Below are positions 1-63,696 of a stretch of 63,696 nucleotides of DNA, in pieces. The stretch covers positions 1 through 63,696 of the IMG/VR virus record IMGVR_UViG_3300049167_000064; one strand, 5' to 3'. Position numbers and translations under genes: made by a program. Positions within the stretch are counted from its first letter, which is position 1; each line of letters opens with the position of its first letter. The DNA comes from a virus (lineage: Duplodnaviria; Caudoviricetes). The notes under the pieces were generated by a model. The model saw only the letters and a program-made list of their open reading frames with translations, had not been told where the DNA came from and ran no database searches.

Positions 1-684
1 GCTGGTGCCCTCCCGGGTGCCGATCGAGGGTCCGCCGGAGGTGGCGGACCAGCTGCTCGCCGAGTTGGTGCAGTGTCCGGCGGTCAGGAAGTAACGGGTC
101 GTCGCCTTGGACACGTTGAAGGCGGCGGAGCAGCGGTAGCCGCCGCCGTAGATCGCGTCGCCGCCCGCCACCTCCTTCTTGAACTCGCCGGCGACGCGCT
201 TGATGCTCACGGCGTCCCCGAGCCGGGCGGCGACGCCCCGCAGCTTCGCCATGGAGGCCGCGGACACGGTGCTGTCGGCCTCGACCGCGACCTTGTTGGT
301 CGACGGGTCGATTCCCCACGACGTTCCGGTGATCTTCGCCTTGGACTCCAAGGTGTCCATGGCGGCCCGCAGCTGGGCCATGCTCCGGGTGACGAGCTCG
401 GCGCGGGCCCCGGTCGCCCGCACCTCCTCCGCGGCCGCGGCGTCGGTGACGGTCACGACGAGTTCGCCGCTGGCGGCGTCGAGGTACGAGCCGGCGGTGC
501 GGTCGCCGAGATCGCGTTCGAGAGCGGTGTGCAGGCTGTACTGGGCGGGTGAGGCGGCGACGCCGGGGCTCGGGTTCCCGGCGGCCTCGGCCTCGGCGGC
601 GCCGGCCGTTCCGGAGCCGAGGCCGACGGCGGTCAGGGCCAGCAGGGCGGGAAGGCAGATGCGCGCGCGGAGCGTGCGTCTCAT
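1..684 (-). CDS. Secreted S1 serine protease (streptogrisin/alpha-lytic protease-like), 3' end outside window
   Basis: Manual translation: signal peptide MRRTLRARICLPALLAL, prodomain, then VAGGDAIYGGGYRCSAAFNV...YFLTAGHC (catalytic His motif). Confidence 0.9.
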   Translation of the reverse strand, partial: MRRTLRARICLPALLALTAVGLGSGTAGAAEAEAAGNPSPGVAASPAQYSLHTALERDLGDRTAGSYLDAASGELVVTVTDAAAAEEVRATGARAELVTRSMAQLRAAMDTLESKAKITGTSWGIDPSTNKVAVEADSTVSAASMAKLRGVAARLGDAVSIKRVAGEFKKEVAGGDAIYGGGYRCSAAFNVSKATTRYFLTAGHCTNSASSWSATSGGPSIGTREGTS

Positions 685-730
685 GGGGGGCTTCTCCTTC
701 ATTCGAGTCCGTGGGGGTGCCTGACGGCAA

Positions 731-746
731 AGTGGACTGGACCAGT
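731..746. promoter_or_regulatory. DasR-responsive element (dre)-like site
   Basis: AGTGGACTGGACCAGT, 2 mismatches to AGTGGTCTAGACCAGT, upstream of the protease start. Confidence 0.6.
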
Positions 747-812
747 CCGGAGTGCGGACTCAATGTGGCATGGCCCTGACACGGGCACAAGACCGTCGTC
801 AGCGGCTTGCGC

Positions 813-1655
813 CTACTGGCCGGAGGCAATCACCGGATAGTGGTCGCTGAGGTTCGTGTACGTGTACGTGGTCCCCCAGCTGGAGACGGACCACGGCACG
901 CTGACCTCCTTGATCACCTCATTGGTCCAGCCGGAGGGCCTGGCGTGCCCCGCGCGGTGCAGCACGTGGTCGAGGTCCTCCCGCGGGTCGTCGGGGTAGC
1001 GCTCCGCCGCGATCGAGTTCTCCTCGGTGTCGAAGGAGTACGGGTGTCCGGTCCGCGCGTCCGCCCCGGCCAGGCCGGCGTCGGCAAGCATCGAGGTGTA
1101 CTCGGCCGAGTGGGAGTCCACGTTGAAGTCGCCCGCCACGACGACCTGTTCGGACGCCGGGATGTTCTTGGCGTCCAGGAAGGCGTCCATCGCCCGGAAC
1201 TGACGGCTGCGCATCTCGGCCGCCTCACCCGCGTCACAGCCGGGGTCGGTGGACTGCGCGTGCGTGCCCACCACGTGCACCCTGGTGCCGTTCACATCGA
1301 GGACGGTGTAGACGAAGCCCTTGTTCGACCACCAGTCGGCGCCGCACGCGTCCTTGTAGACGTACTGCTCCTTGCGGATGATCGGCCACTTGCTGAGGAC
1401 CGCGACCCCGCCGTCCTCCGGGGTGGTCGACGAGTACGAGCCGCCGGTCGCGTCCCAGCCGTCCTTGCCCCGGCCCATCACCGGCGTACGGTGCGGGTAC
1501 TGGGCGGCGGCGCCCCGCAGCAGCGCGTCGGACGAGGAGTTGTCGAACGCCTCCTGGAGCACGACGACGTCGTTGCCCTGGAAGAAGGCCGCCGCCGGTA
1601 TGGCGGCGGCCCGGTGGTCCTGGCCCCAGTTCGGGTAGAGGGACTTGCTGAACAG
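813..1655 (-). pseudogene. sph: Sphingomyelinase C (EEP family), 3' part of gene interrupted by prophage
   Basis: LFSKSLYPNWGQ...DVVVLQEAF...SNKGF...GTHAQ...AGDFN...LSDHYPV motifs; lacks its own start; continues in frame at 61884-62042 after prophage removal. Confidence 0.9.
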
Positions 1656-1674
1656 AAAGGCAGCCTAACTGTAG
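1645..1674. other. Left attachment junction (core 1645-1655 plus phage arm GCCTAACTGTAG 1663-1674)
   Basis: Core is repeated at 61873; arm is the reverse complement of CTACAGTTAGGC at 61857-61868. Confidence 0.92.
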
Positions 1675-1704
1675 GATGTACCCGAACCAGGGAGGGAGGG
1701 GCCG

Positions 1705-3258
1705 ATGTCCGACACGGACATTGAACGGCCGTATGACGGCTGCGGACTGTGCTTCGTAGGTCTACGCCGATTGTCCCGCAAGACCGACGCCACGTCGTCG
1801 CCCGAACGCCAACGAGCGATGGTGATCGACGCTGTTCGATCTGTCGGGGGCCACATCATCGCGTGGGCCGACGACTGGGAGGTGTCAGGAGCCACTGACC
1901 CCATGACGCGTCCGAAGCTGGGACCGTGGCTGCGGAACAAGATGGGCCCGTACAACGGTGTGGCAGCTGCGGCCGTAGACCGGCTGGGACGTAACCTCGT
2001 CGACTGCCTCAACACCGGCTACATGATGCGGGACACAGGCAAGATGCTCGTCACATACGGGCACGAAGGGCCGTGGGACCTGAACGACCCCGCGGACGAA
2101 AACCGATTCACTCTGGAGGCATGGAGCGCGCAAATGGAGTTGCGCGCAATTCAGAAGCGCAATCAGAGCACGACCGTCTCTGAGCGGGAAAAGGGACGGA
2201 AGCGCGGACGCCACGCCTACGGATACCGGTACGTCCGTCTCTACGCGAAAGCGGCTATCGATCACGTCGCGCTGGACCACGGAGAGACATTTCCGGAAGA
2301 ACTCCGGGAACGGGAGGACGCCGCAAAGAACATCCGCGACGTGGCTCGTCGAATTCTGACGGATACCACGGGACAAGTCACCGTCGACAGTGAAGCCGCG
2401 CGCCTCACTCGAGCCGGCGTCTATTCCCCGATGGACCACACCCGCGCCATGAGCGGAAAGCCAACCCGCGGTTCAGCGTGGGACGGTGAAGCGATCCGGA
2501 AAATGCTCGTGTCGGAAGCCGCGTTGGGCTACCTCATGCACAAGGGGAAGCCCGTGATCGGGGACGACGGGAAGCCGATCCAGCTTGCGGAGCCCCTTTG
2601 GAACCGGGCCACCCATGAGGCACTACTGAAGCGGCTCCGTCCGAAGCCGCGGAAGAAGCGCGCACAGTCGGGGACGCACCTCGTCTCCGAAGTGAGCACC
2701 TGTGGGAACTGCGGCTACCGGCTGTACCGCACGGGGGCTCCGGTGTCCATGACGTGCATGTCGCGTCGTCACGGACTCACCGACTGCCAGCCGTCACCCA
2801 CCATCCAAGTGAGCATCCTGGAGGAGAAGGTCAGGAACGTCTTCCTGACCGACTTCGGGGACCACATGTTCATGGAGATGGTGTACGACCCGGGCAACGG
2901 CAACGAAGAGGCGCTAGCGGGCGCTCGAGCGGCTCGTAAGCGGCTCCGTGACGACCGTGAGGCGGGGCTCTACGAGGACGAAGAGGACGCGGAGTGGTAC
3001 CGGTCTCGGTACGAGCAACTGACGGCTGAGATCAAGAAACTTGCCGCGGAACCTGTGCGGCCGGCGGGAATGATCTCGCGTCCCACGGGCCGCACGGTGG
3101 CGATGGAGTGGCACTCGGCTGCCGATGACGGAGTTCGGCGGGGGCTCCTACAGGAGTTCGGCGTCTCCATCAAGGTCTGGCCCGAAGGGCACGAGCCGAG
3201 AGTTCTCATCTCGTCGGAGCTGGAGAGCTTCGAGGGGGTCTCTTTGGTAACGAAGTGA
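1705..3258 (+). CDS. int: Large serine integrase
   Basis: RLS...SPERQ catalytic region, DRLGR, recombinase domain, CxxC zinc ribbon, coiled coil; adjacent to att. Confidence 0.95.
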   Translation: MSDTDIERPYDGCGLCFVGLRRLSRKTDATSSPERQRAMVIDAVRSVGGHIIAWADDWEVSGATDPMTRPKLGPWLRNKMGPYNGVAAAAVDRLGRNLVDCLNTGYMMRDTGKMLVTYGHEGPWDLNDPADENRFTLEAWSAQMELRAIQKRNQSTTVSEREKGRKRGRHAYGYRYVRLYAKAAIDHVALDHGETFPEELREREDAAKNIRDVARRILTDTTGQVTVDSEAARLTRAGVYSPMDHTRAMSGKPTRGSAWDGEAIRKMLVSEAALGYLMHKGKPVIGDDGKPIQLAEPLWNRATHEALLKRLRPKPRKKRAQSGTHLVSEVSTCGNCGYRLYRTGAPVSMTCMSRRHGLTDCQPSPTIQVSILEEKVRNVFLTDFGDHMFMEMVYDPGNGNEEALAGARAARKRLRDDREAGLYEDEEDAEWYRSRYEQLTAEIKKLAAEPVRPAGMISRPTGRTVAMEWHSAADDGVRRGLLQEFGVSIKVWPEGHEPRVLISSELESFEGVSLVTK

Positions 3259-3444
3259 TAACAGACTGACGGGAGTGTGTGGAGCCTCGTCGGCCCTGCA
3301 TGCTCCCGTCGTCGGCCAAATTCGTCCGCCTCGTCGACGTCGAACGGAGCCGCCTCGTCCACAGGGTCCTGTGGATAACTGCGGAGAGTGGTGACGAGGG
3401 GTCAATTGTGCACGCCGGGTTACGAGATGAGCCCAACTGAGGGT

Positions 3445-3529
3445 CAAACTGTCAAACTAACCCCTATTTCCACAACTCTCCAACACGCGTTAAGAGGTTT
3501 TGGAAATAGGGGGTAAGTTTGACGGTTTG
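3445..3529. repeat. Long AT-rich imperfect inverted repeat, copy 1
   Basis: CAAACTGTCAAACTAACCCCTATTTCCA...TGGAAATAGGGGGTAAGTTTGACGGTTTG; related copy at 31152-31232. Confidence 0.85.
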
Positions 3530-3567
3530 CACACGCCCCGCGGAGGAGGGCGCGGACCATGATCATT

Positions 3568-3596
3568 CCCGCGTCACGTGCACCCCATAACTAAGG
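3568..3596 (+). promoter_or_regulatory. Class B phage motif, short-spacer variant, upstream of RNA island
   Basis: CCCGCGTCAC-GT-GCACCCCATAACTAAGG; shared with 4 other sites. Confidence 0.65.
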
Positions 3597-3685
3597 TAGG
3601 AGGGAAGATCGACGGACGCCGGCGACTGGCGCGGCTCCCGACTCCCTCTCCCGACGACCGGCGCCGCTCCTGCGCTCCCCGTACT

Positions 3686-3847
3686 CTCCTCCGGGTAGAT
3701 GCGCGGTAGAGCGGCCCCGGTCGTTCATAGGTTTCCCGTCGACGTCCAGGGGACGGACGACGAGGATGAAGGTACGGGGCCGCTTCGGCGGGAAAGCCAC
3801 CTCCCCAAGAACGTCGGTGCCGCACGCTACCGGGATAACCGGAGGGG
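3686..3847 (+). ncRNA. Candidate structured RNA ahead of the tRNA cluster
   Basis: Nested stems 3686-3694/3839-3847 and perfect 10 bp 3710-3719/3775-3784; no credible ORF. Confidence 0.45.
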
Positions 3848-3870
3848 CCGCGGATTGGCTCGACGTCACT

Positions 3871-3945
3871 GGTCTCGTAGCTCAGCCTGGATAGAGCACC
3901 GGACTACGAATCCGGGTGGCGGAGGTTCGAATCCTTCCGGGACCA
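3871..3945 (+). tRNA. tRNA-Arg(ACG)
   Basis: Cloverleaf, anticodon arm CCGGA-CTACGAA-TCCGG, GGTTCGAATCC T arm. Confidence 0.93.
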
Positions 3946-4018
3946 CGTCAGGAACGGCACCGAGAGCGTATAGCGGTCGGGGTGCCCCGGGGCAGGGGTG
4001 ATGCGGTTCGCCTGCCGA

Positions 4019-4100
4019 CGTCGCGCGGTGTGAGGCAGTACACGCGCGCCGAAGAGCACACCCGGCGGTGTAATCGTGGGTTCAAATCCCACCGCGACGT
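4019..4100 (+). ncRNA. Atypical tRNA / pseudo-tRNA with 11-nt anticodon loop
   Basis: Acceptor CGTCGCG/CGCGACG, T arm GTGGG-TTCAAAT-CCCAC, anticodon stem CGCCG/CGGCG around AAGAGCACACC. Confidence 0.65.
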
Positions 4101-4103
4101 CAA

Positions 4104-4175
4104 GCCCCTGTAGCTCAGCGGAAGAGCGGCGTCCTCGTAAGACGCGGGTCACAGGTTCGAATCCTGTTGGGGGCT
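4104..4175 (+). tRNA. tRNA-Thr(CGT)
   Basis: Cloverleaf, GCGTC-CTCGTAA-GACGC anticodon arm. Confidence 0.93.
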
Positions 4176-4270
4176 CTGCTGTGGCGGTGCCCTGGGGCAG
4201 ACCGGGAGCTGCATAGAGGTCGTGGCCTAGCGGCGCGACGGCCGACACCCGGGCCTCACGGTCCGGACGA

Positions 4271-4341
4271 ATGGGCGTAGCTCAGTGGTAGAGCAGCGGT
4301 CTCCAAAACCGCCCGCGGAGGTTCGATTCCTCCCGCCTGTG
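4271..4341 (+). tRNA. tRNA-Trp(CCA)
   Basis: Cloverleaf, GCGGT-CTCCAAA-ACCGC anticodon arm. Confidence 0.92.
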
Positions 4342-4450
4342 CTTTCCGACGCTGACGCCTCCGCTCCGGAGGTCGGGTGAGCCTGATGCCTGTCACGAGG
4401 CGGACGGCGGGCCGAAGCGGTGCGTGACGCCGTGGAGGAAGGCAGCACAT

Positions 4451-4522
4451 TCCCCGTTGGTCCAATTGGCAGGACGCCAGGCTCTGGACCTGGAGGACGA
4501 GGTTCGAATCCTTGACGGGGAG
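4451..4522 (+). tRNA. tRNA-Gln(CTG)
   Basis: Cloverleaf, CCAGG-CTCTGGA-CCTGG anticodon arm. Confidence 0.92.
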
Positions 4523-4595
4523 CCGGTCGGGCGGTGTGTCCCAAGTCCGCAGGAGAAGAGCTCCGGAGTGCCGTAAAGGAGCGACCCGACCACAC

Positions 4596-4668
4596 CGGGA
4601 CGTAGTTCAGAGGTCAGAGCACCCGCTTTGGGAGCGGGGAGTCGGAGGTTCGAATCCTCCCGTCCCGA
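4596..4668 (+). tRNA. tRNA-Pro(TGG)
   Basis: Cloverleaf, CCCGC-TTTGGGA-GCGGG anticodon arm. Confidence 0.92.
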
Positions 4669-4762
4669 CAAACGACGAGCGCCCCCGAAGCTGTACACAT
4701 CGGGGGAGCTCAGTTCTTTACTCTACGCCCCGACGTCCGGGGTCCTACCCCCTGGAGTCAAA

Positions 4763-5092
4763 ATGCCTCGTGCTGAGCTGTCCGTGACGACCTTCACCCG
4801 CGCTGGCGTCGCCCTCGTAGCGACCACGGGCGACCCGGTGAACAACCACACGATCGTCAACGACGGCAGGACCGGCGTCATCGTGGAGAACACGGGGTCG
4901 ACGGTGAGTCGCACCGTGACGTTCCACATCCGTCAGACCGTGGACGGCTTCGCCGTTGCCCCGCGGACGGAGACGCTGGCCGTCGGGGAGAGCCAGGGCT
5001 TCGGCCCGTTCGACCCCAACGAGTACGGCAGCCGACTCCTGATCGACGTCGACAACGCTGAGCTGAAGCTGACCCCGATTCGGATCGGCTAG
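4763..5092 (+). CDS. Hypothetical beta-rich phage protein (possibly virion-associated)
   Basis: GGAG RBS, ATG at 4763, 109 aa, followed by a hairpin. Confidence 0.75.
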   Translation: MPRAELSVTTFTRAGVALVATTGDPVNNHTIVNDGRTGVIVENTGSTVSRTVTFHIRQTVDGFAVAPRTETLAVGESQGFGPFDPNEYGSRLLIDVDNAELKLTPIRIG

Positions 5093-5102
5093 CCCAACAA
5101 CG

Positions 5103-5141
5103 CAGCCCCGCCCCGGAGGAGAGTTCCCGGGAGCGGGGCTG
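5103..5141. terminator. GC-rich hairpin between convergent genes
   Basis: CAGCCCCGC...GCGGGGCTG. Confidence 0.6.
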
Positions 5142-5289
5142 AGCTATTTCCGGAGGCGCCATGGCTCGCATGCTTCGAGCCCGCGCGACGGTTGTCCAGT
5201 GGGCCAGCGCGACGTACGCCTACGACGTGACGGGAAACCTTCGCGCACGCGAGGAACGCGCATGGCGACGCGAGTGGGGCGCGGACGAG

Positions 5290-5901
5290 CTACTTCGGCA
5301 GCTTGATCGTGAACAGCGGTCCCGTAGCTTCGGGATCACCGCTCCCGCCGTAGCTGACGATGCCACCTCGTCGGGCGACGTCCAGGATCATGGATCCCGT
5401 GACTGATTGCCCTGGCTTGTAGGTGGTGTCGAGATCCGGACCGTCACCGACGCCTTCGAGCGTCGTGGCGTCCTGAGCGGCTGTCTCGTCGTCCTCCCAC
5501 TGCATCACTCCGTAGCCCGCGAATTCGGCTGGAGCCTGACCCACGTTCTTCAGCGTGAGCGTCAGCTTCACGAACTGACCGTGTTCCGGCTCGTTCGACG
5601 TGTTGATCTCAGCCGGCGTCACGTACTTCGCGCTGACGACGGTCACTTGCAACTTCGACGTGACCTTGAAGTTCTCTCCGTACTCGTCCGTCTCGCCCAC
5701 GTCGAAGGAGCCCGTCTCCCCGACGCTCAGCGCGGGAACGGGGGCTGCGGAGGACGTCGCTTCCGACGGTTCCGGAGACGCCTCCACAGACGATTGCGGC
5801 TGCGGGCTGGCGTCCTTTTCTTCGCTCCCGCTGGAGCACCCCACCACGAACAAAGACAGCACCACGGCCGGCACCACGGCACGGCGAATGTAAGCGCACA
5901 T
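5290..5901 (-). CDS. Lipoprotein, DUF4352-like Ig-fold (moron)
   Basis: Lipobox LFVVGC, Ser/Pro/Glu linker, LTLKNVG and KPGQSVTG motifs; start codon uncertain. Confidence 0.75.
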   Translation of the reverse strand: MCAYIRRAVVPAVVLSLFVVGCSSGSEEKDASPQPQSSVEASPEPSEATSSAAPVPALSVGETGSFDVGETDEYGENFKVTSKLQVTVVSAKYVTPAEINTSNEPEHGQFVKLTLTLKNVGQAPAEFAGYGVMQWEDDETAAQDATTLEGVGDGPDLDTTYKPGQSVTGSMILDVARRGGIVSYGGSGDPEATGPLFTIKLPK

Positions 5902-5984
5902 AGCGCAACCCCCCATGAGACGCGGCTCTGTAGGGCCGCACAGGGCAGCCAGCGTAAGGCATAGGCGGACTAGGAGGTGGCGGT

Positions 5985-6290
5985 ATGGCGTGGTCAGGTA
6001 GCACCCGCAGAAGCCGCCTCCCGAAGGACTGGCCCGCGATTGTGCGCCGCATCAAGAGGCGTGATCAGTACCGCTGTACCACGCTCTTCGAGGTGTCAGG
6101 ACGCTGCACACAGCGGGGTACTGATGTGGACCACATCATCCCTGGCGATGACCACAGTGACGACAATCTGAGGTTGCTGTGTAGGTGGTGCCACACACAG
6201 AAGAGCTCCAGTGAGGGCGGCACTGCAGCGGCCCGTATGCGCGTGCGTATACAGCGCCCACCTACTACACACCCTGCACTGGAGGACTAG
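5985..6290 (+). CDS. HNH endonuclease (packaging-associated)
   Basis: RDQYRC...DVDHIIPGDDH..DNLRLLCRWCH; upstream of terminase. Confidence 0.9.
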   Translation: MAWSGSTRRSRLPKDWPAIVRRIKRRDQYRCTTLFEVSGRCTQRGTDVDHIIPGDDHSDDNLRLLCRWCHTQKSSSEGGTAAARMRVRIQRPPTTHPALED

Positions 6291-6293
6291 CCC

Positions 6294-6551
6294 ATGAGCG
6301 GTGCCCACGTGGTGGTGGAGGAGGCGGACGACACGGGTGAGGACGGCGTGAGCGCGACTCGTGTCATGGTCAACGGCGTTGACGTCGGACTGATCGCGAA
6401 CGCTCCGAAGATCAAGGTCGGAACTCGAAGCGGTCGAAGCGTCACAACGATCACGCTGACGCTCATCCCGTCGCGCCTGGAGGTGCGTGGGGAGCTGGCC
6501 GACGGTGATCGTCGCGAGCCTCGAGCCGGCTTCACGGCCAAGATCGACTAG
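6294..6551 (+). CDS. Hypothetical protein
   Basis: GGAGG RBS, directly follows HNH gene. Confidence 0.65.
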   Translation: MSGAHVVVEEADDTGEDGVSATRVMVNGVDVGLIANAPKIKVGTRSGRSVTTITLTLIPSRLEVRGELADGDRREPRAGFTAKID

Positions 6552-6804
6552 CCCTGACCAGGGGGGTGACCCCCTGCCGGCCGCACTGGAGACCGTACAG
6601 GTGCTGGGTTTCGCGTTCTGTACGGGTCTGGGGGATGCCGCACAGGCGCCCGTAGGAGCCCGCTGGAGCCCCGAACGCCGGCCTCTTGGACTGTCGCGGA
6701 CCCCGGATCGGGAGGCGGGCGTACAGCCAGCCGGTACGAGTCCACTCCATATCGGTGCAGGTCAGGCACTGGACTACCGTTACACGCCCCGTTAGACTGG
6801 ACCC

Positions 6805-7410
6805 ATGAACACACCGACTTGCGCACACGAGAGCTGCAACGAGCAGCTGGGAGCGAGGCACTCGCACCGCGCGCGCTTCTGCTCTACGCGCTGTCGGGTG
6901 GCTGCCCATCGAGCAGCGAAGACGGACCCGCTCCCCGTGGAGCTGAAGACCCGCGACAGGTGGGTCCGACGAGCCGCGGATAAGCGCCCGCTGACGACGG
7001 CCGGCAAGGCTGCGTCGTCGACGAACGCGCGCACCTGGAGCACCTACGCGGAGGCGTCTGCCTCCCACATCGGCACCGGACTGGGCTTCGTCCTCTCCGA
7101 CGTCGACGACGTGGTCTGTCTCGACCTGGACCACTGCCTTAACCCGCTCACTGGCCGTCTGAAGCCGTGGGCCGCAGCCATCTTGCGCGACGCGGGCGCC
7201 ACCTACGTAGAGGTGTCCCCGTCGGGCGATGGACTGCACATCTGGGGTCGCGCCGACGTCCGACATGGACGGCGCATCCGACGCCCCGACGGTACAGCCG
7301 TGGAGATCTACGGAACTGGCCGATACATCGCAATGACGGGCCGCCGACATGGCTCTTGCCCGTCGATCCTCGCGGACCTCTCCGCGGTGGTTTCCAAGCT
7401 GACGGCGTAG
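6805..7410 (+). CDS. Prim-pol-like domain protein with N-terminal Zn motif
   Basis: GLGF...CLDLD...YVEVSPSGDGLHIW...EIY..GRY. Confidence 0.8.
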   Translation: MNTPTCAHESCNEQLGARHSHRARFCSTRCRVAAHRAAKTDPLPVELKTRDRWVRRAADKRPLTTAGKAASSTNARTWSTYAEASASHIGTGLGFVLSDVDDVVCLDLDHCLNPLTGRLKPWAAAILRDAGATYVEVSPSGDGLHIWGRADVRHGRRIRRPDGTAVEIYGTGRYIAMTGRRHGSCPSILADLSAVVSKLTA

Positions 7411-7458
7411 CCCCCGACATGGGACGGCGCCCGCCGTTCCTACTCGGGAGGTACCCCC

Positions 7459-7719
7459 GTGCCGCGATTTCGTAAGAAGCCCGTTGAAGTCGAAGCCATG
7501 TTGATGGCAGAGCCCAACACCCCGGATGACGTAGCCCGATGGTGTGGCGGACGAGTCGTCGGCAACGGCGTTACATTCGCCCCGTACAGCATCGAGATAG
7601 ACACCCTTGAAGGCACCATGCGTGGTGAGTACGGAGACTGGATCATCCGCGGGGTGCAGGGTGAGTTTTACCCCTGTAAGCCTGACATCTTCGCAGCCAC
7701 CTACGACGAGGTGGTCTGA
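7459..7719 (+). CDS. Conserved small phage protein (PGDYG-like)
   Basis: IDTLEGTM...GDWIIRGVQGEFYPCKPDIF. Confidence 0.8.
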   Translation: MPRFRKKPVEVEAMLMAEPNTPDDVARWCGGRVVGNGVTFAPYSIEIDTLEGTMRGEYGDWIIRGVQGEFYPCKPDIFAATYDEVV

Positions 7720-7898
7720 TGTGCTCGCACCCGGACCACGAGATCGTAGAGCGCGCTGACGGCATCGTCGAAGAGACGCACGTCTGGGTTACCGCTGACA
7801 TACAGCGGCTCACCGACGCAGTTTCGCGGATGGCTGTGGCCGTCGACTACGCGGCCCGCGGATTCCAGCTCCTGACGCTCGTTGCGGATGGTGACTGA
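7719..7898 (+). CDS. Hypothetical protein (59 aa)
   Basis: TGATG overlaps at both ends. Confidence 0.6.
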   Translation: MCSHPDHEIVERADGIVEETHVWVTADIQRLTDAVSRMAVAVDYAARGFQLLTLVADGD

Positions 7899-8347
7899 TG
7901 GCCGGCCGCGGACCCGCCCCAAAGGACCCAACGAAGCGGCGCCGGCGCAACGCCGCGGAGCCGGAGACTGTGATCTCCCCTGACGACGAACTCCGCGGCC
8001 CCGATCTGCCGGAGGGAATCCTCCCCAACGACGAGGAATGGCACCCGCGCACGCTTCAATGGTGGCAGACCTGGCGGGAGTCCCCGCAGGCGACGACGTT
8101 CATCGACACCGACTGGGACTTCCTGATCGACACCGCGCTCCTTCACCACGTCATGTGGACAAAGGGCCGCTGGGAGTTCGCCTCAGAGGTGCGCCTCCGT
8201 GCCGCAAAATACGGCGCCACGCCGGAGGACAGGGCCCGGTTGAAGCTGAAGGTCGACGATCCCACGGCAACGCGTCAGGCGCCCGTACAGAGCTCCGCGC
8301 CGAACGTTTCTGACATCAACTCGCGCAGGGCGCGTCTCACAGGCTAG
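7898..8347 (+). CDS. terS: Terminase small subunit
   Basis: MAGRGPAPK...RRRN, GATPEDRARL; precedes TerL. Confidence 0.88.
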   Translation: MAGRGPAPKDPTKRRRRNAAEPETVISPDDELRGPDLPEGILPNDEEWHPRTLQWWQTWRESPQATTFIDTDWDFLIDTALLHHVMWTKGRWEFASEVRLRAAKYGATPEDRARLKLKVDDPTATRQAPVQSSAPNVSDINSRRARLTG

Positions 8348-8355
8348 GAGCCGGA

Positions 8356-10065
8356 ATGCCGCACGTAACCGTGCGCGCCCCCGGTCACGACCGCTCCCGC
8401 TCTCTCGGGTGGATGGCGGTTGCGTGGATGGAGTATTTCGTCGTGCACGGCCCTGGCGACGTTCAGGGCGAACCGGTGCGCCACGGTGACGAGTACACAG
8501 GCTTCGTCGTCGACTGCTACGCGGTTGACGATCACGCCGGAAAGATGCTCTACGACTCAGCGTTCTTCTCCCGCCCGAAGGGCTGCGACAAGAGCGGTCT
8601 GGGCGCCCGCATCGGCCTTTTCGAAGCCTTTGGACCGTGCCGCTTCGCCGGCTGGGCTGAGGGCGGGGAGGTCTACCGCGATCCGTGGGGGCTGGGCTTC
8701 GAGTACGTCTACGAACCTGGCGAACCCATGGGCCGCCCGGTGCGCGTTCCTTACCTCCGCATCATGGCGACGGAGGAAGGCCAGACGGGCAACGTCTACG
8801 ACACCATTTACTTCAACCTGACCGACGAGGCGTCGCTACTGAGCAGCATTCCGGGCGTTGACCCGGGGCTGACGAAGATCAACCTTCCCGACGGCGGAGA
8901 GATCACTCCGTCGACCGCCTCGTCCTCGTCGAAGGACGGCGGTAAAGAGACGTGGGTCTGTTTCGACGAGACCCACCTTTACAACACGCCAGAACTGCGG
9001 CGCATGTACGCCACGGTGACCCGTAACCTCCGCAAGAGGAAGAAGGGCGCCGGCACGTGGTATCTCGAGACAACCACGATGTTCGCCCCGGGCCAGGACT
9101 CCGTAGCTGAACGCACCTACGAAGAGGCCGAAGCGATCCGCGAGGGTAAGAAGAAGCGCGGTCGTGCACGTCTCATGTACGACCATCGCTACGGCGTCTG
9201 CACAGACCTGAAGAACGAGGACGCTCTCCGCGCAGCCCTGCGTGACGCCTACGGCGACGCGATGGAGTGGATCGACGAAGACACGCTCGTCGACGACTTC
9301 TACGACCTGCGTAACGACTCCGCGGACGGTAAGCGCTACTTCCTGAACTCCCGTACGTCGACCTCCGATTCATGGATGGAGCCGGACGCGTGGGAGGTCT
9401 GCCGACGGCCGGAAGAGATAGCAGACGGGGACCTCGTCACACTCGGCTTCGACGGCTCCATCCGGGACGACTCGACGGCACTGACGGTCTGCCGCGTCTC
9501 TGATGGACACCTTCAGCTCCTGGGTTGCTGGGAGAAGCCGGAAGGCCACGAGGGCGAAGGCTGGCAAGTCGACCGCGAAGCCGTCGATGCAGCTGTAGGC
9601 CGCGCGTTTGAGCGCTACGAGGTCTGCGGCTTCTACGCCGACCCGCCTCACTGGCAGGACTACGTAGACCGATGGACGTCTCTCCACGGTGAAGACCTTC
9701 AGGTTCGCGCTACGCAGGCGCGCCCGCTCGAGTGGTGGACCAATCGTCCGACGGCCATGGAGCACGCGCTAGACCGCTTCGTGGAGGCCGTCGACGACAA
9801 GGCGCTGAGCTACGCCGGCACCGACAAGGCTGACGACGAAGCCGCGTTCTCGAAGCTGGGAGCGACGCTCGCGCGCCATGTGCTGAACGCGAAGCGACGT
9901 CCGATGGGCCGCAATCACATGGGCATCGGCAAGGAACACCCGAAGTCGCCGCGCAAGATCGACGCCGCCATGAGCGCCGTACTCGCCTACGAGTGCCGCG
10001 CGGATGCCGTCGCGGCCGGAATCACTAAGCGGAAGAAGCGCTCTTCCAAGCTCGTAGCCTTCTGA
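8356..10065 (+). CDS. terL: Terminase large subunit
   Basis: SRPKGCDKS Walker A variant, FDETH, LGFDGS..DDST, KIDAA nuclease motifs. Confidence 0.95.
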   Translation: MPHVTVRAPGHDRSRSLGWMAVAWMEYFVVHGPGDVQGEPVRHGDEYTGFVVDCYAVDDHAGKMLYDSAFFSRPKGCDKSGLGARIGLFEAFGPCRFAGWAEGGEVYRDPWGLGFEYVYEPGEPMGRPVRVPYLRIMATEEGQTGNVYDTIYFNLTDEASLLSSIPGVDPGLTKINLPDGGEITPSTASSSSKDGGKETWVCFDETHLYNTPELRRMYATVTRNLRKRKKGAGTWYLETTTMFAPGQDSVAERTYEEAEAIREGKKKRGRARLMYDHRYGVCTDLKNEDALRAALRDAYGDAMEWIDEDTLVDDFYDLRNDSADGKRYFLNSRTSTSDSWMEPDAWEVCRRPEEIADGDLVTLGFDGSIRDDSTALTVCRVSDGHLQLLGCWEKPEGHEGEGWQVDREAVDAAVGRAFERYEVCGFYADPPHWQDYVDRWTSLHGEDLQVRATQARPLEWWTNRPTAMEHALDRFVEAVDDKALSYAGTDKADDEAAFSKLGATLARHVLNAKRRPMGRNHMGIGKEHPKSPRKIDAAMSAVLAYECRADAVAAGITKRKKRSSKLVAF

Positions 10066-10079
10066 GAGGGGGCCCGTGA

Positions 10080-11588
10080 ATGCCTATTGATGCAAGTCAG
10101 GTGGAGTCCCCGGGATGGTGGCTGCAGCGCCTAGGAAAGAAGATCCTGGACGAGCGCCCCGACGGTCACGACGAGGACGGAGAGCCAACTCCAGGGCTCG
10201 ACACCCTGAAGAAGTACACCGAAGGTAAACCGCCCCTTCCGCACGTCCCCGGTGTCGACCCGCGCGAAGCGCGTGAGTGGATGCGGGACGCCCGGACGAA
10301 CTGGACCTCCCTCGTCATCGACTCGCCCGTAGAGCGCATGGGCGTTGACGGCTTCCGCTTCGGCAAGGCAAAGGGCGGGAAATCCGCGAAGGCTGCCGAC
10401 GAGGACGCTAACCGGATCTGGCAAGAGAACCGCATGGACGCGGACTCCGACCTCGTCCACTACGGCGCCCTGTCGCAGCGACGCGCTTTCGTCCTCGTCG
10501 AAAAGGGAGACGACGGACGGCCCGCACTGACCCACGAGACACCCCGCCAGGTGGCCGTGGAGCACGTACAGGGCAGCCGCCGAAAGCTGGCAGCCGGCCT
10601 GAAACTCTGGCGCGACGACTGGACCGGGCAGACTCGAGCGACGCTCTGGACGCCCGACAACGTCTACGACTTCACCACGAAGTCAGAGGCTCCGACGTTC
10701 ACTGGACGTGCTGCGTCTCTCCGCAGCTGGGACGCCTTCGCGCTCCCGAACGCCGCTGACGGCATCCGCACGAACGAGCTGGGAGAGGTTCCGCTAGTCC
10801 CCTTCGTCAACCGTCGCAACCGCCGGCCGGAAGGCTTCGCGGAGCACGAGGACGTACTGAGCATTCAGAACCGGATCAACCTTTCGCTGATCAACCTGAT
10901 TGCAGCCATGAAGTACGGCGCCTTCAGGCAGCGTTGGGCCGCCGGCCTGGAGGTCGACGAGGACCCGATCACAGGCCAGAAGATCCAGCCCTTCCAGCTG
11001 GACATCCGGAAGCTTTGGACGACCGAAGACACCGAAACGAAGTTCGGGGAGTTCGCAGCTACCGACCTCGTCCCCTACGTGCGCGCCGTAGAAGCCGCCG
11101 TACAGGATCTGGCAGCCATCTCCCGTACCCCTCCGCACTATCTGATCGGCGCCGTCGTCAACGTCTCTGGCGACGCCCTGAAGGCTGCGGAGACCGGCCT
11201 CGTTGCGAAGGTGCGCGACCGTCAGCGGAACTTCGGTGAGTCGTGGGAAGAGGTCATGAGAATGGCCTTCCGCGTGCTGGGCGACGAGCAGCGGGCCACG
11301 GCCTACGACGCTGAGACGCTCTGGCGCGACCCTGAGTCCCGCAGCATCTCCGAACTGGCCGACGCAGCCGTGAAGAAGAAGGCGGCCGACGTCCCATGGC
11401 GTCAGCGCATGGAGGACATGGGTTACACCCCAGCGGAGATCGACCGCATGGAGATCGACCGGGCTGCGGACGCCCTGAACGCGACGCCGGCAGACGCTCC
11501 GCCTCCTCCCGGCCAACCGCCACAGCGCGACCCGCGAGCCGTAATCACGCGCAACGAGGACGACGCCGATGACGCTGACGCGGCTTGA
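10080..11588 (+). CDS. Portal protein (SPP1 gp6-like)
   Basis: Size, synteny, TPPHYL and SGDALKA motifs. Confidence 0.9.
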   Translation: MPIDASQVESPGWWLQRLGKKILDERPDGHDEDGEPTPGLDTLKKYTEGKPPLPHVPGVDPREAREWMRDARTNWTSLVIDSPVERMGVDGFRFGKAKGGKSAKAADEDANRIWQENRMDADSDLVHYGALSQRRAFVLVEKGDDGRPALTHETPRQVAVEHVQGSRRKLAAGLKLWRDDWTGQTRATLWTPDNVYDFTTKSEAPTFTGRAASLRSWDAFALPNAADGIRTNELGEVPLVPFVNRRNRRPEGFAEHEDVLSIQNRINLSLINLIAAMKYGAFRQRWAAGLEVDEDPITGQKIQPFQLDIRKLWTTEDTETKFGEFAATDLVPYVRAVEAAVQDLAAISRTPPHYLIGAVVNVSGDALKAAETGLVAKVRDRQRNFGESWEEVMRMAFRVLGDEQRATAYDAETLWRDPESRSISELADAAVKKKAADVPWRQRMEDMGYTPAEIDRMEIDRAADALNATPADAPPPPGQPPQRDPRAVITRNEDDADDADAA

Positions 11589-12378
11589 CCGGCAGTACGG
11601 GACGGCTGTACGCGGCGTATGGACTTCGGTCCTGGGTCGCGTCAGCCGGTCGTGGACTGATCTGGGCTCGTGGCGCGGGGAGGACGTCGACCGCTTCCAG
11701 CGCAAGGCGCTCCCGGTCCTACTGGCCGGCCAGCGACAGGTTGCCTCCCTGACGGCCACCTATCTCGAGACCCTCTACCGCGAGATAGCCGACGAGCGGT
11801 CCCGCGTAGACCTGGACTTCGACACGGTCACCGGCCGCGCACTGCGCGACGTCGACCCCGAAGAGGTCTACGAACGGCCCTTCAAAGAGGTCTGGAACGC
11901 ACTCTCCAACGGTGAGCCCCTGGACGTGGCGCTCGAGCGTGGCGCCCATCGTCTCGACACCATCGCGAAGACGGATTTGCAGCTGGCCAGGACGCGCACC
12001 GTGCGAGAGGTCACCGCAGACCAGCCGGGCGTGGAGTACACGGTCCGGGAGCTCCAGGGCGAATACGACTGTGCGCTCTGCATGATCGCGTCCACGCAGC
12101 GCTACCACAAGAAAGATCTTGCGCCCATCCATCCCGGGTGCGACTGCCTCGTCAAGACGGTCCGGTCGGACTACGACCCGGGCCAGGTCATTGATGAAGA
12201 GCGCCTAGACCAGATTCACGACCTCGTGGAAGAGGCGCTAGGTAAGGCGGACCGCGGAGGACGCGCCGTCGACTACCGAAAGATCATCATTGCCCGGGAC
12301 CACGGAGAGATCGGTCCCGTACTGGGCTACCGGGGACAGCGGTTCACCGGCCCCGATGACATTCACCTTCCGACCTGA
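11569..12378 (+). CDS. Minor head / capsid maturation protein (MuF-like)
   Basis: CALC...PIHPGCDC; between portal and scaffold. Confidence 0.75.
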   Translation: MTLTRLDRQYGTAVRGVWTSVLGRVSRSWTDLGSWRGEDVDRFQRKALPVLLAGQRQVASLTATYLETLYREIADERSRVDLDFDTVTGRALRDVDPEEVYERPFKEVWNALSNGEPLDVALERGAHRLDTIAKTDLQLARTRTVREVTADQPGVEYTVRELQGEYDCALCMIASTQRYHKKDLAPIHPGCDCLVKTVRSDYDPGQVIDEERLDQIHDLVEEALGKADRGGRAVDYRKIIIARDHGEIGPVLGYRGQRFTGPDDIHLPT

Positions 12379-12419
12379 CGCCCGCCATGGGCCGACGACT
12401 CCCGACAGGGGAACCCACC

Positions 12420-13067
12420 ATGCCTCGTCGCACTCTCGCACGCCGCAACCTCCTGACCCTGGCCTCTGAGCCCTGGACCCTCTACGAGGACGACCCGGGC
12501 GCCGGCGGTGGCGGAGGTGGCAACACTCCGGCCGTCAACGAGCACGGTTACCCGGACGCGACTCCCATTGCGGAGATGTCCACGGAACATCAGGCGGCGT
12601 ACTGGAAGCACCAGTCCCGCAAGCATGAGCAGCGGGCCACAAGCGCTCCTGACGCCGCTGAGCTTCAGCGCCTGAAGGAGCGTGACGCGGCCCTGAAGAA
12701 GCTCGAGGACGAGCAGCTGACGGACGCGCAGCGGATCCAGGCGGAGAAGGACGCGGAGGCCGCTCGAGCGACTGCAGCGGAAGCCACGGCTGCGGAAGCA
12801 GTGCGCAAGGCGCTCGTCCTGGAGATCGCGCTCGACAAGGGGCTCTCCGTCGCGCAGGCGGAGCGACTCCGCGGCACGACGAAGGAAGAGCTCGAAGCCG
12901 ACGCTGACGAGCTCGTGAAGCTCTTCGGCGGCTCCGGCCAGGGCAGCAACGACGGCGCCGGTAACGGCGTTCAGCCGCGATCCGGCGGCCCCCGCGGAAA
13001 CGACGTGGGCGGCAGTAAGACCATCACGACCGGCGCTGAGCGATACCGCCAGCGACACGGCAAGTAA
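12420..13067 (+). CDS. Capsid scaffolding protein
   Basis: YWKHQSRKHE, coiled coil, RLRGTTKEELEADADEL. Confidence 0.85.
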   Translation: MPRRTLARRNLLTLASEPWTLYEDDPGAGGGGGGNTPAVNEHGYPDATPIAEMSTEHQAAYWKHQSRKHEQRATSAPDAAELQRLKERDAALKKLEDEQLTDAQRIQAEKDAEAARATAAEATAAEAVRKALVLEIALDKGLSVAQAERLRGTTKEELEADADELVKLFGGSGQGSNDGAGNGVQPRSGGPRGNDVGGSKTITTGAERYRQRHGK

Positions 13068-13085
13068 CCCACATTCGGAGGACAC

Positions 13086-13484
13086 ATGGACCTCAGCCTC
13101 AAGTCTGAGAGCTTCGGTCAGGACCGTCGGGATTGGCTGGGGTCCGCCCACGGCACCGAGGCTCCTGTCGGCGCAACCCTGGACGTCAGCAAGTTCACCG
13201 CTGGCACCCACTACCCGCAGGGCTTCATCAAGAGCGGCATTCCGCTCGGCAAGGTGACGGCTTCGGGCAAGTACGGCCCCTACGACAACGCAGCCGCGGA
13301 CGGCCGCGAAACCTGCGTGGGCTTCCTCTTCACGGACGTCAACGTCGTGAGCAGCCGTGGAGTCGCGTCGACGACCGTCGTCGGCTCGATGCTCCTTCAC
13401 TGCTTCATCCGTGAGGCGAAGCTCCCCGTCGCCATTGACGCTGCCGGCAAGACCGATCTCGGCGCCCGCGTCGTCTTCGTCTGA
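13086..13484 (+). CDS. Head decoration protein
   Basis: GIPLGKVTASGKYGPYD..A.DG; precedes major capsid gene. Confidence 0.85.
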   Translation: MDLSLKSESFGQDRRDWLGSAHGTEAPVGATLDVSKFTAGTHYPQGFIKSGIPLGKVTASGKYGPYDNAAADGRETCVGFLFTDVNVVSSRGVASTTVVGSMLLHCFIREAKLPVAIDAAGKTDLGARVVFV

Positions 13485-13499
13485 GAGAGGTAACCATCC

Positions 13500-14528
13500 A
13501 TGCAGCTCATTGCTGAGTACGCGACCCCTGCGGAGCTCACCGGCTACGCGCGTGAGGCGCTCCGGGACCGCGAAGAGAACCAGTTCGGTCTGAACCGCTG
13601 GCTCCCGAACGACACCATCAACGACCTCAGCTACCGGTTCACCCGGGGCGGAGGCGGTCTCGTGGACGCGGCTGTCTTCCGCGCCTACGACGCTGAGTCG
13701 GACATCGGCACCCGTCCGGGCGGGGCGCGCGTGAGCGGCGAACTGCCGCCCATCTCGCGGAAGATCCCCGTCGGCGAGTACGAGCAGATCCGCATGCGGA
13801 ACGTCGACACGCAGAACGCGGAGATTCGCGACGCCATGGAGGCTGACTCTGTTCGCCTCGTGAACGCCATTGCGGCCCGTATCGAACTGGCCCGTGGTGA
13901 CGCGCTCTTCAACGGCGCCGTGACGATCAACGAGAACCGCGTTCAGGCGTCCGTCGACTTCGGCCGGTCCGTCTCGCACTCCGTGACGGCAGCGATTGCC
14001 TGGAACAACACGGAAACCGCGCTCGCGTACGACTACTTCCAGACGTGGCTTGACGTCTACAACGAGACGAACGGCAGCCTGCCGGAGTACACGCTCATGT
14101 CTCGCAAGGCGTACAACTTCCTGCGCCGGAACAAGCAAATCCGCGAGCTGGCCTACCGTGGCGCGTCGACGGCCCCCACCGTTCTGACGAAGGACGACCT
14201 GAACAACATCCTGGGCGACTTCGACATTCCGCCGGTTGTCATCTACGACGCGAAGGTCAACGTCGACGGCGTGGCCACCCGCGTGACGCCGGAGGATAAG
14301 ATCCTCTTCCTGCCTGCGCAGGGTGACGCGGCCGGTAAGACGCTGTGGGGCGTTCCCGTGGAGGCGAACGACCCGCGCTACGGCCTCCAGGGTGACGGCG
14401 CCGGCGTGGCTGTCGGTGCCTACAAGTCGGAGGACCCGCAGACCGTGTGGACCCGTGCGACGGCCATTGCGCTTCCTGTCGTGGCGGCCCCGGACCTGAC
14501 CTTCGTGGCCGACGTCCTCACCTCCTGA
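13500..14528 (+). CDS. Major capsid protein (lambda gpE-like)
   Basis: ELPPISRK, VDFG, DPQTVWT..TAIALPV; synteny. Confidence 0.9.
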   Translation: MQLIAEYATPAELTGYAREALRDREENQFGLNRWLPNDTINDLSYRFTRGGGGLVDAAVFRAYDAESDIGTRPGGARVSGELPPISRKIPVGEYEQIRMRNVDTQNAEIRDAMEADSVRLVNAIAARIELARGDALFNGAVTINENRVQASVDFGRSVSHSVTAAIAWNNTETALAYDYFQTWLDVYNETNGSLPEYTLMSRKAYNFLRRNKQIRELAYRGASTAPTVLTKDDLNNILGDFDIPPVVIYDAKVNVDGVATRVTPEDKILFLPAQGDAAGKTLWGVPVEANDPRYGLQGDGAGVAVGAYKSEDPQTVWTRATAIALPVVAAPDLTFVADVLTS

Positions 14529-14551
14529 CCAGAAACGCGAGGCACTCACGA

Positions 14552-14800
14552 ATGGCCAGACTGGCAGCGTTCGTCCACGTGACGGACGACAAGGGGATGA
14601 GCCACGTGTTCGGCCCCGCCGACGAGGTCCCAGCGTGGGCCGCGTCGAAGATCACTAACCCGAAGGCGTGGGCGGAGCCGCCCTCCGCCAGTCGACTGGC
14701 GGAGCCCGCTCCGTCAGCGGCGCCGGCGAAGAAGGCAGCCGCGAAGCGCGCACCTGCGCGACGGAAGGCGGCACCCGATGGCACTGTTCACAGCGACTGA
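14552..14800 (+). CDS. Small head-associated protein
   Basis: GPADEVPAWAASKITNPKAW, basic tail; follows capsid gene. Confidence 0.75.
   Translation: MARLAAFVHVTDDKGMSHVFGPADEVPAWAASKITNPKAWAEPPSASRLAEPAPSAAPAKKAAAKRAPARRKAAPDGTVHSD
14683..14704. repeat. Dispersed palindrome (intragenic copy)
   Basis: CTCCGCCAGTCGACTGGCGGAG, perfect 22-bp palindrome. Confidence 0.75.
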
Positions 14801-15161
14801 GCTTCGCGCCTTCCTGCAGCGGCCCGTAACCGACGATCAGTGCGCGCTAGCGCTCGAGCTGACGGAGGACGCCTTCCGCGGCGAAGTGGGGGGCCGGATG
14901 ACGGATCCCCCACAGCCGGGGATCAAGTCCGTCGCCCTGGCTGTTGCGGCTCGCGTCCTGACCAACCCATCCGGCGTCCGGTCTGAGCAAGCGGGCGGCA
15001 TGCTCGTGTCCTACGCGGACGCTCAGACCGGCGTCATGCTCTCCGACGACGAGCGCCGACGGCTGCGACGAGCGGTCGGCATGGCGGCCGGCGCGGGGAT
15101 GCTCGACATTGCTCCGGACCGCGACTACGTGGCACCCGTCGACGTCTGGCGGGCGCTATGA
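14778..15161 (+). CDS. Head-to-tail adaptor
   Basis: RVLTNPSGVRSEQAG; synteny. Confidence 0.8.
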   Translation: MALFTATELRAFLQRPVTDDQCALALELTEDAFRGEVGGRMTDPPQPGIKSVALAVAARVLTNPSGVRSEQAGGMLVSYADAQTGVMLSDDERRRLRRAVGMAAGAGMLDIAPDRDYVAPVDVWRAL

Positions 15162-15511
15162 GCCTGATCGCAACTCTGTTGAACGACTCCGTGGTCATCG
15201 AGCGGGATGGCCCGATGACGCGGGACTCGGCCGGGACGCTCGTTCCCGGGCCTCCTGTAATGATCACGGTCGAACGCGCAACGGTCATGAGCCCCTACGG
15301 AGTCACCGTCGGCTCCGCATCCGAGACGGATGCAGCGTCCATGACGGTGACCACCCGGCGGGTGCTCGTCGCACCTCTCGGCACTGACGTCCGGGCCGCG
15401 GATCGCATCCACCACAACGGACGCCGCTACGACGTCATTGGCACACCGCTTGAGTTTCCCCTGACCTCCCTGGCGCGCCTGGAGGCGGCAGTAGAGGAGG
15501 TGACTGGCTAG
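15158..15511 (+). CDS. Head-to-tail stopper
   Basis: DVRAADRI...YDVIGTP; synteny. Confidence 0.8.
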   Translation: MSLIATLLNDSVVIERDGPMTRDSAGTLVPGPPVMITVERATVMSPYGVTVGSASETDAASMTVTTRRVLVAPLGTDVRAADRIHHNGRRYDVIGTPLEFPLTSLARLEAAVEEVTG

Positions 15512-15873
15512 TGGCTCAGTACCGAAGCAAGTACCGCGGGCGCTATGTCGGCATCGGCTCGATGCTTCGTCGCCCATGGCTTCAGCGTCCGTGCCTGGAG
15601 GCTGCGGAGAAGCTGCAGAGCGAGGCTCAGAACGTCAGCCCTGTCGGTGACCCGGAAGAGGACCGTCACCCGGGCCTTTACCGGGCCAGCTTCGAAGTTC
15701 AGCCGATCACGAAGTCTGTCAAGTTCCGTGGACGGCCATCCCAGCGTCACGGCGCCCGCCTCGTCAACAAGGCGTCGCACGCCTGGCGAGTGGAACACGG
15801 CGACGGACGAGTCCCGCGGTACGCACCTCTTCAGACGGCTATCGACGCTGTGAAGGCGGTGAGCAGTGGCTGA
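15511..15873 (+). CDS. Neck protein (HK97 gp10-like)
   Basis: SPVG...PGLYRASF...AWRVEHG. Confidence 0.75.
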   Translation: MAQYRSKYRGRYVGIGSMLRRPWLQRPCLEAAEKLQSEAQNVSPVGDPEEDRHPGLYRASFEVQPITKSVKFRGRPSQRHGARLVNKASHAWRVEHGDGRVPRYAPLQTAIDAVKAVSSG

Positions 15874-16231
15874 CGTCGAAGCGGTGCTCGCCCCCTGGAT
15901 CGAAGCCACGTTTGGCGCCTTCAGCGCATCGAAGACGCCGGCAGACCTGGAGCAACGACTCCCCATGGTCCGCGTGGAACGCATCGGCGGACACGACGCA
16001 CGATTTCGCGGACACCCGCGGGTTGCAGTCGACGTCTTCGCAGCCACGGAGGACGAGGCGCGGACCCTGGCCAATGACATTCGGGACGCGCTCCTCTTCC
16101 TGCGCGGCCCTGTGAACGGCGCCGTGATCAGCGACATCACGTGTCCGTCCGGCCCTTCCCGGCAGCCGTGGGCTAACGCCGACGTGCACCGACGTGGCGC
16201 CACCTACTCCGTGAGCCTCCGGGCCGCGTAA
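15866..16231 (+). CDS. Tail terminator protein
   Basis: LPMVRVERIGG...VAVDVFA; synteny. Confidence 0.8.
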   Translation: MADVEAVLAPWIEATFGAFSASKTPADLEQRLPMVRVERIGGHDARFRGHPRVAVDVFAATEDEARTLANDIRDALLFLRGPVNGAVISDITCPSGPSRQPWANADVHRRGATYSVSLRAA

Positions 16232-16293
16232 CTCCCCGAATCCCTACCCGAATTGCCTCCGGCATTCGGGCCTTTCGCATGCCTGGAGGCATC

Positions 16294-16884
16294 ATGGCGG
16301 ACACCCGCAATGCCGATCTCACTTTCGGCGCAACTGACTATCTCGTGTACGCGGCGCCGGTGAATTCCGCTGCGCCTGCGTCCTTCGCAGACCCCGACTC
16401 TCCGTGGATCAACCTTGGCTGGATCACCACGGAGGGCGGCCTCTTCAAGATCGAAGAGGAGTCGCAGGACGTGGAGGCGGCTGGCTCGCTCGAGCCGATC
16501 CGAACCCTGATGACGAAGAGCGTGAAGTCCAGTCAGGTCACCTTCCTCGAGGGTCTGAACCCGATGGTTAGGGCGCTCTACGACAACGTGTCGCTGACGG
16601 CGCTGGAGCCGACGACCGACGTCGCAACCTACGACCTCCCCGACAAGCCGGCCGATCTCCGCTACGCCTTCATCTTCGACACGGTGGACAGCGCGAAGCG
16701 TATTCGGCTCTACATGCCGAACGGCAAGGTCACGGAGCGGGGCGACGAGCAGCCACAGACCAGCGACGTCATGGGCGTTCAGATGACCTTCAAGTTCTAC
16801 CGGGGCGCTGGCAACGCTGCGGCTGTCAAGCGCGCGATCAAGTACGGAGGCGTTGACGTCTCCAGCTTCTTCCCCGCGCCGTAA
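16294..16884 (+). CDS. Major tail (tube) protein
   Basis: LGWITTEGG, VTERGD; precedes chaperones. Confidence 0.85.
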   Translation: MADTRNADLTFGATDYLVYAAPVNSAAPASFADPDSPWINLGWITTEGGLFKIEEESQDVEAAGSLEPIRTLMTKSVKSSQVTFLEGLNPMVRALYDNVSLTALEPTTDVATYDLPDKPADLRYAFIFDTVDSAKRIRLYMPNGKVTERGDEQPQTSDVMGVQMTFKFYRGAGNAAAVKRAIKYGGVDVSSFFPAP

Positions 16885-16890
16885 CGAACC

Positions 16891-16927
16891 AGCGGAGCCC
16901 TGTACCGCGCGGGTCCGGGGCTCCGCT
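16891..16927 (+). terminator. Hairpin after major tail gene
   Basis: AGCGGAGCCC...GGGCTCCGCT. Confidence 0.6.
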
Positions 16928-16997
16928 TCAGCTCCACAACGCAGAACCACAACGACCCGCGCAGAACCACAACACCTGACATAGGAGACCCGCGCGC

Positions 16998-17318
16998 ATG
17001 ACTGAGAAGACTTCCGCTGAAGCGCAGGAGAACGAGGCGAACGGCGACTACGGCACGGCGAAGCTCTGCGGTACCGAGCTTCGCGTGAAGAACGTCAGCA
17101 AGTGGCGCCCGTCGTACCTCCGCGCCCTTCGACTGGGCGACTACGACACGTGGGCAGCTGGCGCCCTCCACGAGGACGACGTTCAGACTTTCATCGACCT
17201 GGACGCCACCTTCGACGAGATCAACGAGTTCACGGCTGAGGCCATGGAGTCCGCCGGGGAGGCCCCGGGAAAGTCTGGAGCACGTACCACATCCTCACGG
17301 AGCACGCGGAAGCGCTAG
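16998..17318 (+). CDS. Tail assembly chaperone (gpG-like)
   Basis: Synteny; slippery GGGAAAG at 17267-17273. Confidence 0.85.
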   Translation: MTEKTSAEAQENEANGDYGTAKLCGTELRVKNVSKWRPSYLRALRLGDYDTWAAGALHEDDVQTFIDLDATFDEINEFTAEAMESAGEAPGKSGARTTSSRSTRKR

Positions 17319-17731
17319 AAGCGGACCTCCCGCGGTACTACCCGGGGACGGACCTCTTGGACGTCTACCGGGGACGCCTGTCGCTGCGGAAGCTCCGCGT
17401 CTACATCGACCGCCTACCGGCGGAGTCGTGGACGAAGACGGAGCTCCGCAACGCGGCGCCTGACGACGTCATGGCGAAGGCAACCGGCGAACACCGTCCC
17501 GACAAGGCCCCATGGAGCGGCGTCGAAATGCTCCTAGCGGCCCTGAGAGACGAGCTCGTGTTGAACCGGATGGTTGCCATCGCAGCCACCGGAGCGAAGC
17601 CGCCGGCGTTCACGCCGACACCACGTCCCGGGGTCCCCCCGACGGGGACGAGCGGGCAACGTCGCGCCCTCAGCGACGAGCAGCGACGGGCCCTTGACCC
17701 GCGGATGAGACAGCAGCAAAAGGAGGCGTGA
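17273..17731 (+). CDS. Tail assembly chaperone -1 frameshift extension (gpT-like)
   Basis: -1 frame is open from the slippery site: VWSTYHILTEHAEALEADLPRYY...LSLRKL..IDRLP. Confidence 0.8.
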   Translation, partial: VWSTYHILTEHAEALEADLPRYYPGTDLLDVYRGRLSLRKLRVYIDRLPAESWTKTELRNAAPDDVMAKATGEHRPDKAPWSGVEMLLAALRDELVLNRMVAIAATGAKPPAFTPTPRPGVPPTGTSGQRRALSDEQRRALDPRMRQQQKEA

Positions 17732-20700
17732 TGGCGGATCTGGACATTGTCGGTACCGCAGCCGTTGATGTGGTGCCCGTCGCGCCGAACTTCCACCAAA
17801 AGCTGTCGGCAATCGTTCTGCCGTCGGCCGATCGCGTCGGAACTGACGCCGGTCGACGGCTGGGCGACGCCATCGCAGACGCGATGATGCGCACGGTCGC
17901 GCCAGCCCTGCCGAACGCGATTAACGCAGGCGGACAGGCGGCACAGCGTGCGGGAGCTCGTCAGGGCTCCGACACGGGTGGCGCCTTCGCGCGCTCCCTG
18001 CGGACGAAGCTCGAAGCTGCCTTCAAGGCGATGCCGAAGCTGGACGTCCGGCTCTCCGATACGGGCGTAGACGCGCAACTGGCGCGCCTTCGTGCCCGTA
18101 TGGAGACGCTCTCCGGGAAGCGCATCGGAATTGACGTCGACGTGGCATCCGCGGAAGCGGAGGTCAAGCGGATCGACGCAGAGCTCCAGCGTCTCGGAGC
18201 CTCGCACCCGAACATCGCAGTTCGCGCCGACACAGCGACGGCACGCGCGGCACTCGCGGAACTCCGCGCGGAGATTGCGGCCGTCGACGCGAAGGACATC
18301 AATCTTGACGTAGACATCGACACCTCCGGCGCCCGGTCCGCGCTGCTCAGTCTCGGCATTCAGATGGCCGTCCTGACGGCGATTCCGATGGGTCCGGTCC
18401 TGGCTGCCGGACTGGGCGCCTTCGTAGCCATGGTCACGACTGCCGGCGCTGGCGTCGGTGCATTCGCCCTGGCTGCAGTCCCTGCCATCAAGGGCGTGGG
18501 GGAGGCGCTGAAGGCTCAGACGGCTGCACAGGACGACGCAGCGAACGCCGCTCAGCGTGGCGCAGCTGCCTCCACGACCGCAGCTCAGCGCGCGCTACAG
18601 ATGGCCGGCGCTCAGCAGTCGCTAGCGTCCGCTCACCGCAACGCCGCGCGCACCATCGCGCAGGCGAACAAGGCCGTGGAGGACGCGGAACGAGCCGTCG
18701 CTCAAGCGATGATGCGAGCCGCAGACCAGCGGCGCCAGGCTGCGGAGGCAGTGGAACGCGCAGAGCGCTCCCTCGTCGACGCGAAGCGTGCCGCACAGCG
18801 GGCGGAGCAAGATCTCACCGACGCTCGAGCGGACGCCGCACAGCAGCTCCGGGACCTGAACGCCCAGCTGGAGGAAGGCGCCCTAGACCAGCGGGACGCA
18901 GCTCTCCGGGTCCAGGAGGCGCAGCTCGAGCTTCAGCGCATCATGTCCGACCCGACGTCGACGGAACTGCAGCGCCAGCGCGCGCAACTGGCAGCCGACG
19001 AGGCGGAGCTCCACGCGAAGCAGCAGAAGCAGGACTACGCCGACCTTCAGAAGGAAGCGGCGAAGCAGCAGAAGGCCGGCGTGGATGGAAACGAGGCTGT
19101 GAAGGATGCAGCCGAACGGCTTTCTGACGCGCAGCGCAAGGTAGCTGACGAGGCCGAAGCCGTGGCCGACGCGCAGGCGGCATCTGCTCGTGCACAGGTC
19201 CAAGCGGCACAGGACGTTGCAGACGCCCAGCGTCGCGTAGCTGACGCAGCCGAGAACGCCGCAGCCGCGCAGGTGTCCGCCGCGGAGTCCGTGGCAGCCG
19301 CTGAGCGCGGAGTTGAATCCGCGCGACTGTCGGGCATGTCCGCGACGTCGCAGGCGATTACGAAGCAACAGGAGTACGAGCGGGCGCTAGCCAAGCTAAC
19401 TCCAGCTCAGCGTGACCTCTTCGACTCCATCGCCGGACCGAAGGGCATCAAGAAAGCCTTCGACGAGTGGCAGAAGAGTCTTCAGCCGCACGTCCTGCCG
19501 ATATTCACGCGGGGTGTCGACGGCGCGAAGGCGTCGCTCCCCGGACTGACGCCGCTCGTGACCGGCGCAGCTGCCGGAATCCAGACGCTGATGGACAAGG
19601 CGTCAGCCCAGCTTAAGACGCCGTTCTGGCAGGGCTTCAAAAAGGATCTGGCGGATAACGTTCAGCCGGCCGTGGAGGGCTTCGGCATCGCGTTCGGCAA
19701 CGTCATCAAGGGCATCGCGGGAATCATCAGTGCGTTTCTCCCACACATGGACGGTATTGGCCGAAAGTCCGACTCCATCACGGCCAAGTTCGCGAAGTGG
19801 GGGACGAGTCTGAAGGGCTCACCCGACTTTGAGAAGTTCCTCCAGTACGTGAAGGAGACGACCCCGGGACTGGGCGAGTTCCTGAAGACCGTGCTTCGGA
19901 CGCTGCTCGACGTCGCTAAGGCACTGGGACCTGCGTCAGAGGGCATGATGAAGATCGTCGGCCCTCTCTTCGAGGCTATTTCGTGGCTCGCCGTAAACAT
20001 GCCAGGTCTGATCCTCGTCCTGTGGGGTCTGTGGGCCGCCCAGAAGGCGATCACGATTGGTATGGCGGCATTCGCAGCGGCCATGTTCCTCTATCAGTCG
20101 GTCATGATCATCGCGACGATCGCGACGGCGGGATGGGCAGTTGCCCTGAACGCGACGGGAATCGTCCCGATCATCCGGGCGATTGTGCTCGTGCTCGCGC
20201 TGCTCGTCGGGGCGATCATTTACGCGTACAACCACAGCGAGACGTTCCGGGCCATTGTCGACGGATCGTGGAATTCCATCAAGGACATCGTTAGCTTCGT
20301 CTGGAACGACGTCCTGAAGCCTGCCTTCGACGGCATTTGGTGGGCGATGAAGAAGGTTGGCGACGTCGCCGTCTGGTTGTGGGAAAACGCCATTAAGCCG
20401 GCCTTCGACTTCATCAAACAGGCCGCTCAGATCCTGATTACCGTCCTCGTGACGGCCGTCCTCCTGCCGATCTACCTGGCGTTTCAGGCGTTGGGTGCCA
20501 TCGCAATGTGGCTGTGGGAGGAGGCGATCTCTCCCGCGTTCAACTGGATCGCGGACAAGGCGTCGTGGCTCTGGGAAAACGTCATGAAGCCAGTGTTCAC
20601 GTGGATCGGTGACAAAGCCACGTGGCTGTACGACAAGGCGATCAAGCCCGCGATGGACAACGCCGTTAAGGCGTTCAACGAGCTCAGCGACGCCGGTGAA

Positions 20701-22425
20701 TGGCTCTGGGACGAAGTAATATCGCCTGTCTTCAACTGGATTGGAGACAAGGCAGGATGGCTCTACGACAAGGCGATTAAGCCGGCCTTCGACAACATCA
20801 AGTCGGCTGTCGACCTCGTCTCGAAGTCCTTCGAGACCGGTAAGGACAACATCGGTAAGGCGTGGGACAAGGTCCGCGATATCGCGAAGAAGCCCGTGAA
20901 GTTCATCATCGACAAGATCTACAACGGCGGAATCGTGCCGTTGTGGAACAAGGTCGCTGGGATCACGGGCGCCGGAAAGCTGGACAAGGTCGATTCGAAG
21001 AAGCTCGACCAGTTCCACACTGGCGGCATCATGTCCGGGTACTCACCCGGTCGCGACGATCGCGTCATTGCGGTGGGTGGTGGCGAAGCCATCATGCGGC
21101 CGGAGTGGACGAGGGCAGTCGGCGCCGACACCATCAATTCGTGGAACGCTGCAGCCCGCTCCGGCGGAATCAGTGGCGTCCGCAAGGCGATCCAGGCAGG
21201 AATGCCGGCATACGCTGACGGTGGCGTAGTCGGGTGGCTGAAGCAAAAGGCCGGCGACGTTGGTGACTTCATGTCCGGAACCCTGGACTGGCTGGACCCG
21301 ACGGAGCTCTTCAGCAAGGCGACGACCTTCATCAAGAACCAGATGAAGCCGATCACGACCAACCCATTCGCGCGGGAAATCGCGTCGATGCCGGTCGACA
21401 TGCTGAAGGCGCTGAAGGACCGGGCAATCGACTTCTTCGGATTCGGAGGGGGCGACGGAGCCGGATCCTGGGTCAAGCCCGTTAACGCCGCCTACGGAAC
21501 GCCCTTCGGTAAGAAGGGCTCGATGTGGAGCTCCGGCCGACACACCGGTCTGGACTTCCCTGCGACTGTCGGCACCATCATTAAGGCGGTCGACAAGGGC
21601 CGCGTCAGTATGGCGCGCGGCGGGGGACCATATGGTAACCACGTCCAGATCAGCCACGGTGGCGGTCTCTCGTCCCTCTACGCCCACATGTCCTCCATCG
21701 GCACTGCCGCGGGAAAGAACGTGGGACGAGGACAGACGATCGGCCGAGTCGGTGCGACGGGCAACGTCACCGGTCCCCACCTCCACCTGGAGGCGCGGAA
21801 GAACGGTAAGCCGGTTGACCCGATGCCGTACCTGACGGGAGGCGGCTTCAGTGACACGGCCGTCGGCGCAGCGCAGGCATACGCGAAGAACATCCTTTCT
21901 CAGTACGGATGGGGCCCGGAACAGTTCGGACCGCTGAAGAAGCTGTGGGAGGGCGAATCCAACTGGCGTTGGAACGCGAAGAACCCTTCGAGCGGCGCCT
22001 ACGGCATCCCGCAGGCACTCCCCGCGTCGAAGATGGCCTCTGCCGGCTCCGACTGGCGGACTAATCCGATGACGCAGATCAAGTGGGGCCTGAAGTACAT
22101 CAAGAGCCGCCCCGACTACGGCAGCCCTGCGGCGGCGTACTCGAAGTGGCTGAGCCGCTCGCCTCACTGGTACGAGGACGGCGGGATGCTGCCAACGGGC
22201 ATGGGCGTCTTTGCCAACGGAACCGGAAAGCCGGAGCGGGTCTTCAACGAATCCCAGTGGGACATCCTGCGCGGCAATATCAACCGGCCCTCTGGCCCGA
22301 CAGAGATCCACGCTGACGTTCACGTCTACGTGGGAGACCGCGAAATCACGGACATTGTCGACACCCGCATTGAGTTGCGGGAGGAGTCGACGGCGTCAGA
22401 CATCGACAACGGAAGGTGGATCTAA
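17731..22425 (+). CDS. Tape measure protein with M23 peptidase and lytic transglycosylase domains
   Basis: ~1565 aa Ala-rich coiled coil, Trp repeats, HTGLDF/HLHLE (M23), ESNW...GAYGIPQALP (SLT). Confidence 0.95.
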   Translation: MADLDIVGTAAVDVVPVAPNFHQKLSAIVLPSADRVGTDAGRRLGDAIADAMMRTVAPALPNAINAGGQAAQRAGARQGSDTGGAFARSLRTKLEAAFKAMPKLDVRLSDTGVDAQLARLRARMETLSGKRIGIDVDVASAEAEVKRIDAELQRLGASHPNIAVRADTATARAALAELRAEIAAVDAKDINLDVDIDTSGARSALLSLGIQMAVLTAIPMGPVLAAGLGAFVAMVTTAGAGVGAFALAAVPAIKGVGEALKAQTAAQDDAANAAQRGAAASTTAAQRALQMAGAQQSLASAHRNAARTIAQANKAVEDAERAVAQAMMRAADQRRQAAEAVERAERSLVDAKRAAQRAEQDLTDARADAAQQLRDLNAQLEEGALDQRDAALRVQEAQLELQRIMSDPTSTELQRQRAQLAADEAELHAKQQKQDYADLQKEAAKQQKAGVDGNEAVKDAAERLSDAQRKVADEAEAVADAQAASARAQVQAAQDVADAQRRVADAAENAAAAQVSAAESVAAAERGVESARLSGMSATSQAITKQQEYERALAKLTPAQRDLFDSIAGPKGIKKAFDEWQKSLQPHVLPIFTRGVDGAKASLPGLTPLVTGAAAGIQTLMDKASAQLKTPFWQGFKKDLADNVQPAVEGFGIAFGNVIKGIAGIISAFLPHMDGIGRKSDSITAKFAKWGTSLKGSPDFEKFLQYVKETTPGLGEFLKTVLRTLLDVAKALGPASEGMMKIVGPLFEAISWLAVNMPGLILVLWGLWAAQKAITIGMAAFAAAMFLYQSVMIIATIATAGWAVALNATGIVPIIRAIVLVLALLVGAIIYAYNHSETFRAIVDGSWNSIKDIVSFVWNDVLKPAFDGIWWAMKKVGDVAVWLWENAIKPAFDFIKQAAQILITVLVTAVLLPIYLAFQALGAIAMWLWEEAISPAFNWIADKASWLWENVMKPVFTWIGDKATWLYDKAIKPAMDNAVKAFNELSDAGEWLWDEVISPVFNWIGDKAGWLYDKAIKPAFDNIKSAVDLVSKSFETGKDNIGKAWDKVRDIAKKPVKFIIDKIYNGGIVPLWNKVAGITGAGKLDKVDSKKLDQFHTGGIMSGYSPGRDDRVIAVGGGEAIMRPEWTRAVGADTINSWNAAARSGGISGVRKAIQAGMPAYADGGVVGWLKQKAGDVGDFMSGTLDWLDPTELFSKATTFIKNQMKPITTNPFAREIASMPVDMLKALKDRAIDFFGFGGGDGAGSWVKPVNAAYGTPFGKKGSMWSSGRHTGLDFPATVGTIIKAVDKGRVSMARGGGPYGNHVQISHGGGLSSLYAHMSSIGTAAGKNVGRGQTIGRVGATGNVTGPHLHLEARKNGKPVDPMPYLTGGGFSDTAVGAAQAYAKNILSQYGWGPEQFGPLKKLWEGESNWRWNAKNPSSGAYGIPQALPASKMASAGSDWRTNPMTQIKWGLKYIKSRPDYGSPAAAYSKWLSRSPHWYEDGGMLPTGMGVFANGTGKPERVFNESQWDILRGNINRPSGPTEIHADVHVYVGDREITDIVDTRIELREESTASDIDNGRWI

Positions 22426-22607
22426 TGCCCGAGGAAATCCCCCCGGTCTACGAGTTCGAGCCGGAGCCGGCCGACCCCAACGACGCCAACCGGCCGGAGC
22501 CACCCGCGGACCCAAACGCGCCCGCGGGCACCACTCCGGGTGAGCCCACTGAGCCCGCTCCTCCCGGTGAGCCCGTGGAGCCGGACAACACGGAGGGCTC
22601 TGAGTAG
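22425..22607 (+). CDS. Small Pro/Glu-rich protein
   Basis: Overlapping stop/start with both neighbours. Confidence 0.6.
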   Translation: MPEEIPPVYEFEPEPADPNDANRPEPPADPNAPAGTTPGEPTEPAPPGEPVEPDNTEGSE

Positions 22608-24823
22608 TGGCCATCGCCGGAAACCTCCTGTCAGCCAACGCGGAGAGCATTGAGACAGATGCCTCCGCGTGGGCTGCGGTGCTCAACGCAACGGGGCTGG
22701 CCAGGGGATCCGGCGGCACCCTGGGGAGCTTCTGCCTCGTCTTCAAGCCGACGGCGGTAGGTGACTGCCAGGTGGGTCTAGCGGCTCGCGTGGCAGTCAC
22801 CCCGGGGTCCACGTATCTCGCCTACGCCAGCGTATGGGCCGCCGTGGCTGGAGGCGTCAGCCGCGTAGAACTCAAGTGGTACACGTCCGGTGGGGCGCTG
22901 ATCTCCACGACGTCGGGTACGCAGGTGTCTCCTGCGGCTCCCTCGTGGAATCAGAACGCTGTCATTGGCGTGGCGCCCGCAACAGCCGCGACGGTCAACG
23001 TCATCATCCGAGTGACTGGAACTGTCGCCGGACAATCCTGGTTCGCGGACCGCGTCTATCTGGGTCCGGTCCCGGACGTGGCGGACGGAAACCTCTTCGA
23101 CTGGCCCACACAGGACATGGAGGTTGACGCGACGTCGTGGAGTGCAGTGGCTAACAGCACGCTGTCCCTGTCGACGACCTCCGCCTACTTCTACCAGTCG
23201 ATGCGTATGGCCTCCGTAGCCGCTGGAGCTGCCAGCATGCGGACGGCGGCTGCGGCACCTGTGACAGCCGCAACGGAGTACATGGCCTACGCCTACGTGC
23301 TCCCCGGAACCGCAGGGCTGACGACGACGATACAGATTCAGTGGCTGGACTCCCTGAACGCTGTGATCAGTACGTCGTCCCACAACTGGACGCCGCCCAC
23401 TGGAGCGTGGACGCGGGTAGTCGTCATCGACACAGCGCCCGCAGGTGCGGTGTCGGCTCGAGTGACGCTCGTCGGCGTCGCCACAGGTGCCGGCCAGACG
23501 TGGACCGTTGACCGGGTGGTTCTCACGCCGACAAGCGGTTTCATGGGCCCCGGGAACATGTTCCCGTACAACACCTCCGGGATGGAGCAAGACACCTCCG
23601 GGTGGACGGTGGCTGGAGGATCCGCGACGCAGACCACTGAACAGACGTGGTCGGGCGTCTACGCGATGAAGTTGGTCGCTACCGGCGGCACCCCCATGAC
23701 GGCCACGGCGGAGATCCCGCTAAACCGCATCGTGCCCGACCGCGGACATCAGTTCGTGACGTTCATCCGACGTGGAGCCGGGGCCGCTGACGGCTCTCTG
23801 TACGAGACGCGTATCAGCTGGGTCGACGGCGACGGCGTGGTGACGCGGACAAGGTGGCAGACCTGGAACTCCGGGAACGCCGTCGGCTGGCAGATCGGCA
23901 CCATGGCGGACATTGCTCCCCTGGACGCCGTGTCTGCGACGGTTGAGATCACCGTCAAGAACCCTACGGCCGGTGAAGTTTGGTACACCGACCATCTGTT
24001 CTTCGGGCTAGGCGGACTCACTGTCCAGGCTGCGGAGGCGCCTGGAGGCGGAGCGGCTCTGACCGTTCGTGGCCTTACGACTGTGGTTCCTACCTGGACG
24101 TGGGAGCTTCACCGCCTCCTCCCGGGTAAGGCGCCGCAGCCGGTAAGAGGCTGGGACGGGGACCTCGTTGATCAACCCATCATCGGGGACGCGGCTGTCA
24201 TCACTGACTACGAGGCGCCGCTAGGGATCCCCGTGGCGTGGCGGGTCACTCTGAACGACGACGACTCTCCCTCCTCCTTCTCCTACACCTGCGACCCACT
24301 CACACTGCCCGCGGAGGAGTTGGACGTCTGGCTCAAGGATCCCGGCGTGCCAGCCAGGTCTGTACGGGCTACCGTCGGCACTCCTCTTCCGACGTGGACG
24401 CGCCCTGTGCGCCGTGGCATCAATCAGGTGCACGGCCGCGCACGTCCCGTGGTCATCAACGACGTTCGGGGATCCCGCTCCGGGGATCTCGTCCTCGTCA
24501 CAGAGACGAAGGACGAGAGGGATGCACTGTGGTGGGTGCTCGACTCCGGTGGCCCGTTGCTCCTGCAGTGGCCTCCCGGGTGGGGACAAGAGGACATGTA
24601 CGTCTCCGTAGGCGATGTCCCGGAGGCGCCCATCACCGATCTGGCGGAGCACATGGACCGCACATGGTCGCTCCCACTCACGGAGGTTGACCGCCCGATC
24701 GGCGGCATCGCCGGCAGCGCGGATCGCACCTGGCAGACCGTGAAGGACTCCGGCGACACCTGGACAGACGCGCTCTCCGGTGCGCTTTCGTGGCTGGGCG
24801 TCTACACAGGAACGGGGATCTAG
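22607..24823 (+). CDS. Minor tail protein with three CBM-like repeats plus Dit-like C-terminus
   Basis: Three GNx repeats with APA.A..A.V motif; ITDYEAPLG; follows tape measure gene. Confidence 0.75.
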   Translation: MAIAGNLLSANAESIETDASAWAAVLNATGLARGSGGTLGSFCLVFKPTAVGDCQVGLAARVAVTPGSTYLAYASVWAAVAGGVSRVELKWYTSGGALISTTSGTQVSPAAPSWNQNAVIGVAPATAATVNVIIRVTGTVAGQSWFADRVYLGPVPDVADGNLFDWPTQDMEVDATSWSAVANSTLSLSTTSAYFYQSMRMASVAAGAASMRTAAAAPVTAATEYMAYAYVLPGTAGLTTTIQIQWLDSLNAVISTSSHNWTPPTGAWTRVVVIDTAPAGAVSARVTLVGVATGAGQTWTVDRVVLTPTSGFMGPGNMFPYNTSGMEQDTSGWTVAGGSATQTTEQTWSGVYAMKLVATGGTPMTATAEIPLNRIVPDRGHQFVTFIRRGAGAADGSLYETRISWVDGDGVVTRTRWQTWNSGNAVGWQIGTMADIAPLDAVSATVEITVKNPTAGEVWYTDHLFFGLGGLTVQAAEAPGGGAALTVRGLTTVVPTWTWELHRLLPGKAPQPVRGWDGDLVDQPIIGDAAVITDYEAPLGIPVAWRVTLNDDDSPSSFSYTCDPLTLPAEELDVWLKDPGVPARSVRATVGTPLPTWTRPVRRGINQVHGRARPVVINDVRGSRSGDLVLVTETKDERDALWWVLDSGGPLLLQWPPGWGQEDMYVSVGDVPEAPITDLAEHMDRTWSLPLTEVDRPIGGIAGSADRTWQTVKDSGDTWTDALSGALSWLGVYTGTGI

Positions 24824-24825
24824 AA

Positions 24826-25935
24826 GTGCACACCATCTCCGCCAAGTTCCGCGCGGCACTAGCGACGTCCCATCAGATGGTGGCTCGAGTCGACGCCTAC
24901 TACGACGGCGAACTGACGGTGTCCGGCCTCCCCTTCGCGGACGGGTCGGTCACCGTCGACCGGGGGAGTAAGGCGAGGCGGACGCTCTCCCTGTCCATCT
25001 CCGATCCGAAGTACCTCCCTTGGAGTGCGACGGACCCCCTGGCCGTCTACGGACAGGAGCTCGTTGCGTACCGCGGGATCCGCTTCTCCGACGGATCGGA
25101 AGAGCTCGTCCCGCTGGGCACGTTCCGCGTGAACGAACCGAGCGGAGACGTTCACTTCGGCCCAGTGGCCGTCACGGGGACGACGATGGAATCCGCCATC
25201 ATCGACGACCGATTCCAGGTACCGACGAGCACGCGCGGTCTGGGCGGATGCTTCAGCACGATCGAAGCACTCATCCGCCAAACGCTCCCGGACGCGGTGA
25301 TCGTCAACCTGACGGCCGGAACGCGGAACCCACCGTGCGCCGTTGCGGACTGGAACGCCAACTCCGACCGTTGGGACGCCGTTGTTCAGGTGGCAACGGC
25401 GATGCACGCGGAGATCTACGTCGACGCGACGAACCGTTTCGTAGTTGTCGACCGACCGGACGTGTTGTCCGGAAACGTTGTGTGGGACATCGCGGAGGGC
25501 GAAGGCGGAACGCTCATATCCTCCGCACGCCGCATGTCGAGAACGGCGGTATTCAACGCCGTTGTGGCGACGGGTGAAAATACCTCCTCCGGAACGGCAC
25601 CGGTAAGCGCCGTCGCGAAGGACACAAACCCGCTGAGCCCGACGAGGTGGGGCGGCCCGTTCGGCAAGGTGACGAAATCTATTTCGTCATCTCTCTGGAC
25701 GACTACAGGCGCCTGTCAATCCGCCGCGGACTACGCGCTTTTCGACGCCATCGCGCCGAACATTCAGACGTCGATCGACTCCCTCCCTAACCCTGCGCTG
25801 GAGGCCGGCGACATTGTCCGGCTCTCCCACGCTGGGAAGAAGGAGCTCTTTTTGACACAGTCCCTGACGATCCCGCTCACCGCTGACGGGGACTTCGGAA
25901 TCACCCTGCGAGGCGGAAAGGAGGAGGACGCATGA
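24826..25935 (+). CDS. Minor tail / baseplate hub protein (DUF5047-like)
   Basis: GSVTVDR...RRTLSL, FNAVVATGE, GPFGKV, PNPALEAGD. Confidence 0.8.
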   Translation: MHTISAKFRAALATSHQMVARVDAYYDGELTVSGLPFADGSVTVDRGSKARRTLSLSISDPKYLPWSATDPLAVYGQELVAYRGIRFSDGSEELVPLGTFRVNEPSGDVHFGPVAVTGTTMESAIIDDRFQVPTSTRGLGGCFSTIEALIRQTLPDAVIVNLTAGTRNPPCAVADWNANSDRWDAVVQVATAMHAEIYVDATNRFVVVDRPDVLSGNVVWDIAEGEGGTLISSARRMSRTAVFNAVVATGENTSSGTAPVSAVAKDTNPLSPTRWGGPFGKVTKSISSSLWTTTGACQSAADYALFDAIAPNIQTSIDSLPNPALEAGDIVRLSHAGKKELFLTQSLTIPLTADGDFGITLRGGKEEDA

Positions 25936-26531
25936 CAGCACCACGCACCCGCGTTGCGGACGCTGTCCAGCGAGCCGCAGAACGAGCCGTCGAGCAGCGT
26001 GCGTCCTCCTGGAGTCTGGCCACGGTGTCGGAGGTCCACACGGACGGCACGTGCACCGTAACGACCCCGCTAGGGCCCATCGTGGGCGTCCGACGACTGA
26101 CAAGCTACCGCGCACCGAAGGTGAGCGACGTTGTCAAGGTGGCGTCGTCGGCCGTCGGGAACTGGGTCATCGTCGGCTCTCTGGCGACGTCCAATCCCGC
26201 ATGGCAGCCCCTGACGCTATCGGGGGGCTGGGCTGCCCATGCCTCCTTCTACACCCCTGCAGCCCGGATCAACGGCGACGGGACGGCATCGCTTTGCGGG
26301 CTTGCCCAGCTATCCGGATCCCTTGCGGCGGGAACAGTCGCTACATTGCCCGCGAATACCTGGCCGGCGAAACAGGTTCGCTTTCCGGTACAGGTGGCTG
26401 CCGGATATTTCGGCGTCATGACTCTACTGACGAATGGCGAAATTCAGCTAGGCGACTTCAGCGCCACCCTGCCGGCGACAGGGAACAAGTGGGCGGAGTT
26501 CGACGTCGTTTCGTCCTACCGCCTCGTCTGA
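25932..26531 (+). CDS. Minor tail protein
   Basis: Synteny; ATLP..WP beta-rich C-terminus. Confidence 0.75.
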   Translation: MTAPRTRVADAVQRAAERAVEQRASSWSLATVSEVHTDGTCTVTTPLGPIVGVRRLTSYRAPKVSDVVKVASSAVGNWVIVGSLATSNPAWQPLTLSGGWAAHASFYTPAARINGDGTASLCGLAQLSGSLAAGTVATLPANTWPAKQVRFPVQVAAGYFGVMTLLTNGEIQLGDFSATLPATGNKWAEFDVVSSYRLV

Positions 26532-26577
26532 ACCCTGACAGAACACAACTCGCCCTGGACGGGTGGGAGGAGAACGC

Positions 26578-27171
26578 ATGCCCGGAACCGACGGACTTCA
26601 GCAGAACGTCCCATACCCACTACTGAGCGACGCGCCAAACATCGAAAAGGCCATGTTCGACATGGTAAACGCGCTCGTTCCGCTGACGAACCTGCGTTTC
26701 GCGAACGCCAACGAGCGCGCTGCAGTCATGCCGAACCCCGTTGCGGGGACGGAGACCTTCCTCGTCGCGGAGGCGCGGAAGGAAGTCTTCGACGGGGAGT
26801 CGTGGGTACCGATGACTCCTGGGCCCTGGATCCCGTTGCCGTTCATCACGGGGTACAACGCGCACTCCGGGAGCCCCGGTTACCGTGTCTTCGGTGACAA
26901 CGTTCAGCTGCGGGGGATCTTCAAGCGCACCACCGGCGCTGAGATGAACAACGCCGTAGACGGATGGATCGACTTCGCCCAGCTCCCCACAGCCGTCCGG
27001 CCGGCAACGACGAAGGACGTGACGATTGCCGTGGAGTGGCGCAGCCACAACCAAAGCGCGCGCCTGTCCGTCGGTGCGACGGGAATCCTCCGCATCGGCA
27101 TCGTGGAGAACCTGACGGACTTCCCACGCTGGGCGTCCCTGGACGGCGTTCAGTTCGCTATCGGCTCCTGA
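26578..27171 (+). CDS. Minor tail protein
   Basis: FAN..ER...P.PVAG, VQLRG, AQLP..VRP. Confidence 0.75.
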   Translation: MPGTDGLQQNVPYPLLSDAPNIEKAMFDMVNALVPLTNLRFANANERAAVMPNPVAGTETFLVAEARKEVFDGESWVPMTPGPWIPLPFITGYNAHSGSPGYRVFGDNVQLRGIFKRTTGAEMNNAVDGWIDFAQLPTAVRPATTKDVTIAVEWRSHNQSARLSVGATGILRIGIVENLTDFPRWASLDGVQFAIGS

Positions 27172-27192
27172 TCCGTCCCGCAAGTCATTCAC

Positions 27193-27215
27193 GCCCCGCA
27201 ACGTCGGGGCTTTTT
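27193..27215 (+). terminator. Rho-independent terminator
   Basis: GCCCCG-loop-CGGGGC followed by TTTTT. Confidence 0.7.
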
Positions 27216-27238
27216 CTATGCCCTGGAGGGGATCACCT

Positions 27239-28147
27239 ATGGGTGAAGTCTGGATCGAAGAGGCGGAGCGGCTGGGGACGGGGAGGATCGGCGGAGCGAT
27301 GGACTCCCCGTCGGCGCCCGGTCGCGTCGTCTGGCACACCACGGAGAGCGGTCACGGAAACACGAGCTTCCGCAACGTCGGTCAGTACCTGATCAGCATC
27401 GGCGCGGAGCCGCACATCCTGTACGACCCCACGACGGACCGCCTGGCGCAGTACGGGCCGCTGAACCAGTCCGCTCGAGCACTGCGCAACGACGGAGCGA
27501 CGAGGACGAACCGCACGGGCCGCGTCTGCATTCAGATCGAAGTCCTGGCGAAGGCGGCACGCCCCTTCACCGGCTACTGGAAGCCAGGCCCGAACTTCAA
27601 GGCACTCATGCGCGCCATCCGCTCGTGGGGCGTCCCCGACGTCTGGCCGGCCGGAGCGCTTGCGTCGTCCTACAACGACGGATCGTCCCGCAACCGCACC
27701 ACGTGGGCGACGAGGGGCGGACACTACGGACACTGCAACGTCCCAGGGAACGACCACTGGGACCCGGGCGCCATCGACCGCGTGAAGCTCTTCAAGGCGG
27801 CTCCAGCGACATCGACTCCCGCACCGTCGAAGCCAGCGAAGCCAGCCACGTCGAAGCCGACGGTCGACCTTTCAAACGTGATCGCGGCGGCTCGTCGTGA
27901 CCCGGGCCTGAAGCAGGGCGGGACGACGCACCCCGCGGACGTCCGTATCGTCGAAGCGGCCCTGAAGGCGGAGGGGCTCCTCCCTGCCCGCTATGCCGCT
28001 GACGGCTCCTTCGGGACGCTGACGAAGACTGCCTACGCCGCATGGCAGCGCAGGTGCGGCTACTCCGGCGCCGGCGCGGATGGCATCCCCGGTAAGGCGT
28101 CGCTGGAGAAGCTGGGCGCGAAGCGCGGTTTCAAGGTCAAGGCGTGA
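27239..28147 (+). CDS. Endolysin (amidase plus peptidoglycan-binding domain)
   Basis: VVWHTTE, CIQIE, GH..VP.NDHWDPG, DGSFG..T / ADGIPG. Confidence 0.9.
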   Translation: MGEVWIEEAERLGTGRIGGAMDSPSAPGRVVWHTTESGHGNTSFRNVGQYLISIGAEPHILYDPTTDRLAQYGPLNQSARALRNDGATRTNRTGRVCIQIEVLAKAARPFTGYWKPGPNFKALMRAIRSWGVPDVWPAGALASSYNDGSSRNRTTWATRGGHYGHCNVPGNDHWDPGAIDRVKLFKAAPATSTPAPSKPAKPATSKPTVDLSNVIAAARRDPGLKQGGTTHPADVRIVEAALKAEGLLPARYAADGSFGTLTKTAYAAWQRRCGYSGAGADGIPGKASLEKLGAKRGFKVKA

Positions 28148-28151
28148 TGAC

Positions 28152-28463
28152 GTGGCAGAACTCATCATCGCCATCGTCGGCGCACTGGGCGTTATCGGCG
28201 CAGCTGCTGTGACTGCCCTCCTCCCCCTCCTCCTGCGTCGCACCCGTGGCGCGGTGGAGGCGGACGGGGCAGCCACCCGCGACGCTGTTACGGAAGCCGT
28301 ATCGGCTCTCGGCTCTCGCCTGGACTCCCGCATCGACGACGTCCGCGACGACCTGGACGAGGTCCGGGAGTCCGTTGCACGCGTCCGCGAATGGCAGGCA
28401 GGGCACGACGCGGAGCATCTCCTCATAGGCCAGCCGCGTCCACGTGGCGACTCCACCGGCTGA
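28152..28463 (+). CDS. Membrane protein of lysis region
   Basis: N-terminal TM helix plus coiled coil. Confidence 0.7.
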   Translation: MAELIIAIVGALGVIGAAAVTALLPLLLRRTRGAVEADGAATRDAVTEAVSALGSRLDSRIDDVRDDLDEVRESVARVREWQAGHDAEHLLIGQPRPRGDSTG

Positions 28464-28508
28464 AGTCCCGCGTCACATTTCGGCGCCAGCACCCCATAAC
28501 AAAGGCGT
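28463..28508 (+). promoter_or_regulatory. Class B phage promoter motif
   Basis: AAGTCCCGCGTCACA-N10-AGCACCCCATAACAAAGGCGT. Confidence 0.75.
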
Positions 28509-28529
28509 CGGACGACGAAGGGGAGAGCA

Positions 28530-29126
28530 ATGGGGAACATCGGCATCATCGGGCGGGCGCGCGTCGGGAAGGACACTGCCGGCGCGTGGCTCGTGGACAA
28601 CCGCGGGTACCGGAGGGTGGCCTTCGCGGACCCGCTGAAGGAAGCGGCGCTGACGCTGGACCCGATCGTCGACGACGGAAACGTGGGGTACCGCTTCAGC
28701 GCAATGCGGCTGTCCGAAGCCGTTGGTGGATATGGGTGGGAAGCTGCCAAGGATCAACTCCCCGAAGTCCGCCGCGTCCTCCAGGAGCTGGGCGCTTCCA
28801 TCCGCGCCATCGACCCTGAGTTCTGGCTCCGCGCAGCGCTGAAGCGGGTGACGGAGGCGAACGAGGCCGGCGTCCCAGCTGTCATCACCGACGTCCGCTA
28901 CCCCAACGAGGCGGAGAGCCTCCGTCGCGCCGGCTTCCACCTCCTCTACATCCATCGGCCCGGCGTCCCGCACCTGGACCACGAGTCCGAAGGCGCTCTG
29001 ACGGATGAGGACGCAGACCACCTGATCATCAACAACGGCAGCCTGGCCGACCTGCAGCGCGAGACGTGGCTCTTCGCGGACCGCGTGGAGCGCCTGGAGT
29101 CCCGCCGTCACTTCGCCCGCCTCTAA
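28530..29126 (+). CDS. Deoxynucleoside monophosphate kinase
   Basis: GRARVGKDT P-loop, FADPLKE, VITDVRYPNE, HESE, IINNG. Confidence 0.9.
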   Translation: MGNIGIIGRARVGKDTAGAWLVDNRGYRRVAFADPLKEAALTLDPIVDDGNVGYRFSAMRLSEAVGGYGWEAAKDQLPEVRRVLQELGASIRAIDPEFWLRAALKRVTEANEAGVPAVITDVRYPNEAESLRRAGFHLLYIHRPGVPHLDHESEGALTDEDADHLIINNGSLADLQRETWLFADRVERLESRRHFARL

Positions 29127-29138
29127 CGAAAGGCACTC

Positions 29139-29387
29139 ATGAATCGCATCCTTCCCTACCTGAACGATCTCTCCCTCCGCGCTTACGTTTGGCTGCAGAT
29201 CTTCGCCGCGCAGGAGCCGGTACGCCTCCGAGCGTCGCTCCTGTCGGCCGTCGCAGCCGTCGGCTTCCTCGTCCCCGCCGTCGCACAGGCTGACATCACT
29301 GACAGCCTCGTCGGTGTCGCGGTTGTCGCACTCCCGTTGCTCGTGGGGGAGTCGACGAGGAAGAAGGTCACGCCGTCAGGCGACTGA
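29139..29387 (+). CDS. Holin-like protein
   Basis: EPV motif, two TM segments, RKKVTP C-terminus. Confidence 0.7.
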   Translation: MNRILPYLNDLSLRAYVWLQIFAAQEPVRLRASLLSAVAAVGFLVPAVAQADITDSLVGVAVVALPLLVGESTRKKVTPSGD

Positions 29388-29395
29388 CCTCACAG

Positions 29396-29431
29396 AGCCC
29401 CCGCCCTCCATGTGAGGTCGGGGGCTTTTTT
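29396..29431 (+). terminator. Rho-independent terminator
   Basis: AGCCCCCG...CGGGGGCT followed by TTTTT. Confidence 0.75.
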
Positions 29432-29542
29432 CATGCCCTGAACCCGGAAGCGGAAGTTCCGCCACAGGTGTAGACCGCATGTATCGTCCGCAACTCTTAA
29501 GAGACCCTTAGCTCTGGGTAAAGGTTTCCCCGCGGTCGACGT

Positions 29543-29581
29543 TAGCCCCTCAGCCTGTGACCAGGGCTGAGGGGCTATTTT
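29543..29581 (+). terminator. Second hairpin terminator
   Basis: TAGCCCCTCAGCC...GGCTGAGGGGCTA followed by TTTT. Confidence 0.7.
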
Positions 29582-29593
29582 GCGTTCTGAGCT

Positions 29594-29647
29594 CCGTCAG
29601 TCGACTAGCGGTGCGCGTTGTGGTGGCCGACATACCCGGAGTAGATT
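29594..29647 (+). promoter_or_regulatory. Palindrome plus class A-like promoter for a leaderless transcript
   Basis: CCGTCAGTCGACTAGCGG, then TTGTGG-N18-TAGATT, ATG 6 nt downstream. Confidence 0.6.
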
Positions 29648-29653
29648 CGGGAC

Positions 29654-30283
29654 ATGCCGACCTCTCCCGGCCCACTTCTTCAAGCTCTTGATGTCCTGTG
29701 GGCCCGACTACGGATCGCGATCCCCGACCTTCCGAAGGTCCGAATTGCGGTAGCACCTACACCGTCACCCTCCAACCATGGCCCTGAGCGATGGATCGAA
29801 GAGGAGGGCGGCCTCGTGTCCGGCCTCGTAGTGACAGCTTCCACCCTTGACGAGGGGGAGGAAGCCGTCCTCGAGTGCATCCTGCACGAGGCGGCCCATC
29901 TACTCAATTGGGCACGTGGTCTGAAAGACACGACCATGCGTGGCGGGTACCACAACGCCCAGTACCTGGCAGCCGCCGAAGAGGTGGGTCTGACGTGGCC
30001 CGACGACAAGCCGCGTCAGCCCAGCAGAGGCTATGCCGCCGTGGAGCTCACCGACGAGGCTCGAAACCGCTACGCCGGAGACCTGTCCGCGCTGGCGGAA
30101 GCTATCCCGCAGGTACTGCCACATCTCCAGGTCCCCGAAGCCCCAAAGTCCAAGCAGCCGGACAGGCTGACGCTACGGTGCCAGTGCACTCCGAAGCCGC
30201 GGAGCATCAGGGTGGCCCAAACCGTCGCCGCACAGGGACAGATCATCTGTGGTGTGTGCCGGGCAGACTTCGAAGTGGTCTAG
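29654..30283 (+). CDS. SprT-like zinc metalloprotease with C-terminal zinc ribbon
   Basis: ILHEAAH, YHN..Y...AEEVGL, CxC...ICGVC. Confidence 0.8.
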   Translation: MPTSPGPLLQALDVLWARLRIAIPDLPKVRIAVAPTPSPSNHGPERWIEEEGGLVSGLVVTASTLDEGEEAVLECILHEAAHLLNWARGLKDTTMRGGYHNAQYLAAAEEVGLTWPDDKPRQPSRGYAAVELTDEARNRYAGDLSALAEAIPQVLPHLQVPEAPKSKQPDRLTLRCQCTPKPRSIRVAQTVAAQGQIICGVCRADFEVV

Positions 30284-30369
30284 GGCAAGATCGGTTGGGG
30301 TAGGCTATCGACGGAGTAAGTGTCTAGCGGTAGCCTACCCACGCCAACCAACGTCAGTGAGAGGTCTCA

Positions 30370-31113
30370 ATGGGACGAGAGATGAGCCGGCTGAGCGGCG
30401 GAGCCCCTGTGCCCGTCGACCCGGAAACGCTCCCTTCCCTCGAGCCGGACGAACTGTCGTCGGAGACTACGGCGGAGCTAGTCGCCCGTGGTGCTGCATA
30501 CGCTCGTGAGTACGCACGCGTAGAACATCAGCCGACGATCCTCCTGAAGAACATTGCGGCCGTCGTCGTGGCTATCCGGCGCAAGCATGACGACATGCTT
30601 GGCAAGAGCCATGACTACCGGCAGGAGGTAGCGGGGATGTACCGATCCGCCAACATCCCGCCGGACTCCGCGGACCGTATTCAAAAGGCTGTCCGTTGGC
30701 ATGTGGGCAACCTCCTCCGGCAAACGCTGACGCCGCGAGAGCTGAAGAGGCTCGAGCTCCTGCCGACGTCGCCCCTCGAGCGCCTTCAGGACAGCCGCGC
30801 AACGAACGCCGCCATCATCAGGGCTGCCAACGTCTCCGCAGACGTCAGCGCCTCCACGCCGGCGAAGAAGGCAAAGGGGAAGGGCGCACAGGTAGCCATC
30901 CCGGAGCCCGCCGGAGCACCGGTCAAGGCCACGGCTGACCACCTGCGGCTGGCCCACGTAGCGGCGAACATTTTGGGACAGCTCGACACAACCGTCATCA
31001 ACGAGCACATGACGGACGGCCAGCGAGCCAAACTTGACGACGAACTGGCGGCCCTGCAGAAGCGCATCACCGCGCTACGTCGGCACACCCGTAAGCCCAG
31101 CTCAAAGGCATGA
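30370..31113 (+). CDS. Hypothetical protein, candidate immunity repressor
   Basis: Helical basic protein between late genes and the exonuclease; function inferred from position only. Confidence 0.45.
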   Translation: MGREMSRLSGGAPVPVDPETLPSLEPDELSSETTAELVARGAAYAREYARVEHQPTILLKNIAAVVVAIRRKHDDMLGKSHDYRQEVAGMYRSANIPPDSADRIQKAVRWHVGNLLRQTLTPRELKRLELLPTSPLERLQDSRATNAAIIRAANVSADVSASTPAKKAKGKGAQVAIPEPAGAPVKATADHLRLAHVAANILGQLDTTVINEHMTDGQRAKLDDELAALQKRITALRRHTRKPSSKA

Positions 31114-31151
31114 TCGGCGCCCCCTGACGTCGGTCCGGCGCCTCCTCCCAC

Positions 31152-31232
31152 GGTCAAACGGTCAAACTAGACCCCTATTTTCAATACTTCCTAACGCGTG
31201 TTAAGGAGTTTTGAAAATAGGGGTCTATTTTG
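31152..31232. repeat. Long AT-rich imperfect inverted repeat, copy 2
   Basis: GGTCAAACGGTCAAACTAGACCCCTATTTTCAA...TTGAAAATAGGGGTCTA. Confidence 0.85.
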
Positions 31233-31280
31233 CATTTCGGCTCCAGTCTGGCCGCGCGGGGAGGACGCGGAAAGATCTTG

Positions 31281-31327
31281 AAAGTCGCGCGTCACATCCG
31301 ACCGCCAGCACCCCATAACTAAGGCGT
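31281..31327 (+). promoter_or_regulatory. Class B phage promoter motif
   Basis: AAAGTCGCGCGTCACA-N10-AGCACCCCATAACTAAGGCGT. Confidence 0.75.
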
Positions 31328-31355
31328 CAGAGCAAGCGCCTAGCGTGGAGGCCGA

Positions 31356-32159
31356 ATGGCCGGAGTGAGCACGATCAAGCGCGGGGGATCCCGCTTCTAC
31401 ATCGACCCGGACGACGCACACATCAAGGTCCCTGGCGTCACGAGCGTCGTCGGCATGCTGCCGAAGGACTTCCTGACCTACTGGGCTGCGAAGGAGTCGG
31501 CAGAGGCCGCCGTCAACAACTGGGACATCGTCTCCCAGCTCTGCCAGCGCGACCCTGCCGGCGCAGTGGACTACCTGAAGGGCGCACACCGACGGAAGTC
31601 GAAGGCTGCGTCCGATCTGGGATCCGCGGCGCACGACCTCTTCGAGCGCCTGGCGCGGGGGGAGGAGGTCCGGGACCGACACGTTCACATCGACGTGAAG
31701 CCGCACGTGCGGTACTTCCGTGAGTTCCTCGAGGAAATACAGCCGCAGTTTCTGCACCTGGAAGAGACGGTCTGGAGCGACACCTACCAGTACGCAGGCA
31801 GCTTCGACGCTATCGCCGTCATCGACGGGGAGACCGTCGTCCTGGACTGGAAGACGTCGAAGGCCGTCTACGACTCCGTGGCGTTGCAGCTGAGCGCCTA
31901 CCGCTACGCGGACCGGATCATCAGGGCGTCCGACGGTGAGTCCGTCGCCGTTCCGGAGATGGCCGGCGGAGCGGTTCTCCACGTGCGGCCGGAGGGCTGG
32001 AGCTTCGTCCCCGTGGAGTGCGGCCCGCGGGTTTTCGACGCCTTCAAGGCTCTGCGCCAGGTCTTCGACTGGGAGGCCGACGGTAAGAAGAAGGTTGTCG
32101 GGAAGCCCATCGCATCCGGCGGAGAGGTGCAGACAGGTACGCAGAGGAGGGCGGCATGA
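31356..32159 (+). CDS. PD-(D/E)xK (Cas4-like) exonuclease
   Basis: VPGVTSV, LGSAAH, YAGSFD...LDWKTS, QLSAY. Confidence 0.88.
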   Translation: MAGVSTIKRGGSRFYIDPDDAHIKVPGVTSVVGMLPKDFLTYWAAKESAEAAVNNWDIVSQLCQRDPAGAVDYLKGAHRRKSKAASDLGSAAHDLFERLARGEEVRDRHVHIDVKPHVRYFREFLEEIQPQFLHLEETVWSDTYQYAGSFDAIAVIDGETVVLDWKTSKAVYDSVALQLSAYRYADRIIRASDGESVAVPEMAGGAVLHVRPEGWSFVPVECGPRVFDAFKALRQVFDWEADGKKKVVGKPIASGGEVQTGTQRRAA

Positions 32160-32839
32160 GATTTGAGATCAAGCACGAGGCCAACGAGACGGTTGACCTG
32201 GCGCTAGACGGAGTCTCGCTCCTGGGTGTGACCAGTGGTGGTCCGGAAGACGTGCGTGACTGTGTGATCGTCGGAATGACGCGTGCCGGCTATGACTCCC
32301 TGGCGACAGCGATGACCATGGAGCGAACGCGGGAGCTGATAACGGCCCTGGAGGACGAGCGAAAGAAGTCGGAGAGGCTCGACCTGGAACGGCACCACTT
32401 CAAGCGCTCCACGGACGACGCGCTCGAGCAGATCAAGCGTCTCTCCGACGAGCGTGACGAGGCCGTTGCGGTTCGGGAAGGGGTACGAGACCTCCTCCGA
32501 CGTGAGAAGGAGCGCGCGGACGCCGCCATCGAGCGGGAGAGCGTGGCGGAAGAGGCATACGACGAGCTGGCCGAAGAAGTCGCCTCCCTGCGCTTGCAAC
32601 TGGCCGTCTACAAGCTCCATGACACCGTGAAGCCGCTAGCTCCTGAGCCTGTGCAGCGTCCCGGATGGCCGTTCATCATCCACGCCGAGCCGCCTGACTG
32701 GACGGACACCGACATGGCTACGGCCGACGCCATCGAACACACCGGCGCCACGGCAGCCGGATCCCTCGTCGACGACCTGAAGAACACCATCGTCAACCAG
32801 GCGCGGGAGATCGCGCGACTGAAGGGGGAGAGCGCATGA
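32156..32839 (+). CDS. Coiled-coil hypothetical protein
   Basis: ATGA coupling. Confidence 0.7.
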   Translation: MRFEIKHEANETVDLALDGVSLLGVTSGGPEDVRDCVIVGMTRAGYDSLATAMTMERTRELITALEDERKKSERLDLERHHFKRSTDDALEQIKRLSDERDEAVAVREGVRDLLRREKERADAAIERESVAEEAYDELAEEVASLRLQLAVYKLHDTVKPLAPEPVQRPGWPFIIHAEPPDWTDTDMATADAIEHTGATAAGSLVDDLKNTIVNQAREIARLKGESA

Positions 32840-33099
32840 CGGACGACCACCCGCGCACGGCCGCGGAGTTCCGCACGCAGGCGAAGGAGCGGGAGCGCAA
32901 GGAAGCCTTCGAGAAGCGGGCCGCCAACTTCACGGCGAACCTGGTTCTCCTGCCGCTCCTGGCCTACGTTTTCATGCTTGCTGTCGGTGCCGTCCACGGC
33001 TTTGCGCCGGCCGTGCCCGCCCTCGGCTACGGAACGACGCTGCTTCTCGTCTTGGGCGCTGACGCCCTGGCCATGGTGACGAAGAAGTTCCGCAAGTAG
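32836..33099 (+). CDS. Small membrane protein
   Basis: Two TM segments; ATGA coupling. Confidence 0.7.
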   Translation: MTDDHPRTAAEFRTQAKERERKEAFEKRAANFTANLVLLPLLAYVFMLAVGAVHGFAPAVPALGYGTTLLLVLGADALAMVTKKFRK

Positions 33100-33166
33100 C
33101 ACAAGGCACACACGCAGAGCGGGGCGTCTTCGGGCGCCCCGCTTCGACGTACACGGAGGAGAGAGC

Positions 33167-33919
33167 ATGACGGACATTGCAGTCGGTACCCGGGTGCGGA
33201 GGACCCCGACAGGTGCTATTGGCGTCGTGGTGGGCGGGCCGTTTCAGGGCTATGAGGACCCTTACGTCATCGTCCGCCGCGACGACGACGGAAAGGAGGT
33301 GGCGCTTCCGGTTGATTGCCTGACCGTGGAGCCGGGCGTCCCGGAGTTCGTGGAGTGGCCGAAGACGCCGCGCCTCTTCCGGGACATCGTGATCACGGAG
33401 AAGATCGACGGCACGAACGCGGCCATCCACGTCAGCCCTGACGGCCAGGTGGCCGCTCAGTCGCGGAAGCGGCTGATCACCCCGGAGAGCGACAACTACG
33501 GCTTTGCGCGGTGGGTCCACGACAATGCCGCGGACCTGGCCTACATCCTGGGCCCCGGCCTCCACTTCGGTGAGTGGTGGGGGCAGGGGATCCAGCGTCG
33601 GTACGGCATGGAGACGAAGCGGTTCAGCGTCTTCAACACCGCGCGATGGCTTGCGCTGGACGACGACCTCTCGTCCATGTTCCTTCGGGCCGACAGTGCC
33701 GGCATGGCTGAGCAGATCGACGCGGTTCCGGAGCTGTACTCCGGGACGTTCGACGAGGCGTGGATCCGTCGGTGCCTGCGCGAGCTCTCAGAGCGGGGAT
33801 CCGTCGCGGCCCCCGGCTTCATGAACCCCGAAGGTATCTGCGTCTACCACACGCAGACCCGATCCGTCTTCAAGGTCACGCTCGACAACTACGACGCCGG
33901 GAAGTGGGAGGCGGTCTGA
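33167..33919 (+). CDS. ATP-dependent RNA ligase (Rnl2-like)
   Basis: ITEKIDGTN, QSR, FGEWWG.GIQ, PEG motifs. Confidence 0.85.
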   Translation: MTDIAVGTRVRRTPTGAIGVVVGGPFQGYEDPYVIVRRDDDGKEVALPVDCLTVEPGVPEFVEWPKTPRLFRDIVITEKIDGTNAAIHVSPDGQVAAQSRKRLITPESDNYGFARWVHDNAADLAYILGPGLHFGEWWGQGIQRRYGMETKRFSVFNTARWLALDDDLSSMFLRADSAGMAEQIDAVPELYSGTFDEAWIRRCLRELSERGSVAAPGFMNPEGICVYHTQTRSVFKVTLDNYDAGKWEAV

Positions 33920-36900
33920 TGCCGACGGAAGAGGAGATGCGAAGCCCCGACTTTTGCTGGACTCACGGTTGCCACCGGAGCCAGTGCCCGACGCCGCACT
34001 GAGGAGAGCGACATGAGCAGCATCGACGTAGACAGCCTCGTGAACGACTGGCTGATCAGTAAGTGGCTGGAGAGCAGTGCCAACGAGTACGACCACCGGG
34101 AGTACACCCGGTACGACGCTGCCGTCCATGGGCCTGTGTCGGAGCTGCGGGTCGTCACCGCTGACGCCGACTGGGACTGTGGCTGCTACTCCAGCTGGAC
34201 CCGTGGTGACGACTTCGTGATGACTGCAGAGATCCAGACTGCTGCCGGCGTCGTCGACTTCGAGTATGGCCGTTGGGCCGACTTCCCCTCCTTCATCGAA
34301 GAGTTGGATGCCTACCGCAACAACAGCGTCTGCCCCTACGAGCGCAGCGAGGGGGACGACGCATGACGCTCGAAGAGCACGCAGCTGCCATCGAAGCTGC
34401 GATACAGGCAGCCGCGGACGACGGCTTCTACCTGGACGACACCGAATGTGAAACCCCTGACCTGGATCTGAACGACTGGCGCGACGGCTACACAGCCAGC
34501 GTCCGAATCGACGTTCCTGAGCACCGCTAGTCGACTAGCGGACCACTAGACCCACGCACTACCTAGCCCCCGGTTGCTTCGGCGCCGGGGGCTGAGTGCG
34601 TGTAACCACCTAGCAGAGGAGTCGCCATGATCCACGGCGGAACGACCATCCACACTGCCGACGGCTCGTCGGTCACCATCACGGCCCGCGGCATCGAGTT
34701 CGACCTTCAGACCCGCAACGCCCGCGGGGAGACGATCTCCACCGTCGTCATGAACGCCGACGACGTGGCGGCCCTCCTGGCGGAGTTGGAGGAGCACGTC
34801 GACAGCGACGGCTACGACCAGGGCTACCAGGACGGCTACCGCGACGGTCAGGAGGCGGCGTGAGCGCGCGGAGCGTCCTGGAGTTCGTCCTCCTGAAGTA
34901 CTTCAGCGGGACAGAGAACGTGACGCCGGAGACCGCCGGCGAGCTGGAGCGGCTTCAGGCGAACGGTTTGATCGACAGCTTCGCCCACGAGTTGGCGGAG
35001 AAGATCCGGCGTGACGAGGCGGAACACTGCGCCTACGAAGGGCCCGACGGCCACGCGATGTTTCACCACGTCCTGAACCTTATTGACCCGGAGGTGACCA
35101 CATGAGCGACCACACCGCGTGGTGCATGACCGAAGAGGGCGGGGCCTGTAGCTGCGACTACGAGCCGGCTCCGCGCGACGTCATCACCGGCTACCCGGGT
35201 CACTTCATCCTGAACGGCGACACCTCGTGGTGCCCGTGCCGTGAGCACCGCACAGAGGGCGCCAGGGAGGCGCTGGAGCGCACGGCACTGACGGTGGGCA
35301 GTCCTGAGTACAGCACGTGGTTCAGGCTCCTCCTGGACGCGTACAGGGACGACGTGGCCCACGAGCTGGCGGAGAAGATCCGCAACCACGAGTGGGACGA
35401 ATGCGGCTACGGGGACACCAACTGTCCCTGCGACGCAGCCGCCCTGATTGATCCGGAGGTCCCCTGATGGCCCGCTTTGAACTCGACGAACCATCTCCCG
35501 AAGCGCAGGTGAACGAGCACCTCCTGAGCCGCTTCGATCTCTTCCGCGCGGCACACGCACTGTGTGACGGCCTGCCGTGGGGCGAAGCGTTCAGCGTCTA
35601 TGACGTGCTTCAGGTGGCGCGGTTCCTGGAGGCGGGGGAGGACGAGTGATCCGGCGCTCGAAGGCACTGGACTACAGCCACAAGGGCCGCGGACCGATTC
35701 GCGCCCGCATCGTCAAGCGCATTACAAAGCGACGTGAAGAGCGTCGCTGGGTCCGTGAAGCACAGGAGGACAACTGATGGCACAGATCAAGAGCGCAGGG
35801 ATCGTAGTTGTGGAGCTCTCGCTACCGGAGCTGGAGCTCGTTCGGCGGGCACTGAAGCTCGTCGACGACTTCGGGGTGGGTGACGACTGGGAGCCCGCAC
35901 GGGAGCTCCTGGCCGACCTTTCGGAGGTGCGCGGATGAAGGACTTCAACAAGGTCACCGTCACGCTCTCCTTCGCCCCGGACAAGTGGGTGGGGCTGGAG
36001 GCATGGCGCGACGACGTGGCGCTCCTGCGCAAGCTCCTGGAGCGCATGGGCATGAACGACGGCCGGCGCTCCATGATGCTGGCCTACGAGGACGTCAGCG
36101 TCGACGAGCTGGAGGGGTGGGGCGTATGAGCATGGCCCAACTCGTCGCGGCCGGCGCTCCGGAGCTGCCGGAGGGCTACTTCTACCGGGTGCGTCCGTTC
36201 ATGCGCTCAGGGCTGCGCGTGGAGATCCGGAGGCGCCAACTCGTGGGCTCCGTGGCTGAGGAGTTCGGACTTACCTGGCCGTCGGAGCACTACGACGACG
36301 GGCTCCGGTTGATCGTCAACGCGTGCTGCCGCGTGCACCGCAAGTGGCTCGACCGGGAGGCGGATGCCGGTCTCCTGCGCGACGCGAAGACCTTCGTCGG
36401 AGACCACGACCCGCGCGGAGGTGCGTGACATGTTCGGTATGGGCAACCCTCCGACGCCGGAGGAGATCAAACAGCAACTGGCCGTAGGCATGCTCGACTT
36501 GACCGGCATGCTCGAGCCCATCTACGACGCGGCTGACGGCATGCGGCGTGACCTGGAGTCGCGCGGGTGGTCACCGACCATGGCGGAGAAGGCTGCCGGA
36601 ACGTGGCTGTGCTCCGCGCTGGCGTCGATCATGGGCGGTGGCAAGTGAGCACCGCAACGGACGCACGCGGCGTGGACATCGTGGAGGGGGCGTCGTGTAT
36701 CTACGGCGCCCCCGTGGGCCGCTCCATCGCTCTCGTAGAGGGCGTCGTCGACGGCTTCACTGCCTCCGGCCGCGTGTGGGTACGGATTGTCCGTCGTGCC
36801 TACGGCGGGGGCTGGAGTGACTCGAAGGATCGCGTCCACGTCGGACCCGACCGCCTCGTCATCGTCGACGCGCTGCCGGCGTGCGACCTGCCGACGGACG

Positions 36901-37860
36901 CGGAGAAGGCAGTGGAGCGCCGGAAGGACTCCATCGCGCGATTCCGGGAACGCCGCGACGAGCTGGAGGCCGGTGCGGAGTCGCGCGGGAGCTGGGACAC
37001 GGTGGAGTACCTGACTGAGCGCCTGGCAGACCTGGAGGCGAAGTGTCCGTAAGCAACCCTCGTCGCATCACCCTGGCCGACGCCGTCCGCCTGGAGTTCG
37101 AGCGCACCCACCCGAACGGGAAGAACACGCTCCTGTGCGTCGGCCTGTGCCGGCGCCGGAAGGACCGGGAGGACTTCCGCGAGACGCCGTGGCACGGTCG
37201 CGCAGCCAGCTGTAAGAGCTGCGAAACGTTCCCCGGACCTGCGGGGCGGACGCTGTGGCAGCTCGAGTACAACGAGCGACGGGAGTGGGAGCTCGAGCAA
37301 GCGCGGGAGAAGCTGCGCGCGTGGAGGCGATACGCGCATCATCTTCGCTTCCAGCTCCTCATTGCCCGCGTACCGAAGACGGCCGACGTCGTCCGGGAGG
37401 AGGAGGCGCCGTACGTCGCAGCCGTGGAGCGCCGGATGCAGTCGTTCAGCGCAGCCCTGGCGCGGGCGTTGTTCGTCGTCGACGAGGTGGAGGAGAGATG
37501 ACCGTTCAGCTGATCCGACCCGCTCCGTATTTGACGTTTACCGTCGGCGGCTACGCGCACCGCGTGGACGTCGTGACGAAGGACATCGGCTGCACCATCG
37601 GCACTGAGCTCCGCTACGGCGGTGTTCTCGGGCTGGGCAACCGTAGCGCCCGCCTCGTCGCCTACCGGCCGGGGACGCGTTACTCCGACCGCGCGGAGGA
37701 GAGCGCCGTGGAGCACCTGACGGCCGCACTTGAGCGGGCACGTGTGTCCTCCCGGGTCGACGGCTCTGACGTGGAGCGTCTGGCGGAGTGCCTGATTGCC
37801 GTCGTCCAGGAGGACGGTTGCAGCCTGTGGGATCCCTACGCGGAGGAGGACGGATGGTGA
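33919..37860 (+). other. Array of ~15 small coupled hypothetical genes (33919-34002, 34013-34366, 34363-34530, 34627-34863, 34860-35105, 35102-35467, 35467-35649, 35646-35777, 35777-35938, 35935-36129, 36126-36428, 36430-36648, 36645-37052, 37043-37501, 37498-37860)
   Basis: Consecutive ATGA/GTGA/TGATG overlaps and GGAG RBSs. Confidence 0.7.
34524..34541. repeat. Dispersed palindrome overlapping a stop codon
   Basis: CCGCTAGTCGACTAGCGG. Confidence 0.85.
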
Positions 37861-38393
37861 CCCCACTTCCCGGAGACTTCTCCCTGACGAAGATCTCCGG
37901 CGTCACGGGCCGCCTCGTCGCTGCCGGCCAGGCGCTCGTGGGAGACGCTGCGCCAGTGCAACACGCTCTCGTTTACGTCGGGGACGGTCAGATCGTTCAG
38001 GCCATGCCTGGCGGGGCGGAACTGATCAGCCTGGCGGAGGCGAGCGAGCCCGTTGCGTGGTCGACAGGGCACTTCAAGATGACCGATCAGCAGCGGTTCA
38101 ATATCGCTATGGAGGCCCGGAGCCTCGTCGGCACCCCGTACAGCTTCCTGGATTACGCATCCATCGCACTCGCCCACTACCGCATCCGTCCCCGCTGGGT
38201 GCGCGACTTCGTGGCAGACACGGGCCACATGATCTGTTCCCAGCTCGTCGACGAGGTCTATCTCCGTGCGGGGATCCACCTCTTCGACGACGGCCGGCTC
38301 CCGGGCGATGTGACGCCGGGAGACCTGTGGAGGCTCCTGCACCCGAAGCGCGTGGCATCGACGGACCGTGATCTCTGGAGGCTGACGAAGTGA
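37854..38393 (+). CDS. Permuted papain-like amidase (YiiX/NlpC-P60 family)
   Basis: PGD, HALVYVG, VGTPYSF, ICSQLVD, VTPGDL. Confidence 0.8.
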   Translation: MVTPLPGDFSLTKISGVTGRLVAAGQALVGDAAPVQHALVYVGDGQIVQAMPGGAELISLAEASEPVAWSTGHFKMTDQQRFNIAMEARSLVGTPYSFLDYASIALAHYRIRPRWVRDFVADTGHMICSQLVDEVYLRAGIHLFDDGRLPGDVTPGDLWRLLHPKRVASTDRDLWRLTK

Positions 38394-39208
38394 CTGAGCG
38401 GAGCCGCGACGAGCGGATAGAGGACTACTACCACCAAAGCGCGTGGGACCTGGCGGAGCGCATCGTCGACCTGGAGGACGAGCTAGGGGAGGAGAAGGAC
38501 GGCATCTGTACCGGCGTGCACGCTGACGTAGCGGAAGCTCGAGCAGAAATTGAGCGGCTGCGAACACTGCTGACCCACGAGTCGGAGCGCGCAGACATCA
38601 ACTGCGACGTGGCGACCGGGTGGGGCCAGTTGGCGGAGCGTCGTCGTCTCGCGTGGCTCTCCGCCCGCCGGCGTGCCGCGGACGAAGCAAATTTCGGTAT
38701 GGAGGCGCTGGAGCTCCTTCGGGCAGAGCTGGCGCAAGCGGAGGCTGAACACAAGGCGTTCGTAGCACAGCTGACGCCGATCATGGGCAAGCGCATGAAC
38801 GAGCTACGACGCGCTCACGCCTTCGTCGCGGAAGTCCAGGCCGTCCGCGGAGCGTGCATGGACGGCGACGCCTACCGCTCTCACCTGCGGCCAATCTACG
38901 ACGCGCTTCACGAGCTCGAAGCCGCGGAGCGGGAGGGCCGCCCTTACCGCGACCGGTGGACCCGTACCGGGCACGAGGCTCTGGCCGATCAGTGCCCGAC
39001 GTGCGACACCATCCCGACGTCCGTTCCGCAGCCGGCGCCGTGCACGTGCGACGACGAAGCTGCCACGGTGGCGTATTGGCGGGCGGAGCTCGAGCGCGCA
39101 CATCAGGACGAGGTCCGTCAGTCGACTAGCGGAGCTCCGCACCTGGAGTGTGTCGGCCCTGACGGCGAAGGCGGCACGGTGTGGCGCCTGGCAGGAGGTG
39201 AACTCTGA
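38390..39208 (+). CDS. Coiled-coil hypothetical protein
   Basis: GTGA coupling; RLAWLSARRRA. Confidence 0.7.
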   Translation: MTERSRDERIEDYYHQSAWDLAERIVDLEDELGEEKDGICTGVHADVAEARAEIERLRTLLTHESERADINCDVATGWGQLAERRRLAWLSARRRAADEANFGMEALELLRAELAQAEAEHKAFVAQLTPIMGKRMNELRRAHAFVAEVQAVRGACMDGDAYRSHLRPIYDALHELEAAEREGRPYRDRWTRTGHEALADQCPTCDTIPTSVPQPAPCTCDDEAATVAYWRAELERAHQDEVRQSTSGAPHLECVGPDGEGGTVWRLAGGEL

Positions 39209-39531
39209 TGGGTTGGGCAAGCGCCGGCAACATCTTCGACCCTGTTGCGGACGCCATGATCCGCCACGGGGCGCCGGACGAGTTGAAGACGGAAGTCCTG
39301 TCGGTGCTGATCAAGACGCTCCACGACGGCGATTGGGACACCGACGGGGAAAGTCTCGGCGCGTACGAGGACGACCCCGCCATCGTCGAAGCCTTCCGGC
39401 GCAACGGCACCGTTGTGGCGTGCAACGAGGAAACCATTTACGAGCCTGACGACGACTGGATCGTCTGCGAGGAAGAGCGCGGGCATGTCGGCCGACACAA
39501 GGACTGGTGCGGGCGTGAATGGGACGCCTAA
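39208..39531 (+). CDS. Hypothetical protein
   Basis: MGWAS...DGDWDT; TGATG coupling. Confidence 0.7.
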   Translation: MGWASAGNIFDPVADAMIRHGAPDELKTEVLSVLIKTLHDGDWDTDGESLGAYEDDPAIVEAFRRNGTVVACNEETIYEPDDDWIVCEEERGHVGRHKDWCGREWDA

Positions 39532-39577
39532 AAGTCGCGCGTCACATCTGGCCTCCAGCACCCCATAACTAAGGCGT
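39531..39577 (+). promoter_or_regulatory. Class B phage promoter motif
   Basis: AAAGTCGCGCGTCACA-N10-AGCACCCCATAACTAAGGCGT. Confidence 0.75.
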
Positions 39578-39631
39578 AGGACGACGCGATCGTCCACCCG
39601 CACACGCAACCTACGAGAGGCACTCACACAC

Positions 39632-40366
39632 ATGGCGAACAACATTGGCCGCATCTGGGAGACCGACCCCGACAGCAAGCCTCGCGAGCGTCAGTTCTCT
39701 GACGACTACGTGGGCCGCTTCCGCTCCGGCCGGCTGGTCGGGAAGCAGCCGGAGAGCCTGAACGCCTGGCGCGTGACGACCGGTGATCCGGTCGTGGCCG
39801 ACAAGATCGCCTCCCTGATGGGCGGGGAGCCGGAGGAGTGGGACACCGACAAGGAAGACAACATCGAGATCCTGTCCGACGCCGCGTCGGTTGAGATCAT
39901 CATCGAGTCGTCCGACAAGATCGACGCCTCCATGAAGCTCTTCGGGATGTCCGGCCTCGTCCACCACTGCGACGGCGTGGAGTTCCTTTCCCCGGAGGAG
40001 GACAAGGGGGAGCCCTGCGGCTGCCCGAAGCTCCTTCAGGACCGGAAGGACAAGGCGAAGTCCGGTCGCGGCCCGAAGCCGTCCATTGACCTGACGTTCA
40101 AGCTGGCCGACGCTCCGGAGCTGGGTCTCTTCCGCTTCAACTCCGGCAGCTGGGAGCTCGTCAAGGTGCTGCACACCGTCATTGCCGACGTCGACAAGGC
40201 GGGCGGGGCGACGGAGGAGAGCAAGGGAGTCGCGGTCCGCGCGACACTCGCGATTGAGAACGTCTCGTACACCACGAAGGCCGGTCGGGACGTCAGCTAC
40301 AACAAGCCGGTGATCAAGGTGCTGGGCGCCTACGAGGTCGCTCAGCAGCTGGCCGACGCCGCCTGA
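39632..40366 (+). CDS. Recombination directionality factor, phiC31 gp3-like
   Basis: VGRFRSG, WRVTTG, HHCDG, PCGCPKL, F.LAD.PELG.F.F..GSW match my recollection of phiC31 gp3; 244 aa. Confidence 0.85.
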   Translation: MANNIGRIWETDPDSKPRERQFSDDYVGRFRSGRLVGKQPESLNAWRVTTGDPVVADKIASLMGGEPEEWDTDKEDNIEILSDAASVEIIIESSDKIDASMKLFGMSGLVHHCDGVEFLSPEEDKGEPCGCPKLLQDRKDKAKSGRGPKPSIDLTFKLADAPELGLFRFNSGSWELVKVLHTVIADVDKAGGATEESKGVAVRATLAIENVSYTTKAGRDVSYNKPVIKVLGAYEVAQQLADAA

Positions 40367-40382
40367 TCCATCGCACCACACA

Positions 40383-40426
40383 GAGCGCCGCTCCTCCCGA
40401 ATTGCGGTCGGGAGGGGCGGCGCTTT
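40383..40426 (+). terminator. Hairpin terminator with AATTGCGG loop
   Basis: GAGCGCCGCTCCTCCCGA/TCGGGAGGGGCGGCGCTT. Confidence 0.75.
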
Positions 40427-40453
40427 CACGAGTCTACGCACACAGGAGGGCGC

Positions 40454-41137
40454 TTGTTCTACTACCTAGGGCGTAAGAAGCGTCTCGCTCATCTATATCC
40501 AGACCCGCAGCACGACACCATTGTGGAGCCGTTTGCGGGGTCGGCCGCCTACTCCCTGCATGGCGACCGGTGGCAGCGGGACGTAATCCTTGTGGAGAAG
40601 GATCCAGACGTTTGTGACGTTTGGCGGTACCTGTTGGAAGCCACACCGGCTGACATCGAGGCACTTCCCAACCTGCAGCCGGGCGACCGACTGTCCGACC
40701 ATCGTCAGTTGAGCAATGGCGAGCTTTGGTTGATGCGTTTCGCCATCAACACTGGGGCGTCGCAGCGGAGCAATGTGGTCACTCGGTTCAGCCGGTGGGA
40801 TGCGTCCAGGCGGTACATCGGCGCCAACCTGCACAAGATCAAGCACTGGCGGCTTGTCCAGGGAGACTACAGCGACGCACCGGACATTCCGGCTACGTGG
40901 TTTATCGACCCTCCATACCACCGATCAGGACGGTTTTACAGGACAAACGACGTCCGGTATCCGTCGCTGGCGGAATGGGTGGGTGGGCGACGCGGTGACG
41001 TCGTCGTGTGTGAGCAGGACGGGGCGGGTTGGCTCCCGTTCCGCCCCCTGGCAGGGCATAGAGCCGCACGCGGACGGATGACCACGGAGGTCATATACAC
41101 GCGAGGTCCAGCTTTCATCTCGAGCACAGCGGCTTAG
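40454..41137 (+). CDS. DNA adenine methyltransferase (Dam/D12 class)
   Basis: YYLGRK, VEPFAGS, FIDPPY. Confidence 0.85.
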   Translation: MFYYLGRKKRLAHLYPDPQHDTIVEPFAGSAAYSLHGDRWQRDVILVEKDPDVCDVWRYLLEATPADIEALPNLQPGDRLSDHRQLSNGELWLMRFAINTGASQRSNVVTRFSRWDASRRYIGANLHKIKHWRLVQGDYSDAPDIPATWFIDPPYHRSGRFYRTNDVRYPSLAEWVGGRRGDVVVCEQDGAGWLPFRPLAGHRAARGRMTTEVIYTRGPAFISSTAA

Positions 41138-41157
41138 CAGATCAGAGGAGAGAAGAC

Positions 41158-41430
41158 ATGGGCAAAGCCCGACTGACCGACTTCACGGGCGCGGAGATCC
41201 GCCGTGGGTCGCTGATCGCCTACCCGACCCGTCAGGGCAACGTCGTCAGGAACTCAGAGGCCATCGTCCTCGAGACCCTGAGCGACAAGCGGACCGGCCG
41301 CGTCGTCCCCATGCTGATGGTGCGGCCGACGGGACGGGACAGTGGCTTCATCGCACGCAAAACCCTCGCGGTGCAGACGGTCCGCGCAGAACACGTCGTC
41401 GTCATCGGTGAGACGGAGGAGGCCAAGTGA
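41158..41430 (+). CDS. Hypothetical protein
   Basis: GGAGAG RBS. Confidence 0.75.
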   Translation: MGKARLTDFTGAEIRRGSLIAYPTRQGNVVRNSEAIVLETLSDKRTGRVVPMLMVRPTGRDSGFIARKTLAVQTVRAEHVVVIGETEEAK

Positions 41431-42188
41431 CTGACTTCAAGGTGGGCGACGAAGTGTCGCTGAATACCCGTGCCGGCGCGCGTGCGGTTGTCGAGTACGG
41501 CCCGTACGGCACCGACAAAGGGACCTACCTCGTCAAGCTCCTGGAGGGCGACGACGCGGGCGATATCTTCCCTGCGCTTGGGTACGTCATGAAGCCGGTA
41601 CCCGCCTTCGCCGTGGGCGACAAGGTGGCCTACGAGTACGGCGGGGGCGGAACGCTCGTCGCTGGCCCGTTCAAGTCGGAGTATCACGACGAGGCCATCT
41701 GGGTCGTGGAGAAGTCCAACGGGACGCACATGACACCAACGGAGAACTCCCTTCGCAAGGTGGACGCGGAGCCGACGCGGGAGATCAAGGTCGGTGACCG
41801 GGTGCGTGTCGTGAATGACGACCGGTGCACGAAGCCGGGTGAGTTCATCGGACGGACGGGGAGGGTCCTGGAAGCCAAGTCCGCCGGCCGCGCGCTTCCC
41901 TTCCGCGTCAAGCTCGATGACCCGTCCGGAACGTGGTACTCCAACGGCACGTGGTGGGTGGAGGAAGTTGAGCTCGTCGACGAGCCGGCCGACACCTACG
42001 AGTACGACGGCGTGACCTACAACATCAGCGCGAAGTACCGCGACCGTGACGGCGACGTCTGGCGCTTCGAGCGTCGGCCCAACGGCGACGTACGTGGGAC
42101 CTGGCGCACCGGTGAGGTTGGCGACTGGCACTCCAAGTTGGAGGACGTGGCGACGGAATGTGGCCCGTTGACGAAGATCGATGACTAA
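41427..42188 (+). CDS. Repeat protein with (F/I)xVGDxV SH3-like modules and YRDRDGDVW C-terminal domain
   Basis: Three VGD(E/K/R)V repeats. Confidence 0.75.
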   Translation: MTDFKVGDEVSLNTRAGARAVVEYGPYGTDKGTYLVKLLEGDDAGDIFPALGYVMKPVPAFAVGDKVAYEYGGGGTLVAGPFKSEYHDEAIWVVEKSNGTHMTPTENSLRKVDAEPTREIKVGDRVRVVNDDRCTKPGEFIGRTGRVLEAKSAGRALPFRVKLDDPSGTWYSNGTWWVEEVELVDEPADTYEYDGVTYNISAKYRDRDGDVWRFERRPNGDVRGTWRTGEVGDWHSKLEDVATECGPLTKIDD

Positions 42189-42260
42189 CCCATGAACCCC
42201 TCAGCCCCCGGTGACTTCGGTCCCGGGGGCTTTGGGCGTAGGAGGAGAGAGGAGAAACCC

Positions 42261-45254
42261 ATGACCGTTGCAGAGCTCATAGCTCGACTGAAGGACGTTG
42301 ACGCAGAGCGCGAAGTGAAGATCGCTCGGTACGAGGGCGACGTTCTGTGGACGAGCGAAGTCCTCACCGTCGCCGGAGGGCGCGACGCCGCCCACGAAAT
42401 GGTCTGGCTGCAGTCCCGGTGACGCGTCAGATCCAGAAGCCGAAGCCTGCGGCACCTCGTCCGCCGGCCCCGCTCGACACCCGGACGCCATCAGGGCGCC
42501 AGCTGCCGTACTGAGGAGGAGACGTGACGCAGAGGGAGAGACTGCTCGAGCTTCTGGCGGAGTTCGGGATCGAGCCAGCCGCGAACGACGAGCCGGACAC
42601 CGAGCACGACGTGACGCTCCGGGCACACGAGGGCGGCGTCTACGGGTGGAACGGATTCCTGTGCACCTTCGAGTTCGACGACACGGGAGCCTTCAAGAGC
42701 GTCGGGGTGTGGGAGTGAGCGCCCGCATCGACGGCCTTCCCGGACGACAACTGATCGTCAGCAGCGTCCCGGGCCGTAAGGGTAAGTGGCTGTGCACCGT
42801 GAACGGTTCGGTGTTTCACACCCTGGCGAAGTTCCGGGATCAGGACGCCGTGGACGAGTTCTTCAAGTGGGTCACGGAGAACGAGGGTCGGTCACTGAAG
42901 AGGGGAGAGGACGAGTGAGCGCCTTCCTCGTAATCGACGACGCCATGGCGCCCGCACTGGGCGACGTCCGCGACGCCGGCCCGGGTGACCTGATCTACAT
43001 CCGCCCCGCAGCGACGAACCGGAAGGACTTCCCGAAGTACTGGGAGGCCGCAGGCGTAGCGCTGAAGCGCGGAGCGCTCGTACAGGTGATGAACCGAGAG
43101 GAGAAGTAATGCCAGACCGCACATTCACGCGAGAGCAACTCGAAGAGTGGGATCTCCCCGGTGGGTGGGCCGACGACGCTCCGGAGATCCTGCACCGTGA
43201 ACAAGTCGACTCCCGCCGATGGGTGTCCGTCAACGAGCTCGTGTTCCGCGCCCCGGACGACGGTAAGGCGTACCGCCTCTACTACGAGAGAGGGCTCACG
43301 GAGAGCCAGGACGGAACCGACCCGTGGGACTACGAAGACGTCATCAGCGCGGATGAGGTGGAACTCGTAGAGGTGACCACCACTGAGTGGAGGGCCGTCG
43401 TATGAGCCGCGCAATGGGCTACGACGAGGCGGAGCTCTTCCGCGTCGTGGAGAGCTACCCGAAGATGCGAGACGGCGAGCCGACCGGAGAGACGAGCCAC
43501 TTCGTCCACGGCCCGTACACCACGATCAGCGCAGCCCGTGCGGCTCGTACACGCGCGAAGCGTGAGACGTACTACCCGGGGTCGGCGCTGTTCACCATCG
43601 AGAGCACGCCGGCCACATGGACGGAGGTGGAGTGATGGGTGTCTTCGACGGCGGCACGCACCGCGTTTCCATCCGCTGGAAGAGCGGCAACGAGGACGAC
43701 GTCTACCCGGACGACGTTGTGCAGACAGTTGCAGATCTCCGCGCAGACCCCGACGTGACGGCCGTGGAAACCCGCTGGGTTCACTACGTCCTGGGTGAGC
43801 GGGACGGCGACCTGTCGTTCGGTGATTTCTGGGGCGACGAGGACGAAGAGGTGTACTGATGGCCCGACAGATGGTTGGTGACGGCCAGGACGTCTACCGC
43901 CTTCGTGTGGAGACGCACACCCCCGACTGGCAGGGGGAGACGGTCCGCTTCTTCGGCCCGTTCAACAGCATCGGGGCCGCCCGCGGACAGCGCACTGTGT
44001 TCCAGAAGCTCAGCTACGTGAAGTCAGCGGAGATCCAATGCGCGTACACGGAATGGAGTGATGTGCAGTGAGCGTCTTCGACGGAGAGATCTACCGCATC
44101 CGCGCCCGCTTCGACGACGACCCGTACTTGCATCCGGTCACCGTCTACACAGAGGACCCGCGCGCCTACTTCGACGGCCTGGCGAAGCACGACCTGTCGC
44201 CGTCGGCCGCCACCGTGCATCACCTGAACTACGTCGTGTCAGACACGGACTTCAGCTTTGGCGACTACTTGGAGGGCGAGTGAGTTACAAGCCCATGGCT
44301 GAACGCTGCGCGGCGTACCGCTCGAAGCTGAAGCCGGAGCCCTACGCGACGATCGTTCCGTCCCGTCGGCCGGAGGTGAAGTACCACGCTGGGCTAGGAC
44401 GCGCGAAGTCTGCCGTCGCCTACTCCAACGGCTACTGGGACGAAGAGCAGCGGCGCACCGTCTACGCCGCCCGCGGGGGCGAGATCTACGAGCGCACGGC
44501 CGACGGCTGGGAGCTTCTCTACCGCGTGGAGCGCGGGACACCGGACGACGAACTCCCCTGGAGGGTTGAGCAGTGAGTTACATCGACGTCTACACCTACA
44601 ACGGCGACGCGGAGGAGTACCGCGACGACGAACCGGAGACCGTCGGGGACCGGGAGTGCGGCAAGCGAAGCTTCACGGACGGCGAAGAGCTGGACGCCGC
44701 GGAGTACATCGTCAGCCTTCTCTCGGAGCGCAGGCACTTCGACGTTCGACACACGGTGTTCTGATGACTGGCGGAGAGATCGTCCCCGTCGCGTTCCTGT
44801 TGATCGCCGTGGGAATGTTCGTGTGGTTTGTCGCCGCTTGCCGGCCAGAGAAGCCAGCGGTTCAGCCGCGAAAGTTCGTCACCATGACGGACCCGGAGGA
44901 CGAAAACCGACACACGCTGCATCTGACGGGGAGTCCCGCAGAGACCTTCATGTTCCTGCGTCCAACGGGCTACGAGCTGGCCGACTGGATCACGCCACCG
45001 TTGGTACTGAAGTTCCGCGGCCCTCACGGTGATGTCTTCACTGCGCAGATGGGAGACACGCTCGTCCGTGAGGGCGCGTACCCCGGGGCACTCGTGCACG
45101 TCGAAAGGGGAGCGTGATGGACGACGAGATCAACGCCCGTCGTGTCTGGCCGCTCCCCGATCAGGAGCCTGTCGTCTTCGACAAACCCCGCAGCTGCTAT
45201 GCCTCGTGGCCGTGGCTGACGGACGACTTCATGAGGGAGGCGGAGAACGGATGA
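42261..45254 (+). other. Array of small coupled hypothetical genes (42261-42422, 42524-42718, 42715-42918, 42915-43109, 43109-43405, 43402-43635, 43635-43859, 43859-44071, 44068-44283, 44280-44576, 44573-44764, 44764-45117, 45117-45254)
   Basis: Stop/start overlaps and RBSs. Confidence 0.7.
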
Positions 45255-45721
45255 CAGAGATCCGCCCAGTGCCCAGCTTGCCGGGGGCGTGGGCATCCGA
45301 CGACGGTGTGGTCTTCCGGCCGTACAAGGGTTACACGGCTCCCGGAGCCGACTACGCAAAGGTCACGGTTCGGGGGAAGTCAGTATCTGTTCACCGGGCA
45401 GTGTGTGAAGCATTCCACGGCCCACCTCCCACTCCGATACATCAGGCGGCGCATCTTGACGGTGACCCAACCAACAACAGCGCTGCCAACCTCGTCTGGG
45501 CAACGCCAAAGGAGAACGCTGCCCACTGTGTTGCGCACGGAACTGCGCAACGAGGCGCCTTGCACTACGCGTCAAAGGTGACAGAGCGCGACGTCCGCGT
45601 AATCCGTCGCGCGCGTCGGATAGGCATCTCAGAGGCACGCCTGTCAGCCCGCTTTGGAATTAGCCGCGCGACCGTCGGGAACATCAACGCGGGGAGGACG
45701 TGGGCTCATGTCAGTGAATAA
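45251..45721 (+). CDS. HNH homing endonuclease
   Basis: VHRAVCEAFHG...AAHLDGDPTNN..NL.W.T..EN, C-terminal HTH. Confidence 0.88.
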   Translation: MTEIRPVPSLPGAWASDDGVVFRPYKGYTAPGADYAKVTVRGKSVSVHRAVCEAFHGPPPTPIHQAAHLDGDPTNNSAANLVWATPKENAAHCVAHGTAQRGALHYASKVTERDVRVIRRARRIGISEARLSARFGISRATVGNINAGRTWAHVSE

Positions 45722-46112
45722 GGCCAAAGGCACCGCGTGGGAGTCCCTGATCGTCGGCTATCTCCGTGAGCACCACAACCCGTCGGCCCGCCGCAACGTC
45801 CAGATGGGCTCGAAGGACATCGGGGACATCGACGGCTACTACCTCCACGCCCTGGAGGCGAAGGCGGAGAAGGAGATCACGCTCTCCTCGTACATCGCGC
45901 AAGCCAACAAGGAAGCCATCCACGCCGGCCAGCCCTTCGGTTGTGCCGTGGTGAAGCGGCGCATGAAGGGCGTAGCGGACGGCTATGTCGTGCGGGACTT
46001 GGCGACGGACGTGCGACTGATCAACCGGCTGAAGGTCATGGAGGAGGCGCTCCAGGACGAGGCATACGACCGGTGGTACGACATCGACGAAGAACTCCGG
46101 GAGGCAGCGTGA
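45708..46112 (+). CDS. Holliday junction resolvase (Hjc-like)
   Basis: KAKGTAWE...DIGDI...LEAK. Confidence 0.8.
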   Translation: MSVNKAKGTAWESLIVGYLREHHNPSARRNVQMGSKDIGDIDGYYLHALEAKAEKEITLSSYIAQANKEAIHAGQPFGCAVVKRRMKGVADGYVVRDLATDVRLINRLKVMEEALQDEAYDRWYDIDEELREAA

Positions 46113-46336
46113 AACAGGCAGTTATTGAGTTCTCCGGCACGCTCACCGTCTACCCCGACGGCGACGAGTACGAGGGCGGGGAGATGTCTACGGAGGACGC
46201 CCGCGGGTGGATCTCCCACGCCATGACACGCGGCGACAAACACGCGTGGAACTACGCCACGTCTGCCGGCCTCGTCGGGCCCGTGACTTACGAGGACTAC
46301 GAGGACTACGACGAGGACTACAGCGACGACGAGTAG
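46109..46336 (+). CDS. Acidic hypothetical protein
   Basis: GTGA coupling. Confidence 0.6.
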   Translation: MKQAVIEFSGTLTVYPDGDEYEGGEMSTEDARGWISHAMTRGDKHAWNYATSAGLVGPVTYEDYEDYDEDYSDDE

Positions 46337-46412
46337 TCCAACAACCGCACACAGACCGCTAGGGGCGTCCTCCGGGGCGCCCCTTCGGCATGCACAAGAG
46401 AGGGGAGACACC

Positions 46413-48899
46413 TTGAAGCTGACGGACATCCTGGCGCGACTGAGCGGCGTGGAGGAGGACCACGACGGATACCTAGCGCTCTGCCCCGCCCACAACGACA
46501 AGCGGCATCCGTCGCTGAAGCTCACGCTGAAGGAGGACGGAAAACTTCTGCTCGTCTGCCGTACAGGCTGCGACCGCGCGGACATCCTGCGGAAGCTGGA
46601 TCTGACGGCCTCCGACCTCTTCGACGTCGACGGCCAGGGCGCGCGCACCATCTCCGCGAAGGCGCCGGAGTCCGTTGGCGTTGCGGAGATCGCGGGACTT
46701 CGAGCCTTCGTCGACGAGACGGCCGACGCACTGACGACGTCGGACGAGGCCGTTGCCTACCTGGCTGACCGGTTCGGTATTACGCCGGAGCTGGCGGAGG
46801 ATCTGGGCGTAGGCTACGCGGCTCCCGGTCGTCGCTCTCAGCCGTGGCTCTCTCGCGGCTTCACGCGTTACCCGCGGGTGACGGTGCCGCTGGCCGGCTT
46901 CGACGGCGTGGTCCGCGGTCTGCAGGGACGAGACCTGTCGAAGAAGTGCCCCGCACGCTGGGTGTCCCTCGCGAATTTGGAGGGGAAGACGTGGGCAAAG
47001 TACGGCGTCCTGCGCTCCGGCGCCGGCTTCGACACGGTACTCATCTGCGAAGGCCCGGGGGACGCACTGACGGCCGTCGGAGCGGGCTACGACTCCGTGG
47101 CCATCCGCGGCGCAGGACTGGCCCGTAACGCCGCCCTTGTGGCGGAACTGGCGGACGGACTGCGGGACCTTGACGTCGTCATCGCCGGCGACAGGGACCG
47201 TGCGGGAGCCGGCTTCACGGACTCCCTGGCCGTCGCCCTCGTCCGCGCTGGCGTCATGGTGCGACGGCTCGAGATCCCTCGCGACGGGGACGACCTGACG
47301 GACTGGCGAGAGCACGACCCGGAAGCGTTCCCCGCGGCTCTGCACTCCGCCGTTCGCGCGGCCGTGGTCGTGGAGTTGGAGGCGGAGAAGCCGTCCCCTG
47401 CCCCGTCGACGGAGCCGGACGTCCCTGCCACGGATGCAGCGCTCGAAGTCATGTCGGAGTCCGCGCGACAGATGTTCAACAACACTGACGTGGGCATCGC
47501 CGTCATGCTGCGGGACTTCATGAACCGTGGTGGTGGGGGAGTGCGGTACGCCCCGGGTCTGGGCTTCCTCGTCTGGGACGGAAAGGTGTGGATCCGCAAC
47601 GACGCAAAAGTTCGCGAGGCACTACACCTGATGGGCGCCGAACTGATCGCGTCGGGTGATGACTCCATGCGCCGGCTGGCACTGAAGGCGTTGACGAACA
47701 GGAGCATTGACGCCGTCATCAAGGAACTTCCCTCCGTGCCCGGAGTGCCCGCTCGAGCGGAGGACTTCGACGCGCGGCCGGAGCTCCTCTCTGTCGCCAA
47801 CGGAACCGTGAACCTGCGCATGGGGACGATGCACCCGCACACCCCTGCGGACATGATCACGAAGCGTCTAGACGTCGCCTACTACCCGGAGGCGGAGGCT
47901 CCCCGCTGGAATCAGTTCCTGACGGAGATCTTCCCGAACCACCCGGAACTCCCGGCGTACATGCGCCGGCTCGTCGGCTACGGCATCACCGGCAGTACGT
48001 CAGAGGAGTGTTTCGCCTTCTTCTACGGAGACGGGAAGAACGGGAAGACGAAGTTCCTGGGTGCGCTCCTGCACACCTTCAAGGGCATCACGAAGTCAAC
48101 CGAATTCAGCACCTTCGAGACCCGCCCCACCATGGGGCAGGCATCGCCGGAGCTGGCTGCACTTCGCGGCGCCCGCCTCGTGACGGCCAGCGAAACGGAG
48201 AAGTACAGCCGCCTAGCGGAAGGTCTGATCAAACAACTGACTGGCGGAGACCCCGTTACAACCCGGGCGTTGTATCAGAACTCGTTCACCTACGTCCCGC
48301 AGTTCCTCTTGATGGTCGCAGGCAACTACCGGCCGGCCATCTTGTCGCAGGACTACGGAATCTGGCGACGGGTGAAGTTGATCCCGTTCGAAGCCTCCTT
48401 CAAGGGTGCGAAGGCGGACACAACCCTTGCGGCCAAGCTGGCTGCGGAGGCGGAGGGGATCCTCGCGTGGGCCGTCAGGGGCGCTCAGGAGTGGTACGCC
48501 ACCGGGCTCCAGGAGCCCGACACCGTTTACACAGCCACGCAGGACTACCGCGAATCAGAGGACCGGCTAGCCGAATTCATCGCGGCTCGACTCGTCCAGG
48601 AGGAGGGCGCTCGTGTGGCGCCCATGGCCGTCCGTCGCGCCTACGCGGAGTGGGCGGAGGACGCAGGGCTGAGCCGTAAGGAGATCCTTTCCGGCTGGGC
48701 ACTGGGAGTTGAGCTCGAATCTCGCGGCTTCACGAAGCGCCGTGTCTCCAGCCGTTGGGGCTTCGACGGTGTCCGACTCGCCACTGACGCAGAGATCCAG
48801 ACCGCTAGTCGACTGGCGGAGGGCGTCGACGAGGTGACCGACGAGCCATCCGGACCGACAGACATCTTCGGGCAGGAACGAGAGGAGGGAACCGCATGA
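46413..48899 (+). CDS. DNA primase-helicase (zinc finger, Toprim, D5/P4-type SF3 helicase)
   Basis: CPAH.D..PSL, ICEG..D, GDRD.AG, GDGKNGKT, IWRR. Confidence 0.93.
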   Translation: MKLTDILARLSGVEEDHDGYLALCPAHNDKRHPSLKLTLKEDGKLLLVCRTGCDRADILRKLDLTASDLFDVDGQGARTISAKAPESVGVAEIAGLRAFVDETADALTTSDEAVAYLADRFGITPELAEDLGVGYAAPGRRSQPWLSRGFTRYPRVTVPLAGFDGVVRGLQGRDLSKKCPARWVSLANLEGKTWAKYGVLRSGAGFDTVLICEGPGDALTAVGAGYDSVAIRGAGLARNAALVAELADGLRDLDVVIAGDRDRAGAGFTDSLAVALVRAGVMVRRLEIPRDGDDLTDWREHDPEAFPAALHSAVRAAVVVELEAEKPSPAPSTEPDVPATDAALEVMSESARQMFNNTDVGIAVMLRDFMNRGGGGVRYAPGLGFLVWDGKVWIRNDAKVREALHLMGAELIASGDDSMRRLALKALTNRSIDAVIKELPSVPGVPARAEDFDARPELLSVANGTVNLRMGTMHPHTPADMITKRLDVAYYPEAEAPRWNQFLTEIFPNHPELPAYMRRLVGYGITGSTSEECFAFFYGDGKNGKTKFLGALLHTFKGITKSTEFSTFETRPTMGQASPELAALRGARLVTASETEKYSRLAEGLIKQLTGGDPVTTRALYQNSFTYVPQFLLMVAGNYRPAILSQDYGIWRRVKLIPFEASFKGAKADTTLAAKLAAEAEGILAWAVRGAQEWYATGLQEPDTVYTATQDYRESEDRLAEFIAARLVQEEGARVAPMAVRRAYAEWAEDAGLSRKEILSGWALGVELESRGFTKRRVSSRWGFDGVRLATDAEIQTASRLAEGVDEVTDEPSGPTDIFGQEREEGTA

Positions 48900-50821
48900 A
48901 GCACTTCCCCTACACAATCGCCGGCGAAGAGACCATGACCCGCGTACCGGAGACGGCCACAGACCTGGACGACTTCCGACGGTGGGTCGAAGACAAGGCA
49001 CGCACGGGCGGGATGATCGGTGCCGACACGGAAACGACCGGACTCGACACCTTCAGTCCGACGTACCGCCTCCGCACGGTGCAGCTGGGCGACGCCCGCG
49101 ACGCGTGGGTCCTGCAGACCGACTACCGGCCGGAGATGCAGGAGGCCGCCCGATGGGCGCTCCTGACGTTGCCTCGTCTCGTCTTCCATAACGCCACCTT
49201 CGACATGCTCGTCCTGGACCGCCACCTCCGGGTGCCGCTGGCGACGCTGGCCCCGAAGGTGACGGACTCGAAGATTATCGCTCACTTGTTCGATCCGCGA
49301 CCCCGACACGAGGGCGGATACGGACTGAAGCTGAAGGAACTGGCGGAGCGGGACGTCGACCCGAGCGCCCCGGACACGCAGGAAGACTTGACGGCTGTCT
49401 TCCGCAGCATCGGAGAGACGAAGGCGACAGGCTGGGCGAAGATCGACATTAACCACCCGATCTACCTCCAATACGCCGGCCTGGACGCGATCCTCGTGTC
49501 CCGCGTGCTTCCGGTGCTCGAGCAGCGCCTCCGTGACGCTGGCGTCTCTCAGCGCCTCGTCGACTTCGAACACCGGGTCATGCTCGTGTGCGCGAAAATG
49601 GAGCGCCGCGGGATGCTCGTCGATCAGGACTACGTCCGCCCCCTCGTCGGGCGCCTGGAGGAGGAGGCAGCGCTCCACGCCGGTAAGGCAGCGCAGTACG
49701 GCGTGACGTCGGTGAACGCTCCGAGGCAGGTGTCAGAAGCACTTGTGGGCATGGGTGAAACGCTAACGGAGACCACTGACAGCGGGGCTCTGAAGGTGGA
49801 CAAGTCCATTCTCCTGGACTTGGCCGACCTGGATCAGCACTGGCAGCCCCGCGGGACGAGGAAGCCGAATCCCCTGGCGGACGCGGTACTCCGCTCGAAG
49901 CGTGCGGGGAAGTGGTCGAAGTCCTACGGCGTCGCCATGCGCGACGGCCTGGACATCGTCGGGCGCATTCACCCGAAGATCAACTCTCTCCAGGCGCGGA
50001 CAGCGCGGATGTCCATCTCCGGGCCCCCGCTTCAGCAACTTCCGTCGGGAGACTGGACGATTCGGCGGGCGCTCCTTCCCGACGTCGGACACCGGATCTT
50101 CTCCGTCGACTACTCCGCCGTGGAGATGCGCGTCCTGGCGGCCCTGGCGGACGAGGGCGTCATGAAGCGGGCCATCGCGGAGGGCAGGGACCTCCACGGC
50201 TTCACGGCGGAGCTCATCTACGGCCCCAACTACACGAGCTTTCACCGGAAGCTCTGTAAGGGCGTCGGGTTCGGGAAGGTGTACGGAGGCGGAGCGCTCA
50301 CGCTGTCTCGTCAGACCGGCGCCCCGCTTCCCGACGTGAAGACGGCCATCGGCGCCTACGACCGGACGTATCGCGGGATCAAGCGCTACAGCAACAAGCT
50401 GCAGCGCGAAGCGCGCGCGGACGGGTACATCGTCTGGACTCCCGTCGGCCGGCGGCTCCCGCTGGACCGGGACCGTGTGTACGCCGCGACGAACTACATG
50501 GTCCAGTCGACGGCACGCGACGTTCTGTGTCAGGCGCTGCTCGACATGGACGACAAGGGGCTGACGGAGTACCTCCTCCTCCCCATCCATGACGAGGCGT
50601 TGGGGTCGGCACCGGATGACATCGCGGACGACGTCGCGCGGGAGGTGGGGGAGACCATGCGAATGGACTTCTTCGGCGTCCCGCTCGACACAGACCCCGA
50701 AGTCGGCGGCCGTAGCTGGGGCTCGCTCTACATGAAGAAGGCGGAGACCATGATCGAAAACGACCCGTGGTACGCGGCGCACCCGGACGAGGCTGCAGCC
50801 GCGGAGGAGCGGCGCAAGTGA
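48896..50821 (+). CDS. DNA polymerase family A with 3'-5' exonuclease domain
   Basis: DTETTG, HNA.FD, TARMS...PLQQ, DYSAVEMR, VQSTA, IHDE. Confidence 0.95.
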   Translation: MKHFPYTIAGEETMTRVPETATDLDDFRRWVEDKARTGGMIGADTETTGLDTFSPTYRLRTVQLGDARDAWVLQTDYRPEMQEAARWALLTLPRLVFHNATFDMLVLDRHLRVPLATLAPKVTDSKIIAHLFDPRPRHEGGYGLKLKELAERDVDPSAPDTQEDLTAVFRSIGETKATGWAKIDINHPIYLQYAGLDAILVSRVLPVLEQRLRDAGVSQRLVDFEHRVMLVCAKMERRGMLVDQDYVRPLVGRLEEEAALHAGKAAQYGVTSVNAPRQVSEALVGMGETLTETTDSGALKVDKSILLDLADLDQHWQPRGTRKPNPLADAVLRSKRAGKWSKSYGVAMRDGLDIVGRIHPKINSLQARTARMSISGPPLQQLPSGDWTIRRALLPDVGHRIFSVDYSAVEMRVLAALADEGVMKRAIAEGRDLHGFTAELIYGPNYTSFHRKLCKGVGFGKVYGGGALTLSRQTGAPLPDVKTAIGAYDRTYRGIKRYSNKLQREARADGYIVWTPVGRRLPLDRDRVYAATNYMVQSTARDVLCQALLDMDDKGLTEYLLLPIHDEALGSAPDDIADDVAREVGETMRMDFFGVPLDTDPEVGGRSWGSLYMKKAETMIENDPWYAAHPDEAAAAEERRK

Positions 50822-51213
50822 CGCCCGCACTAGGACGCTCAGCAACGGTTGTCCGCACGGTGGCGCAAACCCGCCTGCCCACCGTGCGGTCCGTGGCTCG
50901 TCCCACGCGCATCACGCCTCCGCTTCGGCCCCCGGCGCCTCCTGATGGCCCGTCGCATCGTGACGTTCTGCGACGGTGGGAGGAGCTGGAGTGGTACTCC
51001 TGTACCTACTGTGACGCCTCGTTCGGCCCGATGGTTGTAGCGGAGGTGGACCACATCCGTCCGCTTGCGAAGGGCGGATGTGATGAGTGGGCGAACCTGG
51101 CGCCGGCATGCCGCGACTGCAACCGACTCAAGTGTGATCTGGACATGTCGGATTGGCTGGCGATCCTCGCAGGTCAGTTGGATGCGGAGTGCGACGTACC
51201 GGTTACGCGCTGA
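50818..51213 (+). CDS. HNH endonuclease
   Basis: CTYC...VDHIRPLAKGG.D..ANLAPAC..CN..K. Confidence 0.85.
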   Translation: MTPALGRSATVVRTVAQTRLPTVRSVARPTRITPPLRPPAPPDGPSHRDVLRRWEELEWYSCTYCDASFGPMVVAEVDHIRPLAKGGCDEWANLAPACRDCNRLKCDLDMSDWLAILAGQLDAECDVPVTR

Positions 51214-51292
51214 GACCGACACCCCCGAAAAGGGGTACTCACACATCCTTCACATGTAACGGTTTGGTCACGAGGATTGCTTGAAGTCTGCA

Positions 51293-51338
51293 TTGTGTCG
51301 GTCGACATAACCGCAGGTGAGATAGGTCGGCCGACACA
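51293..51338. promoter_or_regulatory. Two GTCGG(C/T)CGACA operator-like boxes
   Basis: TTGTGTCGGTCGACATAA and GTCGGCCGACACA; same box as class A promoters. Confidence 0.6.
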
Positions 51339-51437
51339 GCTATTGACAGCACACACGTCCTACGTGCCCGCGAAAACCACTCAAAACGACCCATAGCACC
51401 GACGGTTATCAGCCGTCAGGCAATTGCCCGTGGAGGT

Positions 51438-51812
51438 TTGGTGACCTACAGTCCTGAACACGTCGCAGATGGACAGCGACTGACGCAGCTTCTTACCAAG
51501 CTCGAGCACGAGCTGACAGAGCTTCGTCAGATGGTGTCGATCTACGAAGACGCAGTAACCATGCCGGGCCGCCGACGGTCCGGAGTGGATGCGGACGGAA
51601 CTGGCCGGCAGGCGACGCACGGACCCTCCCGCCCGACGGAGCGCATCGTCCTTGACGGGGCACGCGGAGCGCTTCAGCGAGAACTCAACAGCGGCGCTGC
51701 GCAACTGCCCTACGCAGTGGCGGTAGTTCGCGGCGTCATCGCATCTATGGATCGAGCTCTCTCCCGTTGGGAAGGGGAGGACGAGGTCCAGGCTCCCGGG
51801 GGGCTGCTTTGA
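51438..51812 (+). CDS. Hypothetical protein
   Basis: GGAGG RBS, GPSRPTE motif. Confidence 0.7.
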   Translation: MVTYSPEHVADGQRLTQLLTKLEHELTELRQMVSIYEDAVTMPGRRRSGVDADGTGRQATHGPSRPTERIVLDGARGALQRELNSGAAQLPYAVAVVRGVIASMDRALSRWEGEDEVQAPGGLL

Positions 51813-52030
51813 TCATTCTCATCGGGCCGCAGCTGACGGACGACGAAGACGGAGAGCTCGACGAGCTGGCCGGCTTGCTCGGAGCTCACCGTATGTGCGG
51901 CCCTGACGTCGACTGGGCGTCGGTTACCAAATTCGTATGCGTCCCCGGCTGGGAGAAGTGCCCGGCTGCAGTCGCGGACGTCGACATGGCGAAGGTGTTC
52001 GGTCTGCCGATCGAGCAACTCCAGCTCTGA
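51809..52030 (+). CDS. Small protein, DUF4406-like fold
   Basis: PGWE...A...A..FGLPI; TTGA coupling. Confidence 0.55.
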   Translation: MIILIGPQLTDDEDGELDELAGLLGAHRMCGPDVDWASVTKFVCVPGWEKCPAAVADVDMAKVFGLPIEQLQL

Positions 52031-52033
52031 CAT

Positions 52034-52051
52034 CCGCTAGTCGACTAGCGG
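52034..52051. repeat. Dispersed palindrome
   Basis: CCGCTAGTCGACTAGCGG right after a stop codon. Confidence 0.85.
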
Positions 52052-52188
52052 AGCGATAGCCCCCGTACCCGACACGGGACGGGGGCTTCGTCGTCCCCAT
52101 ACGCGCGAGTAACTAACGCGCCCATTGAAACACAGGCCAAAGCTTCCGGCAAGGGTTGCCTAACTCAAGCGGTGTGGCCTGCGTCACA

Positions 52189-52231
52189 AAAGTCCCGCGT
52201 CACATCTTCCCGCTAGCACCCCATAACTAAG
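52189..52231 (+). promoter_or_regulatory. Class B phage promoter motif upstream of the sigma-like gene
   Basis: AAAGTCCCGCGTCACA-N10-AGCACCCCATAACTAAG. Confidence 0.75.
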
Positions 52232-52261
52232 TCACACGAAGCATTCACGGAGGAGAACGAC

Positions 52262-53017
52262 ATGACCCCGACGCAGGTTACGAACGAGCTCATCATCTCG
52301 GCGCAGGGTGGAGACAGTGACGCGATGTGGCAGATCGTCGACGCCTACGAGGGCGTTCTCCGCCACGCCGTCCGCTCCGTCGCTCCCTCCGCCAATCAGG
52401 AGGACGCGGAAGACCTCCTCCAAGAGGCACGCGCGGTGCTGATCCAGCACGTCCGCGACTACCGCACCGACGGCAGTCCTGCGCAGCTGAGCACGTTCGC
52501 GCACCACACCATCCGCCGTACCGTGGCGGAGGCGTGGGTCCGCACTTCCTGTGCGCTGTCCGTCGACCCGACGACCGCACTTCGCGTCAAGCGTGCGCTC
52601 TGGACCACGGAGGGCGACGTCGACGGAGCGTGGATGATCGTCTCCTCCGACGCCAACTCGAAGCGCAGGCTGTCCCGGGAAGTGTTCCTCGCGACGGTTG
52701 AGGCCATGGCGGACGTGGACTGCCTGGACGCTCCGGCCGGCGAAGACGGTCTGACGCTCGCGGAGGTCATCCCGGACGCGGACTCCGACTTCACCGACCC
52801 GACGGAGCGCCGGGAGCTGGCCCGCTACCTCCTCCGCGAGATCCCGCAGCGCCAGGCATACGCGCTCCGGGCGTTCTACGGAATCGGCATGACGCAGATG
52901 CCGGACCACGACGTCGCGGCCGATCTGGAGCTGAAGCTCGTCGCTCTTCGCCAGCTGCGGGCGCGCGGCGTCAAGTACGCGCAGAAGGTTGCAGCCTCCC
53001 AGGCACTGGCTGCGTGA
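52262..53017 (+). CDS. Sigma-70 family RNA polymerase sigma factor
   Basis: AQGGD..A, DAEDLLQEA (region 2), LDAP, region 4 HTH-like C-terminus. Confidence 0.82.
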   Translation: MTPTQVTNELIISAQGGDSDAMWQIVDAYEGVLRHAVRSVAPSANQEDAEDLLQEARAVLIQHVRDYRTDGSPAQLSTFAHHTIRRTVAEAWVRTSCALSVDPTTALRVKRALWTTEGDVDGAWMIVSSDANSKRRLSREVFLATVEAMADVDCLDAPAGEDGLTLAEVIPDADSDFTDPTERRELARYLLREIPQRQAYALRAFYGIGMTQMPDHDVAADLELKLVALRQLRARGVKYAQKVAASQALAA

Positions 53018-53048
53018 GTCACTCACTTACCAACGACAGGAGCAAGCC

Positions 53049-53195
53049 ATGTCCCGACTTCCCTCTCTCGACGACTACGACGTCCAGGGCGTCCGCACCT
53101 CCGAAGCCGCCATGTGGGGCGACGACGTCCGCTACGCCGTGGAGGCGCTGCAGGACGCGGACCTCTTCGACGGCTTCCACATCGAGACCGACTGA
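53049..53195 (+). CDS. Small acidic protein
   Basis: AGGAG RBS. Confidence 0.6.
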   Translation: MSRLPSLDDYDVQGVRTSEAAMWGDDVRYAVEALQDADLFDGFHIETD

Positions 53196-53198
53196 CCT

Positions 53199-53216
53199 CC
53201 GCTAGTCGACTAGCGG
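53199..53216. repeat. Dispersed palindrome
   Basis: CCGCTAGTCGACTAGCGG. Confidence 0.85.
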
Positions 53217-53243
53217 AGCTACCCACGACCATGAGGAGAGAAT

Positions 53244-53993
53244 ATGTCTGAGTACGTAGCCACGTGCACCGCCAGCCGCCACGACACCATCACCGCTGTA
53301 GGCGACGGAACAACCATCGAGCTCGCTGCCCGCTCCCACGGAGAGCGCAAGATGGAGACCTTCCTCTCCGCGGACAAGGCCCGCACCTTCGCGCGCGGCA
53401 TCCTGGCCCTGGCCGACAGGATCGACGGGGGAGAGGAGAAGGGCGAGGCGGAGTTCAGCGACACGCCCCCCGTCGGCACGCGTGTCCGCGTACTGGAGGC
53501 GTCCGGCATTCCAGCGGCCCGGGGAATGCTTGGCACGGTCTACGACCTCACCGACCAGCCGGGACGCCTGAAGGTGCTGATGGATGAGCCGTGGGACGGC
53601 TTCGGCTATCACAAGGTTTACGCGGACCGGTGGGAGATCGTCGACGAGCCGGCGCGACCCGTCAAGGTTGGGGACCGGGTGCGTGTCGTGCGGAACGCCT
53701 ACGACTACGAGGACCGTGGCTACGTCGGCCGCGTTGGCACCCTGAAGGTCATCGACACGGATGAGCAGCCGTACAGGGTGACCTTCGACGACGATGACTA
53801 CTGGTGGTGTGCGGAGGTCGAACTCGTCGACGAGGCACCCGACGCCGTATCGGCCCCGGAAGCGCCCGCCGTCGACAAGCCGGCCGACGAGCGCGAGACC
53901 TTCATCCGGCGGGCCGCGGACCTGGCGTCGGAGCTCGAGATCTTCGATGACAACGCCATCGTCTCGATGGCCCGCTTCCTGGCGGGGGAGTGA
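53244..53993 (+). CDS. Hypothetical protein with SH3-like repeats, C-terminus MARFLAGE
   Basis: Paralogous to 41427 and 53990 products. Confidence 0.75.
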   Translation: MSEYVATCTASRHDTITAVGDGTTIELAARSHGERKMETFLSADKARTFARGILALADRIDGGEEKGEAEFSDTPPVGTRVRVLEASGIPAARGMLGTVYDLTDQPGRLKVLMDEPWDGFGYHKVYADRWEIVDEPARPVKVGDRVRVVRNAYDYEDRGYVGRVGTLKVIDTDEQPYRVTFDDDDYWWCAEVELVDEAPDAVSAPEAPAVDKPADERETFIRRAADLASELEIFDDNAIVSMARFLAGE

Positions 53994-54292
53994 CGATGGC
54001 TGACATCAAGATCGGTGACCGGGTGCGGATCGTGTCGGAGTACACCGACCGTGCTGGCCGGCACGTAGGTCGGCTGGGTTCCGTGCGGCACGTCGACCCC
54101 GACGACCGCGAACTCCGTTACAGCGTCCTCATGGACGGCGACGAGGAATCCGATTGGTTCCATGAGGTGGAACTCGTCAGCGGGGTCGCGAATCGTGAAG
54201 CGCATGTCACCCGCGCGAAGGAGCTCCTGACGGGCACTCCGCACACGGTGGAGGACATCATCCGCATGGCCCGCTTCCTGGCCGGCGAGTAG
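53990..54292 (+). CDS. Paralog of the C-terminal half of the preceding gene
   Basis: IKIGDRVRIV...EVELV...MARFLAGE. Confidence 0.75.
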   Translation: MTMADIKIGDRVRIVSEYTDRAGRHVGRLGSVRHVDPDDRELRYSVLMDGDEESDWFHEVELVSGVANREAHVTRAKELLTGTPHTVEDIIRMARFLAGE

Positions 54293-54333
54293 GACGACAG
54301 GGCCCGGGGCGCTTGCTCCGGGCCCTTCGTGTT

Positions 54334-54394
54334 GCTCCGCTAGTCGACTAGCGGAGCTAGGGGGTTGTGTCGGCCGACCAATGTGTGTCATAGT
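54334..54394 (+). promoter_or_regulatory. 24-bp palindrome plus class A promoter
   Basis: GCTCCGCTAGTCGACTAGCGGAGC, then TTGTGT-N18-CATAGT with GTCGGCCGAC box. Confidence 0.75.
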
Positions 54395-54431
54395 GGAGAT
54401 CCGCCAGGGACTAACGGAACTGGCGGAACAA

Positions 54432-54641
54432 CTCAACAGGGAGCGGCAGCAAGGCGAGAACGACTCTGGTGGAGTCAAGAGGCGCCCCGTAAGGGAGACG
54501 TCGCAACGGCGTGCTGGGTAAGAACCTTGGCAGTCACGGTGACCCGTAGCCCATACGGTAGGGCAGGGTGTGGCTGGAGGGATGGATACTCCAAACCAGG
54601 CTGAGGACATGAATCGCTAAGCACCACCGCTCCCTGTTGGG
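54432..54641 (+). ncRNA. Candidate ~210-nt structured RNA
   Basis: 15-bp closing helix 54432-54446/54627-54641 enclosing several hairpins. Confidence 0.65.
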
Positions 54642-54676
54642 GACTCCACGGACAGGCCGAGACGAGGGAGCCGTCA

Positions 54677-55051
54677 ATGAGCTACCAGCGGGCGCACCGC
54701 TACTGCGGCGGAAAGGGTGAGGTGCCCCGGGCGTCCGGTATCCCTGGCTTCTGCTTCGCATGCAACGGGACCGGAAAGATCACCGTGTACACCGCAGCCG
54801 AGAAGGCTGTTCGACAGGCTGAACGTAGCCGGTGGGACTCCACCCGAGAGCTGGTGCGGTCCCACGCCCGGAAGATCACGGCCCCTGACGGTGTGCCTTC
54901 CCTGACGTTCTCGCTTGACGTCCGCGCCGGCTTCGAGACGCTGGCCGAACGAGAGCCAGACCGCTTGGAGAAGTTGTACGCCTCGTTGGACGCTGGCCGT
55001 ATCGACGACGTCGTTTATGCCCTGTACGAGTACCGCAAGGGTCACGCGTAG
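54677..55051 (+). CDS. Hypothetical protein with DnaJ-like CxxCxGxG motif
   Basis: GGGAG RBS; CFACNGTG. Confidence 0.75.
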   Translation: MSYQRAHRYCGGKGEVPRASGIPGFCFACNGTGKITVYTAAEKAVRQAERSRWDSTRELVRSHARKITAPDGVPSLTFSLDVRAGFETLAEREPDRLEKLYASLDAGRIDDVVYALYEYRKGHA

Positions 55052-55112
55052 CCGAAACGCCCTCCGGGGCGTCGGGTGAGGAATGGTCTCCCACCCCTGA
55101 CGAGGCAGACCA
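55051..55112 (+). ncRNA. Type II hammerhead ribozyme 1 (predicted cleavage after C55073)
   Basis: GCC-GAAAC-stem III-GTC-stem I-CTGACGA-GGC; loop TGGTCT pairs with downstream AGACCA. Confidence 0.88.
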
Positions 55113-55123
55113 CTGGAGGAGAG

Positions 55124-55288
55124 ATGAAGGTCAAGGCGATGAAGCGGACGTTCCTCCGGACGCACCGGTTCGGGATGTTGCGCCAGGCGGACGAGAAGCG
55201 CAGGGCCGGCGCGGAGCGCAACGTCCGCAGCCCGCAGGGGCGGGAGCTGATCGCGTCGAACATGGTCTACCGCAAGCGCTACGCGTAG
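55124..55288 (+). CDS. Small basic protein (54 aa) between ribozymes
   Basis: GGAGGAGAG-ATG. Confidence 0.7.
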   Translation: MKVKAMKRTFLRTHRFGMLRQADEKRRAGAERNVRSPQGRELIASNMVYRKRYA

Positions 55289-55350
55289 CCGAAACGCCCT
55301 CCGGGGCGTCGCGCGGGAGATGGCCTCCCGCCCCTGATGAGGCAGGCCGT
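55288..55350 (+). ncRNA. Type II hammerhead ribozyme 2 (predicted cleavage after C55310)
   Basis: GCC-GAAAC-stem III-GTC-stem I-CTGATGA-GGC; loop ATGGCCT pairs with AGGCCGT. Confidence 0.88.
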
Positions 55351-55360
55351 AGGAGGAGAG

Positions 55361-55657
55361 ATGGGAGCAACACCGAGAATGACGGCACTGGAGTCGGCAC
55401 GCGTGCAGAAGATCATGGATGGCGTCCGAGGCATTCCGGACCCTGACCACGAGCACGACCTCAACCCCGAGCACGCCGTCTTCGACGCTGACGGCGCGGT
55501 GTTGCAGCGCGGCATCTCTGACGAGTACGCCGCGCAGGACGCCGCCGAGACCTGGCGCACGACCTACTACCGTCCCGACGCCTGGTCCGGAGAACTCTGC
55601 AACGACTACCGCGACCACCCGCGCGAGGTCTGCGGCGAGCATCACGAACTTGGGTAG
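55361..55657 (+). CDS. Hypothetical protein (98 aa)
   Basis: GGAGGAGAG-ATG. Confidence 0.7.
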   Translation: MGATPRMTALESARVQKIMDGVRGIPDPDHEHDLNPEHAVFDADGAVLQRGISDEYAAQDAAETWRTTYYRPDAWSGELCNDYRDHPREVCGEHHELG

Positions 55658-55665
55658 CGAAGTCC

Positions 55666-55742
55666 GCCCCGCTACGGCATCGCCCGATCTACCCGGCACC
55701 CCCAGTGCCGGCGGGCGCGCGGTTCGAATCCGCGGCGGGGTA
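55666..55742 (+). ncRNA. D-armless tRNA-like element
   Basis: Acceptor GCCCCGC/GCGGGGT, U8-A9, T arm CGCGG-TTCGAAT-CCGCG. Confidence 0.7.
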
Positions 55743-55775
55743 CTCGAAGCACCATCCATCGACGGAGAGGACGTC

Positions 55776-56054
55776 ATGACCTCCTACCTTCGCAACTGCG
55801 CCGGATGCGGCGGATCGTTCGCCACGGGCGACGGCGTCTCTGACTCGTACTTCTGCCCGAAGTGCCACAAGGGCAACGTCGAAAAGTTCGCCCCGAAGGT
55901 GTCCAACGTCGTCGAGTTGCTGAGTCAGCCCCGGAGCCGGTACGTCGTGCTCGCGGTCGACGAGGGGGAGTTCACGATCCGCCGGCTTGGGTTTCCGGAG
56001 GGCCCGACCCTAGCGGTGCGTGAAGCACACCTGAACCCCGCTGTCTGCCGCTGA
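55776..56054 (+). CDS. Zinc-finger hypothetical protein
   Basis: CAGC...CPKC; GGAGAGG RBS. Confidence 0.7.
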   Translation: MTSYLRNCAGCGGSFATGDGVSDSYFCPKCHKGNVEKFAPKVSNVVELLSQPRSRYVVLAVDEGEFTIRRLGFPEGPTLAVREAHLNPAVCR

Positions 56055-56066
56055 AGAGGAGCCATC

Positions 56067-56413
56067 GTGCGCAGCAACCCCAATGACGCCGCCATACGCG
56101 CAGCCTTCGACCGCTTCCACGCGACGTCGACGACGAACCGCAAGAGCGCCGTCTCCCAGCTCCACACCGACATGAAGAAGGCCGGCGGCCCGGTGCCGTC
56201 GAAGGAGGAGGAGAAGTGATGGACAAGTGGCAGCACCGTGACGCAATCGCGGCTGCAATCAGGGCCGCCCGAGCCGACGGATTCGAGGTCGACATGGAAA
56301 ACCCGTGCTGCGGCTGCGTGGACACGCGGCTCCAGATCAATGAGCCCTTTGAGCCGACGGAAGACGTCCGGGCGTGGTCAGACGGTGCCGTCGAAATTTT
56401 GAGGCAGGTGTGA
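56067..56413 (+). other. Two small hypothetical genes (56067-56219, 56219-56413)
   Basis: RBSs and overlapping stop/start. Confidence 0.6.
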
Positions 56414-57030
56414 TGATGAGCCGTCCCTCTCGCCTCCCCTTCCGCGCGGCCCTTGTGTCCGCCTCCGTCGCCACTGTCGCGGCCCTGGCCGTCACCCTGA
56501 CGACGTCCGCGGACGAGGCGCCCGACGCCTGGCCGTCGATGGGGACCGTTCCCGTCGTGACGGAGGGGATCTCCTCACCGTCGCCCTACCGGCCGGAGCC
56601 GCATACCACGAGGGCGGGGGAGCGGACGAAGCTGACGCCGTCCCCGTCCCCGACGGAGCGGGTCGCGAAGCCGAAGACGACTCCCGCGACGAAGCGCCCC
56701 ATCGCGAAACCGCCGACGGACATCCGGATCACGTACTACCGCAACTGCACCGGCTTCGCTCAGTCCTGCATCGACGACGGCCACCTAACGATGTACGGCG
56801 GGCGCATCCTGGCCGGCCACAACTACATGGGCTATCAGTGGCTCTCCCGCGTCGCCGTCGGACGCACCGTGCGCGTCATTGACGGACCTTTGGCGGGGAC
56901 GTACCGGGTCTACGGGCACATGAGGATCACCCGGCAGGGAGGCGCAATCCCTGACTTCGGGGGAGCGGCACTCGTGCTGCAGTCGTGCGAAGGAAGCGGG
57001 ACGGGATTCTCGCTCCTGAAGCGGGTTTGA
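56413..57030 (+). CDS. Membrane-anchored/secreted sortase-like protein
   Basis: N-terminal hydrophobic segment, Pro/Thr linker, ILAGHN and LVLQSC motifs. Confidence 0.55.
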   Translation: MMSRPSRLPFRAALVSASVATVAALAVTLTTSADEAPDAWPSMGTVPVVTEGISSPSPYRPEPHTTRAGERTKLTPSPSPTERVAKPKTTPATKRPIAKPPTDIRITYYRNCTGFAQSCIDDGHLTMYGGRILAGHNYMGYQWLSRVAVGRTVRVIDGPLAGTYRVYGHMRITRQGGAIPDFGGAALVLQSCEGSGTGFSLLKRV

Positions 57031-57038
57031 CGATGGGG

Positions 57039-57069
57039 GTTGTGTCGGCCGACACAACTGTGTCATAGT
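57039..57069 (+). promoter_or_regulatory. Class A promoter with perfect 20-bp operator
   Basis: GTTGTGTCGGCCGACACAAC; TTGTGT-N18-CATAGT. Confidence 0.8.
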
Positions 57070-57115
57070 GAGCCACGCCAGGGACTTACGGAAGTCCAAA
57101 GGAAGAGGAGACATC

Positions 57116-57793
57116 ATGAAGGCCATCGACGACATCACCCGCACTGCGGAGGACGCGCTTTACGAGGGCTTCGACTTCGGTTACGACGAGCGCCCGCTCG
57201 TCGCGGGGGAACTGGGCGCGGGCGTCCTGGCCCCGATCGACGGGGAGCGGGAACCCTTCGACGACACGGAACTCGTGAACGCGGTCGACAAGCCCGACTG
57301 GTTGGTCGCGGCCGGCTTCTGAGCCGGTCATCTGGAGCCCCTGCCAATTGCGGAGGCGGGGGCTCCTCCTCCTGAACCACTTGGCACTGACGAAGGAGTC
57401 AGCCATGGAAACCACACCCTTCATCGTCCAGGACGTCACCGTCGACGCGATCAACATCCTGGCCGGCGACGTCTTCGAGCGTCACGGCAAGACGTGGACC
57501 GCCCGTTTCAACGCCCGCCACTCCGGCCGCTGGACGGCGATCGTCATCACGGAGACCGGAACGGTCTGGCTCTCCGTCGACGACGAGATCACCGTTAAGC
57601 GCACTGTGAGGAGGCGCCCGTGTTCCGCGTAAGCTTCGAGTGGGGCGGCTCGACCCTCGTCGACGTCGTGGCCTACCGGTGCTTCATCCGGGAGGCGTAC
57701 ACGAAGGGATGGCCGCGGACGAAGGTCCCTCGTGGATACGTGGTGACGCTCCCCTCCGGCCGGCTCGTCGCGCTGCTGAAGGAGCTCCGCTAG
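57116..57793 (+). other. Three small hypothetical genes (57116-57322, 57405-57632, 57620-57793)
   Basis: RBSs; the last stop codon lies inside the palindrome at 57787-57804. Confidence 0.65.
57334..57366 (+). terminator. Hairpin with AATTGCGGA loop
   Basis: GGAGCCCCTGCC/GGCGGGGGCTCC. Confidence 0.7.
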
Positions 57794-57854
57794 TCGACTA
57801 GCGGAAGTTGTCGGCCGATGCCTCTTGTGTCGGCCGACACAGCTATGTCATAGT
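57787..57854 (+). promoter_or_regulatory. Palindrome plus class A promoter
   Basis: CCGCTAGTCGACTAGCGG; TTGTGT(57825)-N18-CATAGT. Confidence 0.78.
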
Positions 57855-57888
57855 GAGGGCAACGCAAGGGACTGACGGAGGAGAGACC

Positions 57889-58530
57889 ATGAAGCGCGAG
57901 ACCTACAAGGGCCGGAACATCAAGGTCGTCAAGGGGCGGGGCGCCGACCTCGGCCACACGCGTATCGTCCTGAACGGAGTCGAAATGGGCTCCTGGCTGG
58001 GCGACGAGGACGAGGCCCTCCGCTCCACCCGCGGCACCATCGACCACGCGGACGAGGTCGGAGCCGGCAGCGGCCGTTACGGCGCTGAGTGGTACGCCCC
58101 CGGTACGTACGAGCTTTGCGACGAGGGTCACCCGAAGGAGATCGGCGGAGAGTGCGGACACCACTGGTGCGTGGCGCAGTGCGCCAAGGCCGCTCCCGTC
58201 GTCGACGAGGCGCCGGCAGAGGTGACGGACACCGTTGACACCGACCGCTACGAGCGTGTCTCGCTGGACGACCTGAAGAAGGGCGACCTCATCATCCTTC
58301 CGAACGTGATGATCGGCGGCAACGTAGCGTCGTGGGGAGGTCGCAGTTACACCGTCGACCGCATCGAGCACCGCGCCCCGGGCGTCGTCTTCATCTGGCG
58401 ACAGGCAGACGACCTTCCGCCGAAGTCGACGATGGACCGCTTCATGATGGTGTGTGGGGACCGCGTCCCCGCGGGCGTCCTGCGCGTGAAGCCGGCGCCC
58501 GTGGCCGTCCCCGTCGAACTCACGGCCTGA
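57889..58530 (+). CDS. Hypothetical protein
   Basis: GGAGGAGAG RBS. Confidence 0.75.
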   Translation: MKRETYKGRNIKVVKGRGADLGHTRIVLNGVEMGSWLGDEDEALRSTRGTIDHADEVGAGSGRYGAEWYAPGTYELCDEGHPKEIGGECGHHWCVAQCAKAAPVVDEAPAEVTDTVDTDRYERVSLDDLKKGDLIILPNVMIGGNVASWGGRSYTVDRIEHRAPGVVFIWRQADDLPPKSTMDRFMMVCGDRVPAGVLRVKPAPVAVPVELTA

Positions 58531-58538
58531 ACCACCCT

Positions 58539-58571
58539 GGAGCCCCTGCGAATTGCGGACGCAGGGGCTCC
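58539..58571 (+). terminator. Hairpin with AATTGCGGA loop
   Basis: GGAGCCCCTGCG/CGCAGGGGCTCC. Confidence 0.7.
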
Positions 58572-58613
58572 GCTGCACAAGTTACTCACGATCATGCACA
58601 CGAAAGAGGAGCC

Positions 58614-59285
58614 ATGGACCGGCTGAAGCGCCTGGACCCCATTTTGATCCAGGCCGTCATTGCGGCGGCCCTGTCGTTCGCCCACATCCACGACATTGCA
58701 GCGGCGGCCGGCCAGGGCGGATGGAAGGCATGGGCGTACCCGGTGAGCGTGGATCTCCTCCTCGTCGTCGCCTGGCGTCGCATGCGGACGCGTGGGGACG
58801 CTGCGGGATGGTTCTGGTTCCTGACGGCCATGGCTGCGTCACTGGGCGCCAACGTGGCGACGTCCGGGACGATGGACCTGGCCAACCCTCCGACGTGGCT
58901 CCGCGTCGTCGTGGCGGGATGGCCGGCGATTGCGTTCCTGGGTGGAACGCTGCTCGTCCACAGCAACCGGGCGGAGAAGCTGGCCGCGACGGGGGCGCCC
59001 GAACTCCCGCCCGTGGAGCCACAGGAGCCCGCTGGAGAGCCTGCGAAGGAGCCTGAGAAGGAAGCGGACCCGGAGCCACTGGCGGAGCCGGAGGAGGCCG
59101 ACCACGAGCCGTTTCTCGTGAGCTACGCCCGTGCCGCTGAGTCCCTGGACGTTGCCCCGGAGACGATCCGCGGATGGGCCGCTCAGGGGAAGGTGCAGCG
59201 CTACCCGGGACCGACCCCGAAGAGCGTGCTCGTCGATCTGCTCGAGTGCAAGACAGTCAAAAACCGTCGCCTCGTAGGCGCGTGA
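58614..59285 (+). CDS. DUF2637 (SpdA-like) membrane protein with C-terminal HTH
   Basis: ALSFAH.HD...AWAYP.SVD...SLGANV...VAGWP; TIRGW. Confidence 0.8.
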   Translation: MDRLKRLDPILIQAVIAAALSFAHIHDIAAAAGQGGWKAWAYPVSVDLLLVVAWRRMRTRGDAAGWFWFLTAMAASLGANVATSGTMDLANPPTWLRVVVAGWPAIAFLGGTLLVHSNRAEKLAATGAPELPPVEPQEPAGEPAKEPEKEADPEPLAEPEEADHEPFLVSYARAAESLDVAPETIRGWAAQGKVQRYPGPTPKSVLVDLLECKTVKNRRLVGA

Positions 59286-59297
59286 GGAGGAGAAGTG

Positions 59298-59839
59298 ATG
59301 ACATTCAACCCCCTGAAGTACGACGAGGACGAAGCCCGCGGCACTCTGGAGCGTGCTCTCCCGGGTGGTCACATCGTTGACGACGGAGGCGGACTCGTTC
59401 TCTCTGAAGACGCCCTTAACGCCTACCGCAACGCCGTGGAGGCGCGGGTCCGCGACGAGGTGGCGAAGGAGCTCGAGACGCTCCCCACCTTCAACGACGT
59501 GGCCGATTGGTGCGCGCACATCGGCCGACGGCAGGCAATTGACGTCGCCCGTAACGGCCTTCGGAAGAGGACGCGCTAATGCAGTGCAAAGACATTCCGG
59601 ACGACGTCTTCATGAGCGCCGTTCAGGCCGCGCGTGCCAACTCCGCCGGATGGCGATCCAGGTGGGACGTCCACGAGACGCTGAACGAGGCCATGGACAT
59701 CGACGTCCCGGAGAAGCTGCTCATGGCGAAGGCGCGGAAGCTCGAAGCGCGCGAGATCCTCGGAGGCTGCACCTGTGGATGCCGTGGAGACTGGCACCCG
59801 GCGGACGAGTGTCAGCACCGCGGGATGTGCTGTCGGTAG
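59298..59839 (+). other. Two hypothetical genes (59298-59579, 59579-59839)
   Basis: RBS and TAATG coupling; second gene has GCTCGCRGD. Confidence 0.65.
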
Positions 59840-59848
59840 CCACACATG

Positions 59849-59883
59849 AGAGCCCCCTACCCACGCCGGGTAGGGGGCTCTTT
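59849..59883. terminator. Terminator between convergent genes
   Basis: AGAGCCCCCTACCC...GGGTAGGGGGCTCT. Confidence 0.75.
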
Positions 59884-59894
59884 GCGTTGAAGCC

Positions 59895-60098
59895 TCAGCC
59901 CTTCAGGCCGTCGACGAAGACGCCCCACGCGGAGTCGTCGAAGACGATGGCGGGGCCGGAGGGGCGCTTCGAGTCGCGAACCGGCATCGCGCCTGCGACG
60001 CCGTGGGCCACCTCCACACAGTTGTTGTTGCCACCACTGAAGCTGGACTTCGTCCACTCGAGACCGGAGGCGGAAGCGTCGCGGATGATGTGCGTCAT
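59895..60098 (-). CDS. DUF397 protein
   Basis: WTKSSFS...CVEVA...VRDSK. Confidence 0.93.
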   Translation of the reverse strand: MTHIIRDASASGLEWTKSSFSGGNNNCVEVAHGVAGAMPVRDSKRPSGPAIVFDDSAWGVFVDGLKG

Positions 60099-60949
60099 TG
60101 GATCTTGTCCTTAGTCCTAGCGATGAGGTCGGCCGATTCGTCGAACGGGAGAGCAGCCGCGCGGAGTCGCTCGAAGGCGCTCCCGTACCGACTGACTTCC
60201 GCGCTGTCTTCGACGTAGAGCGCACTCGTCAAGCTCTCCACGAGGACGACGTCCATGTCCGACGTCTCCGGGAAGCCGATGACGGCGAACGGCCCGGAAA
60301 GCCCCGGGTGTGGAGGAGCGTCCAAGGGGAGCACCTGTATCGAGACATGCGGAAGATCTGAGCGGTCCAAGAGGTGCTGCAGCTGATCGCGCATCACGTG
60401 TGACCCCGCAGGGATGCGCGGCCGGAGAGCCGCCTCGTGGACGATGGCCCAGAGCTCGAGCGGCTCCGGGCGGGTGAGGACGGACTGACGCGCCTGACGG
60501 ACTTCGACGAGGGCGTCAACGTGTTCGCGGGTCGAAGTCATGTTGATGGCGTCGATTGTGGCTCGAGCGTAGGCAGCTGTCTGCAGGAGTCCCGGGATGA
60601 GCGTCGCCTCATAGCACCGCATCGACTTTGCGTCAGCCTCCAGGCTGATCAGGTCGGCGTAAGCGGGGGAGATGGCGTCACGGTAGGTCTGCCACCATCC
60701 GCGGCGTGCCCCGTCGCGGGAGAGACCGTGAAGGACGTCCCGCTTCGCCATGTCGTCGACTCGGTAGAGGTCCAGAAGGGACGTCAGGTCGGCCGGCTTG
60801 ACGCCGATGCGCGCCGTTTCGACGCGGGAGATCTTCGCTGCGGGTAGTCCCGTGCGGTCTGTGACGTCGTCCAGCTTCAGGCCGGCAGCCTCTCGGAGAC
60901 GCCGGAGCTCTGCGCCCAGTCGTCGACGGCGAACGGTGGGATCGCTCAT
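60095..60949 (-). CDS. XRE-family HTH regulator with DUF5753 domain
   Basis: RRRRLGAELRRLRE, IPGLLQT..YA, EAAL. Confidence 0.93.
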   Translation of the reverse strand: MSDPTVRRRRLGAELRRLREAAGLKLDDVTDRTGLPAAKISRVETARIGVKPADLTSLLDLYRVDDMAKRDVLHGLSRDGARRGWWQTYRDAISPAYADLISLEADAKSMRCYEATLIPGLLQTAAYARATIDAINMTSTREHVDALVEVRQARQSVLTRPEPLELWAIVHEAALRPRIPAGSHVMRDQLQHLLDRSDLPHVSIQVLPLDAPPHPGLSGPFAVIGFPETSDMDVVLVESLTSALYVEDSAEVSRYGSAFERLRAAALPFDESADLIARTKDKIQ

Positions 60950-61165
60950 GCGGCCGCCTCCTCCCCATTCAGTCCGAGTCTCAGTGTGACGCCAGTTGGT
61001 CGGCGCAGACCACAGGATTCCACAGCTGGCCATTTGCCGGAGACGTGAATATGCAATTTTGCAGAACACAGACTTCCTGTTGCACTTCTGACGGTTCAGC
61101 AGACACACTAGTGGTGCCGACCCGCACACGGCGGGTGATCTCTTTCATGGCGAGAGGGCAGACGT

Positions 61166-61384
61166 ATGCCGCTTCCACAGAGGACGACGCAGGGTCCAGT
61201 TCAGTTAACGGACCCGCTCTCCGATCCGCCCACGCCAGTCCCCGGTTGTGACGTGTGCGCGGCCCTGGCCCGTCAATGGGCACAGGCAAGGGAGGCGGGA
61301 AGTCCTGCCTTTGACCCGTCGCACGCTTCGGACCTGGCTGTCGAAATCCGCCGCCACCCACACGCGAAGAGGCGGCCGTCATGA
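61166..61384 (+). CDS. Small Cys-containing protein with a TTA codon
   Basis: CDVCAAL; TTA at 61205-61207. Confidence 0.7.
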   Translation: MPLPQRTTQGPVQLTDPLSDPPTPVPGCDVCAALARQWAQAREAGSPAFDPSHASDLAVEIRRHPHAKRRPS

Positions 61385-61650
61385 GCCTGCGGACAATCAT
61401 TCGCTCTGTGACGTGGACCCTGCGTCCCGACATTGAGCCTGGAGCGCCGAAGGCGCCGATACACCACGTGGAATGCACGACGTGCCTGGAGCCGTCGGAG
61501 GCCGCGGAGGGAGACCAACTGGCCCCGGAGCTCTGGACGCTTCAGCACGTCGGGAAGAACCCGTCCCACCGGTCCTACCGAGCGATCACCACGAACTTCT
61601 GGCGCGTCTACCCGTCGCCGGCTGACGACGTGGCTGATCCGCCCGCGTGA
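61381..61650 (+). CDS. Small Zn-binding hypothetical protein
   Basis: CTTC...W..H...H.SY; ATGA coupling. Confidence 0.7.
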   Translation: MSLRTIIRSVTWTLRPDIEPGAPKAPIHHVECTTCLEPSEAAEGDQLAPELWTLQHVGKNPSHRSYRAITTNFWRVYPSPADDVADPPA

Positions 61651-61788
61651 CCCCATAGACCCGCGCGTTGGGTGCTCGTCACACCTGGCGCGCGGAAAGG
61701 GCGGGCAGGGTAGCGGAGTCGGTGAGGTCGGCCGCCGCTCCCTGTCCGTTCCTGAAGCCCCCATCGTCGGCGGTGGCGGTGGGTAAGG

Positions 61789-61830
61789 AAGCCCCGGTTA
61801 CTGGCCTGCTACCCCGGTGACCGGGGCTTT
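61789..61830 (+). terminator. Terminator at prophage right end
   Basis: AAGCCCCGGTTAC...GTGACCGGGGCTTT. Confidence 0.65.
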
Positions 61831-61856
61831 CTCGTGCCCGCAGCCTGGATCATGTA

Positions 61857-61883
61857 CTACAGTTAGGCAGCGTTGCTGAACAG
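61857..61883. other. Right attachment junction
   Basis: CTACAGTTAGGC arm plus TTGCTGAACAG core. Confidence 0.92.
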
Positions 61884-62042
61884 GAACGCGTTGTACGTGA
61901 GGACCTTCAGGCGCGGTGTCGTCTCGGCCGGCGCGGCCGAGGCCGTGGGCGCCGCGCCGGCCAGGGCGGTGGCGGCGAGCACGGCGGACAGGGCGGCGGA
62001 CAAGGCGGCGCCGGGGACACGGCGGAGCTCGGAGTGCGGCAC
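61863..62042 (-). pseudogene. sph: Sphingomyelinase 5' part (signal peptide plus LKVLTYNAFLFS), truncated by a stop in the phage arm
   Basis: GTG start with GGGAG RBS; 59 codons, then TAA at 61863-61865. Confidence 0.9.
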
Positions 62043-62163
62043 AGAATCTCCCGTTCAATGGTGGGGGGTTCCACCGGTCGACGGACCGGCGCCGCACATC
62101 AAAGCAGCCGTAGTTACCTTCTGGTAATGGGTAGGTGCCCGGTTTCTGTCTCCCGCCCGACGG

Positions 62164-62622
62164 TCAGGGGGTGAGCGGGAGCTTGAAGCCCACGTGCGAG
62201 CCGGTGAAGCCGAGTTGTTCGTAGAAGCGGTGGGCGTCGGGGCGGGCCGCGTCCGAGGTCAGCTGGACCAGTTGGCAACCCTGCTTGCGGGACTCCTCGA
62301 TCGCCCACTCGATCAGCTGCCGGCCGAGACCCCGGCCGCGCTCCGAGGTGTGGACGCGCACGCCCTCGATGATCGAGCGGGTGCTGCCGCGCCGGGACAG
62401 GCCGGGAACGACGGTCAACTGGAGGGTGCCGACGACAGTGTCACCGCGCTCGGCCACCATCAGCAGCTGGTTCGGGTCGGTCCGCAGCCGTTCGTACGCC
62501 GTCAGGTACGGGCTCAGGTCGTCGGGCGACTCACGCGTCGCTCCCAGGGCGTCGTCGGCGAGCATGGCCACGATGGCAGGGATGTCGTCCGCGACGGCGG
62601 ACCTGATCACGATATCCGTCAT
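62164..62622 (-). CDS. GNAT acetyltransferase
   Basis: IEGVRV...RGRGLG...AHRFYEQLGF. Confidence 0.92.
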   Translation of the reverse strand: MTDIVIRSAVADDIPAIVAMLADDALGATRESPDDLSPYLTAYERLRTDPNQLLMVAERGDTVVGTLQLTVVPGLSRRGSTRSIIEGVRVHTSERGRGLGRQLIEWAIEESRKQGCQLVQLTSDAARPDAHRFYEQLGFTGSHVGFKLPLTP

Positions 62623-62813
62623 GAGCCGGATGCTATCCGCACGCGCGTTCGTCACCGGGTGCGGCCGAGAAGCAGCTGGGGAAGGAGGACCTGCCGGAGG
62701 TCATGCGCGTGGGCAGGGGCAGGGGCCGGGCCTGAGGCTCGTGGGGCCGGTGATCCACACGGCGCATACTGGGAGGTGACAGGCGGGCCGAGCAGAGAGC
62801 AGCGTGGAAACAG

Positions 62814-63683
62814 ATGAGCAGGGCAGCCGCGGACGAGCCCCAGCCACCACCGCCGGGCGGAGTTCTGTGGAGCCTCACCGGTGACATCCGCACGCTGCTG
62901 ATGCTGCCCGCCGCCCTCACCCTGCAGGTCGCCCGCCCGGCCGTCGGCGCCGGTGTCGACGACCACTCCGTCTTCCGCACCGACCCCTGGGGCCGCGGTG
63001 AACGTTCCCTGCGCTCGCTCCAGCTGTGGGTCTACGGCGGTGAGGCGGCGGCCCAGGAGGGCAGGAGGCTCCGGGAACTGCACCGCACGATTCAAGGCAC
63101 CGACGCGCACGGCCGCAACTACCACGCGCTCACCCCCGCCCACTACGCCTGGGTCCACGCCACCGGCTTCCCCGTGTTCCGGCACGCCGCTCGCTATCTG
63201 GTGCGCGAACTGACCGAGGCCGAGGAGCGGCAACTGTACGGGGAGTGGCTCCAGGTCGGCCGGGTCCTGGGCATCCACGACAGGGACATGCCGCAGACCG
63301 TCGAGGAGTTCTGGCCGTACTACCGCAAGATGCTGGCCGACGAGGTGGAGGCCACCGTCGTCGTCCGCGAACTGGTGGACGTGGACCAGCCCGTCCCGCC
63401 GCCGGACCGTGGGCCGCTGCCGGCCCGGCTGGTGCTGCGGGTGCTGTGGCCGCTGCTGCGCGGGCCGTTCGCCCGCGTCCGCCGGTTCATGACGATCGGG
63501 CTGATGCCACCGGACGCCCGAGAGGCCATCGGACTGCCGTGGACGGACGCGCAGGAACGCCGGCTGCGGTGCGTCGGCCGGGTCGTACGGGCCGTGGTGC
63601 CCGTACTTCCCGAACGCCTGCGCTATCTGCCGCTCGCCCGCGAGGCCCGGGCCAGGGTCAGACCAGGCCTCCACGCTCGATGA
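62814..63683 (+). CDS. DUF2236 / MpaB-like oxygenase family protein
   Basis: LQVARPAVGAGVDDHS.F..DPWGR, WVHAT. Confidence 0.88.
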   Translation: MSRAAADEPQPPPPGGVLWSLTGDIRTLLMLPAALTLQVARPAVGAGVDDHSVFRTDPWGRGERSLRSLQLWVYGGEAAAQEGRRLRELHRTIQGTDAHGRNYHALTPAHYAWVHATGFPVFRHAARYLVRELTEAEERQLYGEWLQVGRVLGIHDRDMPQTVEEFWPYYRKMLADEVEATVVVRELVDVDQPVPPPDRGPLPARLVLRVLWPLLRGPFARVRRFMTIGLMPPDAREAIGLPWTDAQERRLRCVGRVVRAVVPVLPERLRYLPLAREARARVRPGLHAR

Positions 63684-63696
63684 CCGACGCGTACCA

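What the first reader, a model, noticed from the sequence alone, without database searches (positions are those of the whole stretch)
54334..56054. Candidate new system: an early operon punctuated by structured and self-processing RNAs
Seen in order: operator, promoter, ~210-nt structured RNA, ORF, hammerhead, ORF, hammerhead, ORF, tRNA-like element, ORF. Every gene junction holds an RNA element just upstream of an RBS. Known: hammerheads self-cleave, and RNase P/Z cut tRNA-like folds. Inference: the transcript is cut into monocistronic RNAs with defined ends (5'-OH after hammerheads), setting stability or dosage of small early proteins or yielding functional RNAs. I do not know of a described phage operon combining these elements.
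Basis: partly seen in the sequence, partly recalled or inferred. Interest (0 to 1): 0.88.

Follow-up and report, generated by a model that had tools for sequence, protein, structure and literature searches.

The report
Phage operon cut by ribozymes, tRNA-mimic
A Streptomyces phage operon of small genes really is separated by two hammerhead ribozymes and a tRNA look-alike and headed by a new folded RNA; the ribozyme part is a known habit of prophages, while the tRNA look-alike family and the leader RNA appear undescribed.

Summary
At 54334-56054 lie a palindrome (8 copies in the phage), a phage-specific promoter-like motif (3 copies), a 210-nt non-coding leader, then four small ORFs separated by two type II hammerheads (Rfam 50.0 and 47.1 bits, cut-off 37) and a tRNA-like element.

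The ribozyme part is not new. Perreault et al. 2011 described clustered hammerheads flanking single prophage genes, and a Streptomyces genome sampled here carries 17 in 10 kb.

Three things add to it:
- The tRNA-like element belongs to a family of 31 full-length copies plus shorter forms in Streptomyces phages and prophages. It has no D-arm and fails Rfam's tRNA model.
- It follows hammerheads in the same order in many relatives. At one orthologous junction it replaces the hammerhead.
- The leader is a structured RNA with three known copies and compensatory changes, matching no Rfam family.

The elements come and go independently, so they are interchangeable modules, not a co-inherited system. 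Cutting of the transcript is inferred; no RNA data were found. I rate it a new variant of a known kind, interest 0.6.

The parts
54300..54333 (+). Terminator-like hairpin (11 bp, loop GCUU) plus T-rich tail; closes the upstream unit
   Evidence: Read; partly flagged by the terminator scan (54311-54323)
54334..54357 (.). 24-nt perfect palindrome; candidate repressor operator
   Evidence: 8 copies at up to 3 mismatches in the window against 0 in shuffles. The 18-nt core recurs only in two close relatives among the held loci: L091/L105 (one contig) and L111
54360..54426 (+). Phage-specific promoter-like motif (TTGTGT, inner palindrome, CATAGT) plus a conserved AGGGACTNACGGA box inside a small 5' hairpin
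   Evidence: Three copies in the window, at about 54360, 57035 and 57820. A similar motif stands before the o54 homologue in L106. No sigma-70 consensus match
54432..54641 (+). 210-nt structured leader RNA of no known family, closed by a 15-bp helix whose centre is AGGGAG/CUCCCU
   Evidence: z = -3.0; non-coding by GC3. Homologues in L006 and L150. 65 pairs are 98.9% paired, with 17 pairs changed on both sides against 0-2 in slid controls. Model R2 scores 249.8 bits. Rfam gives only noise
54664..54670 (+). Shine-Dalgarno sequence of the first ORF; repeats the 7-mer found in the 5' strand of the leader's closing helix
   Evidence: Read. The alternative pairing is predicted in 1 of 3 homologues
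54677..55051 (+). ORF of 124 aa with CxxCxGxG-type cysteine motifs; function unknown
   Evidence: No Pfam or PHROG hit. Relatives at 58-81% identity in L004-L007
55050..55114 (+). Hammerhead ribozyme type II (HH1); predicted cut 55073/55074; its 3' tail runs into the RBS
   Evidence: Rfam 50.0 bits against cut-off 37. Core, stems and pseudoknot intact
55124..55288 (+). ORF of 54 aa, very basic; function unknown
   Evidence: GC3 1.0. Homologues at 76-79% identity in L021, L103, L106, L108, L117 and L129
55287..55351 (+). Hammerhead ribozyme type II (HH2); predicted cut 55310/55311
   Evidence: Rfam 47.1 bits. Part of the 96-nt direct repeat 55031-55126 / 55268-55363, 84% identical
55361..55657 (+). 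ORF of 98 aa; function unknown
   Evidence: no family hit
55666..55752 (+). tRNA-like element (TL). It has a 7-bp acceptor stem, an 8-9-nt joining strand in place of a D-arm, a long arm with loop CCCCA, a T-arm with loop UUCGAAU, discriminator A at 55742 and a conserved trailer
   Evidence: ARAGORN. Model R1 scores 100.4 bits, against 19.9-21.7 for two of the window's tRNAs, the only ones listed. 31-member alignment is 96.4% paired. No Rfam tRNA hit at E up to 10
55776..56054 (+). ORF of 92 aa with zinc-ribbon-like CxxC pairs
   Evidence: weak sub-threshold Pfam zinc-ribbon hit

Best explanation
The stretch is the head of a transcription unit in the variable small-gene region of a phiC31/Samy-like Streptomyces phage. 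That region lies between the phage sigma-factor block and an exported-peptidase block. Transcription most likely starts at a phage-specific promoter beside a repressor-type palindrome.

The RNA carries three kinds of portable module:
1. Two type II hammerheads. Each starts on the stop codon of one gene and ends in the ribosome-binding site of the next. They should cut themselves, leaving the upstream message with a stem III hairpin and a cyclic-phosphate 3' end, and the downstream message with a 5'-OH, a stem I hairpin and an RBS.
2. A tRNA look-alike without a D-arm, in the same kind of slot. Host tRNA enzymes should excise it (RNase P at its 5' end, RNase Z or similar after the discriminator), which also severs the message.
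3. A 210-nt folded leader before the first gene. Its role is open; it may be a translational switch or a 5' stabiliser.

Shown: the identity, integrity, conservation and exchangeability of the modules. Inferred: that cutting happens in vivo and sets the stability or dosage of each small gene's mRNA.
For: Hammerheads:
- Both exceed Rfam's cut-off.
- In 19 related copies, 95.9% of cells pair, against 41-47% in slid controls. Stem I has 4 pairs changed on both sides. The loop I / 3' tail pseudoknot switches C-G (11), U-A (7), U-G (1). The window's own two copies differ by exactly this switch.

tRNA-like element (TL):
- 31 full-length members are 96.4% paired, with 3 covarying pairs in the long arm.
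- The AbbeyMikolon member has compensatory changes in the acceptor stem, T stem and outer arm.
- Short forms of 42-61 nt in the same slots keep the acceptor stem and the hairpin next to it.

Placement:
- Elements begin 1-10 nt after a stop codon and end 10-25 nt before a start codon in the window and 15 other loci.

Association:
- All 3 Streptomyces genomes found by the TL model alone have hammerheads above cut-off 230-1040 nt upstream on the same strand.
- 8 of 20 loci found by the TL pattern have one (7 of 18 by Rfam, 1 by pattern).

Exchange:
- The o54 gene is preceded by a hammerhead in the window and L129, by TL in L021, L103 and L117, and by the promoter motif in L106 and L108.
- After o54 the window has HH2, while L129 is collinear up to the first 12 nt of the hammerhead and then continues as TL.

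Precedent:
- Tandem prophage hammerheads cleaved in vitro, and one set in vivo (Perreault 2011, passages).
Against: - There is no transcript evidence. No listed sequencing run holding this DNA is RNA, so cutting, its extent and its effect are inferred.
- The TL fold alone is not unusually stable: z = -1.29, and 23 of 200 shuffles fold as well.
- The acceptor and T stems are invariant in the 31-member set, partly because 20 of the source loci were found with an exact 31-34-nt pattern from that part. The covariation score is therefore modest (0.068).
- The conserved CCCC(C)A loop and long arm of TL, and the AbbeyMikolon copy with an encoded CCA and its own terminator, suggest TL has a function of its own beyond being a cut site.
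- The modules are not co-inherited.
- Other junctions of the same operon do without any element.
- The SD-mimic idea for the leader is predicted in only 1 of 3 homologues.
Confidence: 0.6

Rival explanations
1. The tRNA look-alike is chiefly a functional small RNA. It would be a stable tRNA mimic that receives CCA and acts, for instance, as a decoy or substrate for host tRNA-directed enzymes or defences. Severing the message would be a side effect.
For: - The loop CCCC(C)A and the AGG in the joining strand are nearly invariant across 31 members.
- The AbbeyMikolon member encodes CCA and is followed by its own terminator, like a stand-alone gene.
- TL keeps a syntenic place one to three genes before the peptidase block in many relatives.
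Against: - Short forms lacking the long arm and its loop occupy equivalent junctions.
- TL replaces a hammerhead at an orthologous junction.
- In most copies it is packed between a stop codon and an RBS, with no promoter or terminator of its own.
Confidence: 0.2
2. The elements are neutral or selfish passengers, or DNA-level recombination linkers that help small genes shuffle between phages. Any RNA cutting would have no tuned role in expression.
For: - Presence is patchy among close relatives.
- The identical 23-nt hammerhead segment occurs in 94 viral contigs.
- The 96-nt repeat in the window takes in the last six codons of two unrelated ORFs.
- The swap in L129 breaks inside shared letters.
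Against: - The catalytic core is kept. Stems and the pseudoknot vary by compensatory change, which selection on DNA identity would not give.
- Placement against stop codon and RBS is constant.
- Arrays of 17 and 9 same-strand hammerheads at successive gene junctions are hard to see as neutral.
Confidence: 0.15
3. The tRNA look-alike is a decayed tRNA gene or an attachment-site remnant with no present function.
For: - ARAGORN reads it as tRNA-Gly(ccc).
- It scores weakly against host tRNA-Glu: host tRNA-Glu genes score 39-43 bits with the TL model.
Against: - It is about 90% identical between the window and Samy, while the flanking DNA is not detectably similar.
- Pairing is maintained by compensatory change.
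- Samy uses a serine integrase with a 12-nt att repeat at its ends, while TL lies inside the prophage (PMC11302927, passages).
Confidence: 0.03
4. The leader is the regulated part. It would be a riboswitch-like or protein-binding RNA whose closing helix holds an anti-SD sequence away from the true SD of the first gene, or a self-cleaving or RNase III-cut 5' module.
For: - Three homologues share covarying helices and long invariant unpaired stretches.
- All three sit directly before an RBS and start codon, in two unrelated phage lineages.
- The centre of the closing helix, AGGGAG/CUCCCU, is kept while its flanks covary. The 5' strand repeats the SD 7-mer.
Against: - The anti-SD:SD hairpin is the predicted fold in only 1 of 3.
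- There are only three sequences.
- No ligand or partner is suggested by the neighbouring genes.
Confidence: 0.25

Closest known systems
Clustered hammerhead ribozymes in prophages (Perreault et al. 2011, PLoS Comput Biol, PMC3088659; passages read)
   Same: Type II hammerheads with a loop-tail pseudoknot. Several lie on one strand and flank single genes or short blocks in prophages. The same idea applies: long phage transcripts are cut into gene-length mRNAs.
   Different: That work shows clusters of up to three, and names no Streptomyces case in the passages I read; its supplements could not be opened. It describes no tRNA-like partner and no swap between module types.
tRNA punctuation of polycistronic RNA (mitochondrial model; tRNAs co-transcribed with mRNAs in bacteria and phages) - recalled, not from a call
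   Same: A tRNA-shaped fold abuts coding sequences, so its excision by RNase P and a 3' enzyme separates the flanking messages.
   Different: Here the fold is not a working tRNA by the tests made: it has no D-arm and a 5-6-nt loop, and it fails Rfam's tRNA model. It alternates with self-cleaving ribozymes.
RNase III sites between the early genes of phage T7 - recalled
   Same: A phage operon whose primary transcript is cut at structured intergenic sites into single-gene mRNAs with protective terminal hairpins.
   Different: The cutting agent differs: a host double-strand RNase in T7, against self-cleavage and (inferred) tRNA-processing enzymes here.
tRNA-like domain of tmRNA and D-armless tRNAs - recalled
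   Same: An acceptor stem stacked on a T-arm, a single strand in place of the D-arm, and a long helix where the anticodon arm would be.
   Different: There is no tag reading frame (ARAGORN calls no tmRNA) and no G3:U70 pair. The element is about 77 nt.
Theta (HDV-like) ribozymes next to phage tRNAs (Kienbeck et al. 2024, PMC10879173; search listing and start of abstract only)
   Same: Small self-cleaving ribozymes and tRNA-shaped RNAs lie side by side in phage genomes.
   Different: The ribozyme class and the phages (gut) differ. There the ribozymes are adjacent to genuine tRNAs and linked to recoding; here both elements sit between protein genes.
Synthetic insulators and processing parts (RiboJ hammerhead; tRNA-spaced guide arrays) - recalled
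   Same: Hammerheads or tRNAs are placed before each cistron to give defined 5' ends independent of context.
   Different: Those are engineered; this is a natural arrangement.

Membership tests
Hammerhead ribozyme type II (Rfam RF02276) | Covariance-model score at or above the curated cut-off (37 bits) | tested here: met
   50.0 and 47.1 bits
Hammerhead ribozyme type II (Rfam RF02276) | Catalytic core CUGANGA ... GAAA and a cleavage triplet NUH | tested here: met
   CUGACGA and CUGAUGA, GAAA, GUC in both copies (alignments)
Hammerhead ribozyme type II (Rfam RF02276) | Type II topology: stems I and III closed by loops, stem II open | tested here: met
   Stem II has 3 bp, 100% paired in 19 sequences
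Hammerhead ribozyme type II (Rfam RF02276) | Tertiary contact: pseudoknot between loop I and the 3' tail | tested here: met
   6 pairs, 97.4% paired. One pair switches C-G 11 / U-A 7 / U-G 1
Hammerhead ribozyme type II (Rfam RF02276) | Self-cleavage | not testable with these tools
   Needs in vitro transcription or end mapping
Hammerhead-punctuated prophage operon (Perreault 2011) | Two or more same-strand hammerheads flanking single genes in a phage genome | tested here: met
   HH1 and HH2 flank the 54-aa ORF. The window is a whole virus record
Transfer RNA (canonical; Rfam RF00005) | Covariance-model score at or above the cut-off (29 bits) | tested here: not met
   No tRNA hit at 55666-55743 even at E up to 10. 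No TL copy is reported as tRNA in 28 related loci
Transfer RNA (canonical; Rfam RF00005) | D-arm | tested here: not met
   An 8-9-nt strand with no conserved pairing takes its place
Transfer RNA (canonical; Rfam RF00005) | 5-bp anticodon stem with a 7-nt loop and U33 | tested here: not met
   The arm has 4-5 + 7 bp with an internal loop. The terminal loop is CCCCA or CCCCCA
Transfer RNA (canonical; Rfam RF00005) | 7-bp acceptor stem and a 5-bp T stem with a UUCGAAU-type loop | tested here: met
   98.6% and 100% paired in 30 distinct sequences
Substrate of RNase P / RNase Z (works like a pre-tRNA) | Cleavage at the 5' end of the acceptor stem and after the discriminator | not testable with these tools
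   Inferred from the 12-bp acceptor/T stack. No RNA runs found
Riboswitch or other cis-regulatory leader (for 54432-54641) | Conserved structured domain in a 5' UTR | tested here: met
   3 homologues; 17 of 65 pairs changed on both sides. All lie directly before an RBS
Riboswitch or other cis-regulatory leader (for 54432-54641) | Expression platform with alternative pairing to the SD | tested here: inconclusive
   Predicted in 1 of 3
Any Rfam family (for the leader) | Match to a curated model | tested here: not met
   Only noise at E above 3 in searches restricted to the element
Repressor operator of the phiC31 conserved-inverted-repeat kind (recalled) | Many near-identical palindromes in intergenic DNA of one phage, shared only by close relatives | tested here: met
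   8 copies. The core recurs in two close relatives only, out of 151 held loci. Binding is not testable

The most novel reading that the evidence does not exclude
Streptomyces phages build their small-gene operons from a natural kit of interchangeable 5'-end generators: a promoter, a hammerhead, or a D-armless tRNA mimic cut by RNase P. Two of the RNAs here would be undescribed classes:
- The tRNA mimic family may also act as a stable CCA-bearing decoy.
- The 210-nt leader would be a new complex-fold regulatory or catalytic RNA that gates translation of the first gene.
Probability: 0.3. Interest if true: 0.8.

Novelty: new variant of a known kind. Interest (0 to 1): 0.6.

Why it matters
Hammerheads are the commonest self-cleaving ribozymes in bacteria, yet their job in prophages is still only guessed at. 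Here a tRNA-shaped element, a likely substrate for the trans-acting ribozyme RNase P, takes the hammerhead's place at the same junction. A plain promoter also takes that place before the same gene. Together these give a testable argument that the shared function is to create a fresh mRNA end before each small gene.

The work also yields two candidate RNA families for curation and experiment:
- The tRNA-like family has members in cultured phages (Samy, AbbeyMikolon). In AbbeyMikolon it is annotated as tRNA-Gly; in Samy it is not annotated at all.
- The leader is a rare complex-fold RNA of the sort that has proved to be a riboswitch or ribozyme in the past.

Tried and rejected
Expression data: the look-up of sequencing runs listed 7 DNA-type runs and no RNA holder.

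More copies of the leader. Only L006 (same contig as L102 and L120) and L150 were found.
- BLAST against 50,697 phage records: no match at E up to 1.
- BLAST against 401 Streptomyces genomes: only 7 partial hits of 24-52 nt at E 8.6e-4 to 0.01.
- Model R2 against 151 Streptomyces genomes: 0 matches; the tool warns that an empty answer shows little.
- R2 against 122 held loci: only the three known copies.
- R2 against 16 kb of phage Ibantik, the nearest cultured kin of L150, with filters off: nothing above 10.4 bits.
- Two exact-word scans of metagenome contigs: 0 each.
- A first 2-sequence fold gave no compensatory pair.

Ideas rejected:
- Leader as a multicopy inverted-repeat transposon: rejected.
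- TL as attP: rejected.
- TL trailer as a general host tRNA trailer: only 1 of 76 host tRNA-Glu/Gln/Arg genes examined has it.

Other negatives:
- My first promoter pattern had the wrong spacing and found nothing; the motif was then read directly.
- Pfam and PHROGs gave no function for the four small ORFs.
- Literature search for phiC31 operators gave nothing useful, so that comparison is recalled.
- Supplements of Perreault 2011 (alignments of all hammerheads) could not be opened and may already list Streptomyces examples.
- Not used: the look-up of encoding contigs (marked closed), structure prediction, protein homology searches, complex prediction.
Full report
WHAT THE WINDOW IS. The window is a whole IMG/VR virus record of 63,696 bp, which CheckV estimates as complete. 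Its GC content is 66%. Its only DNA match among 50,697 phage records is Streptomyces phage Samy. Its gene order around the finding is shared with Samy and with many Streptomyces prophages: sigma factor, two paralogous ORFs, a variable stretch of small genes, a 50-aa ORF, an exported peptidase. The Samy paper calls Samy a relative of phiC31 (PMC11302927, passages).

CHECK OF THE OBSERVATION. Every item is there.
- The upstream unit ends in an 11-bp hairpin with a T-rich tail (54300-54333).
- The palindrome at 54334-54357 has 8 copies in the window at up to 3 mismatches; shuffles gave none.
- Its 18-nt core recurs, among 151 held loci, only in two close relatives (L091/L105 and L111). That pattern fits a repressor operator tied to one immunity group. 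The likeness to phiC31's conserved inverted repeats is recalled, not tested.
- No sigma-70 consensus promoter is found. A ~50-nt motif (TTGTGT, an inner palindrome, CATAGT, then AGGGACTNACGGA) occurs three times, each before a gene start. A similar one stands before a homologous gene in L106.
- The four ORFs have GC3 of 0.79-1.0. The 282 nt between promoter and first ORF show no coding signal.
- None of the four ORFs matches a Pfam or PHROG family at the thresholds used, apart from a weak zinc-ribbon hint.

HAMMERHEADS. Rfam's Hammerhead_II model scores 50.0 and 47.1 bits against a cut-off of 37, the only such matches in the window.
- The cores are intact, and the GUC sites put the cuts at 55073/4 and 55310/1.
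- Each ribozyme begins on the stop codon of the upstream ORF. Its 3' tail, which pairs with loop I, runs straight into GGAGGAG and the next ATG.
- The two copies are part of a 96-nt direct repeat (84% identical) that includes the last six codons of two otherwise unrelated ORFs.
- In 19 copies from this phage group, 95.9% of cells pair, against 41-47% in slid controls. Four stem I pairs and one pseudoknot pair show changes on both sides.
- Perreault et al. 2011 already reported multiple hammerheads flanking single genes or short gene blocks in prophages. They proposed processing into gene-length mRNAs and showed cleavage of tandem sets in vitro and of one set in vivo (PMC3088659, passages).
- In a sample of 151 Streptomyces genomes, 8 have a match and 7 exceed the cut-off. 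One carries 17 same-strand hammerheads in 10.3 kb, with one at nearly every gene junction. Another carries 9.
- The exact 23-nt stem III segment of the window's ribozymes occurs in 94 IMG/VR contigs. This part of the finding is therefore real but known.

THE tRNA-LIKE ELEMENT (TL). ARAGORN calls 55666-55743 tRNA-Gly(ccc). Rfam's tRNA model gives no hit there even at E up to 10.
- How copies were found: exact-word scans found the same core in 9 viral contigs and 11 Streptomyces genome contigs. A covariance model (R1) then found more.
- Size of the family: 31 full-length members (61.8-107.5 bits) were aligned. Two of the window's five genuine tRNAs score 19.9-21.7 bits with R1, and the other three are not listed at E up to 1.
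- Shape: a 7-bp acceptor stem; an 8-9-nt strand with near-invariant AGG where the D-arm should be; a long arm of 4-5 + 7 bp with loop CCCC(C)A; a T-arm with loop UUCGAAU; discriminator A; and, in most copies, a shared trailer before the RBS.
- Pairing is 96.4%, with 3 covarying pairs in the long arm. The acceptor and T stems are invariant in this set, partly through ascertainment.
- The copy in phage AbbeyMikolon, annotated there as tRNA-Gly, scores 68 bits. It has compensatory changes in the acceptor stem, T stem and outer arm, encodes CCA, and is followed by a terminator.
- Shorter forms of 42-61 nt keep the acceptor stem and the adjoining hairpin, with different but still pairing letters. 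They sit in equivalent slots. L061 has two short forms and one full form within 1 kb.
- The fold alone is not unusually stable (z = -1.29), so the evidence is comparative.
- It is not an attachment site. In Samy it lies inside the prophage, unannotated, and Samy's att repeat is a 12-nt sequence beside a serine integrase.
- With R1, host tRNA-Glu(CUC) genes score 39-43 bits, a possible hint of origin.
- I found no paper describing this family.

DO THE ELEMENTS BELONG TOGETHER? As an architecture, yes.
- The order ORF, hammerhead, ORF, (hammerhead, ORF) TL, ORF recurs. L045, L114 and L130 have two hammerheads then TL, like the window. L008, L012, L021, L059, L067, L088, L096, L103, L109, L112, L113, L129 and L131 have one hammerhead then TL.
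- In the unbiased genome sample, strong TL hits occur in 4 of 151 genomes, one of which was the search centre. All 3 others have hammerheads above cut-off 230-1040 nt upstream on the same strand. The centre has a sub-threshold one.
- Among 20 loci found through the TL pattern, 8 have such a hammerhead. This is a lower bound, because some loci are cut short.
- Among the 94 contigs found through the hammerhead word, 12 have a full TL.

As a co-inherited system, no.
- Relatives with the closest first ORF (L004-L006, 72-81% identity) have neither hammerhead nor TL. L007 has two hammerheads. Samy has TL only.
- The leader is present in L006 but absent from L004 and L005, where the promoter region runs straight into the RBS.
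- The leader's hosts L006 and L150 have no TL by the R1 model. They have no hammerhead either, by Rfam for L006 and by a simple pattern only for L150.

EXCHANGEABILITY. The basic 54-aa ORF is the test case. It is preceded by:
- a hammerhead in the window and in L129;
- TL in L021, L103 and L117;
- the promoter motif in L106 and L108.

Downstream of it, the window has HH2. L129 is collinear with the window through HH1 and the whole ORF, up to the first 12 nt of the hammerhead, and then continues as TL. L106 also has TL after this ORF. The common property of a promoter, a hammerhead and a tRNA-shaped RNase P substrate is that each creates a new 5' end shortly before an RBS. This is my main argument for the processing model, and it is an inference.

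THE LEADER. The 210-nt element (54432-54641) has two homologues. One is in L006, 85% identical. The other is in L150, a contig akin to the lytic Streptomyces phage Ibantik.
- In the three-way alignment, 65 predicted pairs are 98.9% paired. Seventeen have changes on both sides, against 0-2 in slid controls.
- Ten of the 17 are in the closing helix, where the alignment is out of register. The 7 in inner helices are the cleaner evidence. The structure was derived from these same sequences, which flatters it.
- Long unpaired stretches are identical in all three.
- Each copy ends about 20 nt before an RBS and start codon, though L150's downstream gene differs.
- The centre of the closing helix (AGGGAG/CUCCCU) is kept while the flanks covary, and its 5' strand repeats the true SD 7-mer. 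An anti-SD:SD alternative is the predicted fold in only 1 of 3.
- No Rfam family matches.
- It is a sound candidate for a new structured RNA whose function I cannot assign.

VERDICT. The most likely reading (0.6) is an operon whose transcript is divided by self-cleaving and host-cleaved RNA modules, headed by an unrelated structured leader. It is a new variant of a known kind. The hammerhead punctuation is known. The tRNA-like module, its swap with hammerheads and the leader RNA are the new parts. Nothing here shows cutting in vivo.

Noticed in passing
L152 (G047:C21:49500-62500) and L153 (G133:C34:58500-69500): One Streptomyces genome has 17 same-strand type II hammerheads in 10.3 kb. One stands before almost every one of about 16 ORFs of 83-270 aa, each followed by the same RBS context. 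Another genome has 9 in about 9 kb. These arrays are far larger than the triple clusters in the passages of Perreault 2011 that I read.
   Followed up: partly
window 3871-4669: A cluster of five genuine tRNA genes (Arg-ACG, Thr-CGU, Trp-CCA, Gln-CUG, Pro-UGG). All score 61-67 bits with Rfam, far from the tRNA-like element.
   Followed up: no
window 53244-53993 and 53990-54292: The two ORFs before the finding are paralogues. Both hit phrog_22674 and phrog_2827, and both end in the same MARFLAGE tail. Relatives carry one to three such copies.
   Followed up: no
window about 57035-57090 and 57784-57870: Two further copies of the promoter-like motif. The second is again preceded by the palindrome, so the region holds three short transcription units in 3.5 kb.
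   Followed up: partly
L021 9018-9090 and L103 11731-11805: After the 54-aa ORF homologue lies another acceptor-like stem (GCCCCGG/CCGGGG) enclosing two small hairpins. The TL model misses it. The tRNA-like superfamily is probably wider than the model shows.
   Followed up: no
L150 reverse strand, downstream of the leader: In this Ibantik-like contig each small gene is followed by a GC-rich hairpin with a T-rich tail. A repeated TTGATTCGAGACC motif then stands before the next RBS. This is a different way of punctuating a small-gene operon.
   Followed up: no
Phage records ON526983, MN062705, MN234189, MT310862, NC_054665 and others: Cultured Streptomyces phages (VieEnRose, Celia, Urza, Itza, Tefunt, Haizum, Nishikigoi) have 57-72-nt stretches 78-80% identical to HH1. 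In most records these lie under annotated 'hypothetical protein' or 'membrane protein' CDS, so the CDS may be miscalled.
   Followed up: no
L149 2479-2552 (AbbeyMikolon gt01) and Samy 47872-47949: The same tRNA-like family is annotated as tRNA-Gly in one cultured phage and left unannotated in another.
   Followed up: yes

Follow-up and report, generated by a model that had tools for sequence, protein, structure and literature searches.

A 210-nt intergenic element at positions 54432-54641 (plus strand) of a soil actinophage genome is very probably a conserved, strand-specific structured RNA of a new family. The stretch of DNA analyzed (here called the window) is a complete virus record of 63.7 kb (63,696 nt), with about 65% G+C and nearly all of its genes on the plus strand, and it carries five tRNA genes (Rfam 15, gathering score). 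The original prediction, made from the sequence alone, had placed a novel structured phage ncRNA at these same coordinates, and this is borne out by the absence of any Rfam 15 match to the element and by covariation among three homologs on the plus strand. As candidate functions it put forward a protein decoy, a regulator or a ribozyme. It did not recognize that the element is positioned in an mRNA 5' leader, nor that it is an optional insertion. Taken as a whole, our best explanation is a structured leader RNA of this new family that acts as an autonomous RNA, for which we put the probability at roughly 0.4.

The element lies within a 384-nt gap between a 100-aa gene (ending at 54292) and a gene for a 124-aa zinc-ribbon protein (starting at 54677), and the features of this region are listed in Table 1. 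Two homologs were found. The first, L004 (2768-2970), has the same place relative to the zinc-ribbon gene and is carried by a prophage-like contig belonging to a Streptomyces genome (G001). The second, L007, was retrieved by DNA-pattern scans and covers 13358-13571 on the minus strand of a 27.7-kb record. The copies are 76% identical overall, with near-invariant loops and junctions.

Table 1. Features of the leader and of the structured element (window coordinates)
Feature	Position	Strand	Basis
Terminator-like GC hairpin closing the upstream gene 53990-54292	54299-54326	+	Inverted repeat; scan for terminator-like sites
Perfect 24-bp palindrome with 18-bp core CCGCTAGTCGACTAGCGG	54334-54357	strand-neutral	Inverted-repeat search
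Promoter-like module TTGTGTCGGCCGAC...CATAGT	54365-54395	+	Repetition in the phage; conserved leader start CGCCAGGGACTNACGGA
5' hairpin of the leader (UCCGCCAG...CUGGCGGA)	54400-54427	+	MFE and centroid folds of 54400-54700
P1, 5' strand (AGGGAG core invariant)	54432-54446	+	Consensus, pair count, inverted repeat
P2, 5' strand GCGA	54454-54457	+	C-G to U-A swap in L007
P3 hairpin GACUCU-GGU-GGAGUC, invariant in 3/3 sequences	54462-54476	+	Alignment, consensus
P4 variable hairpin (base GGCG/CGUC covarying; tip CCC-GUAA-GGG in the window only)	54479-54504	+	Alignment, consensus
P5, 97-nt arm of five stacked helices (consensus helices 5-9)	54507-54603	+	Double-sided changes in helices 6, 7 and 8
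Junction strand AGGAYRUGAA, P5 to P2	54604-54613	+	Alignment
P2, 3' strand UCGC	54614-54617	+	Consensus, pair count
P1, 3' strand (CUCCCU core invariant)	54627-54641	+	Consensus, pair count
Shine-Dalgarno GAGGGAG (54664-54670) and ATG of the zinc-ribbon gene 54677-55051	54664-54679	+	ORF and Shine-Dalgarno reading

Fold, covariation and strand

A consensus structure was derived from the three sequences (window, L004 and L007) with RNAalifold, together with a model-guided alignment. From the ends inwards it comprises a 15-bp terminal helix (P1), a variable, A/C-rich internal loop, P2 (GCGA/UCGC), and a four-way junction with the hairpins P3, P4 and P5, the strands of the junction being GAAC, AAGA, GCAA and AGGAYRUGAA. 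At the tip of the long P5 arm is the invariant loop AUACGGUA, and its internal loops AGAA/AUGGA and CAAACCAG are invariant as well. The terminal inverted repeat that makes up P1 has 13 perfect pairs, one U.G and one C-G pair. A terminal helix of this length had been predicted; all 15 of its pairs are kept in the homologs and five of them are changed on both sides. While the AGGGAG/CUCCCU core of P1 is invariant, six of the nine other pairs vary across the three sequences.

Standard pairs account for 98.9% of the 188 pair cells. Changes on both sides were found in 12 pairs, compared with 4.9 ± 1.6 in 500 shuffles that disregard kinship (two of the three sequences are 86% identical), and none of the shuffles reached 12. 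Six controls in which the pairing was slid gave 0-2 double-sided pairs each. The changes are distributed over six of the nine helices: five pairs in P1, one in P2, two in P4 and four in three helices of P5. P3, helix 9 and the junction strands never vary in these sequences and are, therefore, neither supported nor contradicted by covariation.

Several internal helices had also been proposed in the original prediction. The CAGTCAC/GTGGCTG helix with nested GCCC/GGGC is upheld by an A-U to U-A swap, and a further helix, ACCC/GGGU, lies between the two and shows a C-G to U-A swap. The suggested long-range pairing GGCGA/TCGCT also gains a C-G to U-A swap, but its outermost G.U pair breaks in L007. 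The GACTC/GAGTC helix is present but invariant and thus uninformative, and the CCC-GTAA-GGG hairpin does exist in the window, at the tip of the variable hairpin, but its GNRA loop is not conserved (the loop of L004 is AAA). Two other helices had to be discarded, ACGTC/GGCGT (86.7% of cells paired, two breaks) and GGAG/CTCC (counted as GAG/CTC; 88.9% paired, one break), neither of which covaries and both of which clash with covarying pairs. The covarying alternative pairs GGGUA with UACUC and CCUU with AGGG across the arm, giving one continuous arm of about 97 nt.

The minimum free energy of the element is -92.3 kcal/mol, against -75.5 ± 4.5 kcal/mol for dinucleotide shuffles (z = -3.71), and none of 200 shuffles was as good. 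Likewise, a perfect inverted repeat of at least 13 nt occurred in 0/200 dinucleotide shuffles of the 471-nt region 54250-54720. The reverse strand also folds well (z = -4.19), so that folding energy alone cannot assign the strand. The pairing itself can: 23 of the 188 pair cells are G.U and become C.A on the minus strand, where pairing drops to 87.2% as opposed to 98.9% on the plus strand, and this fixes the plus strand as the folding strand. The flanking genes are read from this same strand, in keeping with an RNA.

These data bear on whether the fold could be a feature of the DNA, such as a MITE, a single-strand origin or a recombination site, or a chance product of GC-rich sequence. Terminal inverted repeats of 13-15 nt and good folding of both strands would suit such an origin, but the strand-specific G.U cells do not, the covariation extends beyond the ends to the internal helices, each genome has one copy, and no shuffle attained either the fold or the repeat. 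We consider this the least probable of the explanations weighed here. A transposon remnant or MITE was also rejected as a candidate on the grounds of single copies and of the L002/L004 junction described below, which has no target-site duplication. An open reading frame of 79 aa (54365-54604) overlaps the element, and was rejected as a gene: indels in L004 and L007 break its frame, and it fails the codon-position filter (GC3 > 0.80, GC2 < 0.62) that most of the listed genes pass.

Leader context, gain and loss

Two of the motifs between the upstream gene and the element are repeated in the phage. The palindromic core CCGCTAGTCGACTAGCGG has nine matches in the window with up to three mismatches, where 0.03 are expected, at 14685, 29594, 34524, 39115, 48802, 52034, 53199, 54337 and 57787. 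Surroundings were inspected for the copies at 52034, 53199, 54337 and 57787, and these are intergenic gaps. The palindrome may be a repeated operator, a stoperator-like site or a hairpin terminator of the phage. The second motif, TTGTGTCGGCCGAC...CATAGT, has ten matches with up to two mismatches against 1.05 expected. The module with its palindromic core, TTGTGTCGGCCGAC(ACAA)...CATAGT, is seen at 54365, 57040 and 57825 (also 51293, 51326 and 39487). Three copies can be aligned through the first ~30 nt of the leader, and the conserved leader start CGCCAGGGACTNACGGA follows the module in three copies. From its repetition, the module is probably a promoter of the phage that overlaps an operator; a scan for the sigma-70 consensus detected no promoter there. 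A gene for a sigma-70-like protein is located nearby, at 52262-53017 (Sigma70_r2, E = 5.7e-08).

In the two other aligned copies, the module is followed by a leader of ~35-45 nt and then by a Shine-Dalgarno sequence and ATG. Judged from this alignment, the element is inserted in such a short leader, downstream of the short 5' hairpin. In the window and L004 it begins ~30-40 nt past the promoter-like module, and at all three loci it stands on the sense strand, 20-35 nt ahead of the first Shine-Dalgarno sequence and its start codon. No terminator was found between the element and the Shine-Dalgarno sequence of the zinc-ribbon gene by the terminator scan. The sequencing runs listed as containing the sequence were three of DNA and none of RNA. 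In one of the DNA runs (X2), cover ends near 54394-54439 and no contig spans the element.

Among nine neighboring proteins, Pfam recognized a sigma-70-like protein and DUF7169, and no RNA-related domain. The two upstream genes, 53244-53993 and 53990-54292, end in the same C-terminal peptide (MARFLAGE) and look like paralogs; their weak NfeD-like and KOW-like matches are under the Pfam cut-offs.

The element is rare. A scan of viral contigs guided by the zinc-ribbon protein gave four loci (L002, L003, L004 and L005), of which only L004 has the element. In L002 and L003, the zinc-ribbon gene is present without it, and the covariance model of the family (R1) finds nothing. L005 has only a partial, 58%-identical zinc-ribbon match, and no element was detected in the inspected upstream stretch or by R1. 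A second scan of this type returned three loci, none of them new. Six DNA-pattern scans of viral contigs found only the L004 contig (as L006) and, in five of the six, L007. From genome contigs, the pattern scan produced seven stretches, one of them real (L014, again the L004 contig) and six without an R1 score, and none of seven stretches from metagenome contigs was confirmed by R1. There was no blastn match to GenBank phages at E ≤ 1e-5 (only chance matches of 19-34 nt at E ≤ 10), no match of the element to plasmids, and no tblastn match of the zinc-ribbon protein to GenBank phages. Within the genus of G001, R1 hit one of 151 genomes, G001 itself, and blastn hit two of 401, G001 and a genome with one 38-nt match (14.1 bits with R1); in the comparison for G001 host similarity there were only matches of up to 24 nt at E > 0.4. 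The family is real but rare, the search for homologs having yielded two with a conserved fold, but only three members in all within the databases searched.

The three records have little else in common. Of the 205 ORFs of the window, only the zinc-ribbon gene (73%) exceeds 35% identity across them; besides it, there are a few weak matches at or below 35%. Between the window and L004, identity is highest for the element (86%), followed by the zinc-ribbon gene (75%), the spacer (64%) and the 100 nt upstream (58%). In L007, the element is located 544-757 nt from the contig end; the 543 nt before it contain no convincing ORF, and 20 nt after it come a 51-aa gene and then small genes unrelated to those of the window. 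No partner gene is common to the three neighborhoods.

Gain or loss of the element can be seen by comparing L002 with L004. They have near-identical terminator and promoter-like regions, which differ from those of the window, and are distinguished by a clean indel after GGCGGACAA that comprises the element plus 8 nt (~211 nt), with no target-site duplication at the junction. The comparison indicates that the element is an optional module that enters or leaves, as one clean insertion, a leader that is otherwise short.

Such an insertion might also be selfish, an intron-like or intervening-sequence-like mobile segment that is excised or tolerated and gives the phage no benefit. Intervening sequences excised by RNase III have ends joined by a long helix, and a long helix joins both ends of this element too; its clean presence or absence at one point of an otherwise collinear leader, and its occurrence in unrelated genomes and contexts, would agree with mobility. 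We nevertheless regard a selfish insertion as improbable. Only a single copy is present in each of the window, the 92.7-kb record, the 9.1-Mb host genome and the 27.7-kb record, the L002/L004 junction bears no duplicated target site, and the near-invariant loops and junctions in copies that are 76% identical point to selection on more than a hairpin. The group I and group II intron models do not match. A group I intron was specifically rejected, with no match to RF00028 and with ends that are paired together; a U is usual before a group I 5' splice site, but the upstream flank ends in A in both the window and L004.

Comparison with known RNA families

The window was compared with the 4227 models of Rfam 15, including RNase P, tmRNA, 6S, Y RNA/YrlA, raiA, group I and II introns, riboswitches and self-cleaving ribozymes. 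At the gathering score there were seven matches (the five tRNAs and two type II hammerheads), and none in 54293-54676. At E ≤ 10, the 471-nt region gave only isrH (9.7 bits) and SOX2OT (7.9 bits), both meaningless, 224 nt around the element gave no match, and the L007 homolog gave one lncRNA match (16.3 bits, E = 4.1); there was thus no family at the gathering score and no credible one at E ≤ 10. ARAGORN called six genes in the window, none overlapping the element, which excludes a tRNA or tmRNA. The view that the element fits neither RNase P, tmRNA nor a group I intron therefore stands.

A description of the RNA was not found in the literature; a text search cannot find a sequence motif, and the tables of Fremin et al. 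2023 may list it. That survey (PMC10690425) reports 10,006 candidate structured RNAs from viral sequences. The element is new as a fold and as a family, and orphan structured RNAs that head early operons of phages have precedents.

In shape only, the element resembles the msr-msd of retrons, with a1/a2-like terminal repeats, two short hairpins and a 97-nt arm, and it is borne by phages and prophages. The msd stem of retrons is usually variable, whereas the long arm of the element is its most conserved part. A retron ncRNA was rejected: no reverse transcriptase (PF00078, E ≤ 1) was detected in any of the three element-bearing records, by a search that found matches in 4 of 14 known genomes used as a control.

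RNase P RNA deserves closer comparison. The window element and the RNase P RNA of the Streptomyces genome of L004 (L039, 1501-1906) have five identical strings of 11, 9, 9, 8 and 8 nt in common, part of which is AGGGCAGGGTG and, with one base between, TGGCT. The number of common 8-mers (10-11) compares with a mean of 2.0-2.4 in 1500 random 406-nt segments, a fraction of 0.002 and 0.0007 of which reach it. It exceeds the counts for all 109 windows of the 23S rRNA of the same genome, for tmRNA (0-1) and for antisense controls (2-4). For L007 there are five common 8-mers, a number that is reached by 19% of rRNA windows. This excess, from a post hoc comparison, is offered as a lead and not as a finding.

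From the strings, one could suppose that the element mimics RNase P RNA or derives from it, and that it might, for instance, be a decoy for factors that bind pre-tRNA or for the RNase P protein. Several of them fall in invariant blocks of the element, and its 5' end has a terminal helix, then a short helix and a hairpin, the P1-P2-P3 order that is also found in RNase P RNA. The element is, however, about half as long, and the strings are not collinear and lie in non-equivalent helix strands, to which are added the post hoc nature of the comparison and the weak excess for L007. RNase P RNA as such was rejected, with no match to the covariance models (RF00010, RF00011) at E ≤ 10 and neither a long-range P4 helix nor a CR-I/CR-V motif evident. 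Mimicry of RNase P RNA is, on this balance, very improbable.

The operon downstream of the element contains the two type II hammerheads, at 55050-55114 and 55287-55351 (50.0 and 47.1 bits; gathering score 37). Each is precisely bracketed by the stop codon of a small gene and the GGAGGAGAGATG ribosome site of the gene that follows. They form two 101-nt units with 91% identity, which takes in the final codons of the genes before them, and look like repeated intergenic cassettes for mRNA processing. L005, which is related to this locus, has two hammerheads as well. In a soil metagenome run (X3), one contig joins 55043 to 55281, skipping 237 nt that correspond to one unit of hammerhead plus small ORF, and further contigs, from each of the three DNA runs, align to 55080-55288 at <90-95% identity but have other flanking sequences. 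The copy number and context of the unit between the hammerheads therefore seem to vary, the joint being represented by a single contig. In the same operon, a tRNA-Gly(CCC) called by ARAGORN at 55666-55743 was rejected after the Rfam tRNA model stayed silent both at the gathering score and at E ≤ 1; the call is either spurious or reflects a tRNA-like element of unusual form.

New ribozyme classes have been found close to known ones, and the hammerheads, 410 and 650 nt downstream of the element, raise the question of whether the early transcript is processed by the element itself, as a new RNA with self-cleaving or other catalytic activity. Its complex junction with invariant unpaired purines would be compatible with catalysis. 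The association is not constant, though: L004 and L007 have the element without a hammerhead, while L005 has hammerheads without the element. With 210 nt it is also much larger than most self-cleaving classes, it bears no likeness to any ribozyme family in Rfam, and we rate a catalytic role as quite improbable.

Possible roles of the element

The element would be transcribed within the first ~240 nt of an early or middle operon of the phage, preceded by the promoter-like module with its short 5' hairpin and followed by the first gene's ribosome-binding site. A 15-bp clamp (P1) and the short P2 would close the four-way junction, leaving one peripheral hairpin free to vary, and the module occurs ahead of unrelated genes in unrelated phages. 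The folded domain may act as an autonomous, stable, nuclease-resistant ncRNA derived from the leader, binding a host or phage macromolecule. It would be made in quantity from the early promoter, like the leader ncRNAs of L5 and D29, and would not be a switch for the downstream gene.

A clamp of 15 bp that joins both ends is typical of stable RNAs. The near-invariant junctions and loops, in copies that are only 76% identical, suggest a tertiary fold or a binding surface and not a mere hairpin, and, with no downstream gene conserved, a switch for one particular gene is less likely. Action in trans through the binding of a factor is proposed tentatively, at less than even odds. There is no terminator or known processing site before the downstream gene, so the element may never exist as a free RNA.

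The alternative is that the element acts in cis, as a leader that controls its own mRNA by way of translation, of protection of the 5' end from RNase, or of antitermination resembling that of put. Its placement past the promoter-like module and shortly before the Shine-Dalgarno sequence, on the sense strand and with no intervening terminator, is what would be expected of such a leader. Positions 54626-54635, in the region of the 3' strand of P1, are 90% complementary to 54665-54674, which contains the Shine-Dalgarno sequence. In one variant, CUCCCU of the 3' strand would pair with the downstream Shine-Dalgarno sequence, while AGGGAG of the 5' strand would be a look-alike of that sequence that occupies CUCCCU; expression of the operon would then respond to a ligand or factor that perturbs the junction. 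The invariance of this very core, in a helix whose other pairs mostly vary, speaks in favor. The combination of an invariant junction and a variable peripheral hairpin is typical of ligand-binding leaders (riboswitches), and the element shares with them the multi-helix junction, the invariant junction nucleotides, the variable peripheral hairpin and a closing helix whose 3' strand is complementary to the Shine-Dalgarno sequence.

Other features speak against a cis role. P1, with 15 bp, forms first in transcription and is too stable to switch; the alternative hairpin, with 9 of 10 positions paired, cannot compete with it at equilibrium, and P1 is formed when each of the three extended sequences is folded, in the MFE as well as the centroid structure. 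The downstream genes differ, the element is optional, sister loci have the same gene without it, and no riboswitch, leader or antiterminator family of Rfam matches. For protection of the end, a short 5' hairpin is already there. Control in cis is a possible but rather unlikely role. The complementarity of the 3' strand of P1 to the Shine-Dalgarno region fits a cis role equally well, and the autonomous and cis roles are near-equal readings, of which the autonomous RNA is slightly favored.

Two known systems resemble the element in position. The put antiterminator RNA of HK022 lies directly after the early promoters, needs no dedicated phage protein, and consists of two hairpins in ~70 nt. Compared by description only, it shares with the element (210 nt) the placement of a structured RNA directly after an early promoter. 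The leader region at Pleft of L5, about 500 nt long, is the second case, and we know of no published fold for it. According to the report on the Cluster A mycobacteriophages L5, D29 and StarStuff (PMC5712189), highly abundant and stable non-coding transcripts that are toxic to the host are made from the Pleft early promoter. These Cluster A RNAs are like the element in being non-coding actinophage RNAs just past an early lytic promoter and before the first early genes; the L007 copy, ~540 nt from the contig end, similarly stands ahead of a string of small genes. They are not homologous to it, since R1 without filters gave at best 3.9 bits on L5 50300-52297. With no similarity to R1 at the right end of L5, the precedent is one of position only.

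To our knowledge, there are few structured RNAs of ~200 nt that combine multi-way junctions with near-invariant nucleotides within them, and those that are understood are ribozymes, riboswitches or protein scaffolds. The present element is optional, mobile between unrelated actinophages, and found at the very start of an early transcript, the site at which phages place functions for host takeover and counter-defense. It is conceivable, though unlikely, that it is the founding member of a new class of large, functional RNAs in phages, carried as an optional module and acting as an early decoy for a host factor (possibly a protein that is related to RNase P, to RNA processing or to defense) or as a new ribozyme; the RNase P-related target is suggested by the unexplained excess of common strings.

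If the element only stabilizes or tunes its mRNA, it would be a modest addition to the many orphan RNA motifs of phages. Because one carrier, a prophage-like contig, belongs to a Streptomyces strain that can be cultured, the matter is open to direct experiment. Should the element bind a host factor or catalyze a reaction, it would be an RNA-based tool in the conflict between phages and hosts of the Streptomyces type, and if the reading as an early decoy or ribozyme is true, it would be carried in the manner of protein anti-defense genes, as an optional accessory at the head of the early operon.

Follow-up and report, generated by a model that had tools for sequence, protein, structure and literature searches.

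Two pseudoknotted type II hammerhead ribozymes flank a small gene in an uncultured Samy-like phage

The genome of an uncultured phage related to Streptomyces phage Samy carries two hammerhead ribozymes, referred to as HH1 and HH2 herein, which analysis of their sequence confirmed as genuine pseudoknotted type II hammerheads of the bacterial and phage class RF02276. The window, meaning the whole stretch of DNA analysed, is a complete record of 63,696 bases with a CheckV completeness of 100%. When the whole window was searched using Rfam cmscan, the Hammerhead_II model (RF02276) matched the + strand at 55050–55114 (HH1; 50.0 bits, E = 2.8e-07) and at 55287–55351 (HH2; 47.1 bits, E = 1.6e-06). 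Both matches were full length, covering model positions 1–66 of 66, and exceeded by 10–13 bits the RF02276 gathering score of 37 bits, which is Rfam's curated threshold. Our own covariance model, R1, scored HH1 at 76.4 bits and HH2 at 78.4 bits. The cmscan search revealed no further Hammerhead_II copies in the complete 63.7-kb record, and in the identical Rfam search 0 of 14 control genomes had a Hammerhead_II match. A preliminary description of this DNA had assigned both elements to type II and had named an Infernal search with the Hammerhead_II model as one way to check it; the two full-length matches, both above threshold, bear that assignment out. It had also described the ribozymes as two in tandem. 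There are indeed two copies, but they are not adjacent head to tail, as their starts lie 237 nt apart around a 54-aa open reading frame (ORF).

Base-by-base inspection of the two copies revealed the same order of elements in each: the 5′ strand of stem II, GAAA, the stem III hairpin, GUC, the stem I hairpin, CUGANGA and the 3′ strand of stem II. Stem II comprises 3 bp, formed by GCC 55051–55053 and GGC 55104–55106 in HH1 and by GCC 55288–55290 and GGC 55341–55343 in HH2, and GAAA occupies 55054–55057 and 55291–55294, respectively. Stem III is ACGCCC/GGGCGU in both copies, with 6 bp and a UCCG loop. GUC is likewise present in both, with C17 at 55073 in HH1 and 55310 in HH2, and the predicted cuts fall between 55073 and 55074 and between 55310 and 55311. 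The hammerhead core has been defined as C3 U4 G5 A6 N7 G8 A9, G12 A13 A14, an A15.1-U16.1 pair and H17 at the cleavage site (PMC3088659). Both copies contain this core, with CUGACGA at 55097–55103 in HH1 and CUGAUGA at 55334–55340 in HH2, together with GAAA, an A-U pair closing stem III, and GUC. The pairs 10.1–11.1 (G-C), 1.1–2.1 (G-C) and 15.1–16.1 (A-U) are present in HH1 and HH2 alike. The complete cores (GAAAC, GUC, CUGANGA) and the stem II and stem III strands proposed earlier were thus all recovered, each in its place and in both copies.

Stem I of HH1, GGGUG(A)GG/CCCACCC, has 7 bp and one bulged A, while that of HH2 has 6 bp and one C.C mismatch at its second pair, position 1.2/2.2. 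Stem I and its loop together measure 23 nt in both copies, 1 nt more than in their closest relatives. Defining a pseudoknot as pairing of loop I, over 4 bp or more, with the nucleotides that directly follow stem II on its 3′ side, we found one in each copy, and its 3′ strand begins at the first base past stem II in both. In HH1, UGGUCU (55084–55089) pairs with AGACCA (55107–55112) over 6 bp; in HH2, AUGGCCU (55320–55326) pairs with AGGCCGU (55344–55350) over 7 bp, including one G.U. These are the helices that had been suggested for the two copies from the DNA (TGGTCT/AGACCA and ATGGCCT/AGGCCGT). Every sequence feature and predicted structural feature of a pseudoknotted type II hammerhead is present in HH1 and HH2.

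Comparison of the two copies identified changes that preserve pairing. At stem I position 4/20, a U-A pair in HH1 is replaced by C-G in HH2, and in the pseudoknot the U-A pair 55087/55109 of HH1 corresponds to the C-G pair 55324/55346 of HH2; each is a double, compensatory change. To extend this comparison to the family we used R1, which was built from 33 copies with a MAFFT alignment, A2, serving as the seed only; in A2 the window copies are out of register in stem I. R1 gave 184 matches in 100 sources and 42 more in 25 further sources, and the best 150 R1 matches, from IMG/VR contigs and the window, supplied 129 distinct rows for covariation. Across these rows 93.6% of cells were paired, versus 72.0% in shuffles and 33–44% when the partners were slid, and double changes occurred at 18 of the 21 base pairs. 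As R1 was fitted to the nested helices, the figures for those helices lean towards structure. The pseudoknot is absent from R1, and its figures over the 129 rows (79% paired; 5 of 6 pairs with double changes) are hence free of that lean. A control in which tails were taken from other copies gave means of 5.0 versus 3.9 bp; this control is weak because many tails share AGGCC or AGACC, and the formal count on the model-based alignment is the better test of the pseudoknot. Together, the covariation supports all four predicted helices, and the earlier suggestion that compensatory changes between the copies argue for selection on structure is strengthened both by the two double changes and by the family-wide count.

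An intact appearance could also belong to ribozymes of which one or both copies were inactivated recently and still score well, which we regard as very improbable. The C.C mismatch in stem I of HH2 is a state found at 1.2/2.2 in only 3 of the 129 family rows drawn from the best 150 matches, and it counts against activity of HH2. The additional nucleotide in stem I and its loop counts against both copies, given that insertions near the pseudoknot can reduce the cleavage rate by orders of magnitude (PMC3088659). Degenerate copies do exist among related phage contigs reached via IMG/VR patterns (given L-labels herein), with those in L078, L082 and L092 falling below the Rfam threshold and a half copy present in Samy. 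In the window, however, the invariant core positions are all intact in both ribozymes, the RF02276 gathering score is exceeded by the margin given above, and the differences between HH1 and HH2 are compensatory in stem I and the pseudoknot, a pattern that decay would not produce.

The two ribozymes fill exactly the gaps between three small ORFs on the + strand, one ribozyme per gap, with the upstream TAG overlapping stem II and GGAGGAGAG-ATG lying beyond the pseudoknot. The upstream ORF (54677–55051, +; 124 aa) has no family match, and its TAG (55049–55051) supplies the first base of HH1 stem II. A Shine-Dalgarno (SD)-like sequence, GGAGGAGAG, at 55115–55123 (+) begins 2 nt past the HH1 pseudoknot and directly precedes ATG 55124. 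This is the start of the single ORF enclosed by HH1 and HH2 (55124–55288, +), which encodes a basic 54-aa protein (MKVKAMKRTFLRTHRFG...) and whose TAG (55286–55288) overlaps stem II of HH2. A second SD-like GGAGGAGAG at 55352–55360 (+) begins 1 nt past the HH2 pseudoknot, directly before ATG 55361 of a 98-aa ORF (55361–55657, +) that occupies the slot between HH2 and a tRNA-like element. With 2 and 1 nt in between, the pseudoknots do end right beside the ribosome-binding site, as the preliminary description had noted. The arrangement is embedded in a direct repeat of 96 nt (left copy 55031–55126, right copy 55268–55363, +; 84% identity) that runs from the final 19 nt of the preceding ORF through the stop codon, the ribozyme and the SD to the ATG.

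The 54-aa gene appears to be real, since it has homologues with 74–79% identity in five related phage contigs and many of the codon differences are synonymous (8–14 synonymous versus 11–14 non-synonymous per 52 codons). Neither the 54-aa nor the 98-aa protein had a match in Pfam, PHROG or the ESM Atlas, and a phage collection contained no match to 54600–55700 in a nucleotide search or to the 124-aa ORF in a protein search.

We next considered how typical this layout is. A sample of hammerheads was picked by the exact 21-base stem III string, which occurs in at least 119 IMG/VR contigs. Among the matches listed, window included, there were 122 instances, which a tolerant parser divided into 103 type II copies and 19 that were type I or truncated; a stricter type II parser accepted 66 of the 122, and the tolerant parser was used instead. 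Among the matches listed, an upstream ORF stopped at most 21 nt from stem II in 82 of 85 unique type II copies, and in 58 of these 82 the stop overlapped stem II. Downstream, again among the matches listed, a start codon lay 6–54 nt after stem II (median 23) in 84 of the 85, with an SD-like motif in 72 of those 84; the same matches contained 31 distinct sequences of the loop/tail pseudoknot helix. The window layout is thus typical of the type II hammerhead family, and the placement of the ribozyme between stop codon and SD is systematic. Multiple copies are also common, with 23 of 87 sources carrying 2 to 10 hammerheads, always on one strand. Their spacings range from 208 to 2368 nt, and the 237 nt of the window is the third smallest of 63.

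Upstream of the ribozyme locus lies a phage sigma-factor gene (52262–53017), and between the two is a promoter-like motif of 32 nt, GTTGTGTCGGCCGAC-N6-GTGTCATAGTG, at 54364–54395 (+). The motif occurs three times in the window, at 54364, 57039 and 57824, versus 0 expected in 100 shuffles, and similar sequence is found upstream of small-ORF homologues in L123–L125 and in phage Samy. From this repetition, transcription of the unit containing both ribozymes probably starts at the 54364 copy. Among sequencing runs listed as containing the sequence, 15 were DNA runs, one of them probably from the source sample, and none was an RNA run. If the 32-nt motif is a phage promoter, HH1 and HH2 would share one unit of ~2.6 kb, with the next copy of the motif at 57039; within it, the same-strand pair, 237 nt apart, flanks one ORF.

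We consider it fairly likely that HH1 and HH2 cut a polycistronic phage mRNA co-transcriptionally at gene borders, giving one mRNA per small gene. Transcription of the + strand would place both ribozymes in a single polycistronic message, and each would fold in the nascent RNA through its UCCG-capped stem III, stem I, the 3-bp stem II and the pairing of loop I with the 3′ tail, with the pseudoknot keeping stems I and II parallel. Self-cutting after C17, at the two predicted sites, would leave the 124-aa, 54-aa and 98-aa genes on separate RNA molecules and would release a 237-nt RNA, 55074–55310, carrying the 54-aa gene. Each upstream piece would have its 3′ end 22 nt past the stop codon, with the stem III hairpin and a 2′,3′-cyclic phosphate, while each downstream piece would begin with a 5′-hydroxyl, the stem I hairpin and the pseudoknot, followed 1–2 nt on by a free GGAGG. 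The likely benefit would be that every small gene obtains its own mRNA with protected, structured ends and an insulated ribosome-binding site, so that its stability and translation would be uncoupled from those of its neighbours. Processing of polycistronic transcripts has been suggested as a role of bacterial and phage hammerheads, and according to the same 2019 review a benefit of cutting, in stability or insulation, is unproven for any natural phage hammerhead (PMC6765202).

The proximity of pseudoknot and SD could alternatively reflect a translation-coupled switch, in which the SD is shielded by the pseudoknot and stem I, or competes with them, so that folding of the ribozyme or its cleavage, regulated in this case, gates translation of the downstream gene. 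Of 51 pseudoknotted copies among the matches listed, 28 have their first SD-like tetramer at most 4 nt from the end of the pseudoknot. In L066 the two coincide: in both copies GGAGA, 10 nt ahead of the ATG, is at once the SD-like motif and the 3′ pseudoknot strand. Sequences complementary to the SD (CCUCC/UCUCC) are present in the stem III loop and in the 3′ strand of stem I, and when uncleaved HH1 is folded its minimum free energy (MFE) structure places the SD opposite CCCUCC of stem III. However, this alternative fold of HH1 is no better than that of shuffled sequence (z = −0.82), no SD-masking fold is seen for HH2, and the UCCG-capped stem III hairpin is expected to fold ahead of the rest as transcription proceeds. 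MFE folding of the two predicted 3′ cleavage products leaves the SD single-stranded in each, and, among the matches listed, the gap from pseudoknot end to SD is at least 6 nt in 20 of the 51 pseudoknotted copies. We therefore regard a switch as improbable.

A different fate can be envisaged for the excised RNA, namely that the 237-nt piece (55074–55310) is closed into a circular mRNA, or that the outer fragments are joined and the gene is deleted from the message. Since stem II (GCC/GGC) and stem III are identical in HH1 and HH2, hybrid hammerheads are possible, and the piece, which contains one half of each ribozyme (3′ from HH1, 5′ from HH2), can re-form a complete one; this hammerhead or a host RNA ligase might then carry out the closure or the joining. 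Cleavage by hammerheads leaves 5′-hydroxyl and 2′,3′-cyclic phosphate ends, which are substrates of such ligations. Spliced or circular products were raised as a possibility in PMC3088659, and ligation of such ends is described for viroids (PMC6765202). Against this, no spliced or circular products were detected for the clustered prophage hammerheads of PMC3088659 (reported there as data not shown), and because the 237-nt piece contains an in-frame stop a circle would offer no endless reading frame. We consider such products highly unlikely, and favour linear pieces that each carry one small gene.

To place the ribozymes in a comparative setting we examined related genomes. The nearest cultured relative of the window phage is Streptomyces phage Samy (OR263580.1), whose sigma factor is 49.6% identical and which has in common with the window the order primase, polymerase, sigma factor and exported peptidase; for this reason the host of the window phage is likely to be Streptomyces. 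The sigma factor and neighbouring genes are also common to the window and 12 contigs, of which nine have a hammerhead at the Rfam gathering score (two in L074, one in each of the others), and L078, L082 and L092 have sub-threshold copies only. Scans of whole records identified 2 copies in those behind L055 and L074 and 1 in those behind L122 and L019. A scan of the whole Samy record identified no hammerhead above threshold, so a phage of this type can do without the elements.

The tRNA-like element at 55666–55743 (+) begins 8 nt past the stop of the 98-aa ORF; it combines an acceptor stem and a T arm with a long anticodon-like arm and lacks a D arm. ARAGORN called it tRNA-Gly(CCC) and was the sole tool to call a tRNA. 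Its MFE fold has a 7-bp acceptor stem, no D arm and C in place of U at position 33. The tRNA model RF00005 gave no match at E ≤ 5 in a 10-kb search or at E ≤ 10 in a 131-nt search, and as the D arm is absent as well we rejected an ordinary tRNA. We also provisionally set aside the idea that the element is an attP core: both acceptor strands are present and conserved, and Samy has been described with serine integrases. Conservation of the element extends to relatives, among which the acceptor stem shows one double change, and its long-form pattern occurs in 11 IMG/VR contigs. It resembles the mascRNA of MALAT1 (RF01684) in likewise having an acceptor stem and T arm and no normal D arm, but at 12.7 bits versus a gathering score of 42.5 the resemblance is non-significant and the element is not a member of that family. 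mascRNA is processed by RNase P and Z. It is possible that 55666–55743 is a third processing site of the ribozyme transcript.

In 13 of 17 related loci, a hammerhead (or sub-threshold copy) is followed by one or two small ORFs (39–108 aa) and then by the tRNA-like element. The element was not found in the L074, L118 and L048 sequence examined, and L022 ends too early. The gene content of these slots is variable, with 15 slot proteins from 12 genomes representing 12 families. L055 has the layout of the window with all genes different: a hammerhead, a 91-aa gene, a second hammerhead, a 53-aa gene and the tRNA-like element. The tail of its first hammerhead reads AGACCA-CU-GGAGG and that of its second AGGCCG-CA-GGAGGAGAG-ATG. 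Samy retains the tRNA-like element in an unannotated gap of 144 nt, and 5′ of it lies an apparent 5′ half of a hammerhead. Samy-like Streptomyces phages contain a recurrent module made up of a hammerhead, a variable small gene and a tRNA-like element.

The borders of the 54-aa gene vary in the same manner. In the window they are two hammerheads; in L019 and L122 the homologue has a tRNA-like element upstream; and in L123 and L124 it has a promoter-like motif and hairpin upstream and a tRNA-like element downstream. As these other elements would also define RNA ends, their presence at the borders of the same gene fits a role for the hammerheads in defining mRNA ends.

Such shuffling raises the alternative that the module acts at the DNA level, with the block of ribozyme, SD and ATG providing shared sequence through which accessory genes are swapped and cleavage being secondary. 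The direct repeat lies on either side of the 54-aa gene and includes 19 nt of upstream coding sequence, and L055 retains the order of elements and the AGACCA and AGGCCG tails around different genes. The diversity of slot families, the occurrence of 54-aa gene homologues in different flanks (L019 and L122–L125), the possible decayed hammerhead remnants after the L019 homologue and in Samy, and a copy number of 0 to 2 among relatives are all consistent with a cassette border. A recombination site needs no RNA fold, however, and the structure-preserving double changes in stems I and II and the pseudoknot, together with the intact cores, show selection on exactly that. Furthermore, phages commonly have mosaic gene content whether or not they carry ribozymes. 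We judge an exchange border with only secondary cleavage to be unlikely as the main role. The two functions, exchange border and RNA cleavage, can both hold.

Cutting of the mRNA at gene borders, which we favour, can be extended, tentatively, to a broader proposal. Samy/PhiC31-like Streptomyces phages might possess a three-signal RNA 'punctuation' module (hammerhead, gene, hammerhead, gene, tRNA-like element lacking a D arm) that delimits hypervariable single-gene slots, in which self-cleavage and RNase P/Z processing would be interchangeable means of providing any accessory gene swapped in with a stable and translatable mRNA, and the conserved processing signals would double as borders for exchange; we hold this to be possible, though doubtful at present. 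By analogy with ardA in the Agrobacterium cluster, genes for host takeover or for countering host defences might occupy the slots.

As two further instances of a family with thousands of members, HH1 and HH2 change little alone, and the value of the find is the comparative setting around them. The biological role of phage hammerheads was called undefined in a 2019 review (PMC6765202). The genomes described here amount to natural 'swap' experiments, in which the element at the border of one and the same 54-aa gene changes from genome to genome (hammerheads, a tRNA-like element or a promoter-like motif), and Samy, a cultivable relative that infects Streptomyces ambofaciens, has lost the ribozyme and kept the tRNA-like element. 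With these swap genomes and Samy, the effect of cutting on the flanked gene is testable in a tractable host.

Perreault et al. (PMC3088659) reported in 2011 that single prophage genes can be flanked by pseudoknotted type II hammerheads, and since that work published the arrangement with activity data, the arrangement of HH1 and HH2 is already known in kind. In that study the clustered prophage hammerheads cleaved in vitro and in vivo: all copies in the clusters cleaved in vitro, the A. tumefaciens cluster also did so in E. coli, and the pseudoknot was required for fast cleavage at 0.5 mM Mg (PMC3088659). Compared with RF02276 and the ribozymes of Perreault et al., the window copies have the same topology, with stems I and III capped and stem II open at 2–3 bp, the same core, a pseudoknot directly after stem II and an intergenic phage or prophage setting. 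There is no structural difference; what HH1 and HH2 add is two new instances, from an uncultured Samy-like phage that probably infects Streptomyces. Clusters in the Agrobacterium tumefaciens ardA region, Azorhizobium caulinodans and Clostridium scindens likewise have several ribozymes on the same strand bracketing one or a few variable genes, which there belong to a polycistronic transcript (PMC3088659). Those clusters mix hammerhead types and involve other hosts and genes, whereas the window has two type II copies, only 237 nt apart, with a tRNA-like element one gene later. A close parallel in spacing is provided by Desulfovibrio vulgaris, in which three type II hammerheads are active in cells (PMC8782182). 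Two of these, loc 2 and loc 3, identified by cyPhyRNA-seq, are like the window pair in being type II copies on the same strand ~313 nt apart; they lie near phage-like and hypothetical genes, and their self-cleavage was detected in cells and in vitro, but their setting, unlike that of the window, is a proteobacterial prophage-like region (PMC8782182).

A keyword search of the open-access literature gave no paper that connects hammerheads with Streptomyces phages or with a tRNA-like partner, and none on their overlap with stop codons and SD sites, a result that is not proof of absence. An engineered counterpart is RiboJ, an insulator made from a satellite-RNA hammerhead and a hairpin, in which a hammerhead just upstream of the ribosome-binding site removes variable upstream RNA and gives the gene a fixed 5′ end. 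By this analogy the window ribozymes would resemble RiboJ in mechanism, not in family. The overlap of the stop codon with the ribozyme and the SD directly after its tail are quantified here, and similar cases may already be present in the supplementary alignments of PMC3088659. What may be new relative to these systems is this quantified stop/SD overlap and the Samy-like phage module that combines a hammerhead, a variable gene and a tRNA-like element.

A tRNA-like element without a D-arm was called by ARAGORN in the window at 55666-55743 on the plus strand, and it is conserved in the related IMG/VR contigs L019 (8747-8823), L122 (1396-1473) and L123/L124 (1672-1750), as well as in Streptomyces phage Samy (L126; 9050-9125), where the element is not annotated. 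ARAGORN labelled the window copy 'tRNA-Gly ccc', and the Rfam tRNA model gave no match to it. Among 17 related loci, 13 carry the element one or two small genes 3' of a hammerhead. The element may represent an RNase P/Z-type processing signal. Five canonical tRNA genes (Arg-ACG, Thr-CGU, Trp-CCA, Gln-CUG and Pro-UGG) are clustered at 3871-4669 on the plus strand, close to the left end of the genome.

At 55655-55665, TAGCGAAGTCC comes after the stop codon of the 98-aa ORF, directly 5' of the tRNA-like element, and resembles the 5' part of a hammerhead minus stem III, a likeness that may be due to chance. Sequences resembling decayed hammerheads were also observed in L019 (approximately 9016-9060) and Samy (9023-9049). 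The L019 sequence is located 3' of the homologue of the 54-aa gene and seems to retain just both ends of a ribozyme block. The Samy sequence, which directly adjoins the tRNA-like element, has a hammerhead-like 5' half in which GAAA is altered, and it lacks GUC.

A 32-nt motif, GTTGTGTCGGCCGAC-N6-GTGTCATAGTG, was found in three copies on the plus strand of the window (54364-54395, 57039-57070 and 57824-57855) versus none expected, and similar sequence is present in Samy and in the related contigs L123-L125. The motif is probably a phage-specific promoter, perhaps read by the phage sigma factor encoded at 52262-53017. GC-rich hairpins at 54300-54362, one of them called terminator-like, precede the first copy.

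In contig L066, two minus-strand hammerheads (12479-12542 and 12857-12921) are spaced 378 nt apart. In both, the SD-like motif is the 3' strand of the pseudoknot itself (GGAGA), 10 nt 5' of ATG, and ribosome binding could compete with ribozyme folding. Natural core variants recur among phage type II hammerheads (L031, L034, L042, L043, L053, L077, L096, L112, L027 and other contigs): in one, CUGAUGA is replaced by CCGAUGA, and in a second, found in many contigs, an additional U separates A9 from stem II (CUGAYGA-U-GGC).

Dense, one-strand arrays of type II hammerheads were observed in the IMG/VR contigs L037, L026, L039, L065, L061, L056, L044, L090 and L067. L037 contains 13 model matches (E<=5.4e-05) within ~9 kb, and L026 and L039 contain 8-10 each, or approximately one ribozyme per gene. 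Whereas the portion of the 2011 account of clustered prophage hammerheads considered here (Perreault et al., PMC3088659) describes triple clusters, the IMG/VR arrays comprise far more ribozymes than these.

Follow-up and report, generated by a model that had tools for sequence, protein, structure and literature searches.

The locus and the fold of the element

The window analysed here, meaning the whole stretch of DNA under study, is a complete virus record of 63,696 bases. At 55666-55742 on its plus strand lies an element that folds like a tRNA lacking its D arm, set between two small genes and preceded by two type II hammerheads (Table 1). The upstream gene starts just after the second hammerhead and stops 8 nt before the element; its product has no Pfam or PHROG match. 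The downstream gene has its start codon 33 nt past the element and encodes a protein of 92 aa with a weak zinc-ribbon match. Apart from a peptidase family about 600 nt downstream, the flanking proteins gave no informative Pfam or PHROG matches.

Table 1. Features in and around the tRNA-like element; positions are those of the window.
Feature	Position	Strand	Evidence
Type II hammerhead 1; begins inside the stop codon of the preceding gene (55049-55051)	55050..55114	+	Rfam RF02276, 50.0 bits (gathering 37)
F14, very basic protein of 54 aa	55124..55288	+	ORF; flanked by both hammerheads
Type II hammerhead 2; begins inside the F14 stop codon	55287..55351	+	Rfam RF02276, 47.1 bits
Upstream gene, no assigned function; likely start ATG 55361, stop TAG 55655-55657	55361..55657	+	ORF list, sequence
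5' leader, 8 nt, ending CC	55658..55665	+	family conservation
Acceptor stem, 5' strand (GCCCCGC)	55666..55672	+	sequence, MFE fold
Single-stranded linker in the D-arm position, 9 nt, conserved GG at 55676-55677	55673..55681	+	MFE fold
Two-part long hairpin replacing the anticodon arm	55682..55716	+	MFE fold, compensatory changes
Hairpin outer stem, 5 bp	55682-55686 with 55712-55716	+	MFE fold
6-nt bulge, 5' side of the hairpin	55687-55692	+	MFE fold
Hairpin inner stem, 7 bp	55693-55699 with 55705-55711	+	MFE fold
CCCCA loop, closed by C-G	55700-55704	+	MFE fold
T arm: 5-bp stem (55718-55722/55730-55734), 7-nt UUCGAAU loop	55718..55734	+	sequence, MFE fold
Acceptor stem, 3' strand (55735-55741), and discriminator A (55742)	55735..55742	+	sequence, MFE fold
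Conserved 3' trailer CUCGAAG	55743..55749	+	sequence, family conservation
Ribosome-binding site (55764-55770) and downstream gene, ATG 55776 to 56054, 92 aa	55764..56054	+	sequence, ORF list

In the window element the acceptor stem pairs 55666-55672 with 55735-55741 in seven pairs, of which the terminal one is G-U. Its 3' strand directly adjoins the T stem, a single unpaired G separates the long hairpin from the T arm, and no CCA is encoded after the discriminator. The minimum free energy (MFE) fold is the structure drawn in a preliminary description of this DNA, and the sequence and fold together bear out its claims of a 7-bp acceptor stem, a canonical T arm, the lack of a D stem and an extended stem replacing the anticodon arm. 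The same description also reported U8-A9; this holds for the window only, the linker of the family to which the element belongs reading N-U-A-G-G-C-A-N. The linker is unpaired in both the MFE and the consensus folds and forms no D stem-loop. A 3-bp miniature D-hairpin within it was considered and rejected: 93.9% of its cells pair, but with zero compensatory changes, 500 of 500 shuffles do as well, and its loop of 2-3 nt would be impossible or minimal.

The folding energy of the window element is -44.2 kcal/mol (z = -2.55), a value equalled by 3 of 200 shuffles. Folding energy alone is a modest signal; it is conservation that lifts the element above chance.

An RNA family of Streptomyces phages and prophages

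The element belongs to an RNA family that is absent from Rfam 15 and of which no prior account was found in the literature searched, which included a search by term of PMC10732093. When positions 55300-56100 of the window were compared by blastn with 50,697 cultured-phage records, the sole match was Streptomyces phage Samy, which is 90% identical over the element alone and carries it in an unannotated gap between two small genes. Further loci were sought by pattern scans of IMG/VR and of one genome per prokaryote species, and candidates were screened with a covariance model built in this analysis. The resulting family comprises 41 loci, among which the element occurs in 38 distinct sequences. 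Besides the window and Samy, these loci are 23 contigs from IMG/VR and 16 of bacterial origin. All 41 lie in Streptomyces phages or prophages, and each of the 16 bacterial contigs has Streptomyces in its title.

Members score 54-101 bits with the model, against at most 38.4 bits for true tRNAs in the same searches and at most 36.7 bits for host tRNAs. The model was built from the first 15 members, and the 16 genome loci and seven later loci are independent of it. Ascertainment calls for a caveat here, as three of the search patterns fixed the T arm or the acceptor strand. A fourth left the T stem free; all 18 matches to this fourth pattern carry the same T stem. The T-arm sequence is identical in 39 of 41 members, these 18 loci included.

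Conservation of the fold is evident from a 34-row alignment, in which 95.0% of cells pair and 8 of 24 pairs have changed on both sides, the changes being spread over all four helices. None of 500 column shuffles matched this pairing and covariation, and controls in which the partner strand was slid paired in 36-53% of cells. Compensatory changes affect two pairs of the outer stem and four of the inner stem; the acceptor and T stems are paired in 99-100% of cells across the family alignment. In one alignment, A5, acceptor pairs 1-7 with 76-82 are 99.1% paired, and acceptor pair 2:81 changes from C-G to U-A in one row; L128 also carries GUCCCGC/GCGGGAC. T-stem pair 61:73 changes from C-G to U-A in L095. 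An outer-stem U-A is exchanged for C-G between phages AbbeyMikolon and Nesbitt, which are 94% alike in the aligned stretch. The alignment also contains 18 cells with G-U or U-G pairs, which on the opposite strand would become A-C mismatches; this marks the plus strand as the functional one.

Different parts of the element are conserved in different ways. The primary sequence of the acceptor and T arm is nearly invariant, with the 5' acceptor strand kept at the right distance, and the best conserved portion is the 3' two-thirds. The hairpin is the variable part, and with it the length of the element ranges from 64 to 82 nt. Its loop is conserved nonetheless: counted on the alignments, the motif CCCCCAG occurs in 33 of 41 members (the loop differs in 8 of 41), and a CCCCA loop with a closing C-G pair is retained above a stem that covaries (L108, L112, L006, L101 and L016). 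The discriminator is usually A (37 of 41 members), with U in three and C in one.

Two further sequences came to light near the edge of the family. At 1501-1551 of L122, from the same prophage as L102, lies a shortened relative that scores 29.7 bits. Its AGGAAAGCC linker and its outer stem are those of the family, but a UUCG-capped 3-bp stem takes the place of the inner hairpin, the acceptor and T-stem sequences differ, and the flanks are able to lengthen the closing helix. It is found about 50 kb upstream of the prophage's own element, just 5' of a tRNA cluster. The second is an atypical tRNA-like sequence from the pattern scan, present at 5296-5374 (minus strand) of L030 and in L074, to which the family model gives only 26.2 bits. 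Its parts are a D-arm-like hairpin, an imperfect T stem and, in the anticodon-arm position, a 9-bp stem with the 7-nt loop ACAAACA.

A probable lack of decoding

The element shares with tRNAs (RF00005) a 7-bp acceptor stem, a 5-bp T stem, the UUCGAAU T loop, a length of about 76 nt and a C after the discriminator. Unlike them, it has no D stem, a variable hairpin and no score with the tRNA covariance model. ARAGORN calls a tRNA-Gly(ccc) at 55666-55743; over 11 loci it reports tRNA-Gly in eight and an unknown type in one, and makes no call in two. An Rfam scan, which the preliminary description had proposed as a check, returned no family for the element, either at gathering thresholds in the window or at E<=10 in the 401-base stretch 55500-55900. 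A scan of 51000-60000 at E<=5 reported the two hammerheads and nothing further. The gathering score of the tRNA model RF00005, 29 bits, is reached by none of the 41 members, whereas the five ordinary tRNAs of this phage, at 3871-4669, score 61-67 bits with Rfam.

The loop in the anticodon position has 5 nt, is closed by C-G and has a C in the place of U33, in contrast to the 7-nt loop of a true anticodon arm. The triplet that ARAGORN reads as an anticodon is not constant, differing in L103, L100, L129, L134 and L099, and the varying length of the hairpin is incompatible with a fixed distance between elbow and anticodon. The element is very unlikely to be a decoding tRNA.

Annotation has nevertheless treated it as one. 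The family member of AbbeyMikolon (NC_047904.1, 36207-36280; L126, 2510-2583) is annotated as the phage's tRNA-Gly, while that of Nesbitt (L127), a 90%-identical sister phage, is left unannotated. Pipelines based on ARAGORN can label the element tRNA-Gly, as this one GenBank record does, a recurrent kind of error.

The tRNA region of the window holds a second uncalled tRNA-like stretch, at 4017-4104 on the plus strand, between the genes for tRNA-Arg and tRNA-Thr. It is closed by a 9-bp stem and contains two internal hairpins and a T arm whose loop reads UUCAAAU; its MFE is -43.6 kcal/mol (z = -4.45). It is reported by neither ARAGORN nor Rfam and has no match among the cultured phages.

Comparison with other tRNA-like RNAs

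Mitochondrial tRNAs without a D arm decode, with 7-nt anticodon loops, and tmRNA has a tag reading frame and pseudoknots. We take both the D-armless tRNAs and the tRNA-like domain of tmRNA to resemble the element in having, where a D arm would be, a short single strand with a retained GG, together with an otherwise tRNA-like upper half. By this analogy they would be its closest structural counterparts. The element differs from the former in its 5-nt loop and, very probably, in not decoding, and from tmRNA in that neither ARAGORN nor Rfam reports one; at 77 nt it has neither the tag reading frame nor the pseudoknots.

YrlA, a bacterial Y RNA, is a tRNA mimic found in bacteria and some phages. 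The preliminary description had pointed to tmRNA and the Y RNAs as users of similar domains. As membership of either class this parallel fails: there is no Rfam match and no ARAGORN tmRNA call, and the Ro gene that goes with Y RNAs is missing, TROVE (PF05731) being absent from the 63.7-kb phage and detected in control genomes.

The 6C-type small RNAs of actinobacteria have hairpin loops made of runs of C in a high-GC setting. The C-run loop and the high-GC actinobacterial background are common to these RNAs and the element, and are to be read as a lead only: in the element the loop is carried on a tRNA-like scaffold, and there is no relation to 6C RNAs in sequence or in Rfam.

With respect to function, the nearest counterparts appear to lie outside bacteria. 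In mammals, the mascRNA of MALAT1 is a tRNA-like processing signal, and RNase P cuts at its 5' side. In plant mitochondria, the tRNA-like folds called t-elements (PMC1920247) have been proposed to set the ends of mRNAs by way of RNase P and RNase Z. Like both of these, the element is an incomplete tRNA-like fold embedded in a longer transcript, and by analogy they may be its closest functional relatives; it differs from them in its bacteriophage origin and unrelated sequence. Moreover, the RNA end seen here is on the 3' side of the element, and that of MALAT1 is on the 5' side.

Gene context and exchange with type II hammerheads

The position of the element relative to genes is consistent across the family. 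A stop triplet lies within 3-33 nt upstream in all 34 inspected flanks, and by a strict test 19 of 34 loci have a supported ORF whose end is 6-33 nt (median 7) before the element. Downstream, a start codon with a Shine-Dalgarno-like site is found at 12-38 nt in 26 of 34 loci and a start codon at 82-102 nt in four more; a script found none in the remaining four. In L005, L018, L096, L105 and L129, inspection by eye revealed hairpins after the element instead of a gene start, and several of the loci with a long gap to the next start have hairpins that look like terminators. In AbbeyMikolon and Nesbitt an encoded CCA comes after the discriminator, with a hairpin and a T-run behind it. The immediate borders are also conserved. 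In the leader, C occupies position -1 in 39 of 41 members and position -2 in 31; the discriminator is followed by C in all 41, by CTC in 28 and by the exact CTCGAAG in 16, despite differing downstream genes. Synteny across the loci runs from a conserved upstream block, through a variable run of small genes without known function, to a peptidase gene.

The claim that the element occupies the same kind of slot as the hammerheads was confirmed by Rfam, whose Hammerhead_II model places a match in each of the two preceding intergenic gaps. Across the family there are 26 Hammerhead_II matches in 20 of the 41 loci, counts that are not independent events, the loci being related. All 26 are on the same strand as the element and upstream of it, and none lies downstream, where the flanks scanned run to several kb. 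The element thus marks the 3' end of a hammerhead-bearing gene array.

The relationship between the two devices is clearest at the gene for F14, orthologues of which occur in five other loci with 76-79% identity. Before this gene there is a hammerhead in the window and in L101, but the tRNA-like element in L004, L109 and L017. After the gene, the window again has a hammerhead, whereas L007 and L101 have the element. Beside the same gene, therefore, the two devices replace each other. Hammerhead and element share the same intergenic slots and strand, and both start at or just after a stop codon. In contrast to the RF02276 hammerheads, which self-cleave, the element has no catalytic core and no Rfam hammerhead match, and would need enzymes of the host. 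For hammerheads beside prophage genes, Perreault et al. (2011; PMC3088659) put forward a role in dividing long transcripts, by cutting, into gene-length mRNAs.

F14 itself is very rich in Arg and Lys and belongs to no Pfam or PHROG family. No gene has hammerheads or the element at its sides more often (6 of the 34 loci searched), and a role for the protein as an RNA-binding partner is conceivable. At 11729-11800 (plus strand) of L004, the slot after the F14 orthologue contains neither hammerhead nor element. It is occupied by a distinct branched hairpin that folds strongly (z = -3.97), belongs to no Rfam family and is possibly a third kind of intergenic module.

Transcripts across the element

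Four public RNA runs (X1, X2, X12 and X15) were compared with L010, an IMG/VR copy in which the element, at 5296-5371, and the inspected flanks are identical to those of Samy. Run X15 provides stranded raw reads, 50 in number, and all of its signal comes from plus-strand RNA. The upstream gene is covered to a depth of about 20; across the element depth falls through 12.2, 6.9, 4.7 and 2.9, and it reaches 0.1 at 5364-5392, an interval that spans the element's end at 5371, and 0 over the next ~145 nt. No position passes the threshold for clustered ends. The reads run from the upstream gene into the element, placing the tRNA-like fold within a longer transcript. As reads of up to 150 nt were matched in full and the element measures 76 nt, the reads within it cross its 5' edge, so that 5' cleavage is at best incomplete. 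In this one library, the detectable species is an upstream mRNA that ends in the tRNA-like element, with its 3' end at or near the element's 3' edge.

Contigs from X1 and X2 bridge the 3' edge into the downstream gene (5339-5523 and 5307-5656), and any cleavage there must therefore be incomplete; their holes upstream of the element are uninformative. In X12 both strands are covered throughout, although depth dips at 5219-5363. A free RNA of 76 nt would not be captured by standard libraries, and thus its absence from these data is no evidence either way.

No terminator-like site was called in 55666-55760 of the window, and the trailer CUCGAAG contains no U-tract; the arrangement of an intrinsic terminator, a GC-rich hairpin followed by a U-tract, is not what the element presents. 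The 3' end is thus more likely to arise from processing than from intrinsic termination.

A proposed tRNA-like punctuation module

The minihelix formed by the acceptor and T arm is the part of a tRNA that is read by RNase P, RNase Z and the CCA-adding enzyme. By keeping this minihelix, together with the GG linker and a stacked hairpin, the element retains the shape that host tRNA-maturation enzymes recognise. These tRNA-enzyme features are kept while those needed for decoding are lost, the element lies within a message, an RNA 3' end seen in one library coincides with it without a U-tract, and hammerheads are exchanged for the element. On this combination we favour, at a probability of about one half, a role in punctuating messages or forming their 3' ends: a tRNA-like module that does not decode and is read by the tRNA-processing enzymes of the host. 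The enzymes at work, a cut by RNase P, the addition of CCA and any effect on expression are inferred parts of this view; the phage encodes no CCA-adding enzyme of its own that a search for PolyA_pol could find. A processing signal had been suggested in the preliminary description, and it is supported in part, by the anatomy, the hammerhead parallel and the X15 transcripts ending at the 3' edge; membership of the tmRNA or Y RNA classes is not.

In the proposed mechanism, the element would be transcribed as part of a polycistronic message, as a phage 't-element', with the stacked hairpin taking the place of the column formed by the D and anticodon stems. RNase Z, or exonucleases stopped by the structure, would make an RNA end right after the discriminator, and RNase P could cut at position +1. 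The flanking cistrons would in this way be separated: the upstream message would keep a stable tRNA-like 3' end, while the downstream message would be released or exposed. The element would thereby do what type II hammerheads do in the slots nearby, each being able to stand in for the other in evolution.

Several observations count against this punctuation module. A plain processing signal would need neither a near-invariant CCCCA loop, kept while the stem covaries, nor near-identical acceptor and T-arm sequences. Several members precede hairpins rather than gene starts, and those of AbbeyMikolon and Nesbitt, with an encoded CCA and a hairpin and T-run of their own, look like stand-alone small-RNA genes. 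The RNA data are also thin: the one stranded library, X15, has 50 reads, and the molecules it shows continue uncut across the 5' edge; X1 and X2 contigs span the element's 3' border, and X12 has depth on both strands.

As a tentative second choice, the element may be a gene for a stable, tRNA-shaped small RNA of about 76 nt, excised by RNase P and RNase Z, tailed with CCA and acting in trans. Such an RNA might use the C-rich loop to engage a G-rich RNA or a protein; alternatively, it might serve as a decoy, a role also raised in the preliminary description, or as a sponge, its target being a host factor with affinity for the acceptor ends or the bodies of tRNAs. Cutting of the mRNA would then be a by-product, and since this is compatible with punctuation, both can be true. 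Persistence of the loop above a covarying stem, the nearly invariant acceptor and T-arm sequence, the members that stand before terminator-like hairpins and the encoded CCA of AbbeyMikolon and Nesbitt all fit this idea, as would, presumably, a location in the variable block of small genes, where accessory functions tend to sit. It is weakened by the eight members with a different loop and by the L122 relative, in which the whole inner hairpin is replaced. The anticodon-like loop, moreover, differs too much from a true anticodon loop to mislead an anticodon nuclease, and a trans-acting RNA leaves the exchange with hammerheads at orthologous slots unexplained.

The two functions may be combined, although we are doubtful of it. 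Streptomyces phages would then be using a natural tRNA scaffold: the element would be excised by host tRNA enzymes, punctuating the message, and the invariant, C-rich pentaloop of the CCA-tailed product would act in trans. Its targets could be G-rich or Shine-Dalgarno-like sites, by base pairing, or a host factor directed at tRNA, which the product would bind or divert.

The X15 depth, which drops to zero right after the element, could also reflect a structure-dependent transcription stop or pause, in which a GC-rich three-way junction halts RNA polymerase, and the position of the element at the end of the hammerhead-bearing array, with none downstream, would agree with this. We nevertheless regard it as improbable: the site has no U-tract and no terminator-like call, the start codons at 12-38 nt downstream in 26 of 34 loci leave no room for a promoter, RNA contigs and X12 cover the 3' junction and the downstream gene, and neither a T loop nor tRNA-like geometry is necessary for a terminator.

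It is very unlikely that the element is a working, structurally odd tRNA-Gly(CCC) serving the phage as a glycine decoder. ARAGORN's calls in 8 of 11 loci and the AbbeyMikolon annotation agree on this identity, and G1-C72, C2-G71 and the CCC triplet presumably resemble glycine identity elements. Against it stand the silence of RF00005 even at E<=10, the missing D stem, the 5-nt C-G-closed loop without U33, the variation of both triplet and hairpin length between members, the two loci that ARAGORN misses and the Nesbitt record, which leaves the element unannotated.

The 3' halves of tRNAs are common cores of attachment sites. That the element is a decaying tRNA pseudogene, or a tRNA-derived attachment-site core, without an RNA function is hardly credible: it would suit the concentration of conservation in the 3' two-thirds, but compensatory changes keep all four helices, and the 5' acceptor strand is conserved at the right distance. 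The attachment-core version was also examined directly and rejected: each of two host genomes contains a single copy of the element, with host tRNAs scoring at most 36.7 bits, and the 12-mer repeat of Samy differs from the element. The attachment sites of Samy consist of a 12-bp repeat at the prophage ends, used with a serine integrase, as described in PMC11302927.

Significance

The role of the many hammerheads that lie between phage genes has been an open question since their discovery in 2011. An element that probably depends on host enzymes and takes the place of a hammerhead beside the same gene points to a shared function in separating cistrons or forming RNA ends, and the function of the hammerheads becomes directly testable by swapping them with the element. 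If the dual role were true, one element would serve both as an RNA-processing signal and as a regulatory or counter-defence small RNA. Punctuation by tRNAs is familiar from mitochondria and from a few long RNAs of eukaryotes. If the favoured reading as a punctuation module is true, it would be extended to bacteriophages, and a conserved structured RNA family, new to Rfam, is in any case added to those of the Streptomyces phages and prophages.
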